Source: a virus (lineage: Duplodnaviria; Heunggongvirae; Uroviricota; Caudoviricetes). Taken from it: a DNA stretch of 30,818 nucleotides. The stretch is taken from positions 1 through 30,818 of IMG/VR virus record IMGVR_UViG_2565956711_000013. One strand, given 5' to 3'. The number at the start of each line of letters is the position of its first letter. The stretch's first letter is position 1. This document shows positions 1 through 30,818 of the stretch, piece by piece. The notes beneath the pieces are model-generated. The model was given only the letters and a program-made list of their open reading frames with translations. It had not been told where the DNA came from and did not search any database. Both the position numbers and the translations under genes were made by a program.

Positions 1-8
1 AAGAAATA

Positions 9-38
9 GGGCTTCCACCTGGGAAGCCCTTTCTTTTT
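9..38. terminator. Probable bidirectional rho-independent terminator downstream of pspG
   Basis: 8-bp GC-rich inverted repeat gggcttcc(9-16)/ggaagccc(22-29) with a 5-nt loop, T-tract on the plus side (30-38) and A-rich on the other side. Confidence 0.5.
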
Positions 39-165
39 ATAGTTCGGCTGTATGTAGGGTACAGCACGATGAATCTGTTAGAGGCGCAATAGTGACAGAT
101 TTGATTATCAATTCCTATTTTGTTCTAAGGATAAAACCTTAGGTTGTGATCATCCGCACAATCCC

Positions 166-408
166 TTAGTAACGCCAGCGGTCATAACGCTGATATTTCG
201 GCACTTTTGGTGCTTTAATCGCCTTAATAACCCACACCACCGCAATCGCCAGTAGTAACCACGGCAGCAACTTAATCATCAATGCCAGCATACCGCCGAG
301 GAACATAATGGCCGTCGCCACAACCAGCGCGGCGATAATGCCCAGCAACGAAACGCCGGTGACCATCAGCATGACAAAAAAGCCAATCACAAAAAGTAGT
401 TCCAGCAT
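166..408 (-). CDS. pspG: Phage shock protein G (host gene), 80 aa
   Basis: The C-terminal 80 aa of the 166..618 ORF (MLELLFVIGFFVMLMVTGVSLLG...KYQRYDRWRY) match my recollection of E. coli PspG; ATG at 406-408; small two-TM protein. Confidence 0.8.
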   Translation of the reverse strand: MLELLFVIGFFVMLMVTGVSLLGIIAALVVATAIMFLGGMLALMIKLLPWLLLAIAVVWVIKAIKAPKVPKYQRYDRWRY

Positions 409-444
409 GATGCACTCCCAAATATGAAATCTCTTGCTGGCATT

Positions 445-459
445 ACAAGAATCATGCCA
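445..459 (-). promoter_or_regulatory. Candidate sigma-54 promoter for pspG
   Basis: Minus strand reads TGGCATGATTCTTGT, resembling the -24/-12 consensus TGGCAC-N5-TTGC (GG and TTG spaced correctly, -12 GC replaced by GT), about 40 nt upstream of the pspG ATG. Confidence 0.35.
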
Positions 460-482
460 AAAATAATCTATTGATTTAACAG

Positions 483-512
483 CAAAACGCCCCGCGACGG
501 TGCGCAGGGCGT
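483..512 (-). terminator. Probable rho-independent terminator downstream of dusA
   Basis: GC-rich hairpin (acgccc 487-492 pairing gggcgt 507-512, plus an inner 3-bp stem) followed on the minus-strand RNA by UUUU (plus 483-486), 30 nt past the dusA stop. Confidence 0.45.
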
Positions 513-541
513 GGTGAATTTGACTATTTTTTGGTGAAAAG

Positions 542-1579
542 TTAACGCTTATCCGCCACCAGTTTGAGCGCGTGTTCCAGCACATTAATGTCTGCACCCG
601 CTTTATGGGCGTTTTCACTTAAATAACGCCGCCACTGCCGCGCGCCAGGAATACCCTGGAACAAGCCCAACATATGCCGGGTAATATGACCGAGATACGT
701 CCCCTGGCTGAGTTCACGCTCAATGTACGGATACATGGCGCGCACTACCGCCACCGGATCGGCATCGATATCCGAGGAACCAAAGATCTCCCGGTCTACC
801 GCCGCCAGAATACCCGGATTCTGATACGCCTCGCGCCCGACCATCACGCCATCCATATGTTGCAGGTGTGCTTTGGCCTCTTCCAGCGACTTGATACCAC
901 CGTTAATCGACATTGTCAGATGCGGAAAGTCACGCTTCAGTTGATACACACGCGGATAATCGAGCGGCGGGATCTCACGGTTTTCTTTCGGACTTAACCC
1001 CGAAAGCCAGGCTTTACGTGCATGGATGATGAACATCTCACACTCGCCTTTGCCGGAAACGGTGTTGATGAAATCGCAGAGAAATTCATAGCTGTCCTGG
1101 TCGTCGATGCCAATACGCGTTTTCACCGTCACCGGAATCGACACCACATCGCGCATCGCTTTCACGCAGTCGGCAACCAGCTGCGCATTACCCATCAGAC
1201 ACGCACCAAACATGCCGTTCTGCACCCGGTCAGACGGGCAGCCGACATTCAGGTTGATCTCATCATATCCACGCGCTTCTGCCAGCTTCGCACACTGCGC
1301 CAGCGCCGCCGGATCGCTACCGCCGAGTTGCAACGCTACCGGATGTTCTTCTTCACTATACGCCAGGTAATCACCTTTACCGTGAATAATCGCCCCTGTA
1401 GTTACCATTTCAGTATACAGCAACGTATTGCGGGAAAGCAGACGCAAGAAATAGCGGCAATGTCTGTCCGTCCAGTCGAGCATAGGAGCAATGCTAAACC
1501 GAGAACTCCAGTAAGCGCCAGTTTTTTCAGGCATCACGCTGGTTTGATTAGTTTTCTGTGTTTCAGGATTATCGTGCAT
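542..1579 (-). CDS. dusA: tRNA-dihydrouridine synthase A (host gene; its 5' end abuts the prophage integrase)
   Basis: 345-aa ORF with Dus-family TIM-barrel features as I recall them ([17 protein letters not shown] motif); the nearer internal Met (MPEKTG) may be the true start. Confidence 0.9.
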
Positions 1580-1612
1580 TTTTGAACATTTCAGGCTATT
1601 TTTCTCGCGTTA

Positions 1613-1647
1613 GGTTCCCGCACAGGTTCCCACGTTTTATGGGAACC
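1613..1647 (+). promoter_or_regulatory. Cluster of 7-bp repeats in the integrase leader (two direct, one inverted); possible Int arm site or operator
   Basis: ggttccc at 1613-1619 and 1625-1631, and its reverse complement gggaacc at 1641-1647 (9-nt loop), just upstream of the int RBS (gagg 1657-1660) and ATG 1668. Confidence 0.35.
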
Positions 1648-1667
1648 CGAAATAACGAGGTCGTGTA

Positions 1668-2765
1668 ATGGCGTACTATAACATAGAGAAACGACTAAAA
1701 TCCGATGGCACACCACGCTATCGCTGTAATGTGATTATCAAAGAAAAAGGTGTTATCACTTACAGGGAAAGCAAAACATTCCCTAAACATGCTCATGCCA
1801 AAACATGGGGCACACAGAAAGTGATGGAATTAGATCTATATGGCATTCCATCATCAAATGCAGTTGACGGACTTACAGTCCGTGACTTACTACACAAATA
1901 TTTAAATGACCCAAATGCCGGAGGTAAAGCAGGCCGTACTAAAAGATATGTGCTGGAACTGCTTATGGATAGTGACATCTCCGCGATCAAACTATCTGAA
2001 CTGACAGAAAATGACGTAATTGAACATTGCAGGCTAAGAAACAACGCTGGCGCAGGTCCAGCAACAGTCAGCCACGATGTTAGTTATCTTGGCAGTGTTC
2101 TGGATGCGGCCAAACCTGTATACGGAATTAATTACACATCAAACCCGGCGAAAAGTGCTCGCCCATATCTACTTAAACTTGGTTTGATTGGTAAATCAAA
2201 CCGTCGTAATCGTAGACCAGCATCTGATGAACTGGACATGCTCATTGAAGGCCTTCAACAACGATCTACTCATAAATGCTCAAAAATTCCGTTCGTTGAT
2301 ATCCTCAAATTTTCTGTGTGGTCCTGTATGCGAATCGGAGAAGTATGCCGGTTACGATGGGAAGATCTCGACCAGGAACAAAAATCTATACTCGTAAGAG
2401 ACAGGAAAGATCCACGCAAAAAGGAAGGCAACCACATGAAAGTAGCCTTGCTTGGGGAAGCCTGGGATATCGTCCAACGACAGCCCAAAAAATCGGAATT
2501 CATTTTTCCATATAACAGCACTTCTGTTACTGCAGGATTTCAGAGGGTAAGAAGCAAATTAGGTATTAAAGATCTGCGATACCATGATTTGCGTAGAGAA
2601 GGGGCAAGTCGCTTATTTGAGGCTGGTTTTAGTATTGAGGAAGTCGCTCAGGTTACAGGGCATCGTTCATTAAACGTGCTATGGCAGGTATATACCGAAC
2701 TGTATCCGAAATCTTTACATAATCGTTTTGAAGAGCTCCAAAGGAGCAGAAATAAGACCTCTTGA
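1668..2765 (+). CDS. int: Tyrosine-type site-specific integrase, dusA-associated
   Basis: 365-aa ORF; C-terminal catalytic region with RYHDLRR and GHRS...Y consistent with a tyrosine recombinase; divergent from and immediately next to the 5' end of dusA. Confidence 0.85.
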   Translation: MAYYNIEKRLKSDGTPRYRCNVIIKEKGVITYRESKTFPKHAHAKTWGTQKVMELDLYGIPSSNAVDGLTVRDLLHKYLNDPNAGGKAGRTKRYVLELLMDSDISAIKLSELTENDVIEHCRLRNNAGAGPATVSHDVSYLGSVLDAAKPVYGINYTSNPAKSARPYLLKLGLIGKSNRRNRRPASDELDMLIEGLQQRSTHKCSKIPFVDILKFSVWSCMRIGEVCRLRWEDLDQEQKSILVRDRKDPRKKEGNHMKVALLGEAWDIVQRQPKKSEFIFPYNSTSVTAGFQRVRSKLGIKDLRYHDLRREGASRLFEAGFSIEEVAQVTGHRSLNVLWQVYTELYPKSLHNRFEELQRSRNKTS

Positions 2766-2813
2766 CACTGTTTATCCATACAGTTAAAAATAATACTGTA
2801 TACAAACACAGTA
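2762..2813 (+). promoter_or_regulatory. Promoter with two LexA (SOS) boxes upstream of the DinI-like gene
   Basis: -35 TTGACA at 2762-2767; two CTGT-N8-ACAG motifs at 2768-2783 and 2796-2811, the second (TACTGTATACAAACACAGTA, 2794-2813) close to the LexA consensus; RBS gaggg 2816-2820. Confidence 0.65.
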
Positions 2814-2826
2814 TAGAGGGACTTTT

Positions 2827-3075
2827 ATGCGTATTGAGATCTGCATAGCCAAAGAAAAAATGACTAAAATGCCAAACGGTGCTGTGGATGCGTTAAAGGA
2901 AGAATTAACCCGACGCATCAGTAAACGTTATGACGATGTAGAGGTGATCGTAAAAGCCACCAGCAACGATGGGCTTTCTGTTACACGCACCGCAGATAAA
3001 GATTCTGCAAAAACTTTTGTTCAGGAGACTCTGAAAGATACCTGGGAATCTGCTGACGAGTGGTTTGTTCACTAA
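2827..3075 (+). CDS. DinI-like SOS-inducible protein, 82 aa
   Basis: Small acidic protein ([11 protein letters not shown]...[10 protein letters not shown]) resembling the DinI family; preceded by SOS boxes and followed by a terminator. Confidence 0.8.
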
Positions 3076-3143
3076 TTAACACGTAAAATCGGTAACGGCT
3101 GGAAATCATTCAATACTCGCACTATCGAAAGTTCGCCAGCCAG

Positions 3144-3180
3144 CCGCAGCACGTTCTTGCATCCGACGTGCTGCGGTTTT
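3144..3180 (+). terminator. Rho-independent terminator after the DinI-like gene
   Basis: 11-bp perfect stem ccgcagcacgt (3144-3154) pairing acgtgctgcgg (3166-3176), 11-nt loop, then TTTT (3177-3180). Confidence 0.6.
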
Positions 3181-3449
3181 ATATAATCCCGACTGGTCCA
3201 GTTTCCAGACAACCAGGGTGTCTCCTGCCGATAGTGTCCTGAGCAGTTTTTTAAGCCCCGGCCTTTCGGACTTTGTACCGCTTATCTTGTCTTCAAAAAT
3301 CAGCTAGCATCCTGCGCAGTTCAGTGCATTACGTTGCAAATCGGTGTTCTGGTCATTTGTTAATACGCGAACATAGCCAATCCCCCCTCATCTGACAAAA
3401 ACGATAGTGACACTATTGGCTCGTCATTTCTTAATTTTAACGCTAATTA

Positions 3450-3809
3450 CTAAGCTGGAACTGGTGGCCAACTAAATCCAGGAATAATAGCTTCTTCCGC
3501 TGGAATAGATTTAATCTCACGTTTATAGGCCATCCATTTACTCAGACTTTCTTTGTCGCGTTCACTGATATCGCCCAACATCAATTCTGTCCTCCAGTCA
3601 GCAGTAATCATGTCTGCAGAGGCAAGCAGCTCGGCACGTGTTCGCTCAACTGAAGTGACCAGTTCATCGTGAGTTGGTGGAGGGTTTACTATCGCCAGCG
3701 CTTCGGTTTCAGAAATAGCAATTAGCTCTGGCTTGATAAAATCATCCTCACTTCCGTCCTCTGCATATGCATAAACGTTATTGTTCTCATCTTTAAAGTA
3801 CTTCATCAT
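3450..3809 (-). CDS. Tail fiber assembly protein
   Basis: 119-aa ORF directly downstream of the tail fiber gene with a 4-bp overlap; sequence resembles tail fiber assembly chaperones. Confidence 0.75.
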
Positions 3810-4819
3810 TTTAATTCAATCCACTCGATTACATTTCCAAAACTTAACTCAACCATGTAATTGGCACCAGGAGGAACAATAGCACAGGGATATACCCAAG
3901 AAGAAACACCGGCGTAATTTGGAGTATTTCCACCTGCGGCCATAACTCCATTAACTTTTATTTGCACTTCTCCTGATGCCGGAAGATTTACTTTCAAAGA
4001 GATAACCCATGGTTGTTTCGACGTATTTGTGTACGTGATTCCAGGATACTTATCTGTGACGATCTGATACGTTTGATCTATACCGATTAACTGAGACGCT
4101 GTTGCTAACGCGACAACACTGTCACTCTGTGCATGTCGCATATATGGTTTTGTTGCATCATTTCTACTAAAACCAATGACACTGGCTCCATCACCAGTGA
4201 CCATATCATCCAACTCTAGGTATTGGATAACATCATGAATACTAGACTTACCGATGATATCTCGTCCTACCTTCGTAAAATCGGTAAGGTCTGCACTATT
4301 TTCATTGTTGAAATATGGTAGTTTATTAGTTGTTGCGATCAAATTCGCAAGAGCACTCAAAGTGTCATTCGAGTCCTGCTTTTCAGCTAAAGCAGTGCTT
4401 AATTCCTCTTGTGTAGTCAACAAAATTACAGTGTCTGTATCTTGATGCCTGAAATACGGTTTATTTATAACACCTTTACTAAAACCAATGACATTGACTC
4501 CATCACCAATAACAGCATTGGATATTCCAAGGTTTTCGAGAGCTGTTTTCACCGTGCCATCCGATTTGATATCGCCAAACGGATTCTTGCGGCTTAACAG
4601 CAGCGCACGAAGCGCGGTAAGCAGCTGGTCGTGCCGCGCCTTCTCCAGACTGGCACCGGAGGCCTCCACCACGCTGCAAAGTTCTTCCTGCAACATGTCA
4701 AAGTAGTCATCATCCAGATCGGTGGCAGGCGTGCCGGTCTGGGGGTTACCACGGGTAAAACCGTTCTTACCCGCGCCGAACTTATCCTTCTGCGCGGTTT
4801 TCGTGTCTATACGATGCAT
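3806..4819 (-). CDS. Tail fiber protein
   Basis: 337 aa; N-terminal region resembles the conserved N-terminus of P2/Mu-type tail fibers; AT-richer C-terminal part with an internal 312-bp duplication. Confidence 0.75.
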
Positions 4820-4822
4820 GAA

Positions 4823-5407
4823 TTACTCCGGATATTTAAAAATTACGTAGGTATGCGACGGGCAGAGTTTGTTAAGCACACACTCGACAACGGTGTCGCC
4901 CCAGATACGCAGTGCGGAATCACAGGGGTCGCCACATGTCATCCAGGTGGTGTTGGTGGCAGCAGGCATGTTGACCTGCCAGTAATACCGCCATTCAGGC
5001 GCGTTCACAGCATCAGTACAGGCCGATGAGCAGGTGAAGGTGCTTTTGTCGTATCGCGTGATGGTGGCATCTGGTCTGCCCAGGGCAGCAAGCTGGGCAA
5101 GATAAAAATCCTCGTTGATGCCACCCGCCAGGTTAACCTTCGCATCCAGCCGTTGCTGACGCTGGCGAAGGGTCTGTGTCCCTGTAGGAATACATTCATC
5201 CGGCAGGCCGCACAGACGCTCCCAGCGGTTTATCAGTTCGGTGGTGGTGCGCGGATCCAGCTCCCGCATCAGGGCATCCGCACGCTGATGAACACGGGTT
5301 AATGACTGTGCTGCACCGGCAATCGCCGGATCGCTGGCTGACCACGCCGGACCGGGGGGCAACAGTGCCGACAACAGACGGATGTAATCATCATTTGTCA
5401 CGTCCAT
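4823..5407 (-). CDS. Tail/baseplate protein, Mu gp48-like
   Basis: 194 aa; sits between the baseplate J-like gene and the tail fiber, as in Mu-like tail modules. Confidence 0.6.
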
Positions 5408-6456
5408 GAAATCGTCCCCAGTACCGCCAGTTCATTTTTTGCAATGGAGATATTGTCCGCCGGTGCAAGCAACTGATGGCTGTATTCCCCGTTCGCACCG
5501 GAAATCGCCTCACTGATACGCGATACCTTCAGTTCTCCCTGCGGATAACCATCACGCAGCAGGAACGAACGCAACTCCGCGGTAATGGCAGCCCGTATTT
5601 CCGGTGTGTCCGGCGTCACGCGGATATGAAAATCCACCGTATGTGCCACCGGCCTGAATACATACAAATCAGAGCCTGCCACCGGGGCCAGTGGCCCGAT
5701 ATGTTGTCTTGCTGCCGTTTCCGTTGATTCTTCCGGAATGGGATTAATCAGGTCACTGCTGGCAATCATCACACCGACAGTTCCCGTTCCCATCCAGTGA
5801 CGGTATGTCCATGCGCGGGTAATGCCGGGCACTTCTTTAGCCCAGACGACATAGTCCCCGTCAGCTCCGCCATGAGGCGTCCAGTAATACCGCTCAATGA
5901 CGCGGGCGCGCCACGTTTCCAGCTCTTCAGTATCAAATCCACCTGTCAGTGTATCTGCCACGCCGGAAGACGGCAGACCATTCACCGGCGTGACCAGGAT
6001 TAATGACGTACCGTCGTCAGCGTTACCGACCGCGCCTGCACTTGAGCAGGCGATCGGCACGCGCAGGACACCACCGGAGCTGGTTGCATCGGCAGTTGCC
6101 GTGTACTGAACCAGGTCATCGCGCTGAATAACACTCCCGGCGGTCACCTTCAGGCCATCGCTGACACCTTCCCAGCGCATATACCCGCTGGCAGCCGTGG
6201 CCCCCTTGCGCGGACACCGTTTCATCGCAGCATGTCGCGCCAGCCAGGACTCATCGCACAGGTCAGGCAGCATGTTCATTGCCAGATAATCGATGTAACC
6301 GTAAACCGTATGCAGCGCCGCCGCATACACCTTTGCCCGCACGTCTTCATCCATGCGCCGGAGCGTGTCGCTGACGTCCAGCCTGGCGAATAAATCGTTA
6401 CGGAGCATACTGATATTTTCTGCCAGCGTCGGGCGCTGAAATTCACTGTCCGCCAT
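5398..6456 (-). CDS. Baseplate J-like protein (Mu gp47-like)
   Basis: 352 aa; synteny and sequence character of baseplate J family proteins. Confidence 0.7.
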
Positions 6457-6871
6457 GCGTTATCGCACTCCACAGATCATCAAAAGAAATCATTACCGGT
6501 CCGTCACGACGCCAGAGAGTGATACTGTTACCCAGTTCATTAATCCCGGTGCGGCGGATATCCAGATCAATACGGGACACCACGCCATCATCAATCATCC
6601 ATTGCAGGCATTCGCGGATATACCCCCTTACCGTCTGCACCAGTTGATTGGTCAGTTTGCTGCGCTGAAGCAGCCACAGTCGGGAGCCGTAACGGTCATT
6701 CTGTACCGCAGGCCAGGTATCCCCCCACCATCCCATCGGGACGTCGGCATTGTCATCAGGCTCCGCCCGCCGCCAGGTAAACAGGGAAATCACCACGGCG
6801 CGGGTCAGCGGATCCAGCGGTGCGCTGGCGCAGGTGCGTTTACCGTTCACCGTCAGCCACAGTTCCATCAT
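6443..6871 (-). CDS. Baseplate protein (Mu gp46-like)
   Basis: 142 aa; overlaps both neighbours, between the V-like and J-like baseplate genes. Confidence 0.6.
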   Translation of the reverse strand: MMELWLTVNGKRTCASAPLDPLTRAVVISLFTWRRAEPDDNADVPMGWWGDTWPAVQNDRYGSRLWLLQRSKLTNQLVQTVRGYIRECLQWMIDDGVVSRIDLDIRRTGINELGNSITLWRRDGPVMISFDDLWSAITHGGQ

Positions 6872-7416
6872 GCCTCCATCGCTTTATCAGGTTTGTCGGT
6901 GTTACTGCCCTGACCGTTCTCTCTGTGACGATGCCCGTTATAGGCAAGCCGCATCGCTGACATGGTGGTGCCACCGGAGTCGCACAGGTCTTTCACCTGT
7001 CCGGTCACTTCAAGGTCCATTTCAAAACGTGCTTTAGGTGAATTGCGAAACGTGATCGTTTTACCTGCACCGTCCACCACGATCCCCTCCCGGGTCAGCG
7101 TCACGGACTGCCCCTGATCGTCATAGACAGCCACCTCCCCAGTCTGCAGCCCTTTCAGGCGGTAGCGACGGTCCGACACCGTAACAACCACCGCATGAGA
7201 ACGGTCGCCATCCGGAAACAACACCACAGCTTCCGCACCGCTGTTTGCCCTTGCGGTAAAACCGTAGGGTTCAAGATGTTCAACCCCGGCTTTGGGTTCA
7301 CCGGCAATCAGGGACACATCCACGGTCTGACATTTCGTGGCGGCACTGATGCTTTTCACCACGGCCCGCCCAATCAGGCCGAGGAGTTGTCGCTGCATGG
7401 CTTCAATCGTCCTCAT
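6868..7416 (-). CDS. Baseplate assembly protein V / spike (Mu gp45-like)
   Basis: 182 aa; position and sequence character of gpV-like spike proteins. Confidence 0.65.
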   Translation of the reverse strand: MRTIEAMQRQLLGLIGRAVVKSISAATKCQTVDVSLIAGEPKAGVEHLEPYGFTARANSGAEAVVLFPDGDRSHAVVVTVSDRRYRLKGLQTGEVAVYDDQGQSVTLTREGIVVDGAGKTITFRNSPKARFEMDLEVTGQVKDLCDSGGTTMSAMRLAYNGHRHRENGQGSNTDKPDKAMEA

Positions 7417-8495
7417 CAGAACGGGTCCTCCTGTACTCTGGCTTTTTTCTTTTTCCGCGCGCCGGGGGCTTCGGGTTCAGGCAGATAAGCATCAGGCGGG
7501 CCGACACGGATTTCCGTCAGGGTGCCGTTCTGGTCCTGAGTAAACGTGACTTCCGAAACAAGCAGTTCGGTATTGTCGAAACCACAGACCGGATCAAAGA
7601 CAATCACCCGCTGGTTGGGCTGCCACAGCGTACCGTTACCCTGTCGCCAGCCCTGCACCACATAGGTGGTTTCATCCGTCCGCGCCGCCCGTTGTCTGGC
7701 TTCAAAGTCCGCACGGGCAATACAGCCTGCCCCCGTAGCCTGCCCTGTCTGCCTGATATACATCGGACGGTAACGGGCAATAAATGCGTCCTCTGTGCGG
7801 GCCCGCAGCGCGGTGGTGGTGGCCTCACCGAAATCATCGTCGTTTCCGGCACGCTGCCCCGCCACCTGGTAAACAGAAAACCGCTCCCGGATACTCTTCT
7901 CCGTATCGCAGGAAAGGATGTTTTCCCCGAGTACCAGCGCAGTATGTGCCCGCGTTGAGCCAATACCGCCAATCACCAGCCTGCCGTGCGGGTCGTCGTA
8001 AGCCAGTGCCTGCTGCTGACCGAGTATTTTGTTGATTACCTCAATCACCGTTTCACCGTGATCAGGCTGAACATCAGGAATAACACCCGACGGCGCACCG
8101 CTGTTCACCACCTCAATGCCGAAAGGCGCAGCAAGCGCCTGCGCAATCTGCACCAGCGAGCGTCCGTTAAACTGTGTCGGTTCAGCTGCACAGTCAATCA
8201 GGTCAGCCGTCAGACTACGTCCGGCAATACCGGTGCTGACCGAACGGGAATCGTAACGAACGGGCGTCGCCTCCACCCAGCCGGTGATCACCAGCTCATC
8301 ACCAATCAGCACTTCCACTTTTGAACCGTTTTTAATGCGCGGCTGAAGCGTGGTGATACCCTCATCTCCCGGCCACTGGCGGGTGATCTCCACACTGAAA
8401 TCCCGCGCCAGCCGTTCAATACCGGCACCGATGCGCACCGATGTCCAGCCATTCCACTCCCGGCCATTTACCCGTAGCGTGACATTGTCGTTCAT
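7416..8495 (-). CDS. Baseplate hub / tail protein (Mu gp44-like)
   Basis: 359 aa; directly downstream of the DNA-circulation-like gene, as in Mu-like tails. Confidence 0.65.
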   Translation of the reverse strand: MNDNVTLRVNGREWNGWTSVRIGAGIERLARDFSVEITRQWPGDEGITTLQPRIKNGSKVEVLIGDELVITGWVEATPVRYDSRSVSTGIAGRSLTADLIDCAAEPTQFNGRSLVQIAQALAAPFGIEVVNSGAPSGVIPDVQPDHGETVIEVINKILGQQQALAYDDPHGRLVIGGIGSTRAHTALVLGENILSCDTEKSIRERFSVYQVAGQRAGNDDDFGEATTTALRARTEDAFIARYRPMYIRQTGQATGAGCIARADFEARQRAARTDETTYVVQGWRQGNGTLWQPNQRVIVFDPVCGFDNTELLVSEVTFTQDQNGTLTEIRVGPPDAYLPEPEAPGARKKKKARVQEDPF

Positions 8496-9820
8496 TGCAC
8501 TGGCACCTTCAGAGGGATCACCGGCACAAAGCCGGGATGCGTAATGGCATTACGCCGGATAATGTCCGCGTCACGCGCCGCGTTATCAAACCAGGTCGCC
8601 GACAGCACCAGCGCGGGTAAAACCTCATCCGGTGTGCGCTGAATGATCCGTGCAGACTGTTCAAGGCGCGTGTTGATATCCGCATTCAGATCTGCTTTCA
8701 CCCGGCGCAGCGCCAGAAACAGCGCATCGCTGGTTGTACGGGACAACTCCTTATCAATTGCCGTATTCAGTGTGTCGCGAATGTCAGTCAGTTCTTCCCA
8801 CGTTGGCAGGTCAACCGTGTTTTTCACCGCCGGTGCATTGTTCAGTGCCGGATGCGTGACGGAAGGCCAGCCAGTGCTCTGCGCGGGTGTTGTTGCCTGC
8901 CCCACTGCGGAATTCTGCATCACCGCGGAAGTTGTTGGCGCAGGCAATCGGGTGACGGCATACGCCGCTTCGCTGATTGCGGTCGTACGAAGGGTGCTGG
9001 CAACCACGTTACGCTGCTGCGTCGCCGTGGCGGTGGTTTTACTGTCCGTTTTCCAGACGCCGCGCGGTTGCAGATCGCTGCCGAGGCTGACACCGGAAAG
9101 CGTTTTGATCATGGTGACCAGGTCGCTGGCGTTACCATAAAGGCGTTTCCCGGTACGCCACATTTTCTGCACCTGCTCAACGAAATTTTTGCCTGACGAT
9201 GGCGGCGGCAGAAGTACCGAGATATCCCCCTGCAACAGCCTGGCGGCATCCGATACGGCAGAATCCACCACTTTCATCGCATCAGAAACATACCCCAGCA
9301 TTATGCTGGCATTACCGATAACGTCGTTCTGCACGAAATCCGCCACACCATCGATACTGAAACCGCTGAAGCTGTCACTGATGCAGTCATCCAGTGCAGA
9401 ACAGGATGACATCAGCGTCTGCGCCGTCGCCGCACCTGATGTGGGGTAAGAGAGTTCTCCTGCTTCGACAAACTTCAGGTCAAAGCGGACAATACGCCCT
9501 TCACTTTTCGATGTGCTGACCCGAACTTCCCCGTCAACACAGACTTTCAGCTCACCATATGTCGGGTGGACAAGCGTGCCGGGACCGGGTTTATTCAGCG
9601 CTTCAATCAGGCGATCGCGCTGGTCAAAGCAGTCATCTCCCACCACATAAGCTGTGATGGACGGGCGGAAAGTGACTTTTCCCAGATCTTCGGTATAGGG
9701 CTTGTCGCGGTTCGGATATTCGTGTGTTTCCACACGGCGACCGGTTCCCGCACTTTCTTCTTCAACCTTAAACGGTACGCCGCGAAATGACGCATCCTGA
9801 AGCCTGTCTTTCCACGTCAT
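8492..9820 (-). CDS. DNA circulation protein-like tail protein (Mu gpN-like)
   Basis: 442 aa; N-terminus resembles the Mu DNA-circulation family; conserved position in Mu-type tails. Confidence 0.7.
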   Translation of the reverse strand: MTWKDRLQDASFRGVPFKVEEESAGTGRRVETHEYPNRDKPYTEDLGKVTFRPSITAYVVGDDCFDQRDRLIEALNKPGPGTLVHPTYGELKVCVDGEVRVSTSKSEGRIVRFDLKFVEAGELSYPTSGAATAQTLMSSCSALDDCISDSFSGFSIDGVADFVQNDVIGNASIMLGYVSDAMKVVDSAVSDAARLLQGDISVLLPPPSSGKNFVEQVQKMWRTGKRLYGNASDLVTMIKTLSGVSLGSDLQPRGVWKTDSKTTATATQQRNVVASTLRTTAISEAAYAVTRLPAPTTSAVMQNSAVGQATTPAQSTGWPSVTHPALNNAPAVKNTVDLPTWEELTDIRDTLNTAIDKELSRTTSDALFLALRRVKADLNADINTRLEQSARIIQRTPDEVLPALVLSATWFDNAARDADIIRRNAITHPGFVPVIPLKVPVQ

Positions 9821-9833
9821 ATAAACTCCGGAT

Positions 9834-9891
9834 ACAAAAAACCCGCCAAATCTGCTTTGTCAGTTATTTACATCGCAGAAGATGTGGCGGG
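9834..9891 (-). terminator. Possible terminator after the AT-rich cargo gene
   Basis: Minus-strand RNA has cccgcca (plus 9885-9891) pairing tggcggg (plus 9842-9848) around a long loop, followed by UUUUUUGU (plus 9834-9841). Confidence 0.35.
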
Positions 9892-9910
9892 AACCTAATA
9901 TTTTTAATTA

Positions 9911-10405
9911 CTATCTGAGTTGAACATCAATGGAATAAATATTACCACTATTTATAAATTTAGAATCTGTCCTTTCATCAAAAGATTCAAATGACTGTAC
10001 CTTTAAAAACTTTTTCATTTTATTTTCAAAAATACTTTCATTAACACCAGTTAAATACTTGAACGCTCTACCAGCAAGGACCTCATTACTTAAATCCATT
10101 GTGTTTTTATTGTCTTTGAAAAACCAAACAATAACTTTTTGTGGGCATGATGGATTATAAACAGATATATAAAACTGCGGCTCATATTTTTCATCAGCGT
10201 CATCACTAAGCATTTCTTCAGAAGATAATTCTCTTCTGAATTCATATTGCCGCTTAGTTATTCCTTCATCCTTTATTATCTCTTGCTTAACTGGTGCAAT
10301 ACCTATAGAAGAGATTAATTCTGACTCATTAAAGCTGAACTTACACTCTTCCGCAGCCAAGTTAAAAGATAAAAGTGCAGATATAAAAAAAACAAAGATA
10401 CGCAT
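9911..10405 (-). CDS. Hypothetical secreted protein with N-terminal signal peptide; AT-rich cargo gene inside the tail operon
   Basis: ORF 9911..10423; likely start at Met7 (ATG 10403-10405) with GAAGGG 6 nt upstream; hydrophobic N-terminus MRIFVFFISALLSFNLAA then charged mature region; far lower GC than flanking tail genes; no family recognised. Confidence 0.55.
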   Translation of the reverse strand: MRIFVFFISALLSFNLAAEECKFSFNESELISSIGIAPVKQEIIKDEGITKRQYEFRRELSSEEMLSDDADEKYEPQFYISVYNPSCPQKVIVWFFKDNKNTMDLSNEVLAGRAFKYLTGVNESIFENKMKKFLKVQSFESFDERTDSKFINSGNIYSIDVQLR

Positions 10406-10504
10406 AATCATCCCTTCAATCATTTGTAAGGAATGATTATATTAACTACTTAAAGCTGAAAACCCAAATTATGCCAGACAAAAACACATTAATCATTTTG
10501 TACA

Positions 10505-12337
10505 CTACCTGAACCGCGTATAGCCAACATCATGGCTGACATCAAAACCGCTGGATCGCGTTTCCATAACCCGCATACCCGGAGGCGAATTCACAAAAGA
10601 GACCTTGATCTCACCATCAACTTTTGGCACAGAAGCTTTGTTAATCATGAAGGGATTCGAGCCTGTGGCATCGGAGGCGTTTTTTGACTGAGCCGGATCC
10701 ACCGCCGGATAAGGTGTGTATCCCCGCGCCGGTATTCCCGTCCCATAAGCATCATAAGCACCCGCGCCCCACTGCGCAGAGTTAATGGCATCGACCGTGT
10801 CACCGGAACTGTCGGTAAACCACTCAATAATTGGCTTCAGCTTGTCCCACATATCCTGAAACCACTTAACAACCGGTCCCCAGTTATTGATCACCATCCC
10901 CAGCGGCGACCAGGCAAAAACCTTCTTCAGAAGTTCCCAACCTGCCTCAAAATAAGGACCAATGGTTTCCCAGAGCTTCTTGAAATAAGGTCCGACAACA
11001 TCCCAGTTAGTGATAATTAATCCCGCAGCCAGAGCAATCGCCGTCGCAATCATGCCAATCGGCGTCATCGACATAATCCTGCTGACAATACTGATGGCAC
11101 TGCCCACGCCCATCAATCCCAGTTTCAGAATCGCAAGACCGGCAGCAAGCCCGACGACGCCGCGAATAACCCGGGGATTTTCATCCGCAAACTTCGTGAA
11201 TTTCTCCCCCAACTCCCCCAGCCATTGTGTGATATTTTTAGCGTCACCAGAAAATGCGCCGCCAATAGCCGCAAGGCCGTTAGTTGCGGTCCCTGTCATT
11301 GCCTCCCACAGGTTGGACAGCGTACCAAGCTGTGCCTGAACACGTTTATTCAGGCTGGCCTGTTTATTCATCTTCTGCTGGATCTGATCGTAGCCATCCT
11401 TTCCTTTATCGATTAGTGCATTGACCACCTGAAGAGTTTCGGCATCATCACCAAATATTGCCTTAAGTACACCTGTTCGCTTAACGTCGGTCAGTTTTCG
11501 CAGCTTTGCCAGTTGCCTGAACATGTTATCAAGACCGCCAAAACTCCCTTTGCCGTCAGTAAAATCGAGCTGTACCCCGAGTTTCTGGCGGGCCATGATT
11601 TTATTAACGTCCCTGATTTTCTTAACGCTTAATCCGGACTGGATAACTTTTCGCAGGGCATTACCTGCCGACTCCCCGTTCATCCCCATCTGATCCATCA
11701 TGACGCTGATGGGGGCAAGGCTCTGTGCAGCCTGAAGACCATCCTTGTTCACCATCTTCAGAACAGAACTGGTTTTAGTGAAGAAGGACAACATGTTGGT
11801 ATCGTCAACGCCCAGATAAAACGCCTTCTGGATAGTGTCGAACAGCCCCATCATGTCTTCTGACGCCGTTCCGGTAGCATCCTGCATCTTTGCCGCAAAC
11901 TCAGCAGCCGCTTCCGGTGTTTTTTTCAGTTGTACCGCAAGATAAGCTGTCGCTTTACCCACACCACCCAGAATGTTTTCTGCCGGGATCCCCTGACGCA
12001 CCAGCATCTGCATCATGTTCTGGAAATCAGCCGTTGTACCGGGTAGCTGGTTACCCAGGCCAATAGCCAGTTTATTGATGTCCTGAAAGCGCTTTCCAAC
12101 CTCGCCGTTCGCATCCATCATGGCGACTTTCAGCCCGGTGGCGGCGTTTTCCTGATCGGCATAAGATTTCAGGGAAAGCGTCAGACCCGCAGCCAGTCCG
12201 CCACCAAGCGCCAGCCCACCCTGTGACGCTTCTTCCGCCTGGCGTTTAAATCCCCGGATTTTCTTTTGCATTTTCGACAGCGCGGGAGAAAGCCTGTCGA
12301 CACCGGTGATCAACGCCTTAAGCTCAAATTCAGCCAT
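10505..12337 (-). CDS. Tail tape measure protein
   Basis: 610 aa; Ala/Gly-rich with a hydrophobic C-terminal segment; located after the tube and chaperone genes. Confidence 0.8.
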   Translation of the reverse strand: MAEFELKALITGVDRLSPALSKMQKKIRGFKRQAEEASQGGLALGGGLAAGLTLSLKSYADQENAATGLKVAMMDANGEVGKRFQDINKLAIGLGNQLPGTTADFQNMMQMLVRQGIPAENILGGVGKATAYLAVQLKKTPEAAAEFAAKMQDATGTASEDMMGLFDTIQKAFYLGVDDTNMLSFFTKTSSVLKMVNKDGLQAAQSLAPISVMMDQMGMNGESAGNALRKVIQSGLSVKKIRDVNKIMARQKLGVQLDFTDGKGSFGGLDNMFRQLAKLRKLTDVKRTGVLKAIFGDDAETLQVVNALIDKGKDGYDQIQQKMNKQASLNKRVQAQLGTLSNLWEAMTGTATNGLAAIGGAFSGDAKNITQWLGELGEKFTKFADENPRVIRGVVGLAAGLAILKLGLMGVGSAISIVSRIMSMTPIGMIATAIALAAGLIITNWDVVGPYFKKLWETIGPYFEAGWELLKKVFAWSPLGMVINNWGPVVKWFQDMWDKLKPIIEWFTDSSGDTVDAINSAQWGAGAYDAYGTGIPARGYTPYPAVDPAQSKNASDATGSNPFMINKASVPKVDGEIKVSFVNSPPGMRVMETRSSGFDVSHDVGYTRFR

Positions 12338-12497
12338 GTGTGCGTTTCTCCTGCTCTATCCTGTTTGCCTGACTGACCAGCAAGGGAATTTCACTGATCG
12401 GCATACTCAGCAATTCGAAGGGATTAATGCGCCAGTAGCTGGCGCAGTCAAAGAAGCGATCAGTGAGGTATTCAGCCGTCAGGCCTGGAGGAAAAAA
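12330..12497 (-). CDS. -1 frameshift extension of the tail assembly chaperone (GT-like product)
   Basis: The -1 frame is open from the heptamer U_UUU_UUC (plus 12491-12497) to the stop at 12330, overlapping the tape measure start; expected fusion about 139 aa. Confidence 0.55.
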   Translation of the reverse strand, partial: FFPPGLTAEYLTDRFFDCASYWRINPFELLSMPISEIPLLVSQANRIEQEKRTHG

Positions 12498-12748
12498 CCA
12501 GCCACAAGCCACGCCGCTGCATTCAGGTCTGCCGGAGACATCTGGTCGACAGAGCTTTGCGGCACTTTCGCCAGCCGCACAATGTATTTCGACACCACAT
12601 GCGCCAGAAGTTTGACTGACTCATCCTGATTCATCTGGTAGGGATACCCCAGCTCGCGGACATCCTTCCCGGTGGGCTCATCAAACTCCAGTACGGAGAG
12701 TGTCTCGCCATGAGCAGTAATCGGTTTCTTTAACTCAAGCTCTTTCAT
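12479..12748 (-). CDS. Tail assembly chaperone (G-like)
   Basis: 89-aa ORF between the tube and tape measure genes; slippery heptamer near its 3' end. Confidence 0.65.
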   Translation of the reverse strand: MKELELKKPITAHGETLSVLEFDEPTGKDVRELGYPYQMNQDESVKLLAHVVSKYIVRLAKVPQSSVDQMSPADLNAAAWLVAGFFLQA

Positions 12749-13104
12749 TACTGGTAATCCCCTTCTTCACCGTGGAACTCAAGATCAACCGTGCCTTCTT
12801 CGGCATTATGGTTCGCTTCGCCGTGCAGCCAGGCAGACGACAGTACATAGACCTGACCGTTAGCCAGCTCGGCAGTGATGGTCATCTCATCAGACGAGGT
12901 GATTTTGCTCACCGGAAAATTCTTCGGTACCTTGAAGGTCCCTTTGACATAAGGCGCACGGTGAGTTTCCTTGCGGTCCACTGAACCGTCCAGGCCGATG
13001 ATGTCATCATTGACCGTCCTGTTCATGGGCACCTCAATGCCGCCGGTCAGCGATAGCTGCTGACCGTCAATTTTGAAATAACAGGTTCCCCCGATACGGG
13101 CCAT
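12748..13104 (-). CDS. Contractile tail tube protein
   Basis: 118 aa, immediately downstream of the sheath gene with a start/stop overlap. Confidence 0.75.
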   Translation of the reverse strand: MARIGGTCYFKIDGQQLSLTGGIEVPMNRTVNDDIIGLDGSVDRKETHRAPYVKGTFKVPKNFPVSKITSSDEMTITAELANGQVYVLSSAWLHGEANHNAEEGTVDLEFHGEEGDYQ

Positions 13105-14600
13105 TATGCGGACTCCTCTGAATACTGAAGACGGAACTGGTTAACCACGGCAAAGACACGCAACTGGTTAACATAGTCAGGCGGGAACAGCGTGTTCAGG
13201 CGGTTCGGATCGCTGGCATCACGCTCCACAACCAGGTACTGCTTGAACAGTTCGTAGTTTTCCACGATCCCCGCGCGCTCAAGCTGACAGTAGGTTGCCA
13301 GCAGTTCCCCTTTGATCACCGCCGGGGTGACAATCGCCTGACCGGGACCAAAGCGGGTACCGTCGCTGGCAAGCTTGTGACGCCCGTACTTACTGGTAAT
13401 GACGGATTTCAGTTTGCGCAGCACATACGCGCTGGTATGCAGCGTCTCGCTGTCGAGGTAGCTGTTATCCGCAACCCCATAAGCATTTTTCCTGTACGTG
13501 GTGACATCACGCTGAATGCGCAGCACCCCGCTTTCGACATACGCCGTTGCCACGCCATGAGACAGCAGGGTCTGCTGCTCGGTCATCGTGAACCGTTTCC
13601 CCTTCGGCGCAGGCAACATACCCACCAGCTCACCGGTCTGCGTGGGACGTGCCGGATCGTTGCGGATAAACACCGCTGCGCGGGCGGTACGGCTTGCCGC
13701 CAGCTCGTCGGCAGGCGTCTGGGTGTCTTTTTCGTACCCCGCCAGGGTAATGTGCTGCTGGTTAAACTGGTCACCTGCGGTCACCAGTTCTGACAGCGTG
13801 CCGGTCTTTGCCGTATACACATGACCATACAGCTGACGCGCATAGCTCCAGCGACCGCTGGTATCGTTCATCTCGGTCACCAGCGTGTTAACGGAGGCCG
13901 TGTCGTTGAACGGCAGACCGATATAATCAAACGGCTCATCCGCCATTGCAGCCACCGCACCGGTGAGAACAGGAGCGCCCGTTCCGGCGGTCCCCGTCGC
14001 CACGGCAATCTGTACGCCCGCTGGCAGCACTTCGCCCCCACCAAAGCCGTAGTAATTGAGGCTGACAGGAATTTCATTCCCGCAAAGCCCCTTATGACGC
14101 GCGGTCAGTGTGACCACGCCTGCCGAAGATGAGGCCGTAAACGGCAGGGCCGGAACGGCATTGATGGCATCCTTGATACTGCTGGCAATCGTCGTGACGT
14201 TATCGCCGTTGGTCACCGGTGCCTGCACGCGGGTACGTCCCACATAAACATTCACCGTGCCGGTTTCGGTTGCTGCTCCGGTCACCGTCAGCGTAACCGT
14301 TGCCGCCGCGCCTGTGGCTTCCGGAACGGCAATCACATACAGCTCGCCAAACGGGTCGGTCTGGCGATAAGCCTCGACCATACGCGCCAGCTGACTTCCC
14401 GCACCACAAATCTGGCGTGCATAGTCTGCCGACGGCATCAGCACCAGACTGTTGGCAACAATCTCTGCACCGTTATTGGCGTGACCAATCAGCAACGATG
14501 CCCCGCTATCCTGTGCAGTATTCGCTGCCGAGTTATCCATTTCCGCATAAAACAACGGAACCAGCGTATTCGACGGAATGGTGTTAAAGCTTATCGTCAT
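13104..14600 (-). CDS. Contractile tail sheath protein
   Basis: 498 aa; size and sequence character of Mu/P2-type sheath proteins. Confidence 0.8.
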   Translation of the reverse strand: MTISFNTIPSNTLVPLFYAEMDNSAANTAQDSGASLLIGHANNGAEIVANSLVLMPSADYARQICGAGSQLARMVEAYRQTDPFGELYVIAVPEATGAAATVTLTVTGAATETGTVNVYVGRTRVQAPVTNGDNVTTIASSIKDAINAVPALPFTASSSAGVVTLTARHKGLCGNEIPVSLNYYGFGGGEVLPAGVQIAVATGTAGTGAPVLTGAVAAMADEPFDYIGLPFNDTASVNTLVTEMNDTSGRWSYARQLYGHVYTAKTGTLSELVTAGDQFNQQHITLAGYEKDTQTPADELAASRTARAAVFIRNDPARPTQTGELVGMLPAPKGKRFTMTEQQTLLSHGVATAYVESGVLRIQRDVTTYRKNAYGVADNSYLDSETLHTSAYVLRKLKSVITSKYGRHKLASDGTRFGPGQAIVTPAVIKGELLATYCQLERAGIVENYELFKQYLVVERDASDPNRLNTLFPPDYVNQLRVFAVVNQFRLQYSEESA

Positions 14601-14754
14601 CGGTATTCACCTTTTTATTCACGCGCCGGATATCACCCGCTGCTTCACGGCGCAGCCAGTAGTTGTTCTCGTCAACATTTCGCCCTTCGGCGGGCAAAAG
14701 GTCGCCGCGGGCAGGGTCAGGAACTGACCGCCCTTTAACAGGTTTCACAAACAT
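14586..14754 (-). CDS. Possible small ORF (~55 aa) filling the gap upstream of the sheath gene
   Basis: My own translation: ATG at 14752-14754, MFVKPVKGRSVPDPARGDLLPAEGRNVDENNYWLRREAAGDIRRVNKKVNTDDDKL, stop overlapping the sheath start; weak RBS; not in the ORF track (under 60 aa). Confidence 0.25.
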
Positions 14755-14762
14755 GAAGATTC

Positions 14763-15323
14763 TCAGGAAGGAAGGGTTATTTCGGTGTGATGTTCGATAT
14801 CGCCGTCAGGCCCGTTACCGGGATCGAGATAATCAACATCAATCGCCAGCGTTCGCAGTTCATCCAGACTGTTCAGCTCATCCTGCTGGCGGGTATCGTC
14901 TTCGGTCAGCTCGCTGATGACCGAAAAATCGAACTGATAAATCAGCTCATGACGATTCAGATCCAGCAGCGTGCCGCCATCATAGGTAATCGGGTTACCG
15001 CACGATTCCGGGTTCCAGCCCAGCAGGGCCTTAAAGAGCATTTGCCGGACATCGTCCACCACATCATACGAGGCAAACTGACCGCGCTCATCACGCCCGT
15101 TACTCAGTATGACAATCACGGAGAAGCCCTCTTTCAGCTCCTGCCAATAGTCGGTCTGGCTTTTGTTTTCTCCCGGAGAGTCATCACCCGGTACCACATA
15201 CGCCGCCGGGAGTCTCAGCTTTCCGACCTCCGGCAGATTTTTGAACTGTGCCGCGCCTGCCACCCGGTTTTCAAAATACGGGCAGCGGGCACGCAGCGCA
15301 GCAATAACAGGCGTCAGTTTCAT
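14763..15323 (-). CDS. Tail completion / sheath terminator-like protein (family uncertain)
   Basis: 186 aa acidic protein between the head-tail joining genes and the sheath. Confidence 0.5.
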   Translation of the reverse strand: MKLTPVIAALRARCPYFENRVAGAAQFKNLPEVGKLRLPAAYVVPGDDSPGENKSQTDYWQELKEGFSVIVILSNGRDERGQFASYDVVDDVRQMLFKALLGWNPESCGNPITYDGGTLLDLNRHELIYQFDFSVISELTEDDTRQQDELNSLDELRTLAIDVDYLDPGNGPDGDIEHHTEITLPS

Positions 15324-15826
15324 CTGTGTCGTCGCTCCGGCTTCAGTGATTTACGCAATTCCCGCGCCAGAAAATAGCGTGTCCAGCTGCGGTTCTTTTC
15401 AAGCGTTTCCACCATGAAGTTATTACGTGGAGCCAGTCGCCAGCCGCTGCCACCGGATGCACCACGATGATGACTACGACGACGTTTTGCTCCTCCCCGG
15501 ACACCAAAAAACAGAAACGCCGGATAGAAGTCACCAGAGATCATCCGGTTCCCCTTCCCGTTGCGCTGGTTAGGGGCAATGCGTGTCATAAAACCGGCTC
15601 GCTTTTTACTGGCTCTCGGCACCATATAACCAATCGAACGAGCCAGGCGTCCGGTCTGATAACCGGGGTTTTCACCCGGTGCCGACCGCGCACGGCGCAT
15701 CACCAGCCGACGGGCATCACGCATATGACGCTGCCCAATCGTGACAAACGCCCGCCGGACACGGGCGCGGTTAAAACGCATCTCCGCGGGCTGCTGAACA
15801 TCAACGTGAAAAAAGGGAGTCGCCAT
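15320..15826 (-). CDS. HK97 gp10-like head-tail joining protein
   Basis: 168 aa basic protein; position and composition fit the HK97 gp10 family. Confidence 0.55.
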   Translation of the reverse strand: MATPFFHVDVQQPAEMRFNRARVRRAFVTIGQRHMRDARRLVMRRARSAPGENPGYQTGRLARSIGYMVPRASKKRAGFMTRIAPNQRNGKGNRMISGDFYPAFLFFGVRGGAKRRRSHHRGASGGSGWRLAPRNNFMVETLEKNRSWTRYFLARELRKSLKPERRHR

Positions 15827-16211
15827 TGCTGCCTCCGTGACTCTGCGTAAATTCGCCCAGCTCCGTACACTCCAGCAGCAGAAAGCGCCGCGCCCCGTTC
15901 AGATCGCGCTGACGTTTCACCCGGTACACACTGTCATCACAGACCACCTCATAATCAGCAGTGATCCCCCGGCGGTAGCGAATGGTGATGTAATGGGTGA
16001 TGGCATCTCCGGTCTGCGCGGTTTCCTGCAAGGTGGTGGCACTGGTCTGGATAACCTTCGCCCATGCCCGGAACGCAACCGGGTATTGAGGCTCCACGCC
16101 AAAGTTATCCGCGGGCATATCCACCCGCTGGCGGATCAGGACGCGTTTATTAAGTTCGCCGGGATCCGGCAGAATGTAGGTTGCGCTGGTCTGCGCCTGA
16201 CGAATTTTCAT
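15801..16211 (-). CDS. Head-tail adaptor / head closure protein
   Basis: 136 aa; conserved position after the connector gene. Confidence 0.55.
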   Translation of the reverse strand: MKIRQAQTSATYILPDPGELNKRVLIRQRVDMPADNFGVEPQYPVAFRAWAKVIQTSATTLQETAQTGDAITHYITIRYRRGITADYEVVCDDSVYRVKRQRDLNGARRFLLLECTELGEFTQSHGGSNGDSLFSR

Positions 16212-16531
16212 AGTGGTATAAGGCGATAAGGAGCAACCAACCAGTTAAAACTCATTGGCAACTCCATTTTCTCAACGTCTGTAACCGTTGAGCGGTTTTC
16301 GTAGAAATGGCTGACAAGTAGCAGGAGCGCCAGCTTCACATCATCAGATATCACAAGCCCATCAGGATCATCCGCAGGCCTGTCATCTGCGGTTGCATAC
16401 AACGTACGGTTAAGGAAGTTTTCCGTCCGACTCTGAGCGGCCTTCCCAAGTAGTTCAAGCAACTCATCTTCATCAGAGAAATCATCATCCAGACGAAGCT
16501 GAAGCTTAATCTCTTCCATTTTTAACAGCAT
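16208..16531 (-). CDS. Head-tail connector (gp6-like) protein
   Basis: Track ORF 16208..16576; the internal ATG at 16529-16531 (MLLKMEEIKL) has an AGGAGG RBS 5 nt upstream, so it is the likely start; acidic ~107-aa protein downstream of the capsid gene. Confidence 0.6.
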   Translation of the reverse strand: MLLKMEEIKLQLRLDDDFSDEDELLELLGKAAQSRTENFLNRTLYATADDRPADDPDGLVISDDVKLALLLLVSHFYENRSTVTDVEKMELPMSFNWLVAPYRLIPL

Positions 16532-16563
16532 AAAACCTCCTGTGCCCGCCAGAACGCAGGCAC

Positions 16564-16583
16564 AAAAAAACCGCATTACGCGG
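16564..16583 (-). terminator. Weak hairpin plus U7 tract after the major capsid gene (possible partial terminator)
   Basis: Minus RNA ccgcguaaugcgg followed by UUUUUUU (plus 16564-16570); stem only 4-5 bp. Confidence 0.3.
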
Positions 16584-16609
16584 CGTGCTGTATTACGTAA
16601 AAAGACTAA

Positions 16610-17839
16610 TCAACCACCAACGCTACCTTTCCCCACCAGCGCTTTAATGGCAGAGGTGTCTTCCAGGATACAGTCAAAACGATGGAAGGCCAGAAAACCA
16701 GTCTGATCATATTCCGCGTAACGCTCAACCAGGCGTTTAAGAATCATGTATCGCACACGACGGATAATGAAGCGATCAAAGTCACCACAGAACATGAATT
16801 TTTTACCCGCCCCGATATCATCAATTTCCTGATCAATGACATACGGTACATTCAACACTGAAGCAGGTGCCACACCAACAATATCCGGCAACCATAAAGG
16901 GCGTCCCTGACCGTCTTCCATCTCACTGATCAGTTTCAGCGTATTATCGTTAAACGCCAGGCGGAATTTCGGTCCGCGACGATATGCAGGATCAATGCTG
17001 TGTTTCAGAGCCAGAATTTCCTGCCACTTCACCGCATTTGCCGCGGCAGTCTGTGTTGTGCCGGTCACAGATGCTGCCAGCCCTTTGGGTTGTTTAGGCG
17101 TACCAGCCCCCGTCCCCTGAATCAGATAACGGGCTTCACCACGACCAATACGTTCAGCAATGCGACGGGCAAGATAAGCTTCCATATCGATCGCACTGTC
17201 CTGCAGCAACTCATTAGACACACGAATTATTTTCGATGTCATTTTGAGCGCCCCAAGGCTTCCCATACCGAAATCGGTGTCTTCTTCACCGGCTTCTTCA
17301 TTTTCGCCCAGCAGAACACCAACTTCGGAAGTACCATCAGCTGTTGCCCACTCCATAGTGCGACCATCAGAAGTGGTAAGAATCTGCGCCACACTGGCGA
17401 TGCCACCGTAGGATTTCATCTTCTCAACAACTTTCGCCAGGAATGTTTCTGGTACGGTATATCCGCCCTTTTCATCCTGAGCTACGCCCTGGGCACGAAG
17501 TTCACGCAACGCCTTTCGTTCTTCTGATGTCAGCTCACTGGCACCGTGACGCATCCACTTATCAAAAACCTGATCTCGTTTCTCATCCTGTTGCGGATTG
17601 TTTTCCGGATCAAGATTCTGACGCTGCTCTTCCTCATTGCTTTCAATGTACGCCTGATCCTGACGACGCAGTTCTTCTTCGCGTGCAATTCGTTCATCAA
17701 GCGCTTCCAGTTCGGATTTTGCTTTGTTCCACTCAGTGCGCTGCTCTTCCGTCCATGCGTTATCACCAATTTTTTCATTCAGGGCGCGCATGTCAGTTGC
17801 GATAGTATTACGTTTCTGTTTCAGTTCATGCAGTTTCAT
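16610..17839 (-). CDS. Major capsid protein, HK97-like
   Basis: 409 aa; N-terminal coiled-coil-like delta-domain then capsid domain; follows the prohead protease as in HK97-type head modules. Confidence 0.85.
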   Translation of the reverse strand: MKLHELKQKRNTIATDMRALNEKIGDNAWTEEQRTEWNKAKSELEALDERIAREEELRRQDQAYIESNEEEQRQNLDPENNPQQDEKRDQVFDKWMRHGASELTSEERKALRELRAQGVAQDEKGGYTVPETFLAKVVEKMKSYGGIASVAQILTTSDGRTMEWATADGTSEVGVLLGENEEAGEEDTDFGMGSLGALKMTSKIIRVSNELLQDSAIDMEAYLARRIAERIGRGEARYLIQGTGAGTPKQPKGLAASVTGTTQTAAANAVKWQEILALKHSIDPAYRRGPKFRLAFNDNTLKLISEMEDGQGRPLWLPDIVGVAPASVLNVPYVIDQEIDDIGAGKKFMFCGDFDRFIIRRVRYMILKRLVERYAEYDQTGFLAFHRFDCILEDTSAIKALVGKGSVGG

Positions 17840-17849
17840 GATGTTTCCT

Positions 17850-18452
17850 TTACGCGTTAAGAAGGGTCAGGACGCGTTCACGCGCCATACGTTGATTAAT
17901 GGCTTTCTGTAGCGCGCCACTGTTGCGCGCCTCCTGCCATGCTTTCATGGAGCGAACAGCCGAGTCAGCCTCCTGATAGGCAGGATATGTCACAGGACTG
18001 ACATCCAGCAGACGGGAAAAGCGGGTTATCTCGCGAATAACAACCCCGTCCTCATCCTGATACCACTCCTCGCCGTCACGGGCGACACGGAAAGCAAAAG
18101 ATGACTGGTTAATATCTCCACGTTGCATCGGGGCCAGCACCAGATCACGAATGGTCTGTGTCTCCGGAGCCTGGATGTCATAGCGCAATCCGCGCTCATC
18201 AACTGAAAGATTCAGCGTGCCTGCTGCACTACGCCCAAGAATAAAATTAGGATCGTGGTTAAACAGTGCGCGTACATCATCACCAAGCACATCGTCAAAA
18301 GCGCCGGGCCGGATGATTTCGCGGAATGAACCGAATATCAGCTCAGAACGACAGTCAAACACCGATCCATAACCGATAATGTGCGCAGGGTTATCGTCAT
18401 GCCGCTCAGCACGCACCTCACCGCTGTAACAACGGATTTCACGGTCATTCAT
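17850..18452 (-). CDS. Prohead protease, HK97 family
   Basis: Track ORF 17850..18509; likely start at Met20 (MNDREIRCY) just after the portal stop; resembles HK97-type prohead proteases. Confidence 0.8.
   Translation of the reverse strand: MNDREIRCYSGEVRAERHDDNPAHIIGYGSVFDCRSELIFGSFREIIRPGAFDDVLGDDVRALFNHDPNFILGRSAAGTLNLSVDERGLRYDIQAPETQTIRDLVLAPMQRGDINQSSFAFRVARDGEEWYQDEDGVVIREITRFSRLLDVSPVTYPAYQEADSAVRSMKAWQEARNSGALQKAINQRMARERVLTLLNA

Positions 18453-30818: not shown

Follow-up and report, generated by a model that had tools for sequence, protein, structure and literature searches.

A repeat cluster in the dusA–int spacer as the likely int-proximal arm sites of a dusA-specific prophage integrase

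Introduction

The attP of phage lambda comprises P1, P2, core, P'1, P'2 and P'3, with the arm sites bound by the N-terminal domain of the integrase (Int), together with IHF and Xis. For KplE1 (CPS-53) IntS/TorI and for phage P4 Int, the int promoter overlaps the att arm sites and is repressed by Int. RDF sites are usually confined to one arm, as seen for lambda Xis, P2 Cox and L5 Xis.

The dusA-associated integrase (DAI) family was defined by Farrugia et al. 2015 (PMC4482086). Phage 1720a-02 has been shown by experiment to integrate into dusA, using a seven-base core inside TCCAGTCGAGCATGGGAGC, and to form attP circles; its Int was assigned by the authors to the dusA-specific integrase family (PMC6328086). 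RdfN was shown to be the RDF of dusA elements and is encoded across attP from int, while, in a related element, the int/dusA' region was found to provide both a promoter for dusA and an active Pint (PMC8409611). Junction, core, replaced dusA 5' end and RDF have thus already been published. The new part is the arm-site repeats: no description of arm sites for dusA-specific integrases was found in the literature searched, which misses most subscription journals, and neither PMC4482086 nor PMC8409611 contains the word 'arm'.

Here, we analyse 30,818 nucleotides of a caudoviral record (IMG/VR IMGVR_UViG_2565956711_000013, positions 1 to 30,818; the window). A preliminary description, made from the sequence alone, had drawn attention to a prophage junction at dusA and to a cluster of short repeats beside the integrase start.

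Results

The window begins with a dusA attachment junction

By sequence comparison, the left end of the window is the attL of a dusA-specific integrase prophage in E. coli, of a known and very common kind. The window is 100% identical to E. coli CE0021a, and at least 80% of a 1.4-kb dusA'-int-dinI query is present in 726 of 5426 complete E. coli genomes. The int/attP module is also 97–99% identical in the free phages mEp460, SKA5, Lys8385Vzw, phiSTEC1575-Stx2k and 1720a-02, and matches to the phage records begin at window positions 1474–1479, varying by record. On the same comparison the prophage is roughly 39.7 kb in size, inserted at the dusA 5' end by its dusA-specific tyrosine integrase.

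The dusA gene occupies positions 542–1579 on the minus strand (345 codons; Pfam Dus, E=2e-104; start codon CAT at 1577–1579), and int positions 1668–2765 on the plus strand (365 aa; Pfam Phage_integrase, E=1e-20). The divergent arrangement with 88 bp of intergenic DNA (1580–1667), as initially described, is exact. The proposal that the integrase belongs to the dusA-targeting family also stands, as the protein is 99.7% identical to 1720a-02 Int, which integrates into dusA at a 7-base core. The locus displays the features by which the DAI family is recognised: the tyrosine recombinase gene adjoins, and is divergent from, the dusA 5' end; the insertion lies in a conserved stretch of the dusA 5' region, with semiconserved direct repeats at both ends; the dusA frame is restored with the element's own 5' end to give an intact 345-codon ORF; the integrase is homologous to the described family; and a gene for a PrtN-domain RDF (RdfN) lies across attP from int. 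Excision as a circle with attP is experimentally established for the near-identical module of 1720a-02 (PMC6328086).

A replacement dusA 5' end supplied by the prophage had been suggested, and alignment to prophage-free K-12 DusA bears this out with an identity break between residues 32 and 33. Residues 33–345 are identical in 313 of 313 positions, compared to 22 of 32 for residues 1–32. At the DNA level, the host-derived part matches K-12 at 927/942 positions and the phage-derived part at 78/96 (81%). Hence, as far as alignment can tell, codons 1–32 (1484–1579, minus strand) are phage-derived and the gene is host-derived from the core onward; the same 5' end lies beside int in free phages mEp460 and SKA5. 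The phage brings its own version of these 32 codons together with the DNA upstream of them, so that insertion leaves a complete hybrid dusA. This 5' end doubles as the long spacer of the int-proximal attP arm.

The preliminary description had left the core repeat unidentified, with the right-hand attachment site placed outside the window. Alignment with the unoccupied K-12 attB and with the CE0021a sequence beyond the window now reveals it as TCGAGCAT (1476–1483; dusA codons 33–35, Met-Leu-Asp). In a three-way alignment, attL tracks attB (K-12) to the left of TCGAGCAT and attP (mEp460) to the right; the crossover therefore falls within 1476–1483. The core lies inside the published 1720a-02 core region TCCAGTCGAGCATGGGAGC (PMC6328086), and recurs at the attR of CE0021a (locus L004, 17342–17349), 39.7 kb away and indeed beyond the window. 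The native dusA 5' end is kept at attR (104/105 identical to K-12), where it is annotated as a truncated pseudogene abutting TCGAGCAT; the attR arm reads GGTTCCCAATAGGCTCCCA. The flanking dusA-like repeat spans ~100 bp at both junctions and is 81% identical.

Upstream of the 'empty' K-12 dusA (L003 ~3575–3600), the sequence GGGGTACTATACCATA resembles phage int codons 2–6; read on the dusA strand it is TGGTATAGT, an extended -10-like sequence. The possibility that this resemblance (GGTACTATACCATA) marks an int 5' remnant was rejected by a tblastn search of the 362-bp yjbM-dusA spacer with 79 Int N-termini, which gave 18.5 bits versus 17.6 ± 1.6 for shuffled sequence, with 54 of 200 shuffles scoring as well. 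A further repeat, TTTCAGG, occurs as three direct copies at 1525, 1561 and 1589, spanning the phage-derived dusA 5' end and the spacer. It is not conserved in phages YeP1 or EKP1 and is partly inherited from dusA-like sequence, and is probably due to chance.

Lambdoid siphoviruses and Stx phages also carry the int-attP-dinI module that belongs here to a contractile-tail phage with a P27-type terminase, indicating module exchange. Several other features of the prophage were observed. LexA-box-like sequences at 2768–2783 (CTGTTTATCCATACAG) and 2796–2811 (CTGTATACAAACACAG) lie between the int stop codon and a DinI-like gene (2827–3075), and the phage dinI homologue is probably SOS-controlled. Just beyond dinI (~3187–3381 and 4523–4819), the CE0021a annotation lists a recombinase pseudogene interrupted by an internal stop, as well as a truncated stfP tail-fibre gene; the two resemble the decayed remains of a tail-fibre inversion module, and in phage SKA5 the corresponding place is occupied by an intact DNA invertase. 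Towards the other end of the window, five iteron-like repeats with a 15-bp period (CAGATTTTGACGGGT and variants) at 30590–30664 (also 30513–30571) lie inside a helix-turn-helix gene (30021–30803, minus strand), and are probably a phage replication origin within an initiator gene.

The spacer contains three conserved copies of a short motif

Three copies of a 7-bp motif, two direct and one inverted, had been noted in the spacer, and are found as GGTTCCC at 1613–1619 (+), 1625–1631 (+) and 1641–1647 (−). We refer to the corresponding candidate arm-type sites as P'1 (GGTTCCCG, 1613–1620, plus strand), P'2 (GGTTCCCA, 1625–1632, plus strand) and P'3 (minus strand, 1640–1647, reading TGGGAACC on the plus strand). 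P'1 and P'2 form a direct pair 12 bp apart (AGGTTCCC), and are followed by a likely int ribosome-binding site (GAGG, 1657–1660, plus strand), placed by sequence reading 7 nt before the ATG.

By itself, the cluster is modestly unusual. GGTTCCC occurs 7 times in the window versus 3.55 expected, and a 7-mer present three times arises in 577 of 100,000 spacer shuffles (~0.6%). The strength of the case comes from comparison with other sequences. Among 36 haplotypes from an IMG/VR scan, 7 positions vary within 1613–1647, all of them among the 14 non-motif positions and none among the 21 motif positions, a split with a probability of ~5e-4 by hand calculation. P'1 and P'2 are invariant among these close haplotypes. 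The scan, aimed at diverse relatives, returned almost only near-identical E. coli prophages and was of use for this haplotype comparison only. In relatives from Escherichia sp., Kosakonia, Pluralibacter and Phytobacter, P'2 reads GGTCCCCA or GGCTCCCA.

These relatives also bear on the hairpin that the preliminary description drew from the motif copies. P'2 and P'3 (GGTTCCCA/TGGGAACC) are indeed perfect inverted copies over 8 bp, separated by a loop of 7 nt, and in the Escherichia sp. locus L089 both halves have changed together (GGTCCCCA/TGGGGACC), as would be expected if a stem-loop at 1625–1632/1640–1647, be it an RNA leader, a DNA cruciform or a terminator, were the selected feature. However, the stem carries 1–2 mismatches in L090 (GGCTCCCA/TGGGAACC) and in L091 and L138 (both GGCTCCCA/TGGGGACC), that is in 3 of 5 close lineages, with each copy still conforming to GGYYCCCA. 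The predicted fold of the leader is no better than that of shuffled sequences (z = -0.29), and there is neither a T tract nor a terminator call. Furthermore, a hairpin leaves P'1 and the far-arm copies described below unexplained, and most of the family lacks the inverted copy. We thus consider selection for a stem-loop very improbable: the inverted repeat is present, but as a hairpin it is not conserved. As the two halves drift apart while each remains GGYYCCCA, the inverted repeat is better read as two protein sites in opposite orientation.

The motif recurs on the opposite attP arm and changes with the phage lineage

The comparison with attP (mEp460) and attR (CE0021a) reveals two more copies on the far arm, GGTTCCCA and GGCTCCCA, 11 bp apart and located 61 and 50 bp beyond the core. 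Five GGYTCCC copies thus fall within ~230 bp, three on the int-side arm and two on the far arm, and all are unrelated to the core sequence. With 2 + 3 arm sites, the attP is lambda-like.

Phages with Int proteins 34–69% identical share this layout and have dusA-like cores, but the word itself differs between lineages. It is AGCACCCC in Yersinia YeP1, GTACACC in 'Elizabethkingia' EKP1, AGTCACCC in Pseudoalteromonas C5a, GTGCTCC in Marinobacter AS1, AGTACGYA in a Vibrio PM2-like element, GGTGTGC in Ralstonia NK-7 and TTGCTAC in both Burkholderia BcepIL02 and Pseudomonas E220, with GTAC-type words in a Rhizobium phage. Across the lineages, the words include GGTTCCC, AGCACCC, GTACACC, GGACACC, GTACCCC, GTGCTCC, TTGCTAC and GGTGTGC.

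For 10 phage attPs, the word was chosen from the int-side arm only and then searched for in the far arm. At ≤1 mismatch, the word was matched in the phage's own far arm in 10 of 10 attPs. The total of 19 hits was not attained in any of 2000 shuffles of the arms, which gave 2.24 ± 1.5 hits. Exact matches averaged 1.2 per own arm, compared to 0.023 when the arm came from a phage with a different word (non-zero in 2 of 88 such comparisons). All 10 attPs bear repeats on both arms that are unrelated to the core, as in a lambda-type attP, with lineage-specific motifs. The distances are also shared: counting back from the core, the far-arm copies begin at 61 and 50 bp (alternatively 81 and 70 bp), and counting back from the int start codon, the int-side copies begin at ~55, 43 and 27 bp.

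The int-side layout was surveyed in 77 genome loci from as many species, with Int 53–99% identical. A direct pair 10–13 bp apart is present in the last 80 bp before int in 72 of these loci; the pair is exact in 53 and spaced 11 or 12 bp in 67. In 1958 control windows, a comparable direct pair was seen in 18.6% and an exact pair in 1.7%. The inverted third copy is found at 23 of the 77 loci, as well as in YeP1, EKP1, AS1, BcepIL02, NK-7 and E220, while many marine relatives have the direct pair alone, nearer the int start codon.

A chance origin in an AT/GC-mixed spacer is next to negligible in light of these data. The shuffling result given above, together with 15 triple-7-mer entries (some overlapping) in the 30.8-kb window, indicates that such triplets do arise, but chance does not account for a layout conserved over loci with 53–99% identical integrases, a motif that covaries in both arms and motif positions that are invariant in close haplotypes.

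The far-arm copies are equally informative for the operator role that the preliminary description offered as an alternative. The cluster occupies the sole intergenic DNA available to both divergent promoters, int and dusA', and in many relatives AT-rich -10-like hexamers (TTTTAT, TAATAT, TAATTT and similar) lie between P'2 and P'3. A related element has both a supplied dusA promoter and an active Pint in this region (PMC8409611). Nevertheless, an operator for Int or another regulator, with no role in recombination architecture, leaves the fixed-distance copies on the far arm unexplained, given that this arm is 39.7 kb from int in the lysogen. A scan of 1400–2000 found no consensus sigma-70 promoter (and no terminator), and in many of the marine relatives the direct pair is all that is left, at a shorter distance from the start codon. 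As the main role of the cluster, an operator is therefore unlikely, though the same sites may serve as one in a second role. The published text on sRNA-17 of mEp460-type prophages (PMC7719688) gives no link to the int/dusA' spacer.

A candidate IHF site was also observed. An IHF-like sequence (1 mismatch to WATCAANNNNTTR) occurs in the far arm of mEp460 (L001 2468–2480), YeP1 and EKP1 (L005 and L006, same offset), at a distance of 33 bp before the core, although each alone would be found in 7–13% of shuffles; it is present too at the CE0021a attR (L004 ~17370–17382). BcepIL02 and NK-7 have an IHF-like site 36 bp inside the other arm. The long int-side arm of the enteric phages yielded no such site.

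Other observations were made among the relatives. Klebsiella phage Kp4884-1 (L169; Int 52% identical) has two-arm repeats at its record ends, with CAGCACCCCA twice before int and AGGACCCCA and AGAACCCCA at the opposite end. It was considered as an additional attP and left out of the matrix since it lacks a dusA-like core; its integrase branch seems to use another target site. Marine relatives (L132, L133, L141 and L151) carry a second repeat family of 10-bp repeats between the dusA' start and the arm sites, as does Pseudoalteromonas phage C5a (L007 ~1398–1427) with three tandem copies of the 10-bp TGAATTGCC. Phage EKP1 (L006) has an enterobacterial-type dusA 5' end and core, a DinI gene and an Int 67% identical to the E. 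coli protein, and its Elizabethkingia host label looks doubtful.

Int is favoured over RdfN as the protein that reads the sites

An AlphaFold model of Int (79-sequence alignment; mean pLDDT 87.6) contains a small N-terminal unit (residues 2–58) of three strands (2–10, 16–26 and 29–38) and a helix (41–58), predicted with pLDDT ~90. It is followed by a weak linker, a helical core-binding domain and the catalytic domain, and adopts the same predicted fold when modelled alone (pLDDT 89). The best Foldseek hits for the full model are Tn1549 Int and full-length lambda Int, with alignments to full-length lambda chains extending over 365–370 columns versus ~290 for the 75–356 constructs. The N-domain alone gave nothing significant in Foldseek (best E 0.07), and residues 1–80 gave no arm-binding domain match in Pfam at E up to 10 or in a PDB profile search.

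Mutual information with the arm word across 60 integrases, a measure that is confounded by phylogeny, is highest for Int residues 30 (strand 3) and 23 (strand 2). Residue 30 is Tyr in 28 of 28 integrases with GCACCCC, His in 6 of 8 with GTACACC and Ile with GGTTCCC. Residues 1–65 contain 12 of the top 30 columns compared to 5.3 expected, again subject to confounding by phylogeny.

An excisionase-like gene had been reported as absent near int in the window, and the RDF gene is indeed found at the far end of the prophage. A PF11112 (PrtN-family, RdfN-type) gene lies beside attR in CE0021a (L004 18573–18845; E=2.9e-23), 8.8 kb beyond the window end, and PF11112 genes are also present in mEp460, YeP1 and EKP1 (E about 1e-23). 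Between attR and rdfN (L004 17491–18539) are a gene for a Panacea-domain (SocA-like antitoxin) protein and an ORF of no assigned family. Different genes fill this slot in mEp460 and SKA5, and it can thus be regarded as variable cargo.

RdfN, a PrtN-family winged-helix protein, might itself bind the repeats, bending the arms for excision through phased sites. RDFs commonly bind phased direct repeats, RdfN co-occurs with the integrase family in phages (107 records versus 124) and it diverges between phages with different motifs (52–54% identity). However, 2 + 3 sites on both arms resemble lambda Int arm sites rather than the usual one-arm RDF sites, and the protein columns most strongly associated with the motif fall in the Int N-domain. 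A separation of the two candidates is provided by the trio BcepIL02, E220 and NK-7, of which the first two share the same word. Their Int N-domains are 67% identical, versus 55% and 52% for the pairs with NK-7, while they have the lowest identity of the trio in the rest of Int (48%). For RdfN, BcepIL02/E220 identity is 63%, compared to 66% for BcepIL02/NK-7 and 58% for the remaining pair. In this trio, the motif thus follows the Int N-domain and not RdfN. Phages with Int but without RdfN were also sought to separate the readers, and none was usable, as RdfN is present in BcepIL02 and E220 too. RdfN also diverges with the motif, so that it is this one three-phage comparison that separates it from Int as the reader; we regard RdfN binding as improbable.

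Together, the two-arm layout and the BcepIL02/E220/NK-7 trio favour Int as the reader. The GGTTCCC cluster is hence most likely the int-proximal set of Int arm sites, and we infer that Int itself, rather than another protein, binds the five sites. An Int arm site had been one of the roles first put forward for the repeats, and it is now supported by the two-arm layout, the conservation across the family and the change of motif between lineages.

Discussion

We propose that the dusA-specific Int recombines phage attP with dusA, with strand exchange occurring within TCGAGCAT. The C-terminal domains of Int would act at the core, with the small N-domain bridging to the arm sites. In the lysogen, the three-site arm would stay with int at attL and the two-site arm would go to attR with rdfN; excision would require RdfN, the PrtN-family factor encoded at the attR end. 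Int occupancy of the P' sites probably damps int transcription, and perhaps that of dusA', because these sites share the 88-bp region with the int promoter and leader and probably the dusA' promoter. Junction anatomy, the core, the five sites, their conservation and their covariation are established here. The regulatory side effect is suggested by geometry and by analogy with KplE1 IntS and P4 Int, as the scan called no consensus promoter in the spacer. Taken as a whole, a scheme in which attL with crossover in TCGAGCAT, GGTTCCC copies as Int arm sites in a 2 + 3 attP, RdfN-dependent excision and damping of int by Int are combined appears to us quite likely.

A broader version is put forward tentatively, and we consider it somewhat doubtful. 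In this version, phages from alpha- to gammaproteobacteria would share one fixed two-arm geometry throughout the family, the arm word would covary with Int residues ~23 and 30, and the enteric three-site arm would control both int and dusA. If true, arm specificity would follow a simple, readable code of a 7–8-bp word and a few residues of the Int sheet, and Int occupancy would link the recombination state of the prophage to expression of the host tRNA-modification enzyme DusA.

Arm sites are to be expected for a lambda-type integrase, and the interest of the map is thus practical rather than conceptual. It describes the attP of dusA-specific integrases as an 8-bp core flanked by 2 + 3 arm sites whose distances are fixed, with a candidate IHF site and with the RDF gene across from int. 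This helps to define exact prophage ends and to design minimal attP cassettes for the dusA integrase, also in the case of the Stx phages that rely on this enzyme. The map further predicts orthogonal integrase/attP pairs, and yields a concrete hypothesis for the regulation of int, and possibly of the rebuilt dusA, in lysogens.

The closest relatives of the locus are 1720a-02/Phi-stx2dact (PMC6328086) and mEp460, with which it shares the integrase (module 97–99.7% identical), the dusA 5' target and the core region, and likewise the replacement dusA 5' end and the divergence of int from dusA. The prophage body differs, being that of a contractile-tail phage with an HK97-type head and not of a lambdoid siphovirus or Stx phage; the int-attP module is therefore mosaic. 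The Vibrio dusA elements with RdfN (Durand et al. 2021, PMC8409611) likewise encode a PrtN-domain RDF across attP from int. The Vibrio-group loci surveyed here are distant relatives (Int ~55% identical) in which the direct pair (e.g. AGTACGCA/AGTACGTA) is closer to the start codon and the inverted third copy is missing. The plasmid activator that governs rdfN of the Vibrio elements (PMC8409611) is not relevant here.

The int start adjoins att, with the arm sites intervening between att and the start codon of int, as in KplE1 IntS and P4 Int. Those systems belong to other integrase and RDF families, and autoregulation is proposed here by analogy.

The proposed scheme would share the heterobivalent logic of lambda; the 2 + 3 distribution of sites over the two arms, the spacing of neighbouring sites by roughly one helical turn and the lack of relation between arm motif and core are common to both. 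The Int N-domain is predicted as a small three-strand-plus-helix unit like that of lambda, albeit without sequence similarity to it, and in the enteric members a candidate IHF site is located between the arm sites and the core. Unlike in lambda, one site is inverted, and the RDF is of the PrtN type and encoded on the other side of attP. Because int faces away from att, the three-site arm also overlaps the int promoter/leader region, again unlike in lambda. The long int-side arm is unusual in that the 129-bp spacer between core and P' codes for the first 32 residues of a host enzyme, a further difference from lambda.

Follow-up and report, generated by a model that had tools for sequence, protein, structure and literature searches.

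Accessory genes of temperate phages under host LexA control are a textbook pattern, and LexA-regulated dinI genes are among its described members. The dinI homologues of the Gifsy prophages are LexA regulated, induced by DNA damage and counted in the SOS regulon, with heterology indices of 3.9–5.3 (PMC3121763, PMC8072944), and LexA regulation has been reported for the din-like gene of PhiKO2 (PMC7556043). Here we describe a dinI cassette near one end of a 30,818-bp E. coli prophage sequence (the whole stretch analyzed, hereafter the window) that conforms to this pattern and is a common, previously described sort of phage accessory gene, of the kind known from Gifsy-1/2/3 and PhiKO2. Sequence and comparison establish the anatomy of the cassette, the quality and conservation of its operators, the family membership of its product, purifying selection on the gene, and the mobility of the unit. 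By analogy with the experimental precedent in the Gifsy prophages and PhiKO2, its promoter would be bound by LexA and induced by DNA damage.

The prophage is integrated in the 5′ end of dusA and encodes a dusA-type integrase. The dinI unit lies directly 3′ of the integrase gene, whose TGA stop codon (2763–2765) falls inside the −35 hexamer of the dinI promoter (Table 1). The initial annotation had placed a DinI-like gene of 82 aa beside the integrase, with two CTGT-N8-ACAG motifs at a TTGACA hexamer, and sequence inspection located every one of these elements at the positions it gave. In a promoter scan, TTGACA with an 18-bp spacer and AAAAAT gave 10 of 12 consensus matches; the −10 element is nonetheless weak and ambiguous as read from the sequence, with two candidate hexamers, and the transcription start is a predicted one. 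The pinE-type invertase remnant downstream of the cassette is interrupted by an internal stop and falls ~345 bp short of the intact gene length in relatives (pinE is intact in locus L002); comparison of this region with the record gave a two-piece alignment, with 1,782 query bases spread over 2,127 bp of the record.

Table 1. Coordinates of the dinI cassette, its neighbors, and the distant LexA-like gene within the window
Feature	Position	Strand	Basis and remarks
Tyrosine integrase of the prophage	1668–2765	+	ORF; Pfam Phage_integrase, E = 1e-20; RefSeq annotation of identical loci
−35 hexamer TTGACA (consensus)	2762–2767	+	Also left border of the mobile cassette; promoter annotated here in mEp460 (GenBank)
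LexA box 1, 20-mer CACTGTTTATCCATACAGTT	2766–2785	.	Fills the −35/−10 spacer; exact CTGT-N8-ACAG core CTGTTTATCCATACAG at 2768–2783
Probable −10 hexamer TAAAAA, 17-bp spacer	2785–2790	+	Predicted; mEp460 promoter annotation covers the equivalent 29 nt
Alternative −10 hexamer AAAAAT, 18-bp spacer	2786–2791	+	Predicted
LexA box 2, 20-mer TACTGTATACAAACACAGTA	2794–2813	.	17/20 consensus matches; core CTGTATACAAACACAG at 2796–2811
Shine-Dalgarno-like AGAGGG, 6 nt 5′ of ATG	2815–2820	+	Read from sequence
DinI-like gene, 82 aa, ATG start, phage clade of DinI family	2827–3075	+	Pfam, PHROG, RefSeq WP_001217539.1 "DinI-like family protein"
5′ half of 3′ UTR module: hairpin 1, stem 3097–3102/3136–3141, near-invariant loop CATTCAATACTCGCACTATCG	3083–3141	+	Fold; 87 variants aligned
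Terminator-like GC-rich hairpin, then TTTT	3142–3180	+	Fold; right border of the cassette
Decayed pinE-type DNA invertase, convergent with dinI	3187–3381	−	RefSeq annotation of identical loci; context, outside the cassette
LexA DNA-binding-domain-only protein (LexA_DBD), 108 aa	28554–28880	−	Pfam LexA_DNA_bind only; equivalent to SfV orf42

The two CTGT-N8-ACAG motifs are the only exact matches in the window, for which shuffling gave an expectation of 0.36; two or more matches arose anywhere in 5 of 100 shuffles. Both lie within 44 bp on a promoter-like site, 28 bp apart center to center, and box 2, beginning 3–4 nt past the −10, covers the transcription start, predicted near 2797–2799, and the early 5′ UTR. 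To rank them, we assembled an approximate heterology-index matrix from 30 known LexA sites of E. coli, which reproduces published values only roughly and is suited to ranking only; on this approximate scale, box 2 scores 3.1 and box 1 scores 5.2, compared with 4.8 for recA and 4.1 for sulA. A symmetrized form of the matrix, applied to a related locus as a positive control, picked up both operators of the host lexA gene. When the window was scanned with the matrix for LexA boxes, as the initial annotation had proposed for the prophage, only boxes 1 and 2 stood out, the next best LexA-like site having an approximate index of 11.9. Taken as operators of the SOS regulon, the two boxes have approximate indices under the threshold of about 15 for LexA operators (PMC11002266), and they cover the core and start of the predicted promoter.

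The operators are also conserved in homologous promoters. In a comparison of 86 close loci, all but two of the distinct variants keep the CTGT and ACAG arms and the central N8 of box 1 varies, with the arms of box 2 nearly invariant among related cassettes. (Per-column diversity of the cassettes, blurred by indels and then by divergent members with non-homologous flanks, gives a qualitative pattern only.) The layout of TTGACA, box 1, −10 and box 2, with 26–28 bp between boxes, is retained in homologues at 58%–72% protein identity (Erwinia, Mixta and others), and a LexA box abuts TTGACA with the geometry of box 1 in phi80 dinL and the Erwinia and Mixta homologues. Across 80 diverse DinI-homologue loci, 69 carry a LexA box within 150 nt upstream, against a background of 0.005 per equivalent stretch. 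In silico, the LexA control that had been suggested for this gene has strong support: the quality of the operators, their placement over the core of the promoter and their retention in close and distant relatives all agree. The boxes are unmarked in the annotations that we compared for this cassette.

The assignment of the 82-aa product to the DinI family, also made in the initial annotation, is supported. The protein covers positions 1–63 of the 63-position Pfam DinI profile (PF06183; E = 1.2e-19, 70.8 bits against a cut-off of 24.2), matches PHROG 189, "RecA filament binding protein DinI" (E = 4e-31), and is similar over its full length to the solved E. coli DinI 1GHH (phmmer, E = 8e-13, residues 1–81). 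It is 47% identical to K-12 DinI and conserves the C-terminal W-E-S-A-D-x-W-F helix; this acidic helix, which contacts RecA in DinI, aligns with TWESADDWFV of 1GHH and is kept in a five-homologue alignment. The coding sequence has a pN/pS of 0.14 over 44 distinct alleles, a value of clear purifying selection. Against the NCBIfam equivalog model for chromosomal DinI (NF007893), the protein scores 72.5 bits where 111 are required, and biochemistry identical to that of chromosomal DinI is therefore not guaranteed; on profile evidence, it is a member of a phage paralogue clade and not an orthologue of chromosomal DinI. By homology, it would bind RecA filaments.

In the resting lysogen, host LexA dimers seated on the two high-affinity operators would close an otherwise strong σ70 promoter, with LexA at box 1 blocking the −35/−10 spacer and LexA at box 2 covering the transcription start. 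Upon DNA damage, RecA would become active, LexA would cleave itself and the dinI promoter would fire, producing a monocistronic mRNA of ~380 nt that would end at the hairpin at 3142–3180. The DinI-family protein, to judge from its homologues, would dock its acidic C-terminal helix on RecA-ssDNA filaments and so modulate filament stability and co-protease activity on UmuD, LexA and CI-type repressors. Tuning of RecA-dependent induction by the phage DinI, as the initial annotation proposed, is plausible, the closest complete relative having a cleavable CI-like repressor of the S24 type, but its effect on prophage induction may be small. Non-polar deletions of the Gifsy-1 and Gifsy-3 dinI homologues left induction reporters without significant change (PMC3121763), and a measurable role of dinI in induction is doubtful.

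The 3′ end of the unit is more elaborate than the strong terminator first read there. A terminator-like hairpin does exist (~3142–3178, followed by TTTT and ATATAAT), but it begins 67 nt past the dinI stop and was seen only on folding; a simple terminator scan found no terminator at the cassette, the hairpin loop being too long for the scan. Its efficiency is uncertain because the T-tract is short here (TTTT) and variable among relatives. RNA folding resolves the 3′ UTR into two hairpins (z = −4.5). RNAalifold on a MAFFT alignment of 87 module variants collapsed at hairpin indels, and folding each sequence separately instead revealed that a terminal hairpin of at least 8 bp is kept in 81 of 85 variants, built from many different stem sequences. 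The module also occurs without dinI in lambda (between ea31 and ea47), phi80, HK75 and others; 73 of 205 copies, retrieved with a core sequence that biases their apparent conservation, have no preceding dinI-like gene, and the module is thus not tied to the LexA promoter. As a relic it is present in nearly all E. coli; in K-12, where it lies in the ecpE–ykgJ region, it has decayed less than the dinI coding remnant beside it. We rejected EcsR2 (PMC4350180) as the identity of this relic; that sRNA lies in the yagU–ykgJ intergenic region. By its distribution and fold, the 3′ UTR is a separately mobile, conserved two-hairpin module. A 36-aa "capsid protein" annotated by PGAP on the minus strand across it is probably spurious, since the hairpin region has indels and compensatory changes.

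We consider it highly probable that the cassette as a whole, from promoter to terminator at about 2762–3180, is a moron, a self-contained accessory transcription unit, delivering a LexA-controlled DinI. The gene is flanked by its own predicted promoter and by a hairpin with a T-tract, and the unit occurs among different neighbors with sharp homology borders. These borders fall at 2759–2762, as defined by 15 loci with different upstream context, and in most loci at 3176–3184. At 92%–98% nucleotide identity, the cassette is found in mEp460, the cdtI phage, phage 2H10, SKA5 and many Stx1/Stx2 phages, with neighbors that vary among nleC, cdtABC, a side tail fiber gene and pinE. The cargo slot that it fills in this SfV-like prophage lies between the tail-fiber genes and the integrase/att end, and SfV itself has gtrABV in that slot. 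At least 80% of the cassette is present in 1,409 of 5,426 complete E. coli genomes (about 26%), and few morons of lambdoid and SfV-like prophages in E. coli, those of Stx and Cdt phages included, are as widespread.

The conservation of the hairpin module raises an alternative that we regard as unlikely, namely that the 3′ UTR (3083–3180) is the main payload, acting as an SOS-induced DinR-like sRNA or as a sib-like retroregulator or stabilizer, with the protein secondary. [quoted passage not shown] Weighing against it are the many copies that lack a preceding dinI-like gene, such as the lambda copy, the bias introduced by the retrieval core, a U-tract for Hfq binding that is short or absent in many variants, and the clear purifying selection on the dinI coding sequence. 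Rfam gave no match for the whole window at gathering thresholds and no plus-strand family match; the single weak match, to CssrB on the minus strand of the terminator hairpin (E = 0.003), is far under the gathering score of that family. A DinR-type sRNA found no support in sequence similarity or ftsZ complementarity: the two 3′ UTRs are unrelated in sequence, and shuffled sequences paired with the ftsZ translation start as well as the module did, in a low-power and uninformative test in which the DinR positive control did not stand out either. It is extremely improbable, in turn, that the cassette is the SOS trigger of the prophage, encoding or co-encoding an antirepressor in the manner of the Gifsy dinI-gfoA operon or 186 Tum. 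LexA-controlled dinI homologues do head antirepressor operons in Gifsy-1/2/3, and in Tum of phage 186 an antirepressor is fused to a DinI part (PMC3121763), an arrangement that the 151-position PHROG 189 clearly includes. Here, however, the 82-aa protein matches PHROG 189 at positions 71–149 of 151, the DinI half only, and no plus-strand ORF of at least 20 aa lies between 3076 and the terminator. With no other LexA box in the window, it holds no LexA-controlled antirepressor; the CI-like repressor that the closest complete relative encodes next to cro is of the cleavable S24 type, which has no need of an antirepressor. In PSP3, moreover, antirepressor activity maps to a non-DinI gene (PMC3121763).

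The remaining alternatives concern what occupies the operators. We hold it very improbable that the boxes are not, or not solely, host LexA sites, being either fortuitous palindromes or operators for the phage LexA_DBD protein during lytic growth. Chance is excluded by the conservation of the boxes and by the family-wide pattern. The phage protein is 43% identical to LexA residues 1–69, and the alignment indicates that it retains S39, N41, A42 and E45 of LexA helix 3 and R64 and G65 of the wing, residues with a role in DNA contact in the LexA-DNA structure; an AF2 model predicts an intact winged helix followed by a conserved C-terminal helical hairpin that could dimerize. Members of its family, of ~106–108 aa, lack an S24 domain, and an isolated LexA N-terminal domain is a weak operator binder. 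The gene lies 25 kb from the cassette in a nin-like delayed-early operon, within a Dam-LexA_DBD-RusA block, and the two loci segregate among phages: the two-box promoter occurs in ~14 listed Stx1a/Stx2a phage records, none of which is in a near-complete list of phages with the LexA-like gene, and SfV conversely has the Dam-LexA_DBD-RusA block with gtrABV in place of dinI. The SOS-modulation circuit that the initial annotation drew between the two genes is not supported, because SfV and the listed Stx phages each have one without the other, and the cassette and the LexA_DBD gene are independently assorting modules. A combined scenario confined to phages with both genes is quite unlikely: the dinI promoter with its two operators would fire first, upon cleavage of host LexA, and the induced phage would then make a non-cleavable, dimeric LexA mimic that re-occupies SOS boxes, including the two at dinI. 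The outcome would be a timed SOS override, with a brief DinI pulse and the host SOS regulon shut down during lytic growth, and with the 3′ UTR module released as an SOS-induced phage RNA.

As a moron with LexA-controlled DinI, the cassette offers several points of interest. Should the phage DinI measurably shift RecA co-protease activity, it would affect the thresholds at which Stx phages are induced, the cross-talk among prophages that share a host, and SOS mutagenesis in about one quarter of E. coli strains. With its pair of conserved operators, the promoter recommends itself as a tight, high-contrast SOS reporter and as a handle on phage DinI function. Our literature search found no earlier characterization of the mobile 3′ hairpin module or of a LexA_DBD-only phage protein, and nothing relevant on dinI of Stx phages.

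Compared with known systems, the cassette shares with E. coli dinI (b1061; 1GHH and 7YWA, same sequence) the fold family, 47% protein identity, the acidic C-terminal helix and a LexA-repressed promoter; the chromosomal gene differs in its −35 (TTGTCA), in its one box, which lies over the −10, and in its short 3′ UTR, which leads directly into the terminator. The dinI genes of Gifsy-1, -2 and -3 are likewise prophage DinI homologues behind a LexA box (PMC3121763), but they come first in an operon with a small antirepressor (gfoA, gftA) and irsA, have one box and lie ~1.3 kb past the replication genes, whereas the present gene is monocistronic, has two boxes and sits at the int end, and its relative's repressor is of the cleavable type. 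Tum of 186 and the split tum/dinI of Fels-2 and PSP3 are also LexA-controlled phage genes with a DinI-like domain; Tum, at 146 aa, has an N-terminal antirepressor half that is missing from the present protein. In K. pneumoniae, dinI-DinR parallels the cassette as a LexA-controlled dinI mRNA with a structured 3′ end, which yields a functional RNA in Klebsiella (PMC10907235), but the two 3′ UTRs have no sequence similarity and the phage module is also found away from dinI. The din-like gene of PhiKO2 and p60 of Serratia phage OS31 follow tail-fiber genes in opposite orientation with a LexA box upstream (PMC7556043); they belong to other phage types and hosts, and translation of OS31 p60 is coupled to that of a second gene. 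In phi80, dinL ("RecA filament binding protein DinI / MsgA", NC_021190) has an annotated, predicted LexA site; the box abuts TTGACA and is followed by the DinI-like gene and then by the 3′ hairpin module found here. The phi80 gene lies convergent with a tail-fiber gene near a pin invertase and int; it differs in having one box rather than two and a protein only ~29% identical. Gene 21 of mEp460 and its counterparts in the cdtI phage, 2H10, SKA5 and Stx1/Stx2 phages constitute the same cassette from −35 to terminator, in the same position between tail-fiber genes and the int end, and differ in their flanks, which hold a side tail fiber gene, cdtABC, nleC or the pinE remnant.

The initial annotation had placed two LexA boxes (CTGT-N8-ACAG, 2768-2783 and 2796-2811) over the promoter of a DinI-like gene, and its coordinates proved exact when checked against the sequence of 2755-2830, which reads GACCTC TTGACA CTGTTTATCCATACAG TTAAAAATAATA CTGTATACAAACACAG TATAGAGGGACTTTT ATG. 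The 30.8-kb window contains two CTGT-N8-ACAG motifs, both at the dinI promoter, against 0.36 expected from shuffles. For 20-mers we computed a heterology index of the Berg-von Hippel type, with approximate values from a matrix built on 30 E. coli operators; box 2 scored 3.1 and box 1 5.2, with recA at 4.8 and sulA at 4.1 on the same approximate scale, and the scan of the whole window returned no other site below 11.9. As a positive control, a symmetrised matrix applied to L003, the closest complete relative prophage, recovered both operators of the host lexA gene. A promoter scan gave 10/12 matches for TTGACA, an 18-bp spacer and AAAAAT, with TAAAAA after a 17-bp spacer as an alternative -10, and the equivalent 29 nt are annotated as a promoter in the mEp460 GenBank record. 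Box 1 occupies the -35/-10 spacer, and box 2, centred 28 bp from box 1, starts 3-4 nt past the -10 and should cover the predicted transcription start. The left recombination boundary of the promoter-to-terminator cassette (2759-2767) falls in the last integrase codons, and the integrase TGA stop is part of the dinI -35 TTGACA.

These operators are conserved. Across 86 close relatives, the upstream region takes 26 distinct forms, with the CTGT and ACAG arms intact in all but two and substitutions clustering in the middle 8 bp of box 1 and at flanking positions. Among 80 more distant DinI-homologue loci, one genome per species, 69 have one or more LexA boxes no further than 150 nt from the start codon (background 0.005 per equivalent stretch), most in the chromosomal layout, where a single box ends 18-21 nt ahead of the ATG. 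In the two-box layout, TTGACA runs directly into the CTGT of box 1, and box 2 follows 26-28 bp on; this arrangement is limited to a phage clade of 81-82-aa proteins, in which it persists at protein identities as low as 58-72% (Erwinia, Mixta and a mislabelled contig). Operator scores, promoter position and conservation in close and distant relatives thus make LexA control of dinI, as initially proposed, a well-supported prediction.

Assignment of the gene to the DinI family was likewise borne out, by Pfam, by PHROG 189 ('RecA filament binding protein DinI', E=4e-31) and by 47% identity with K-12 DinI, including an intact C-terminal TWESADxWF helix. The protein does not reach the NCBIfam equivalog cut-off and is therefore a phage-clade member, not a chromosomal orthologue. 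Purifying selection acts on the gene (pN/pS = 0.14 over 44 dinI alleles).

Features of the window and copies of the 3'UTR module in reference phages (L091 and L092, phi80 and HK75 loci)
Feature	Position	Strand	Remarks
pspG	left end of window		E. coli chromosome
dusA	542-1579	(-)	E. coli chromosome, after pspG
prophage	from ~1600 onward
integrase	1668-2765	(+)	reading direction away from dusA
dinI-like ORF	2827-3075		DinI family, Pfam E=1.2e-19
LexA-like protein	28554-28880	(-)	108 aa; LexA_DNA_bind sole Pfam match
module in lambda	NC_001416, 24162-24256	(-)	between ea31 and ea47, no dinI
module in phi80	L091:2001-2099		after divergent dinL gene
module in HK75	L092:2001-2097		no dinI

Complete E. 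coli genomes hold identical or near-identical loci, annotated in the order dusA, integrase, DinI-like family protein, decayed recombinase and tail fibre assembly. Because L003 is 99.5% identical to window positions 1-22533 and Shigella phage SfV is ~97% identical across the head, the Mu-like tail and the nin-like regions, the prophage is an SfV-like phage with a dusA-specific integrase. It is a mosaic of HK97-type head, Mu-type contractile tail and lambda-like early genes, integrated in dusA, and in L003 the host lexA-dinF operon lies ~4 kb from the prophage. L003 has a further good LexA box, CACTGTTTATTTTTACAGTA (L003:27301-27320, approximate index 5.2), overlapping the opening codons of a DNA methyltransferase gene close to the lysis genes; at 22.5-25.5 kb the window carries a different segment, and this box is absent there.

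The slot between int and the tail-fibre genes holds the O-antigen genes gtrABV in SfV, and a dead pinE invertase plus the dinI cassette in the window. Only an N-terminal fragment of this pinE-type DNA invertase is left (3187-3381, (-)), with an internal stop and ~345 bp shorter than the intact gene of relatives (L002); the tail-fibre inversion switch of the prophage is dead. Homology with other phages begins at 2759-2762, at the -35, and in most loci stops at 3176-3184, right after the hairpin T-run. Neighbours include a side tail fibre (mEp460), cdtABC (cdtI phage), nleC (Stx2a phages) and intact pinE (other E. coli). Of 5,426 complete E. coli genomes, 1,409 carry 80% or more of the cassette, as do 67 of the 215 phage records that match all or part of it, many of them Stx1 or Stx2 phages; the exact cassette is already deposited, annotated DinI-like, in mEp460 and many other phages. 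The sharp edges, differing neighbours and wide distribution indicate that the cassette is probably a moron.

Within it, the 105 nt past the dinI stop fold as two hairpins (z=-4.5), and the ~95 nt at 3083-3180 form a separately mobile two-hairpin module. The module also lacks any dinI in HK542, HK446, mEp234 and Stx2 phages 1717 and 2851, no dinI-like gene lies upstream in 73 of 205 collected copies, and a few dinI copies lack the module. In many lambdoid phages it usually lies at the junction of the late/tail-fibre region with the int/b-region. Hairpin 1 has a loop, CATTCAATACTCGCACTATCG, that hardly varies, partly an effect of how copies were found; the terminal hairpin is kept in 81/85 variants through many different, covarying stem sequences, with a variable T-tract behind it. 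No Rfam family matched the module, and a literature search found no published function for it; candidate roles are terminator, 3'-end stabiliser, retroregulator, recombination linker or sRNA, the last by analogy with K. pneumoniae DinR, an RNA made from the dinI mRNA 3' end (PMC10907235). A weak Rfam match to the Shigella chromosomal sRNA CssrB (3145-3204, (-), E=0.003, 26.7 bits vs a gathering score of 76) covers only the CssrB terminal hairpin, the reverse complement of the dinI terminator hairpin, as if transcription arriving from the other side also stopped there. A 36-aa 'capsid protein' called across the module (WP_233398944.1, RefSeq/PGAP; 3072-3212, (-)) is arguably spurious, since the hairpin region carries indels and compensatory changes.

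K-12 carries a fossil of the cassette between ecpE and ykgJ, in the intergenic DNA that follows the ecp fimbrial operon (L087:2431-2661 and L089), unannotated by RefSeq in the loci viewed; it comprises a decayed dinI-like fragment (residues 34-82) and a better-preserved module. We rejected the sRNA EcsR2 as its identity, as EcsR2 lies on the other side of ykgJ (PMC4350180). Nearly all complete E. coli genomes have a partial match to this part of the cassette, and 5,243/5,426 match some part of the cassette.

The initial annotation had also joined dinI and the LexA-like protein in an SOS circuit. By sequence, the latter is a genuine LexA DNA-binding-domain-only protein: it shares 43% identity with LexA residues 1-69 and lacks the S24 cleavage domain. 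It keeps S39, N41, A42, E45, R64 and G65 (helix-3 and wing), residues with a role in DNA contact in the LexA-operator structure. It belongs to a tight enterobacterial family of ~106-108 aa, as the equivalent of SfV orf42, and in its AF2 model (pLDDT 78) a floppy linker joins a winged helix to a conserved C-terminal helical hairpin, a possible dimerisation element. The gene belongs to the delayed-early block, where overlapping codons couple its translation with that of the flanking Dam and RusA genes, and is therefore a lytic-phase gene, whose product could act as a non-cleavable LexA mimic in lytic growth; a literature search on the protein found nothing. SfV, SfII and SfIV carry the gene, and the full SfV annotation has no dinI; conversely, the ~14 Stx1a/Stx2a phage records listed as having the cassette are all absent from a near-complete list of LexA-like-gene phages, and Stx2c phages, mEp460, cdtI and others have both. 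The two assort independently, which undercuts the circuit, whose support consists of the shared DNA-recognition residues; a functional link is conceivable and the circuit speculative.

Ordinary SOS control of the dinI cassette is the best-supported reading. LexA dimers at both operators would block a strong promoter, RecA-stimulated LexA cleavage would free it, and the DinI-like product of the resulting monocistronic mRNA would bind RecA filaments via its acidic C-terminal helix. With two strong operators at a consensus -35, the promoter is expected to be tightly repressed and to have a large dynamic range, and dinI expression may come late in the SOS response. L003 encodes an S24-type CI-like repressor next to cro, so induction presumably proceeds by RecA-stimulated repressor cleavage, on which DinI could act; RecA modulation by the window protein is predicted from homology. 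[quoted passage not shown] We found no plus-strand ORF of at least 20 aa between dinI and the terminator that could be a Gifsy-style antirepressor gene, and the window protein lacks a Tum-type N-terminal half.

LexA-regulated phage dinI genes are already established. Gifsy-1/2/3 DinI is mitomycin-induced and listed among the Salmonella SOS genes, at heterology indices of 3.9-5.3 (PMC3121763; PMC8072944), the dinI-like gene of PhiKO2 is reported to be LexA-regulated, with the same placement opposite tail-fibre genes in a Serratia phage (PMC7556043), and 186 Tum is a LexA-regulated phage gene of dinI type (PMC3121763). No paper found describes or tests the pair of operators in this E. coli cassette. 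In phi80 dinL, whose protein is only ~29% identical, TTGACA still abuts box 1 but box 2 is lacking; a 'predicted LexA binding site' is already annotated at this gene in GenBank. The window cassette is a further example, at most a minor variant, of this documented and common type.

What the first reader, a model, noticed from the sequence alone, without database searches (positions are those of the whole stretch)
4166..4509. In-frame 312-bp tandem duplication inside the tail fiber gene
Two near-identical DNA segments (actaaaaccaatgacaYtgRctccatcacca at 4166-4197 and 4478-4509) lie 312 bp apart and encode repeated GDG-x-VIGFS...KPY-x-RH modules. The region is AT-richer than the fiber N-terminus. 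Repeat expansion and domain swapping in the receptor-binding part are a common route to host-range change.
Basis: seen in the sequence. Interest (0 to 1): 0.35.

Follow-up and report, generated by a model that had tools for sequence, protein, structure and literature searches.

The report
Repeated shaft module in prophage tail fibre
A tail-fibre gene of an SfV-like E. coli prophage carries two old, diverged copies of a roughly 45-residue shaft module 104 codons apart, and recombination between them has produced natural shortened fibres, which is an ordinary example of how phage tail fibres are built and reshuffled.

Summary
On the minus strand, window 3806-4819 encodes an intact 337-aa tail fibre. 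Two 31-nt segments (4166-4196 and 4478-4508) are 29/31 identical, lie exactly 312 nt (104 codons) apart, and encode GDGxxVIGFS...KPYxRH.

It is not a 312-bp tandem duplication. Only about 49 aa per period ("A", aa 96-144 and 200-248) is repeated. The spacer ("B", a P1-S-like KLPYF module) has no second copy in this gene.

The duplication is old. Each copy is closer to its orthologue in a 64%-identical relative than to its sister copy. The near-identical 31-nt patch is best explained by gene conversion.

Copy number does vary:
- SfV and e14 fibres have no A module.
- Two independent samples carry an otherwise about 99% identical gene with an exact 312-bp in-frame deletion whose junction lies inside the patch.
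- More distant fibres have 1-4 A modules in many A/B orders.

Each A copy sits just 3' of a relic half-site of a Din-invertase crossover site (pix-like and cix-like). Homology to SfV stops at the first of these sites.

Verdict: a modular, mosaic fibre shaft. It is a new member of a known kind and of modest interest.

The parts
3806..4819 (-). Intact tail fibre ORF, 337 aa. Architecture: N-terminal anchor, J1, A, B, J2, A', C-terminal knob.
   Evidence: ORF list and translation. Full-length match to phrog_18834 and N-terminal matches to tail-fibre PHROGs. Identical to P0001, which stands for 44 member sequences on 153 contigs. RefSeq mis-annotates it as a truncated stfP pseudogene.
4526..4819 (-). 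Constant N-terminal baseplate-attachment part (aa 1-98), StfP/SfV orf21 type, GC 0.55-0.60.
   Evidence: 95-99% DNA identity in about 1850 E. coli genomes and in SfV-like phages. The homology ends at window 4527. tblastn to SfV orf21. Composition.
4517..4542 (-). J1: relic pix-like crossover site, CTCTCGAAAACC-TT-GGAATATCCAAT, encoding ALENLGISN. The outer half and the central TT are kept; the inner half has diverged.
   Evidence: The same outer half plus TT forms the stfP-side arm of the inverted repeat that bounds the 1.8-kb invertible P region next to pinE in K-12 e14. There is a single copy in the window. It coincides with the end of homology to SfV/e14.
4388..4534 (-). A module, copy 1 (aa 96-144): [49 protein letters not shown]
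   Evidence: Local HMM domain hit, E = 2e-33. Alignments A1 and A3.
4211..4387 (-). B module (aa 145-203): a KLPYF-type shaft module homologous to the end of the constant part of the phage P1 S fibre. It is not duplicated in this gene.
   Evidence: tblastn of aa 140-208 to P1 S, 50% identity, E = 3e-10. P1 annotation and sequence. PHROG tail-fibre hits over aa 138-246. No similarity at offset 312.
4205..4230 (-). J2: relic cix-like site, TTATCCAATACC-TA-GAGTTGGATGAT, encoding (V)IQYLELDD. The outer half is 12/12 identical to the outer half of the 26-nt cix-type sequence that spans the annotated Sc/Sv boundary of P1 gene S.
   Evidence: P1 reads TTATCCAATACC-TT-GGTTTAAGAGAA across the annotated Sc/Sv junction. 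This half-site occurs once in the window.
4076..4222 (-). A module, copy 2 (A', aa 200-248): [49 protein letters not shown]
   Evidence: Local HMM domain hit, E = 1e-33. Orthologous to copy 2 of L003/L004.
4478..4508 (-). 31-nt near-identical core in copy 1 (probable gene-conversion patch). It contains the 17-nt stretch 4477-4493 that is exactly shared with copy 2.
   Evidence: The two sites that differ from copy 2 (4497 and 4494) are polymorphic among alleles that are >=99% identical, and they switch to the copy-2 base.
4166..4196 (-). 31-nt near-identical core in copy 2. The 17-nt exact identity is at 4165-4181. The junction of the natural 312-bp deletion lies here.
3809..4075 (-). C-terminal knob (aa 249-337): a confidently modelled beta jelly-roll, presumed to be the receptor-binding tip.
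   Evidence: AF2 pLDDT 86-92 over aa 250-337. Foldseek matches to C1q/TNF-like trimers and a lactococcal phage RBP head. Foldseek matches to phage tail-fibre tips, e.g. Achromobacter phage Motura, 94 columns, rmsd 1.2 A.
3450..3809 (-). Tail fibre assembly chaperone gene (119 aa), which travels with the distal fibre cassette.
   Evidence: Pfam Caudo_TAP, E = 5.7e-10. It is present downstream of the cassette in L002, L004, L005 and L008.
3187..3381 (-). Remnant of a Din-type serine invertase gene (pseudogene).
   Evidence: RefSeq annotation of the identical EC09 locus reads 'recombinase family protein; internal stop; incomplete'. The gene is intact in CP55_Sichuan and in L004.

Best explanation
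The two near-identical segments are the best-conserved cores of two copies (A, A') of a roughly 45-residue structural module of the fibre shaft. The module has the consensus D-x5-G-F-x7-P-Y-[FM]-R-[HF]-x4-D/S-x-V-x2-L-A-T. The copies are separated by an unrelated KLPYF-type module (B), so the architecture is N-anchor, J1, A, B, J2, A', receptor-binding knob. The repeat comes from an old duplication or shuffling of [B-A]-type units; relatives still carry B-A-B-A'. The whole distal cassette (A-B-A'-knob plus its chaperone gene) was joined to an SfV/e14-type constant region at the core of a pix-type invertase crossover site. Within the window's lineage, a patch of about 31 nt has been homogenised between the copies by gene conversion. 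That patch now serves as a substrate for homologous or microhomology recombination. The result is removal of exactly one 312-nt period, which keeps the frame and leaves one intact hybrid A module, giving a fibre shorter by 104 residues per chain. What is shown here: the anatomy, the orthology pattern, the deletion alleles, the polymorphism at the two sites that distinguish the copies, the relic half-sites, and the variable A/B architectures. What is inferred: that A is a trimeric shaft element, that conversion and deletion are RecA-type or slippage events, that the invertase site mediated the original joining, and that fibre length or module content affects adsorption.
For: 1. Extent of the repeat. 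Similarity at offset 312 is confined to about 90-147 nt. The A-module HMM hits aa 96-144 and 200-248.
2. Age. Identities are A1(win)-A1(L003) 57% aa / 69% nt and A2-A2 65% / 71%, against 41% / 58% for the window's paralogues.
3. Conversion. In the 31-nt core the window's paralogues are 29/31 identical, against 19-21/31 in every other pairing. In the other 116 nt the paralogues are 56/116 and the orthologues 81-83/116. Fisher p = 0.02 and 3e-6. Only 8 sites are polymorphic in the distal 780 nt among three alleles that are >=99% identical. Two of these are exactly the two core sites that distinguish the copies, and both change to the other copy's base.
4. Deletion. L002 is about 99.4% identical to the window across the aligned flanks and lacks exactly 312 nt, with the junction inside the shared 17-mer TGTCATTGGTTTTAGTA. 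A second sample, L011, has a single-copy allele with a different junction haplotype and a different flank haplotype.
5. Modularity. The A profile finds 148 proteins at E <= 1e-3 among 1.84 billion representatives. The carriers are tail fibres with other N- and C-terminal domains (PF12571, PF21882).
6. Junctions. Homology to SfV and e14 ends at 4527, at the pix core. J2 matches the P1 half-site 12/12.
7. Mobility. The same cassette sits on three different N-terminal and baseplate backgrounds.
Against: No reliable structure was obtained for A. The AF2 monomer gives pLDDT of roughly 35-55 over both copies. The only solved relative is a weak sequence hit, 8jov_1, E = 0.014. Both deletion alleles come from metagenome or SRA assemblies, not from finished genomes. 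All 5 complete E. coli genomes with the close allele (>=99% identity) keep both copies. The conversion signal rests on a short tract and on one outgroup lineage (L003 and L004 are identical in the A modules). Slow evolution of the core in the window's lineage is an alternative explanation. Nothing here shows that the single-copy fibre is functional or that it changes host range.
Confidence: 0.75

Rival explanations
1. One reading: a recent in-frame tandem duplication of a whole 312-bp unit, i.e. a repeat expansion in the receptor-binding part.
For: The spacing is exactly 312 nt and in frame, with a 31-nt core at 94% identity. Relatives P0009 and P0010 do carry a full B-A-B-A' tandem with a period of about 100 aa.
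Against: In this gene only about 49 of the 104 residues per period are similar. What follows copy 2 is the knob, not a second B. The paralogues are more diverged than the orthologues, so the duplication predates the split from a 64%-identical lineage. The repeat lies in the shaft, upstream of the tip domain.
Confidence: 0.08
2. The two repeats, or the junctions in front of them, are working recombination sites of the neighbouring Din-type invertase, so the region is an active site-specific switch of fibre structure.
For: Each A copy is preceded by a half-site that matches pix or cix. J1's outer half is identical to the e14 pix arm, and J2's outer half matches P1 12/12. An invertase gene lies downstream and is intact in some relatives.
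Against: In the window the invertase is a pseudogene. The inner half-sites have diverged (5/12 matches by eye). The two sites are in direct, not inverted, orientation, and no inverted partner exists. The observed deletion junctions lie inside the A core, about 40-50 nt 3' of the J sites, not at them.
Confidence: 0.05
3. The similarity of the cores reflects only strong purifying selection on a structurally essential motif. There is no gene conversion, and the single-copy alleles are assembly artefacts.
For: The GF...PY.R motif is conserved in very distant fibres. The deletion alleles come only from metagenome or SRA assemblies.
Against: The identity includes synonymous positions (ATT GGT TTT in both copies, against ATC GGA TTC in the orthologue). 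The two differing sites flip to the other copy's base among near-identical alleles. The shared exact stretch is only 17 nt. From general knowledge, not tested here, that is shorter than the k-mers assemblers usually use. Two samples give two different junction haplotypes.
Confidence: 0.1

Closest known systems
Phage P1 tail fibre gene S (constant part Sc with the 222-bp tandem elements b1/b2, and a cix site at the Sc/Sv boundary, inverted by Cin)
   Same: The B module (aa 140-208) is about 50% identical to the end of P1 Sc. The outer half of the 26-nt cix-type sequence TTATCCAATACC-TT-GGTTTAAGAGAA, which spans the annotated Sc/Sv boundary, is retained 12/12 at J2. The P1 record itself annotates in-frame tandem repeats (b1 and b2, 222 bp each) inside its fibre gene.
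   Different: Here the site is a relic in direct orientation with no inverted partner, and the invertase is a pseudogene. The repeated unit is a different module (A), and the copies are separated by B rather than lying head to tail.
E. coli K-12 e14 StfP/StfE invertible P region (Pin) and the phage SfV orf21 fibre
   Same: The N-terminal 98 residues and the upstream baseplate genes are the same, at 96-98% DNA identity. The homology breakpoint is at the pix core that bounds the e14 invertible segment.
   Different: In e14 and SfV the constant part is joined directly to a gp53-like knob, with no A or B modules. The window carries a rare distal cassette, found in 7 of 5426 complete E. coli genomes.
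Mosaic tail fibres built from shuffled sequence motifs. This is recalled from the literature of the early 1990s on P2 gene H, Mu S, P1 S and p15B Min (Haggard-Ljungquist et al. 1992; Sandmeier et al. 1992, 1994).
   Same: Short conserved modules are reused in different orders and numbers between unrelated anchor and tip domains. Breakpoints fall at conserved junction motifs that coincide with invertase crossover sites.
   Different: No Pfam, NCBIfam or named PHROG model covers the A module. As far as these libraries show, it is an unnamed module. Natural alleles differing by exactly one period are documented here.
PDB 8jov chain 1, 'Putative tail fiber protein'
   Same: Its residues 229-258 (ADGVSVTGFVNGNFYEPYFRKSSDNTVRRL) match the A profile (E = 0.014). 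This suggests that a solved example of the module exists.
   Different: The match is weak and covers a single copy. The fold of that segment could not be inspected with the tools at hand.

Membership tests
Myovirus (SfV/e14/Mu-type) tail fibre gene | N-terminal domain homologous to known fibre proteins that attach to the baseplate | tested here: met
   aa 1-111 are 90% identical to SfV orf21. phrog_1396, phrog_2617 and phrog_6683 tail-fibre hits. 95-99% DNA identity to stfP in E. coli genomes.
Myovirus (SfV/e14/Mu-type) tail fibre gene | Gene position: after the baseplate genes (Mu gp47/gp48-like) and before a tail fibre assembly chaperone gene | tested here: met
   Baseplate_J, E = 1e-52. Phage_Mu_Gp48, E = 1e-26. 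Caudo_TAP, E = 6e-10. Annotation of the identical locus.
Myovirus (SfV/e14/Mu-type) tail fibre gene | Distal receptor-binding tip domain | tested here: inconclusive
   aa 250-337 are modelled with confidence as a jelly-roll similar to phage fibre tips and C1q/TNF trimers. Binding was not tested.
Recent tandem duplication of a 312-bp unit | The whole unit is present twice, head to tail | tested here: not met
   Identity at offset 312 is 60-73% only over gene nt 301-390, 47% over nt 391-420, and at background elsewhere. B has no second copy.
Recent tandem duplication of a 312-bp unit | The copies are closer to each other than to orthologous copies in relatives | tested here: not met
   Paralogues are 58% nt identical, orthologues 69-71%. 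The only exception is the 31-nt core.
Din-invertase (Gin/Cin/Pin/Min) invertible tail-fibre segment | Intact serine invertase gene next to the segment | tested here: not met
   Pseudogene with an internal stop at window 3187-3381. The gene is intact in relatives L004 and L005.
Din-invertase (Gin/Cin/Pin/Min) invertible tail-fibre segment | A pair of 26-bp crossover sites in inverted orientation flanking the variable fibre part | tested here: not met
   There are only two relic half-sites, both on the same strand. No inverted partner was found.
Din-invertase (Gin/Cin/Pin/Min) invertible tail-fibre segment | Crossover site located at the constant/variable boundary inside the fibre ORF | tested here: met
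   J1 has the outer half and the TT core of the e14 pix site, and it lies at the homology breakpoint.
Pfam PF03406 Phage_fiber_2 (phage tail fibre repeat) and other curated fibre repeats | A significant match of the repeated segment to the family model | tested here: not met
   No Pfam family hits the fibre at E <= 1 and no NCBIfam family at E <= 0.01. PF03406 hits other regions of two distant A-bearing fibres, P0122 and P0164.
Unnamed 'A' shaft module (profile A3 built here) | A match to the profile over at least 25 of its 49 positions, including the G-F and P-Y-x-R motifs | tested here: met
   Both window copies score E ~ 1e-33 against the two-copy seed model that was built from these same copies, so that match is by construction. 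Independent support: the A3 profile finds 148 proteins in the 1.84-billion-protein library, and across all 261 fetched proteins long matches occur 1-4 times per protein.

The most novel reading that the evidence does not exclude
The conversion-homogenised 31-nt patch, together with the direct-repeat layout J1-A-B-J2-A', could act as a built-in length switch. Recurrent and possibly reversible loss or gain of one 104-residue shaft period would yield mixed populations of long and short fibres adapted to different surface-layer thicknesses. The tandem layout itself would have been created by invertase-mediated exchange between crossover sites at non-equivalent positions.
Probability: 0.1. Interest if true: 0.55.

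Novelty: new member of a known kind. Interest (0 to 1): 0.27.

Why it matters
This is a clean, small-scale illustration of how tail fibres evolve. Three processes are visible in one 1-kb gene:
- old module duplication;
- cassette exchange at a relic invertase crossover site;
- ongoing gene conversion and unequal recombination that change shaft length without breaking the frame or the module.

Practical value:
- The A module has no model in Pfam or NCBIfam, and a profile for it would improve fibre annotation.
- RefSeq currently labels this intact gene a truncated pseudogene.
- The natural 2-copy and 1-copy alleles are a ready-made pair for testing whether shaft length matters for adsorption.

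None of this overturns current understanding.

Tried and rejected
- **Curated families.** Pfam and NCBIfam scans of the fibre gave no family. The repeat is therefore not a known curated repeat such as Phage_fiber_2.
- **Solved structures.** The sequence search with the whole protein gave only marginal hits: Mu S, E = 0.04, over the N-terminal part, and 8jov, E = 0.28. The A profile improved 8jov only to E = 0.014.
- **Structure prediction.** The AF2 monomer model is unusable for the shaft, with pLDDT of roughly 35-55 over both A copies. No fold could be assigned to A. Foldseek matches are meaningful only for the C-terminal knob.
- **Second crossover site.** Searches for an inverted partner site found none, so an active invertible segment was rejected.
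- **Literature.** A search for '8JOV' found nothing. General searches on cix and mosaic fibres, and on a recalled origin of 8jov, returned nothing that I used.
- **Expansion alleles.** Alleles with three or more A-B periods were looked for among close relatives and none was seen.
- **Invertase remnant.** A frame-1 translation of the region was uninformative. I relied on the RefSeq annotation instead.

Full report
**Context**

The window is an SfV-like prophage of E. coli lying beside dusA. The region 3400-5000 is 100% identical to strain EC09, where integrase, DinI, an invertase remnant, a tail fibre assembly gene, 'stfP', ymfQ and Mu-like baseplate genes are annotated. The structural module is 97.6% identical to phage SfV. 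The finding lies in the ORF 3806-4819 on the minus strand, which encodes 337 aa. The flanking genes are Mu gp48-like and Baseplate_J upstream and a Caudo_TAP chaperone downstream. The ORF matches phrog_18834 over its full length and several tail-fibre PHROGs over parts of it. RefSeq annotates only the first ~100 codons, as a truncated pseudogene, although the ORF is intact.

**Checking the observation**

The 31-mer occurs at 4166-4196 and, with 2 mismatches, at 4478-4508. It occurs nowhere else, and none of 100 shuffles produced a match. The offset is 312 nt, or 104 codons.

A scan of the gene against itself picks out offset 312 clearly: 47 of 60 matches, against at most 32 for any other offset. 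The similarity is limited to gene nt ~300-420, and the remainder of the period is at background identity. At the protein level, aa 96-144 and aa 200-248 align at 41% identity. The Smith-Waterman score is 109, against 21.5 +/- 4 for shuffles.

The distal part of the gene is AT-richer than the N-terminal part, with GC of 0.35-0.42 against 0.55-0.60.

What the sequence shows is two copies of a roughly 49-aa module (A and A') separated by an unrelated 59-68-aa module (B). It is not a duplicated 312-bp unit.

**Anatomy**

- aa 1-98 are the StfP/SfV-orf21 constant part. DNA homology to about 1850 E. coli genomes and to SfV-like phages stops at window 4527.
- B (aa ~145-203) is the KLPYF module found at the end of the constant part of the P1 S fibre.
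- aa 250-337 form a confidently modelled jelly-roll (pLDDT 86-92). It resembles phage fibre tips and C1q/TNF-like trimers.
- The shaft modules are modelled poorly in a monomer, as expected for a trimeric fibre.

**Junctions**

Each A copy is immediately preceded by a relic of a Din-invertase crossover site.

J1 (4517-4542) reads CTCTCGAAAACC-TT-GGAATATCCAAT. In K-12 e14, the same outer half and TT core form the stfP-side arm of the inverted repeat that bounds the 1.8-kb invertible P region next to pinE. The homology breakpoint at 4527 falls at this core.

J2 (4205-4230) reads TTATCCAATACC-TA-GAGTTGGATGAT. Its outer half is 12/12 identical to the corresponding half of the 26-nt cix-type sequence that spans the annotated Sc/Sv boundary of P1 gene S.

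Three facts argue against a working switch here. Both sites are on the same strand. No inverted partner exists. The invertase is a pseudogene, although it is intact in relatives. The simplest reading is that the distal cassette was joined to the SfV-type constant part at the pix core. This is an inference.

**Age of the repeat and gene conversion**

A lineage that is 64% identical (P0009, L003, L004, P0012 and others) has both copies. Copy 1 is closest to copy 1 (57% aa, 69% nt) and copy 2 to copy 2 (65%, 71%). Paralogues are 41-57% aa and 55-58% nt identical. The duplication is therefore older than the split between the two lineages.

The 31-nt core behaves the opposite way. It is 29/31 identical between the window's paralogues, but 19-21/31 in all other pairings. 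The remaining 116 nt are 56/116 between paralogues and 81-83/116 between orthologues (Fisher tests). The identity includes synonymous positions.

Among three alleles that are at least 99% identical (window, CP55_Sichuan, L008), only 8 sites vary in the distal 780 nt. Two of them are exactly the two core positions that distinguish the copies, and both change to the other copy's base. I read this as short-tract gene conversion between A and A'. The probability is moderate to high, but it rests on one outgroup lineage.

**Copy-number variation**

- SfV and e14 fibres have neither A nor B.
- All five complete E. coli genomes with the close (>=99% identical) allele keep both copies, and the cassette occurs in only 7 of 5426 genomes.
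- The metagenome scaffold L002 carries the same prophage region, about 99.4% identical across the flanks, with exactly 312 nt missing. The junction lies within the 17-mer TGTCATTGGTTTTAGTA that the two copies share. The product is a 233-aa protein with a single hybrid A module.
- A second sample (L011) has a 233-aa allele with a different junction haplotype (GCC AGT instead of GTC AAT) and different flank variants. This suggests an independent event.
- Because the 2-copy state is shared with the diverged lineage, the single-copy alleles are derived deletions.
- Other close relatives show further rearrangements: loss of A' (P0024, P0026), a shortened B (P0018, P0023, P0025), and a full B-A-B-A' tandem (P0009, P0010).

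**Wider distribution**

A profile of A finds 148 proteins at E <= 1e-3 among 1.84 billion representatives. The spacing is either back to back (40-59 aa) or interrupted (about 70-210 aa), and there are many A/B orders. The carriers are tail fibres with other anchors and tips, such as PF12571 N-termini and gp53-like C-termini. No Pfam, NCBIfam or named PHROG model covers A. The only solved relative is a weak hit to a 'putative tail fiber protein', 8jov.

**Comparison with what is known**

Mosaic fibres assembled from shuffled motifs, in-frame repeats inside fibre genes (the P1 record annotates b1 and b2), and breakpoints at invertase crossover sites are long established.

The present case fits that pattern. 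It fails the tests for a recent whole-unit tandem duplication and for an active invertible segment. What it adds is an unnamed recurrent shaft module, evidence for intragenic conversion, and natural alleles that differ by exactly one period.

**Verdict**

This is a new member of a known kind, of modest interest (0.27). The most novel reading still open is a recurrent length switch driven by the homogenised patch, possibly built by invertase-mediated unequal exchange. I put its probability at about 0.1.

Noticed in passing
window 3806-4819 (-); L001 7124-7420; L005 2712-3044: RefSeq/PGAP annotates this intact 337-aa ORF as a truncated 'stfP' or 'gp53-like' pseudogene in EC09 and CP55_Sichuan. 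About 700 bp of coding sequence are left unannotated, probably because the naming models cover only the N-terminal part.
   Followed up: partly
window 3187-3381 (-): The Din-type serine invertase downstream of the chaperone gene is a pseudogene with an internal stop. It is intact in CP55_Sichuan (L005 4150-4695) and in L004 (4145-4711). In both of those loci only one fibre-tip/chaperone set is annotated between the fibre gene and the invertase, so these may be 'orphan' invertases; I did not search those loci for crossover sites.
   Followed up: partly
window 4517-4542 (-); L010 2671-2691 / 4489-4509: The breakpoint of homology to SfV, e14 and about 1850 E. coli genomes (window 4527) coincides with the core of a pix-type crossover site. 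In K-12 e14 the same sequence forms one arm of the inverted repeat bounding the invertible P region.
   Followed up: yes
L008/L009 1501-2562; L003 4001-5197; L004 2418-3713: The same distal cassette (A-B-A'-knob plus chaperone) is attached to at least three unrelated N-terminal domains and baseplate contexts: StfP type, a Phage_Wedge1 neighbourhood, and an E1_FCCH/P22_AR_N neighbourhood. In L008 the junction lies further upstream, at ...L|[13 protein letters not shown].
   Followed up: partly
L002 5295-8702: In the scaffold with the 312-bp deletion allele, the fibre locus is followed by a 126-aa resolvase/invertase ORF, a GIY-YIG (LEM-3-like) gene, a C5 DNA methylase and an EcoRII-like endonuclease. 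The window instead has the DinI/integrase/dusA end. The cargo at this end of the prophage is variable.
   Followed up: no
window 542-3075: The prophage end comprises dusA (542-1579, -), a tyrosine integrase (1668-2765, +) and a DinI-like gene (2827-3075, +), so integration is next to dusA. A 36-aa 'capsid protein' fragment is annotated between DinI and the invertase remnant in EC09.
   Followed up: no
L007 459-1328: One SRA-derived allele (P0011, 289 aa) has a frameshifted C-terminus (...[20 protein letters not shown]...). This is either a real knock-out of the tip domain or a sequencing error in a 1.8-kb contig.
   Followed up: no
L006 1-424 (P1 record M81956): The P1 S gene record annotates two 222-bp tandem repeated elements (b1, b2) just upstream of the B-module homologue. 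This is another in-frame tandem repeat in a fibre constant part. In that record the feature labelled cixR has the same coordinates as b2, which looks like an annotation slip.
   Followed up: no

What the first reader, a model, noticed from the sequence alone, without database searches (positions are those of the whole stretch)
9821..10504. AT-rich secreted-protein gene inserted into the tail operon between the tape measure and DNA-circulation genes
A roughly 680-bp segment of much lower GC than the flanking tail genes interrupts an otherwise tightly packed Mu-like tail module. It encodes one ~164-aa protein with a signal-peptide-like N-terminus (MRIFVFFISALLSFNLAA) and has a terminator-like hairpin after it. 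The compositional break marks it as a horizontally acquired cargo gene, and its product is predicted to be exported; I could not place it in any family. Cargo at this position in tailed prophages often encodes lysogenic-conversion or exclusion functions, so that is the working guess.
Basis: partly seen in the sequence, partly recalled or inferred. Interest (0 to 1): 0.75.

Follow-up and report, generated by a model that had tools for sequence, protein, structure and literature searches.

The report
Exported accessory gene in tail operon
A small AT-rich gene between two tail genes of an E. coli prophage encodes an uncharacterised protein that is probably exported to the periplasm. It fills a swappable slot that related phages leave empty or fill with other envelope proteins, so it is most likely a phage-versus-phage entry blocker, but that role is untested.

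Summary
Window 9821-10504 (684 bp, 31% GC against 52-58% in the flanks) lies between the tape-measure gene (TMP) and the DNA-circulation/baseplate-hub gene ("circ") of an SfV-like prophage at dusA. On the minus strand it encodes a 164-aa protein with a canonical signal peptide, followed by a terminator hairpin.

The "recent insertion" reading is only partly right.
- The gene is optional: about 85 of about 1,094 E. coli genomes with these flanks carry it, and phages SfV, SfI and SfII lack it.
- It is not a recent arrival. Homologues down to 26% identity sit in the same slot in Atlantibacter, Pantoea phage AH07 and metagenomic phages. They diverge in step with the tail genes and stay AT-rich.
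- In the Pantoea-type phages the gap after TMP is only 11-16 nt, so the gene must be transcribed with the late tail operon.
- The terminator belongs to the junction; empty sites have one too.

Across 195 related tail modules the slot holds 29 ORF families, and about 93% of occupied slots encode signal-peptide, lipoprotein or membrane-anchored proteins. The focal protein has no Pfam, defence-database or solved-structure relative.

Best guess, at modest confidence: a periplasmic superinfection-exclusion factor. It is a new member of a known kind.

The parts
9821..10504 (-). Accessory-gene slot (684 bp, 30.9% GC) between the tape-measure stop and the DNA-circulation start. This is one allele of a swappable cassette.
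   Evidence: Composition. Alignment to the empty SfII junction. The same 684-nt slot in 16 IMG/VR loci, with other alleles of 60, 496, 589 and 683 nt.
9911..10405 (-). CDS for the 164-aa precursor (WP_023277402.1, phrog_8976). Stop codon TAG at 9911-9913.
   Evidence: pN/pS of about 0.20. AlphaFold2 model with pLDDT 86.7 and pTM 0.78.
10352..10405 (-). Predicted Sec/SPase I signal peptide, residues 1-18 (MRIFVFFISALLSFNLAA), with cleavage before EEC.
   Evidence: Heuristic n/h/c-region analysis, conserved in character across the family. This segment has low pLDDT in the model. SignalP was not available.
10411..10416 (-). Shine-Dalgarno AAGGGA, 5 nt upstream of the ATG at 10405.
   Evidence: Read from the sequence.
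10468..10496 (-). Candidate extended -10 promoter: ATGATT (10496-10491), 17-nt spacer, TGgCATAAT (10476-10468). Weak and inferred only.
   Evidence: Read from the sequence. It fails the 9-of-12 consensus scan. A second perfect TATAAT lies at 10441-10436 with no -35 element.
9836..9891 (-). Rho-independent terminator-like hairpin: CCCGCCA stem, about 36-nt internal loop, TGGCGGG stem, then T6. It lies immediately upstream of the circ ribosome-binding site (GGAG, 9829-9826).
   Evidence: Equivalent hairpins occur at this junction in all alleles, including the empty site.
10505..12337 (-). Tail tape-measure protein gene (upstream flank).
   Evidence: PF10145; phrog_28 and phrog_17727.
8492..9820 (-). 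DNA-circulation / baseplate-hub gene, Mu gp43-like (downstream flank).
   Evidence: PF07157; phrog_184.
25576..26328 (-). Q-type antiterminator. It should let late transcripts read through the hairpin at 9836-9891.
   Evidence: PF03589, E 9.5e-54. Read-through is inferred from how lambdoid Q proteins are known to work.

Best explanation
Shown here:
- The segment is one allele of a long-lived accessory-gene slot between the tape-measure and baseplate-hub genes of SfV-like temperate phages with Mu-like contractile tails.
- The gene is dispensable for making virions and is inherited together with the tail module.

Predicted:
- It encodes a precursor whose signal peptide is removed by signal peptidase I. 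That would leave a soluble, acidic 146-aa (17 kDa) periplasmic protein.
- The two conserved cysteines (C21, C87) probably form a disulfide.
- The fold is a seven-stranded antiparallel sheet plus two long helices, with no known relative.
- No catalytic-type residues are conserved, so it more likely binds something than catalyses a reaction.

Inferred function: it acts in the periplasm to block genome delivery by incoming phages that use the same kind of tail. It would do this by binding the incoming tape-measure or hub proteins, or the host periplasmic or inner-membrane factor they need. That is superinfection exclusion.

Inferred expression: strong expression from the Q-antiterminated late tail transcript. 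In the Escherichia-type allele, possibly also low expression in the lysogen from a weak extended -10 promoter in the 99-nt spacer.
For: - Export: signal-peptide architecture, a Cys at +3 and a second invariant Cys are kept across 26-66% identity.
- Dispensable: functional phages SfV, SfI and SfII lack the gene. Pseudogenised copies exist in L040, L116 and L172.
- Linked to the entry apparatus: always between TMP and hub, on their strand, in 50 of 195 surveyed modules (33 distinct sequences). Pairwise identity correlates with TMP and circ at rho 0.80-0.84.
- The slot behaves like a diversifying envelope-protein locus. It holds 29 ORF families, and about 128 of 138 occupied slots encode signal-peptide, lipoprotein or membrane-anchored proteins. 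These include families unrelated to the focal one by hhalign.
- Some slot alleles lie on the opposite strand and therefore need their own promoter.
- Purifying selection: pN/pS of about 0.2.
- Precedents. The HK97 gp15 moron sits beside the tape-measure gene and blocks DNA entry in a way that depends on the incoming tail (PMC3594210). A reference list read cites Cumby et al. [quoted passage not shown]
Against: - No exclusion phenotype, expression data or interaction data exist.
- In the Pantoea-type phages the 11-16-nt junction leaves no room for a promoter. Lysogen expression, which classic exclusion needs, is therefore doubtful there.
- The window's own promoter candidate fails the consensus scan.
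- Of the 30 best cargo-carrying E. coli genomes, 9 have two or more matches to this tail junction, against at most 13% of all matching records. The gene clearly does not prevent lysogeny by several related tail modules. This is a crude test; the order of acquisition is unknown.
- Co-divergence with tail genes is expected for any gene inherited in place, so it does not prove a functional link.
Confidence: 0.35

Rival explanations
1. A periplasmic helper for the lytic cycle. It is made only with the late tail operon and acts around lysis. It might mask or disable the receptor or entry route so that progeny virions are not wasted on the lysing cell and its debris, or it might modulate envelope breakdown.
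For: - In 24 Pantoea-type loci and in L020 and L022 the gene follows TMP after 11-17 nt containing only a Shine-Dalgarno sequence, so it is co-transcribed with late genes.
- A Q antiterminator is present.
- From my own knowledge, not checked here: T5 Llp is a phage-made envelope protein that blocks the phage's own receptor during infection.
Against: - Many close relatives manage without it.
- The lysis cassette lies elsewhere in the window, with the endolysin-like gene at 23820-24434.
- Escherichia-type alleles have gained 81-99-nt AT-rich spacers with -10-like elements, which suggests selection for expression outside the late transcript.
- A soluble periplasmic protein cannot directly mask surface O-antigen.
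Confidence: 0.22
2. A lysogenic-conversion or host-fitness factor unrelated to phage competition: a periplasmic protein that benefits the lysogen, for example in stress tolerance or host interaction. Known parallels, from my own knowledge, are lambda Bor and Lom and the Gifsy-2 periplasmic SodC.
For: - Exported product, AT-rich, optional, in a prophage of gut and poultry E. coli, Shigella and Salmonella.
- A homologue that lacks the signal peptide sits in a non-phage chromosomal context beside an autotransporter gene.
Against: - Strict long-term linkage to one position in one tail module across genera with different lifestyles, from plant-associated Pantoea to gut Escherichia.
- A tiny family: 12 representatives among 1.84 billion proteins, essentially confined to this phage slot.
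- Operon-embedded expression in the Pantoea-type phages.
Confidence: 0.15
3. Not exported. The hydrophobic N-terminus is not a signal peptide, and the protein is a cytoplasmic tail-assembly accessory or minor virion component specific to some tail variants.
For: Conserved position inside the tail operon and co-divergence with TMP and hub. Tight coupling to TMP in the Pantoea-type phages.
Against: - Canonical n/h/c signal-peptide regions, a small-x-small cleavage motif and paired cysteines are conserved while the sequence drifts.
- SfV, SfI and SfII build working tails with about 96-97% identical flanking DNA and no such gene.
- No match to any tail PHROG of known function.
Confidence: 0.06
4. 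A recently acquired foreign gene with no role for phage or host, retained only by hitch-hiking. This is the strict reading of the compositional break.
For: Low GC, patchy presence, occasional pseudogenes.
Against: Purifying selection. Retention in place down to 26% identity with co-divergence. A confident compact fold.
Confidence: 0.03

Closest known systems
HK97 gp15 moron (superinfection exclusion protein beside the tape-measure gene)
   Same: An extra, compositionally deviant gene inside the tail operon next to the tape-measure gene. The product is envelope-targeted and not needed for virions. gp15's exclusion activity depends on the incoming phage's tail region (PMC3594210).
   Different: gp15 is a small inner-membrane protein related to YebO and lies upstream of TMP. 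The focal protein is a 146-aa soluble periplasmic domain downstream of TMP, with no sequence relation. Its own promoter is unproven, and no phenotype is known.
Phage P1 Sim (superimmunity/exclusion protein)
   Same: From my own knowledge, not checked here: a signal-peptide-bearing, processed periplasmic protein of a contractile-tailed temperate phage that blocks infection after adsorption.
   Different: No detectable sequence similarity, and the gene does not lie in the tail operon. Any functional parallel is conjecture.
T5 Llp and the Cor lipoproteins of phi80/N15
   Same: Phage-made envelope proteins that block phage entry (Cor in PMC3594210). From my own knowledge, not checked here: T5 Llp blocks the phage's own receptor, and these genes lie close to the cognate tail or receptor-binding genes.
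   Different: They are lipoproteins that act on outer-membrane receptors. The focal protein has no lipobox and its target is unknown. Some sister alleles in the slot are lipoproteins.
Lambda bor/lom and other late-region morons
   Same: AT-rich accessory genes within or beside the late structural region that encode exported or outer-membrane proteins.
   Different: Those have demonstrated lysogen expression and host phenotypes. None is demonstrated here, and in the Pantoea-type phages the focal gene sits inside the operon.

Membership tests
Moron (Hendrix/Juhala sense) | An extra gene between two genes that are adjacent in related phages | tested here: met
   SfV, SfI and SfII, and about half of the matching E. 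coli prophages, have a 60-nt junction instead.
Moron (Hendrix/Juhala sense) | Base composition deviating from the neighbours | tested here: met
   31% GC against 52-58%. All 138 occupied slots have lower GC than both flanks.
Moron (Hendrix/Juhala sense) | Own promoter | tested here: inconclusive
   Only a weak extended -10 candidate and a lone TATAAT. No hit in the consensus scan. Pantoea-type homologues have 11-16-nt junctions with no room for a promoter.
Moron (Hendrix/Juhala sense) | Own terminator | tested here: inconclusive
   A hairpin plus T6 is present. However, a terminator occupies this junction in every allele, including the empty one.
Moron (Hendrix/Juhala sense) | Expression from the repressed prophage | not testable with these tools
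   Needs RNA-seq or 5' RACE of a lysogen.
Moron (Hendrix/Juhala sense) | Recent horizontal acquisition | tested here: not met
   In-place homologues down to 26% identity that co-diverge with the tail genes.
Sec/SPase I-exported periplasmic protein | Positive n-region, 7-15-residue hydrophobic core, small residues at -3/-1, no lipobox | tested here: met
   Heuristic only: R2, hydrophobic core residues 3-15 (Kyte-Doolittle 3.0), LAA|EE, conserved across the family. SignalP was not run and localisation was not tested.
Bacterial lipoprotein | Lipobox [LVI][ASTVI][GAS]C at the end of the signal peptide | tested here: not met
   The Cys is at +3 after AA|EE, and there is no lipobox in the family consensus.
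Known anti-phage defence or exclusion families | Profile match to PADLOC, Pfam or NCBIfam models | tested here: not met
   Zero hits at E <= 1. The only hit is phrog_8976, of unknown function.
Superinfection exclusion protein (functional class) | Blocks infection or DNA entry of specific phages when expressed | not testable with these tools
   Needs plating-efficiency, adsorption and DNA-entry assays.
Structural or assembly component of the Mu-like tail | Present in all functional relatives, or matching a known tail family | tested here: not met
   Absent from SfV, SfI and SfII. 57 of 195 modules are empty. No tail PHROG or Pfam match.

The most novel reading that the evidence does not exclude
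The TMP-hub junction of SfV-like/Mu-like-tail temperate phages is a dedicated "entry-immunity" locus. Unrelated envelope proteins are swapped in and out of it, each neutralising periplasmic passage by phages with the cognate tail. The focal family would then be a new-fold, soluble periplasmic exclusion factor that binds the incoming tape-measure or hub protein and co-evolves with it.
Probability: 0.25. Interest if true: 0.65.

Novelty: new member of a known kind. Interest (0 to 1): 0.42.

Why it matters
If the function is confirmed, this would be a rare example of a soluble periplasmic exclusion factor acting against contractile-tailed phages. It would also be genetically tied to the tape-measure and hub genes it presumably counteracts.

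The broader value is the slot itself: 29 ORF families, almost all envelope-targeted and almost all of unknown function. That gives a compact, testable catalogue of candidate entry-blocking proteins in E. coli, Shigella, Salmonella and Pantoea prophages. This is relevant to phage therapy host range and to how genomes cross the periplasm.

The case also shows that a sharp GC drop need not mean recent acquisition.

Tried and rejected
Searches that found nothing useful:
- Pfam, NCBIfam and PADLOC on the protein: no hits.
- PDB by sequence profile: nothing meaningful.
- Foldseek against PDB: nothing at E <= 1e-3.
- BFVD: a single hit, a gut siphovirus protein labelled "ABC transporter periplasmic binding protein" (E 1.7e-6, TM 0.64). 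I treated the label as an unreliable automatic name and could not retrieve the sequence.
- afdb50 was unavailable.
- Exhaustive HMMER over 1.84 billion representatives and a broadened profile search did not extend the family beyond about 18 clusters.
- Rfam on the segment: only chance-level hits.
- Literature search for the accessions and PHROG id: none.
- The mEpimmI, SfIV and Tai papers do not concern this slot.
- The scan with the L020 circ protein found no loci.

Ideas tested and rejected:
- That the 176-aa allele, whose cassette is almost the same length (683 against 684 nt), is a diverged copy. Rejected by BLASTP and hhalign, probability 0.4%.
- That other signal-peptide families in the slot are remote homologues. 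Rejected by hhalign, all 1.4% or lower. Only F3 and F10 are related to each other.
- That the 99-nt upstream spacer is under special constraint. There is 1 variable site against 35 in the CDS, but nearly all variation comes from two divergent haplotypes, so the contrast is not significant.
- Lipoprotein status (no lipobox), and a gene on the plus strand (no ORF of 44 aa or more in the segment).

Full report
**Abbreviations.** TMP is the tape-measure gene or protein. "circ" is the DNA-circulation/baseplate-hub gene or protein.

**1. What is in the sequence**

The window is an SfV/SfI/SfII-like temperate prophage integrated next to dusA.
- dusA lies at 542-1579 and the integrase at 1668-2765.
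- It has a Mu-like contractile-tail module on the minus strand and a lambdoid Q antiterminator at 25576-26328.
- The TMP gene is 10505-12337 (PF10145). The circ gene is 8492-9820 (PF07157, phrog_184). Between them lie 684 bp (9821-10504) at 30.9% GC, against 52-58% in the flanks.

The segment holds one real gene on the minus strand, 9911-10405.
- It encodes 164 aa starting at MRIFVFF, with an AAGGGA Shine-Dalgarno 5 nt upstream.
- RefSeq annotates the same frame as WP_023277402.1, "hypothetical protein".
- A 164-codon open frame in DNA this AT-rich is very unlikely by chance. My estimate is about 2e-6 per frame.
- Natural variants show 19 synonymous and 16 nonsynonymous variable sites, giving pN/pS of about 0.2.

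Downstream is a hairpin: CCCGCCA (9891-9885) pairs with TGGCGGG (9848-9842), followed by T6. Its fold energy is -24.5 kcal/mol, z = -2.35.

**2. The protein**

*N-terminus.* The N-terminus has the three parts of a Sec/SPase I signal peptide.
- It has Arg2, a 12-13-residue hydrophobic core, and LAA|EE.
- The core is too short for a stable membrane anchor, and there is no lipobox.
- In homologues the signal sequence drifts freely but keeps this architecture.
- A Cys three residues after the predicted cleavage site and a second Cys (C87) are conserved, as expected for a periplasmic disulfide.
- No SignalP-type tool was available, so export is predicted, not shown.

*Mature protein.*
- It is 146 aa, 17.1 kDa, pI 4.9.
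- AlphaFold2 gives a confident compact domain, pLDDT 86.7 and pTM 0.78. The signal segment has low confidence. The domain is a seven-stranded antiparallel sheet with two long helices.

*No known relative.*
- There are no Pfam, NCBIfam or PADLOC hits. The only family hit is phrog_8976, of unknown function.
- One viral predicted structure matches (TM 0.64), but its name is uninformative.
- The invariant residues are P, Y, F, C, A and N. None suggests a catalytic centre, so I infer a binding protein.
- The family is tiny. It has 12 representatives among 1.84 billion clustered proteins and about 18 clusters at 90% identity.

**3. Is it an insertion?**

*Among close relatives it is optional.*
- The flanks occur in 1,094 of 5,426 complete E. 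coli genomes. Only 84-86 carry this gene, always on the chromosome and almost always single-copy.
- It is also reported from Shigella sonnei and Salmonella, and it is present in the isolated phage SKA5.
- SfV, SfI and SfII have a 60-nt junction there.
- Other E. coli prophages carry unrelated cassettes at the same place:
  - a bPH_1 PH-domain protein;
  - a 176-aa membrane-anchored protein;
  - a 225-aa lipoprotein;
  - an OB-fold (tRNA_anti-like) protein with an N-terminal membrane helix, on the opposite strand.
- Cassette boundaries are the last codons of TMP and the T-run before the circ ribosome-binding site. Exchange therefore looks like homologous recombination in the conserved flanks, not site-specific insertion.

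*Among distant relatives it is not a recent arrival.* Homologues sit in exactly the same slot in divergent tail modules.

| Identity to the window protein | Locus and source |
|---|---|
| 61% | L017, E. coli O157:H16 |
| 60% | L009, metagenome |
| 56% | L013, Atlantibacter |
| 40% | L016, temperate Pantoea phage AH07 (PMC8567787) |
| 35% | L022, metagenome |
| 26% | L020, metagenome |

- Across 39 unique loci, pairwise identity of this protein correlates with that of the TMP C-terminus and the circ N-terminus (Spearman 0.80 and 0.84). That is as strong as the correlation between those two (0.83). The protein evolves faster than circ and about as fast as the TMP C-terminus.
- Every homologue stays 12-20 GC points below its neighbours.
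- All 138 occupied slots have lower GC than both flanks.
- Low GC is thus a maintained property of the gene, not an unameliorated scar.

**4. Transcription signals**

*Terminator.* The hairpin is not specific to this gene. Every allele has its own G+C stem and T-run immediately before the circ ribosome-binding site.
- Most homologues have CCCGC-TTCG-GCGGG-T7.
- The empty site has TCCCAC-TCCG-GTGGGA-T6, which the SfII record annotates as a terminator.
- With a Q antiterminator present, late transcripts should read through. That step is inferred from how lambdoid Q proteins work.

*Upstream of the gene.* There are two architectures.
- Pantoea-type: in 24 Pantoea-type loci, TMP is followed after 11-16 nt (Shine-Dalgarno only) by the gene. 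L020 and L022 show the same design with 15-17 nt. There the gene must be co-transcribed with the tail operon.
- Escherichia-type: Escherichia-type loci have 81-99-nt AT-rich spacers.
- In the window the spacer holds a candidate extended -10 promoter, ATGATT-17-TGgCATAAT (10496-10468), and a lone TATAAT (10441-10436).
- Neither passes the consensus scan. An own promoter is possible but unproven.

**5. The slot as a whole**

I extracted the TMP-circ interval from 195 related viral contigs.
- 57 slots are empty (24-72 nt) and 138 are occupied, by 29 ORF families.
- The focal family is the commonest: 50 loci, 33 distinct sequences, always on the tail-gene strand.
- The next most common are:
  - the 176-aa membrane-anchored family (36 loci), which also stays in this slot in Leclercia at 53% identity;
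  - a 150-aa signal-peptide family (15 loci);
  - a 145-aa membrane protein on the opposite strand (8 loci);
  - the OB-fold membrane protein (5 loci);
  - a 64-aa protein with two membrane helices (5 loci).
- Lipoproteins (one DUF7424) and a membrane-anchored bPH_2 protein also occur.
- By my count, about 128 of 138 occupied slots (93%) encode a protein with a signal peptide, lipobox or membrane helix. At family level it is about 12 of 18 credible families.
- These counts rest on a simple hydropathy classifier, and the loci are phylogenetically non-independent.
- The families are mutually unrelated by hhalign, except F3 and F10.
- A few slots hold cytoplasmic cargo: a Clp-protease-like protein, KilA-N, and larger multi-gene inserts.

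**6. Mechanism**

*Firm or well supported.*
- The product is an exported, non-structural protein under purifying selection.
- It is genetically locked to the genes for the parts of the tail that cross the periplasm.
- It sits in a slot that otherwise collects diverse envelope proteins.

*Best reading (confidence about 0.35): periplasmic superinfection exclusion.* The protein would act against phages using the same tail route.
- The pattern matches known exclusion loci: variable, envelope-targeted, and linked to the cognate entry genes.
- The first described moron, HK97 gp15, sits beside the tape-measure gene. It blocks DNA entry in a way that depends on the incoming tail (PMC3594210).
- A reference list read cites Cumby et al. 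2015. [quoted passage not shown] I saw the title only and did not read the paper.
- From my own knowledge, not verified here: P1 Sim is a processed periplasmic exclusion protein.

*Evidence against that reading.*
- There is no phenotype and no homology to a known exclusion protein.
- There is no proven lysogen expression.
- The gene sits inside the operon in Pantoea-type phages.
- Of the 30 best cargo-carrying genomes, 9 have two or more matches to this tail junction, against at most 13% of all matching records. The gene does not prevent lysogeny by several related tail modules.

*Rivals.*

| Rival | Confidence |
|---|---|
| A late-expressed periplasmic helper | 0.22 |
| A host-fitness factor | 0.15 |
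| A non-exported tail accessory protein | 0.06 |
| Functionless hitch-hiker DNA | 0.03 |

**7. Verdict**

This is a new, uncharacterised member of a known kind: an exported accessory ("moron-type") gene in a phage tail operon. It has an atypically old and stable residence in its slot. Interest is moderate, and the slot-wide pattern is more interesting than the single gene.

Noticed in passing
window 9821-10504, and the equivalent interval in L023-L229: The TMP-circ junction is a cassette hotspot. Of 195 related viral contigs, 57 are empty and 138 hold cargo from 29 ORF families. About 93% of occupied slots encode signal-peptide, lipoprotein or membrane-anchored proteins, almost all of unknown function.
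   Followed up: yes
window 9836-9891; L001 1931-1969; L009, L013, L016, L017, L020, L022 just upstream of circ: A rho-independent-type hairpin plus T-run sits immediately before the circ/hub ribosome-binding site in every allele, including empty sites. It divides the tail operon into sheath-tube-TMP and baseplate halves. Its role (attenuation, stoichiometry or mRNA stability) is unexplained.
   Followed up: partly
L018 5001-5471 (Logan ERR5002088 contig): A 33%-identical homologue lacks both the signal peptide and the first Cys. It lies in a non-phage chromosomal context, directly downstream of a 1,079-aa pertactin-type autotransporter gene and its terminator. It may be a captured or decaying copy.
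   Followed up: partly
L111, L115, L183 (slots of 1219-1253 nt): In some Pantoea-type phages a 175-aa KilA-N-domain gene has been added after the focal gene and before circ, so the slot can stack cargo.
   Followed up: partly
L134, L166 and 3 other loci (slot family F8, opposite strand): A 183-aa Clp-protease-fold protein (PF00574, E 2.4e-10) occupies the slot on the strand opposite the tail genes. It is a cytoplasmic exception and a possible defence or anti-defence candidate.
   Followed up: no
L040, L116, L172: Frameshifted or truncated copies of the focal gene occur in otherwise intact-looking tail modules, consistent with the gene being dispensable.
   Followed up: partly
E. coli RefSeq hits H2, H5, H11, H16-H19, H21, H30: 9 of the 30 best cargo-carrying genomes contain two or three matches to this tail junction, against at most 13% of all matching records. 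This suggests lysogeny by several related prophages is not reduced, and may be enriched, where the gene is present.
   Followed up: no
window 26342-27337 and 27339-28148: A DUF968/HNH-like gene and a KilA-N-domain gene lie just upstream of the Q antiterminator gene. They are typical lambdoid nin-region accessory genes and were not examined further.
   Followed up: no

What the first reader, a model, noticed from the sequence alone, without database searches (positions are those of the whole stretch)
12330..12748. Programmed -1 ribosomal frameshift in the tail assembly chaperone
The 89-aa chaperone ORF ends shortly after a U_UUU_UUC heptamer (plus 12491-12497), and the -1 frame is open from there for about 53 more codons, overlapping the tape measure start. 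This is the conserved G/GT-type arrangement of tailed phages and supports the tail-module assignment. It also explains the overlapping 60-aa track ORF.
Basis: partly seen in the sequence, partly recalled or inferred. Interest (0 to 1): 0.4.

Follow-up and report, generated by a model that had tools for sequence, protein, structure and literature searches.

The report
Tail chaperone -1 frameshift, P2 E/E+E' type
An SfV-like prophage of E. coli/Shigella very probably makes two versions of its tail assembly chaperone (89 aa and 139 aa) by letting a small share of ribosomes slip back one base at UUUUUUC; this trick is well known in tailed phages, is conserved here, and is missing from the database annotations.

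Summary
On the minus strand, the 89-aa chaperone gene (12479-12748, Pfam Phage_TAC_7) carries an in-phase T_TTT_TTC heptamer (12491-12497) three codons before its stop. The -1 frame is open for exactly 53 more codons and ends 8 nt inside the tape measure gene, giving a 139-aa fusion.

Comparative evidence supports function:
- 35 of 38 loci from different bacterial species, plus seven phages, keep an in-phase T_TTT_TTY heptamer at the homologous Phe-Phe codons.
- They have a 50-59-codon -1 extension ending at the tape measure start.
- The -1 frame shows a coding substitution pattern.
- Most relatives have no start codon that could express the extension alone.

No conserved stimulatory RNA structure or upstream Shine-Dalgarno-like element was found.

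The geometry matches phage P2 gpE/gpE+E' (91/142 aa, TTTTTTG at the homologous Gly-Phe codons, 8-nt overlap with gene T). However, the -1 domain does not match the Pfam model of P2 E'.

No examined record annotates the slippage, and the exact fusion protein is absent from a 15-billion-protein collection.

Verdict: a real but ordinary new member of a known kind. It matters mainly as an annotation fix. Expression of the fusion is inferred, not shown.

The parts
12479..12748 (-). Zero-frame tail assembly chaperone gene (89 aa; equivalent to P2 gpE and lambda gpG). Its ATG overlaps the tail tube stop (TAATG).
   Evidence: ORF. Pfam PF10109 Phage_TAC_7 scores 61.1 bits against a cut-off of 25, covering residues 4-86. 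phrog_166 'tail protein'. RefSeq names it 'phage tail assembly protein'.
12491..12497 (-). Slippery heptamer T_TTT_TTC (U_UUU_UUC in the mRNA), with zero-frame codons GGT TTT TTC
   Evidence: Sequence and phase. An in-phase T_TTT_TTC or T_TTT_TTT sits at the homologous codons in 7 phages and 35 of 38 genome loci. Both motifs are listed as shift-prone in E. coli (PMC4066793).
12330..12491 (-). -1-frame extension: 53 codons (12333-12491) plus the TGA stop (12330-12332). It encodes the C-terminal 'T/E'-like' domain of the 139-aa fusion. Base 12491 is read twice.
   Evidence: Translation. phrog_32181, E=2e-40. The third codon position of the -1 frame varies most: 27/16/41 variable columns, p=0.004, with pairwise counts. 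The conserved motif is A-x-(F/Y)-W-(R/K)-(I/L)-N-P.
12330..12512 (-). The mechanical 60-aa ORF (GTG start) that gene callers sometimes annotate as a separate hypothetical protein. It is the -1 frame of the fusion, not an independent gene.
   Evidence: It is annotated 'hypothetical protein' in ON470584 and on at least 1000 contigs. The GTG is not conserved: 5 of 8 phages have no start codon in this frame upstream of the heptamer.
10505..12337 (-). Tape measure protein gene (610 aa). Its ATG overlaps the stop of the -1 extension by 8 nt. Its own AGGAG ribosome-binding site lies at 12348-12352, inside the extension.
   Evidence: PF10145, 95 bits, and tape measure PHROGs. Upstream sequence.
12748..13104 (-). 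Tail tube protein gene (118 aa), immediately upstream
   Evidence: PF10618 Tail_tube, 114.9 bits, and phrog_185.
13104..14600 (-). Tail sheath protein gene (498 aa). It sets the myovirus context.
   Evidence: PF04984, PF17482 and PF17481, plus phrog_165.

Best explanation

Most ribosomes translate the 89-aa chaperone and stop at UGA (12479-12481). A small fraction slip back one base when tRNA-Phe occupies both the P site (UUU) and the A site (UUC) on U_UUU_UUC. Both tRNAs re-pair with UUU. Those ribosomes then read 53 more codons in the -1 frame and produce a 139-aa protein with the same N-terminal 86 residues and a new C-terminal domain.

By analogy with lambda gpG/gpGT and P2 gpE/gpE+E', the shared N-terminal part would coat the tape measure protein. 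The rare extended form would add a domain that recruits the tube, or tube and sheath, subunits so that the tail polymerises to the right length. Neither form would end up in the virion.

Shown here: the sequence geometry, its conservation, purifying selection on the -1 frame, and the lack of an independent start. Inferred: that slippage occurs, how efficient it is, and what the two proteins do. The heptamer appears to act without a conserved RNA stimulator, so efficiency is probably low, on the order of 0.1% to a few percent.
For: - Geometry: the heptamer is in phase, the -1 extension is 53 codons, and it overlaps the tape measure gene by 8 nt.
- Family: PF10109 Phage_TAC_7 ends at residue 86, exactly at the slip site. 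In P2 gpE it ends at residue 85.
- Position: between the tube and tape measure genes.
- Conservation in phages: SfV, SfI, SfII, Pantoea AH07, Edwardsiella EPP-1, SfIV, phiP27, ST64B and YeP1 all keep T_TTT_TTC or T_TTT_TTT at the homologous x-F-F codons, with a 52-53-codon extension.
- Conservation in genomes: 35 of 38 species-representative loci do the same. The next long ORF's start was found for 32 of the 33 loci scored and lies between a 14-nt overlap and a 1-nt gap from the extension's end, most often an 8-nt overlap.
- The zero-frame tail after the heptamer varies freely (3 to 26 codons) while the -1 peptide keeps its motif.
- Codon-position bias in the -1 frame: 27/16/41 variable columns, p=0.004, and pairwise counts such as 6/3/25.
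- No conserved start codon for the -1 ORF.
- P2 precedent: E is 91 aa, E+E' is 142 aa, the slip site TTTTTTG is at GGT TTT TTG, and the overlap with gene T is 8 nt. The P2 record annotates a -1 frameshift and calls both essential tail proteins.
- U_UUU_UUC and U_UUU_UUU frameshift measurably in E. coli: 0.12% and 0.33% alone, 7.6% and 10.2% with a pseudoknot (PMC4066793 Table S3).
Against: - No protein-level evidence was available.
- No stimulatory element was found. The 45 nt downstream fold no better than shuffles (z = -0.05).
- The only consensus helix is 44 nt away, has no compensatory changes, and overlaps conserved codons. No Shine-Dalgarno-like sequence is conserved upstream.
- In a reporter context the bare heptamer gives only about 0.12%, far below the roughly 1:30 ratio reported for lambda. 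Either the ratio here is much more extreme or an unrecognised stimulator exists.
- The -1 domain does not match Pfam PF06528 (P2 E'). Its similarity to P2 E' and to Mu's extension is weak.
Confidence: 0.87

Rival explanations
1. Transcriptional slippage, not ribosomal slippage. RNA polymerase occasionally adds one extra U while copying the T6 run (T7 in the SfIV/P27 group). The resulting mRNAs have the chaperone and extension in one frame. The protein product (…G-F-F-P-P-G…) would be identical to that of -1 ribosomal frameshifting.
For: The slip site is a homopolymeric T run in every relative. PMC4066793 notes that UUUUUUU is under-represented in all three frames in E. coli genes, possibly because of transcriptional slippage. 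The bare-heptamer ribosomal rate is low at 0.12%, so even rare polymerase slippage could contribute comparably.
Against: The runs are short: 6-7 T, with a single T8 in one endosymbiont locus. From general knowledge, efficient polymerase slippage in enterobacteria needs about 9 or more identical bases or a nearby hairpin, and none is present. Selection for polymerase slippage should favour longer runs, yet the run is held at 6-7. It is always in the X_XXY_YYZ phase, although that phase could simply be inherited with the homologous codons. The homologous P2 site is annotated and described as a translational frameshift.
Confidence: 0.07
2. The 60-aa ORF (12330-12512) is an independent small gene, translated from its own GTG start, as some GenBank records annotate it.
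For: A GTG exists at 12510-12512 in the window and in SfV, and an ATG sits at the equivalent place in EPP-1. ON470584 and many genome records call it a 'hypothetical protein'. It has its own PHROG.
Against: Five of eight phages (AH07, SfIV, phiP27, ST64B, YeP1) have no ATG, GTG or TTG in that frame between the preceding stop and the heptamer, yet the peptide is conserved from the heptamer onward. No Shine-Dalgarno sequence precedes the GTG. The ORF always begins to be conserved exactly at the slip site.
Confidence: 0.02
3. A chance open frame or a decayed gene. The -1 frame is open by accident, or the locus is a once-single 139-aa gene broken by a homopolymer indel or a sequencing error.
For: Homopolymer runs are error-prone. 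Rare variants exist: a T5 allele is implied by P0023, there are degraded copies in endosymbionts, and the indel-ridden record 118970_sal3.
Against: The same two-frame layout is present in about 1100 of 5426 complete E. coli genomes at 95% identity or more. It is present in plaque-forming, independently sequenced phages (SfV, SfI, SfII, phiP27, ST64B) and in 35 of 38 species-level loci. No relative has the two parts fused in one frame. The codon-position bias shows the -1 frame is translated.
Confidence: 0.02

Closest known systems
Phage P2 gpE / gpE+E' (-1 frameshift at TTTTTTG; Christie et al. 2002, as cited in PMC3091744; annotated in NC_001895)
   Same: - Both N-terminal parts are in Pfam PF10109, and the domain ends at the slip site in both.
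- The slip site lies on homologous codons: P2 has GTC GGT TTT TTG and the window has GCT GGT TTT TTC.
- Product sizes are similar: 91/142 aa against 89/139 aa.
- Both have an 8-nt overlap of the extension's stop with the tape measure start.
- Both sit just upstream of the tape measure gene in a contractile-tail operon.
- Neither has a notable downstream structure.
   Different: - Pairwise identity is only about 21% (E=0.34).
- The last base of the heptamer is C, not G.
- P2's E' domain matches PF06528 at 76 bits. The window's -1 domain does not, and the profile similarity is weak (E=1.2e-3, probability 19%).
- The rest of the tail module (sheath, tube, DUF2635 gene) is Mu-like, not P2-like.
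Phage lambda gpG / gpGT (-1 frameshift at G_GGA_AAG; Levin et al. 1993 and Xu et al. 2004, 2013, 2014, as reviewed in PMC5009743)
   Same: The logic and gene position are the same: a chaperone gene between the major tail/tube gene and the tape measure gene, a slippery heptamer near its end, and a -1 extension that reaches the tape measure gene. Two products are made in a fixed ratio and neither is in the virion.
   Different: This is a non-contractile siphovirus tail with a different protein family and a different heptamer. There is no detectable sequence similarity. Lambda's ratio is about 30:1, and the ratio here is unknown.
Phage Mu gp41 (tail assembly chaperone; -2 frameshift according to Xu et al. 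2004 and Baranov et al. 2006, cited in PMC5009743)
   Same: The neighbouring tail genes are Mu-like, with the sheath noted as similar to Mu gpL and the tube to gpM. Mu gp41 has a marginal PF10109 match (24.7 bits, just below the 25-bit cut-off). Mu's extension frame carries a collinear motif (…P-E-W-A-L-S-L-P-L-S…) with weak profile similarity to the -1 domain here (E=1.4e-4, probability 52%).
   Different: Mu gp41 is 144 aa, matches PF23746 Gp41_Mu, and has no in-phase U-rich heptamer. Its extension lies in the +1/-2 frame. The window protein does not hit PF23746, and the shift here is -1.

Membership tests
G/GT-type programmed frameshift of tailed-phage tail assembly chaperones (Xu, Hendrix & Duda 2004) | The chaperone gene lies between the major tail (tube) gene and the tape measure gene, on the same strand | tested here: met
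   Tube 12748-13104, chaperone 12479-12748 and tape measure 10505-12337, all on the minus strand.
G/GT-type programmed frameshift of tailed-phage tail assembly chaperones (Xu, Hendrix & Duda 2004) | [quoted passage not shown] | tested here: met
   T_TTT_TTC with zero-frame codons GGT TTT TTC, three codons before the stop.
G/GT-type programmed frameshift of tailed-phage tail assembly chaperones (Xu, Hendrix & Duda 2004) | A second ORF in the shifted frame that overlaps the first, lacks a start of its own, and extends to about the tape measure start | tested here: met
   53 codons ending 8 nt inside the tape measure gene. No conserved start codon in 5 of 8 phages.
G/GT-type programmed frameshift of tailed-phage tail assembly chaperones (Xu, Hendrix & Duda 2004) | The slip site and the shifted ORF are conserved in divergent relatives, with the shifted frame evolving as protein | tested here: met
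   7 phages and 35 of 38 genome loci. Codon-position bias of 27/16/41.
G/GT-type programmed frameshift of tailed-phage tail assembly chaperones (Xu, Hendrix & Duda 2004) | Both the short and the frameshifted proteins are made, and both are needed for tail assembly | not testable with these tools
   This needs mass spectrometry or western blots and genetics on an SfV-type phage.
Pfam PF10109 Phage_TAC_7 (P2 gpE, Mu gp41, 'gp14') | HMM score above the gathering threshold | tested here: met
   61.1 bits against a 25-bit cut-off, residues 4-86, profile positions 2-78 of 79. The P2 gpE control scores 47.8 bits.
Pfam PF06528 Phage_P2_GpE (the E' domain of P2 gpE+E') | HMM match of the frameshift-encoded C-terminal domain | tested here: not met
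   No hit at E<=0.01 for the fusion or the -1 ORF. None at E<=1 for 23 homologous extensions. The P2 control scores 76.3 bits. hhalign against P2 E' gives only E=1.2e-3, probability 19%.
Pfam PF23746 Gp41_Mu, with the Mu-type -2 frameshift | HMM match to Gp41_Mu, with the extension in the -2/+1 frame | tested here: not met
   Only PF10109 is found for the window protein. The extension is in the -1 frame. The Mu control scores 119.5 bits.
Stimulated -1 frameshift sites (dnaX or IS3/IS911 type) | A downstream hairpin or pseudoknot 5-9 nt from the heptamer, and/or a Shine-Dalgarno-like element 6-17 nt upstream | tested here: not met
   Downstream 45 nt: MFE -6.2 kcal/mol, z = -0.05. 61 nt and 91 nt: z = -0.77 and -1.66. 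The consensus fold finds only a helix 44 nt away with 0 compensatory pairs. No conserved Shine-Dalgarno-like sequence upstream. No Rfam family.

The most novel reading that the evidence does not exclude
The site may work as a bare-heptamer frameshift with no RNA stimulator. That would give a chaperone:fusion ratio in the hundreds to one, at least ten times more extreme than lambda's 30:1. Alternatively, it may depend on a stimulator of an unrecognised kind, such as the nascent peptide or a long-range pairing.

In addition, the frameshift-encoded domain (phrog_32181, no Pfam match) would be a distinct adaptor family, different from P2 E'. The same chaperone family would have moved its extension between the -1 register (P2, SfV type) and the -2 register (Mu, and perhaps the Pantoea bathycoeliae copy L045) during evolution.
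Probability: 0.15. Interest if true: 0.35.

Novelty: new member of a known kind. Interest (0 to 1): 0.15.

Why it matters
The value is mainly practical.

- This prophage type is present in about a fifth of complete E. coli genomes (1099 of 5426), and it includes the Shigella serotype-converting phages SfV, SfI and SfII.
- None of the records examined annotates the slippage. RefSeq leaves a 141-nt apparent gap there, and other records call the -1 ORF a separate hypothetical protein.
- The fusion protein is absent from a 15-billion-sequence protein collection.
- Adding the joined CDS would correct thousands of annotations and remove a spurious 'hypothetical protein' family (phrog_32181).

Biologically it adds another well-conserved case to the rule that tailed phages make two tail chaperones by recoding. 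It also offers a natural series for studying stimulator-free slippage: T_TTT_TTC against T_TTT_TTT, with zero-frame tails of 3 to 26 codons. It does not change current understanding.

Tried and rejected
1. Downstream stimulatory structure. I folded 45, 61 and 91 nt after the heptamer in the window and in relatives and ran a consensus fold on 12 SfV-type sequences. Nothing is significant near the site. The conserved hairpin at 12428-12446 is 44 nt away, has no covariation, and breaks in L025 and L028. I take it to be a by-product of the C-A-x-Y-W-R codons. A few distant relatives (L026, L031, L044) do have hairpins 1-6 nt downstream, but these are not shared.
2. Upstream Shine-Dalgarno-like stimulator: none is conserved.
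3. Independent initiation of the 60-aa ORF: rejected, because no start is conserved.
4. The second in-phase TTTTTTC with a long -1 frame, on the plus strand at 7195-7488: it lies opposite longer minus-strand ORFs at 6868-7416 and 7416-8495, so I treated it as spurious. Those ORFs were not scanned against the family libraries.
5. Homology of the -1 domain to P2 E' and to Mu's extension. Pfam finds nothing, and hhalign is weak though collinear. I left this as inconclusive.
6. NCBIfam has no model for any of these proteins, not even P2 E+E'.
7. No solved structure exists for a sequence relative, and the chaperone is not resolved in the Mu virion cryo-EM.
8. Literature. Xu et al. 2004 and Christie et al. 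2002 are not held. The supplement of PMC10885494 does not list the Xu phages. I could not establish whether SfV-type phages were in the original list of 28. The SfI and SfIV genome papers never mention a frameshift. The E. coli survey of Sharma et al. found only lambda-type chaperone clusters.
9. I did not run structure prediction or the large protein searches. The verdict does not depend on them, and the fusion could not be given a deep alignment under the tool's input rules.
Full report
**What is in the sequence**

The finding's coordinates (12330-12748) span two overlapping minus-strand ORFs inside a contractile-tail operon. The operon order is tail sheath (13104-14600, 498 aa), tail tube (12748-13104, 118 aa), an 89-aa ORF (12479-12748), a 60-aa ORF in another frame (12330-12512), and the tape measure gene (10505-12337, 610 aa).

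Pfam and PHROG scans confirm these roles. The 89-aa protein is a Phage_TAC_7 member (PF10109, 61.1 bits against a 25-bit cut-off), the family named after P2 gpE and Mu gp41. The 60-aa ORF matches only a small PHROG of unknown function (phrog_32181, E=2e-40).

**Check of the observation**

- On the coding strand the sequence reads …GCT GGT TTT TTC CTC CAG GCC TGA.
- The heptamer T_TTT_TTC (plus-strand 12491-12497) has its first T at the third position of the Gly codon. This is the phase required for simultaneous -1 slippage of the P-site and A-site tRNAs.
- After the slip the frame is open for exactly 53 codons (PPGLTAEYLTDRFFDCASYWRINPFELLSMPISEIPLLVSQANRIEQEKRTHG).
- Its TGA (12330-12332) overlaps the tape measure ATG (12335-12337), sharing the 8 nt ATGGCTGA.
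- The fusion is 86 + 53 = 139 aa.

As a background measure, ORFs of at least 80 aa in the window contain 58 in-phase X_XXY_YYZ heptamers. Only two of these have a -1 frame running 30 or more codons past the zero-frame stop. One is this site. The other is a plus-strand ORF opposite longer minus-strand ORFs and is probably spurious. Only 4.4% of 53-codon -1-frame windows inside long ORFs lack a stop.

**Where the window comes from**

The 900 bases around the site are 98-100% identical to Shigella phages SfV, SfI and SfII, to several E. coli phages, and to prophages in 1099 of 5426 complete E. coli genomes. This is an SfV-like temperate myovirus with Mu-like sheath and tube genes.

**Comparative test**

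I fetched progressively more distant relatives.

- Pantoea phage AH07 and Edwardsiella phage EPP-1 are 71-77% identical over the fusion. They keep T_TTT_TTC at the same codon and a 53-codon extension.
- SfIV, phiP27, ST64B and Yersinia YeP1 are 30-41% identical. They have T_TTT_TTT at the homologous x-Phe-Phe codons and a 52-53-codon extension ending 8-11 nt inside the tape measure gene.
- A scan of one genome per bacterial species returned 38 loci, from Enterobacterales, Derxia, a Methylococcales MAG and uncultured proteobacteria. Thirty-three showed the same layout outright, and two more did once the frame was set correctly.
- The remaining three are in insect-endosymbiont genomes. Two (Arsenophonus, L047 and L050) have the gene broken across frames. 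The third (Ca. Pantoea bathycoeliae, L045) has an intact chaperone frame but the conserved domain one frame off.

Across all of these, the zero-frame tail after the heptamer varies from 3 to 26 codons with little conservation. The -1 peptide keeps an invariant-to-nearly-invariant core, A-x-(F/Y)-W-(R/K)-(I/L)-N-P … A-x-R-I.

Substitutions in the extension fall mostly on the third position of the -1 frame:
- 27/16/41 variable columns in ten SfV-type sequences, chi-square p=0.004.
- Pairwise counts such as 9/8/27 and 6/3/25.

So the -1 frame is translated and is under purifying selection.

**Rival readings**

- *Independent gene.* Five of eight phages have no ATG, GTG or TTG in that frame between the previous stop and the heptamer, and no ribosome-binding site precedes the window's GTG. 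An independent 60-aa gene is therefore rejected.
- *Broken gene or sequencing error.* This is excluded by the constancy of the two-frame layout in viable, independently sequenced phages and in hundreds of genomes. No relative has the parts fused in frame.
- *Transcriptional slippage.* Slippage on the T6/T7 run would yield the same protein and cannot be excluded from sequence alone. The run is short and is held at 6-7, there is no adjacent hairpin, and the homologous P2 site is described as translational. I give this about 7%.

**Stimulators**

- The 45, 61 and 91 nt downstream of the heptamer fold no better than shuffled sequence (z = -0.05, -0.77 and -1.66).
- A consensus fold of 12 SfV-type sequences finds a single helix (window 12428-12446). 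It lies 44 nt from the heptamer, has zero compensatory changes, and breaks in the two most divergent sequences. It sits on the most conserved codons of the extension.
- No Shine-Dalgarno-like element is conserved upstream, and Rfam finds nothing.
- Some distant relatives have their own hairpins 1-6 nt downstream (L026, L031, L044), but these are not shared.

The heptamer therefore seems to act alone, as reported for P2 and its Burkholderia relatives (PMC3091744). In an E. coli reporter, U_UUU_UUC gave 0.12% frameshifting alone, 0.9% with the IS911 stimulator and 7.6% with the IS3 pseudoknot. U_UUU_UUU gave 0.33% alone, and P2's U_UUU_UUG gave 0.12% (PMC4066793 Table S3). The efficiency here is thus probably low, but it is unknown.

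**Comparison with known systems**

P2 is the closest precedent.
- Its record annotates gpE (91 aa) and gpE+E' (142 aa, -1 frameshift, both 'essential tail protein'), with the E+E' stop overlapping gene T by 8 nt.
- The slip site is GTC GGT TTT TTG, on the codons homologous to GCT GGT TTT TTC here.
- In both proteins the Phage_TAC_7 domain ends at the slip site.

There are differences.
- Pairwise identity is about 21%.
- P2's E' domain matches PF06528, while the domain here matches no Pfam family.
- Profile comparisons with P2 E' (E=1.2e-3) and with Mu's extension frame (E=1.4e-4) are collinear but weak.

Lambda gpG/gpGT is the functional analogue and is where the mechanism is understood. G and the G part of GT bind the tape measure protein, the T part binds the major tail protein, the ratio is about 30:1, and neither is in the virion (PMC5009743). 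Mu, whose sheath and tube genes resemble those here, is reported to use a -2 shift. It has a different chaperone subfamily (PF23746).

**State of annotation and literature**

- None of the RefSeq or GenBank records I opened annotates slippage. PGAP leaves a 141-nt gap, and ON470584 lists the -1 ORF as a hypothetical protein.
- The exact 139-aa fusion is not in the 15-billion-protein collection, whereas the 89-aa and 60-aa pieces each occur on at least 1000 contigs.
- The SfI and SfIV genome papers do not mention a frameshift.
- A systematic E. coli survey recovered only lambda-type chaperone clusters among prophage genes.
- I could not read Xu et al. 2004, so I cannot say whether SfV-type phages were among its 28 genomes.

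**Verdict**

This is a P2 gpE/gpE+E'-type programmed -1 frameshift in the tail assembly chaperone of an SfV-like prophage. The comparative evidence is very strong, but production of the fusion has not been shown experimentally. It is a new and unannotated member of a well-known kind, interesting mostly as an annotation correction. Two minor open points remain: the apparent lack of any stimulator, and the unclassified -1 domain.

Noticed in passing
window 7195-7488 (+): A second in-phase TTTTTTC heptamer, at codon 84 of a 97-aa plus-strand ORF, has a -1 frame open for 169 codons. It lies opposite longer minus-strand ORFs at 6868-7416 and 7416-8495, presumed baseplate genes from their position. 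It is most likely a spurious antisense ORF, not a recoding site.
   Followed up: partly
window 12428-12446 (-): A perfect 8-bp hairpin, UGCGCCAG-CUA-CUGGCGCA, lies 44 nt downstream of the heptamer and is conserved in SfV-type relatives. It has no compensatory changes, breaks in L025 and L028, and coincides with the C-A-S-Y-W-R codons. It is probably a by-product of protein conservation, but it has not been tested as a long-range stimulator.
   Followed up: yes
L045 1700-1800 (Ca. Pantoea bathycoeliae MAG): Relative to its closest relatives, one G is missing just before the T7 run. The chaperone body and the conserved extension are therefore in a +1/-2 relation instead of -1. This could be a pseudogene, an assembly error, or a Mu-like -2/+1 slip on the U7 run.
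   Followed up: partly
L047 and L050 (Arsenophonus endosymbiont of Aleurodicus floccissimus): Both chaperone copies are broken across several frames, though they still carry the T7 run and a recognisable extension. They look like decaying prophages in a reduced symbiont genome.
   Followed up: partly
protein P0023 (E. coli; 3 contigs, longest about 5.1 Mb): A 63-aa 'hypothetical protein', MQRRGLWPVFPPGLTAEY…, implies an allele with only five T's. That would destroy the heptamer and put the extension in a different register. It is either a rare inactivating mutation or a homopolymer sequencing error.
   Followed up: no
L010 (Salmonella phage 118970_sal3, NC_031940): In this record the sheath is split into three CDS, the tape measure gene into two, and the chaperone's -1 frame is interrupted. 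A second place in the same 77-kb record aligns over the full length of the query. This suggests an indel-rich or chimeric assembly.
   Followed up: no
window 12338-12352 (-), 12748 and 13104: The tape measure gene has its own AGGAG, 10 nt upstream of its ATG and embedded in the last codons of the -1 extension. The sheath/tube and tube/chaperone junctions each overlap by one base (12748 is TAATG), which suggests translational coupling along the operon.
   Followed up: partly
loci L018, L022, L028-L030, L042, L044: In several relatives the Gly codon is GGG, creating a second overlapping in-phase heptamer (G_GGT_TTT) one codon upstream of T_TTT_TTY. This forms an extended slippery tract, G_GGT_TTT_TTC. 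The window has GGT and therefore only one heptamer.
   Followed up: no
window 1-30818: No tRNA genes and no Rfam families at gathering threshold anywhere in the window.
   Followed up: yes

Follow-up and report, generated by a model that had tools for sequence, protein, structure and literature searches.

The Mu-type contractile tail module is used by many prophages and by the Rp4 tailocins that are being developed as precision antibacterials, and gp38, the founder of the Pfam family DUF2635, is encoded by one of the last genes of this module to which no role has been assigned. Mu gp38 (Mup38, AAF01116) is a 67-aa protein that scores 78.9 bits on the family profile (PF10948); its gene is flanked by those of the terminator, gp37/K, and of the sheath, gp39/L, and overlaps the start of the latter. 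The AF083977 record labels Mu_38 a 'putative sheath terminator protein' and gives no reference for this label. In the cryo-EM study of Mu, in which the neck, tail and baseplate were modelled at 3.3-3.5 A, gp38 is considered 'probably structural' but was not resolved, and gp37 alone caps both the tube and the sheath (PMC11915804). A literature search returned nothing relevant on DUF2635 or Mup38. The inventory of this type of tail would be complete once it is decided whether the protein is a structural adaptor or a factor acting in assembly.

The closest relatives of the locus analyzed here are found in Shigella phage SfV and in SfI, SfII, vB_EcoM-720R4 and SKA5, all of which encode a 100% identical protein (orf10 in SfV) between the same neighbours, within 801 nt that are 96.6-98.1% identical. 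The ORF is left unannotated in the SfIV and VIT_AJPSC records, and the phiP27 record misses the gene as well. The same four-gene block is present in the SfV-like R-tailocin Rp4 (PFL_1215 / PflQ8_1132), where the gene belongs to a headless bacteriocin cluster. Carim et al. 2021 (PMC8319346) assign the 182-nt Rp4 gene that follows the terminator-like gene and precedes that of the sheath to orthogroup OG0000019. This orthogroup includes PflQ8_1132 (Q8r1-96 orf10), in which we confirmed DUF2635 at 67.3 bits; it is the only family member for which we found peptide evidence.

A small ORF ahead of the sheath gene in an SfV-like prophage

The window, that is, the whole stretch of 30,818 nucleotides that was analyzed, is an SfV-like prophage whose morphogenesis genes are encoded by the minus strand. 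Over the 801 nt that surround the small ORF, it is 98.1% identical to SfV and 100% identical to an E. coli chromosome. The following features, in the order of transcription, are relevant here.

14763..15323, minus strand: tail terminator gene, 186 aa, the upstream neighbour (Pfam PF23840 Phage_tail_terminator, E = 3.3e-26)
14755..14762, minus strand: spacer of 8 nt between the terminator TGA and the small-ORF ATG, with no usable Shine-Dalgarno (SD) sequence
14584..14754, minus strand: coding sequence of the DUF2635 / Mu gp38 family, 56 aa plus TAA (Pfam and PHROG matches, identity to SfV orf10, dN/dS)
14617..14754, minus strand: codons 1-46 of the small ORF, predicted conserved folded domain (AlphaFold2 and family alignment)
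14587..14616, minus strand: codons 47-56, variable, charged C-terminal tail, predicted to be disordered (pLDDT <50 at residues 49-56; family alignment)
14608..14613, minus strand: SD sequence of the sheath gene, AAGGTG, inside the 3' end of the small ORF, 7 nt 5' of the sheath ATG (14600..14598)
13104..14600, minus strand: Mu gpL-type tail sheath gene, 498 aa, the downstream neighbour (Pfam Phage_sheath_1, domII and 1C; PHROG 165, E = 3.7e-232)
12748..13104, minus strand: tail tube gene, 118 aa, which ends the four-gene block (Pfam Tail_tube PF10618, E = 2.4e-33)
12479..12748: tail assembly chaperone gene, 89 aa (PF10109, E = 1e-16), with an overlapping 60-aa ORF at 12330..12512

The small ORF runs from an ATG at 14754..14752 to a TAA at 14586..14584 and encodes a 56-aa product, MFVKPVKGRSVPDPARGDLLPAEGRNVDENNYWLRREAAGDIRRVNKKVNTDDDKL. 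Its ATG lies 8 nt past the terminator TGA, and its 3' end overlaps the sheath start by 17 nt, such that the DNA encoding the C-terminal tail also holds the ribosome-binding site and the start codon of the sheath gene. The initial annotation, which was made from the sequence alone, had placed an ORF of ~55 aa at 14586-14754, that is, within 2 nt and 1 codon of the actual gene, and correctly described both its overlap with the sheath start and the gap ahead of the sheath gene (between the end of the terminator coding sequence at 14763 and the sheath ATG at 14600). The description of this gap as the only one in the tail operon was too loose: the gap itself is real, the interval 12338-12747 accommodates the 89-aa chaperone gene, and 9821-10504 is occupied by a low-GC insert. 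Neither did the claim of a high GC content hold, given that the GC fraction of the ORF (0.53) is close to the local value (0.52) and to the window mean (0.519) and is lower than that of the sheath gene (0.58-0.62).

The ribosome-binding site had been called weak, and indeed, the best anti-SD duplex of the small ORF is at -2.7 kcal/mol, compared with -6.9 for the sheath, -8.6 for the tube and -5.8 for the terminator gene. Together with the ATG close behind the terminator stop, this weak site fits translational coupling to the upstream terminator gene, and translation of the small ORF is probably coupled in this manner. The Rp4 tailocin gene differs in having a stronger SD (-6.4) and in overlapping both of its neighbours.

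The small ORF is a gene of the DUF2635 family

The initial annotation left room for a spurious ORF, that is, a chance open frame within an untranslated intergenic gap. The ORF is short, its SD is weak, and in about 10% of the shuffles of the interval, one frame or another stays open for 50 codons or more from an ATG; thus, such a length can be reached by chance and proves nothing by itself. The homology of the product and the substitution pattern, in contrast, exceed chance. The protein matches DUF2635 with 60.9 bits (cut-off, 26.6; E = 9.8e-17; profile positions 1-45/46) and PHROG 208 with E = 3.6e-26; it is 100% identical to SfV orf10 (NP_599042), which RefSeq describes as 'similar to phage Mu GP38', and tblastn aligns it with Mu_38 at 42.3% identity over residues 3-54 (E = 9e-7). 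Compared with ST64B, EPP-1 and phiP27, the ORF shows dN/dS of 0.11-0.30 (dS 0.66-0.75; dN 0.08-0.20). When all six frames were compared in eight relatives, the small-ORF frame alone was open in 8/8. Conservation of the frame in related tail modules had been proposed as a check, and stop codons or frameshifts in close relatives as counterevidence; SfV, ST64B, EPP-1, phiP27, AH07, YeP1, Mu and a Pseudomonas tailocin all carry the frame uninterrupted and subject to purifying selection, and neither stops nor frameshifts were found in any of these.

The family extends far beyond the SfV group. An exhaustive profile search retrieved 1,969 cluster representatives that match it with E of 0.001 or better, and residues are conserved from Escherichia to Pseudomonas, Burkholderia, Bordetella and Acetobacter. 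In E. coli, the region is present in 1,088 of the 5,426 complete genomes, where the gene is annotated as 'DUF2635 domain-containing protein'. The translation start is the ATG at 14754 because the first methionine is conserved and the GTG at codon 3 varies synonymously. Across 80 IMG/VR contigs, we found 30 nucleotide versions encoding one identical protein, with all variation in third positions, although this pattern is a weak point and partly an artefact, given that the contigs were selected by protein identity. With profile matches in both Pfam and PHROGs, purifying selection, conservation across bacterial classes and peptides of an orthologue (see below), a chance origin of the ORF has a vanishingly small probability, and it is virtually certain that the small ORF is a real DUF2635 gene.

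Thus, the gap ahead of the sheath gene is filled by a standard gene recognized by PGAP, Pfam and PHROGs. It is an ordinary gene that was already known, as SfV orf10, Mu gp38, Pfam DUF2635, PHROG 208 and under the name given by PGAP. Its membership in the family is apparent from the profile score, the homology to the Mu protein, the size and layout of the product, the position of the gene and the sequence motif described below. NCBIfam contains no model that matches the protein. For the antisense ORFs at 14578..14727 and 14481..14738 (plus strand), no conservation was found in the relatives. The region contains no match to an Rfam family, and promoter-like and terminator-like sites in the region are no more frequent than expected from shuffling. 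The sole terminator-like match, at 14930-14949 inside the coding sequence of the tail terminator, falls within the shuffle range.

Gene order is constant across diverse tail loci

We compared 14 loci, namely, the window, ST64B, phiP27, EPP-1, AH07, YeP1, Mu, BgVeeders33, phiNP, PG1, BZS1, phiAP1, PBb002 and the P. fluorescens Q8r1-96 tailocin. The order of the genes, with a terminator or a terminator-sized gene followed by DUF2635, a Mu-type sheath and the tube, is the same in all of them. The distance from the terminator stop to the DUF2635 start is -14 to +9 nt, that from the DUF2635 stop to the sheath start is -17 to +6 nt, and in 12/14 loci, the sheath SD is stronger than the DUF2635 SD. 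The upstream gene product has a terminator match in Pfam in seven of the 11 loci tested and is a protein of the same size with no such match in the remaining four. The family of this upstream protein varies (PF23840, as in the window; PF08873, as in Mu; or no Pfam match), and the sheath type is constant. The heads associated with these loci are HK97-like (in the SfV group), Mu gpT-like or lambda E/D-like, and the tailocin cluster is headless. Because the heads differ and the tailocin has no head genes at all, the DUF2635 gene travels with the tail. The small ORF belongs to the contractile-tail module.

The tight spacing on both sides in 14/14 loci, the location of the sheath SD inside the 3' end of the ORF and the weak SD of the ORF itself would all be compatible with a translational-coupling spacer that conveys ribosomes from the terminator gene to that of the sheath, for which it holds the ribosome-binding site, with the encoded peptide having no function. 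This explanation is extremely improbable. The amino acid sequence, including nearly invariant residues, is conserved from Escherichia to Acetobacter, with the low dN/dS given above; a confident fold is predicted by AlphaFold; and the domain is also fused to other proteins that are encoded away from sheath genes. The spacer-like behaviour is limited to the last ~10 codons.

A small conserved domain with a variable tail

The DUF2635 domain spans residues 3-47 of the 56 aa of the window protein; the median length in the family is 67 aa. Within codons 1-46, the positions P5, D13, P14, R16, G17, L20, P21, G24, R25, V27, Y32, W33, R35 and R36 are nearly invariant, and the motif P5, D13-P14, G17, L20-P21, G24-R25, Y32-W33, R35-R36, G40-D41 is complete in the window protein. 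Mu gp38, with a tail longer than that of the window protein, is a divergent member that differs from the family consensus at several sites that hardly vary elsewhere (R9K, P12R, R16T, G17M, D18K, P21A, R25E, V27K). The C-terminal tails are hypervariable across the family and rich in A, K, E and P. A functional role for a basic C-terminus was considered and discounted inasmuch as the ends rich in K, G and E are encoded by the same DNA as the purine-rich ribosome-binding site of the sheath gene.

From an alignment of 42 sequences, AlphaFold2 produced a model with a mean pLDDT of 85 and values of 93-97 over residues 1-40. In the model, short strands are accompanied by a helix (residues 31-39) and a last strand (42-45), with disorder from residue 49. 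Searches of PDB by sequence, with both the single protein and the 42-sequence profile, retrieved no chain at E up to 10, and fold searches with the model detected no significant structural neighbour. For the lambda gpFI C-terminal domain (2LSM), the N-domain of B. subtilis YqbF (2HJQ) and that of L9, which were compared as close systems, the fold match is likewise below significance. The best match in BFVD is a 68-aa uncharacterized protein of Agrobacterium phage 7-7-1 (Foldseek probability 0.99, TM 0.68, E = 0.085), which we take to be gp125, a 68-aa protein encoded between a 179-aa structural protein and the sheath. If the two are indeed the same protein, gp125 is a remote, positionally equivalent relative that was missed by Pfam.

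At the head-proximal end of contractile tails, sheath and tube terminators or tail completion proteins, such as T4 gp15 and gp3 and P2 gpS and gpR, are proteins of 150-270 aa that are seen as ordered hexameric rings in structures. The window protein, with its 46-residue domain, is much smaller than these ring-forming terminators, and neither sequence nor fold searches revealed similarity to known sheath or tube terminators. The 'sheath terminator' label thus finds no backing in similarity; in the Mu structure, gp37 caps both the tube and the sheath (PMC11915804). A tail assembly chaperone (Phage_TAC_7, Mu gp41 / lambda gpG-GT type) was rejected: such chaperones have a PF10109-type sequence and a frameshift extension and are encoded between the genes for the tube and the tape measure, the small ORF has neither this position nor this sequence, and the role is filled by the gene at 12479..12748.

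A protein of this size could also be a small nucleic-acid-binding regulator, for example, one that binds RNA and tunes sheath translation. We regard this as very unlikely. The scores of the fold matches are below significance, and the region contains neither an RNA family nor promoter-like or terminator-like sites beyond chance. Furthermore, the fusions to fibre, esterase and fn3 domains described below would make no sense for a regulator, and in the Rp4 proteomic data, the orthologue co-fractionates abundantly with tailocin particles.

Expression and presence in particles

Tail assembly chaperones are no part of the finished tail, which matters for the reading of the peptide data on Rp4. According to Table S4 of the tailocin study (PMC8319346), the Pse04 member of OG0000019 was detected with 93.3% coverage, 69 spectra and a normalized abundance (NSAF) of 0.026, next to 0.018 for the terminator and 0.051 for the sheath. 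The preparation was a crude 30% ammonium-sulfate cut containing 15.6% tailocin protein, and the most abundant Rp4 protein in it was the orthologue of the assembly chaperone, with NSAF of 0.054 (PMC8319346). Given that the preparation was crude and that the chaperone was more abundant still, the detection in tailocins proves expression rather than incorporation. We also considered the possibility that the weak SD keeps the protein at low copy number; this explanation was rejected in view of the abundance of the Pseudomonas orthologue in the tailocin proteomics and would hold, at most, for ribosome-binding sites of the SfV type.

The virion proteome of phage 7-7-1 comprises 24 proteins and includes gp124, gp126, gp127 and a 3.2-kDa protein, whereas gp125, the putative counterpart, is absent. 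Together with the failure to resolve gp38 in the Mu structure, this absence speaks against permanent residence in the particle. It would be explained if the protein were a transient assembly factor that binds the unassembled sheath or the growing or finished tail end and is released before the virion matures. Such a factor might, for example, prevent polysheath formation, help the terminator to cap the sheath, or hold the tail end until the head joins. We consider a transient role, with any of these activities, quite possible while leaning away from it: 'not resolved' in the Mu structure is different from 'absent', six flexible copies could be easily missed by gel-slice mass spectrometry, and the fusions described next are difficult to reconcile with release.

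Fusions with fibre and fn3 proteins suggest a docking role

Of the 1,969 cluster representatives, 150 matches were listed, and in all 150, the domain is N-terminal. The region that follows it consists of only a few residues, of low-complexity tails rich in A, K, E and P, or of whole proteins. In P0234 (756 aa), DUF2635 is followed by the body of a tail-fibre protein (PHROG 4201, E = 1.7e-79) and a SASA esterase domain, and replaces the N-terminal part of the fibre protein. The gene belongs to a Mu-like prophage, where it lies among the fibre genes, behind gp45-gp48 of the baseplate and a first fibre gene; a separate, free DUF2635 gene of 58 aa in this prophage overlaps or directly precedes the sheath start. 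P0185 shows the same N-terminal layout as P0234, in a similar gene neighbourhood. In P0150 (402 aa), DUF2635 is joined to fn3, and the gene lies between those for a head-tail adaptor and a head-closure protein. The fused copies of the domain retain most of the nearly invariant residues.

Because the N-terminal domain of a fibre holds the fibre on the particle, the simplest reading of these fusions is that DUF2635 docks on a conserved surface of the Mu-type tail. The first ~46 residues would fold as a small domain that attaches to this surface, and the short charged C-terminal tail would project into the solvent; the tail might be mostly a spacer, with its DNA doubling as the sheath ribosome-binding site. 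The likeliest docking site would be the head-proximal end, at the terminator and the last sheath ring, where the protein could be present as a low-copy accessory. The chances that DUF2635 proteins are docking modules appear to us evenly balanced, and those that the small protein is a permanent low-copy adaptor are nearly so, perhaps slightly lower. The placement at the terminator or the last sheath ring is tentative and, taken by itself, rather doubtful; the binding partner is entirely inferred. As to the transient assembly factor, the tail-fibre/esterase and fn3 proteins that are headed by this domain, with its conserved residues mostly kept, would be useful only when attached to the particle. 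A pure coupling spacer, a regulator and a spurious ORF are effectively excluded.

A more general scenario, which we put forward as speculative and somewhat improbable, is that DUF2635 is a portable docking module. Free copies would fill, or make ready, a conserved position on the tail, probably where the terminator meets the sheath, and some phages would have fused a tail-fibre/esterase protein or an fn3 protein to the domain to hang additional host-recognition hardware there. The literature that we searched contains no paper that describes DUF2635 as such a module. If docking is indeed its role, new receptor-binding proteins could be attached by way of this domain. Modest new leads on the function of the family come from the fusions with fibre and fn3 proteins and from the tailocin peptides. 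In one prophage of an alphaproteobacterial type, the free and fused forms of DUF2635 occur together.

Breadth and annotation of the DUF2635 family

The DUF2635 gene (PF10948) carries no annotation in the deposited records of phages phiP27, SfIV and VIT_AJPSC, despite an intact ORF in each.

phiP27: 796..957 of locus L003 (NC_003356 / AJ298298), 68 bits on PF10948
SfIV: KC814930 and NC_022749, unannotated
VIT_AJPSC: OR799564, unannotated

The family is probably also broader than its Pfam model. The top BFVD match of the predicted structure of the DUF2635 protein in the window is an uncharacterised 68-aa protein of Agrobacterium phage 7-7-1 (Foldseek probability 0.99), which we take to be gp125.

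gp125: 3733..3939 of the phage 7-7-1 locus (L100), 68 aa, with the sheath on one side and a structural protein of 179 aa on the other

This protein has no match in Pfam and is not among the proteins of the published 7-7-1 virion proteome.

The C-terminal ends of the DUF2635 proteins, rich in K, G, E and A, coincide with the purine-rich ribosome-binding site (RBS) of the overlapping sheath gene, both at 14587-14616 of the window and at the corresponding 3' ends in the other loci compared (L002-L008 and L093-L098). Therefore, the composition of these tails may be dictated in part by the sheath RBS rather than by protein function.

DUF2635 domains in fusion proteins

A single Mu-like prophage (IMGVR_UViG_2585427600_000002 / GCA_900141905.1) encodes two DUF2635 domains, one free and the other fused to a protein encoded in the fibre region; a further fusion, with fn3, lies on an HK97-type phage contig (L012), away from any sheath context.

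L099, 538..714: free DUF2635 gene, 58 aa, overlapping the sheath start
L009, 10001..12271: tail-fibre/SASA-esterase protein, 756 aa, with an N-terminal DUF2635 domain
L012, 3036..4244: DUF2635-fn3 protein, 402 aa, its gene flanked by those for the head-tail adaptor and head closure

The protein encoded next after the DUF2635-fn3 protein (441 aa) matches no PHROG family.

Other features of the morphogenesis genes

Further features of the window are as follows.

15801..16211, minus: head-closure gene, longest ORF, 136 aa, lacking a Shine-Dalgarno sequence (duplex +1.9 kcal/mol)
12479..12748, minus: tail assembly chaperone gene, 89 aa, PF10109
12330..12512, minus: 60-aa ORF in a different frame, across the 3' end of the chaperone gene and extending to the tape-measure start
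9911..10423, minus: ORF of 170 aa whose N-terminus is hydrophobic and resembles a signal peptide

At the equivalent position in SfV, orf7 is annotated as 98 aa, compared with the 136-aa longest ORF in the window, and the real start of the head-closure gene is therefore probably internal to that ORF. The chaperone gene and the overlapping 60-aa ORF are arranged in the layout expected of a programmed frameshift product; for Mu gp41/Mu_56, the programmed frameshift product is noted as verified in AF083977.

An island of 28-34% GC occupies 9821-10504, with the genes for the tape measure (10505..12337) and DNA circulation (8492..9820) on either side. Its 170-aa ORF, which has no Pfam match, has the appearance of a 'moron', a cargo gene that was inserted into the tail operon. 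The island is absent from SfV but present in phage SKA5; among 5,426 E. coli genomes, it was found in only 85, compared with 1,088 that contain the DUF2635 region.
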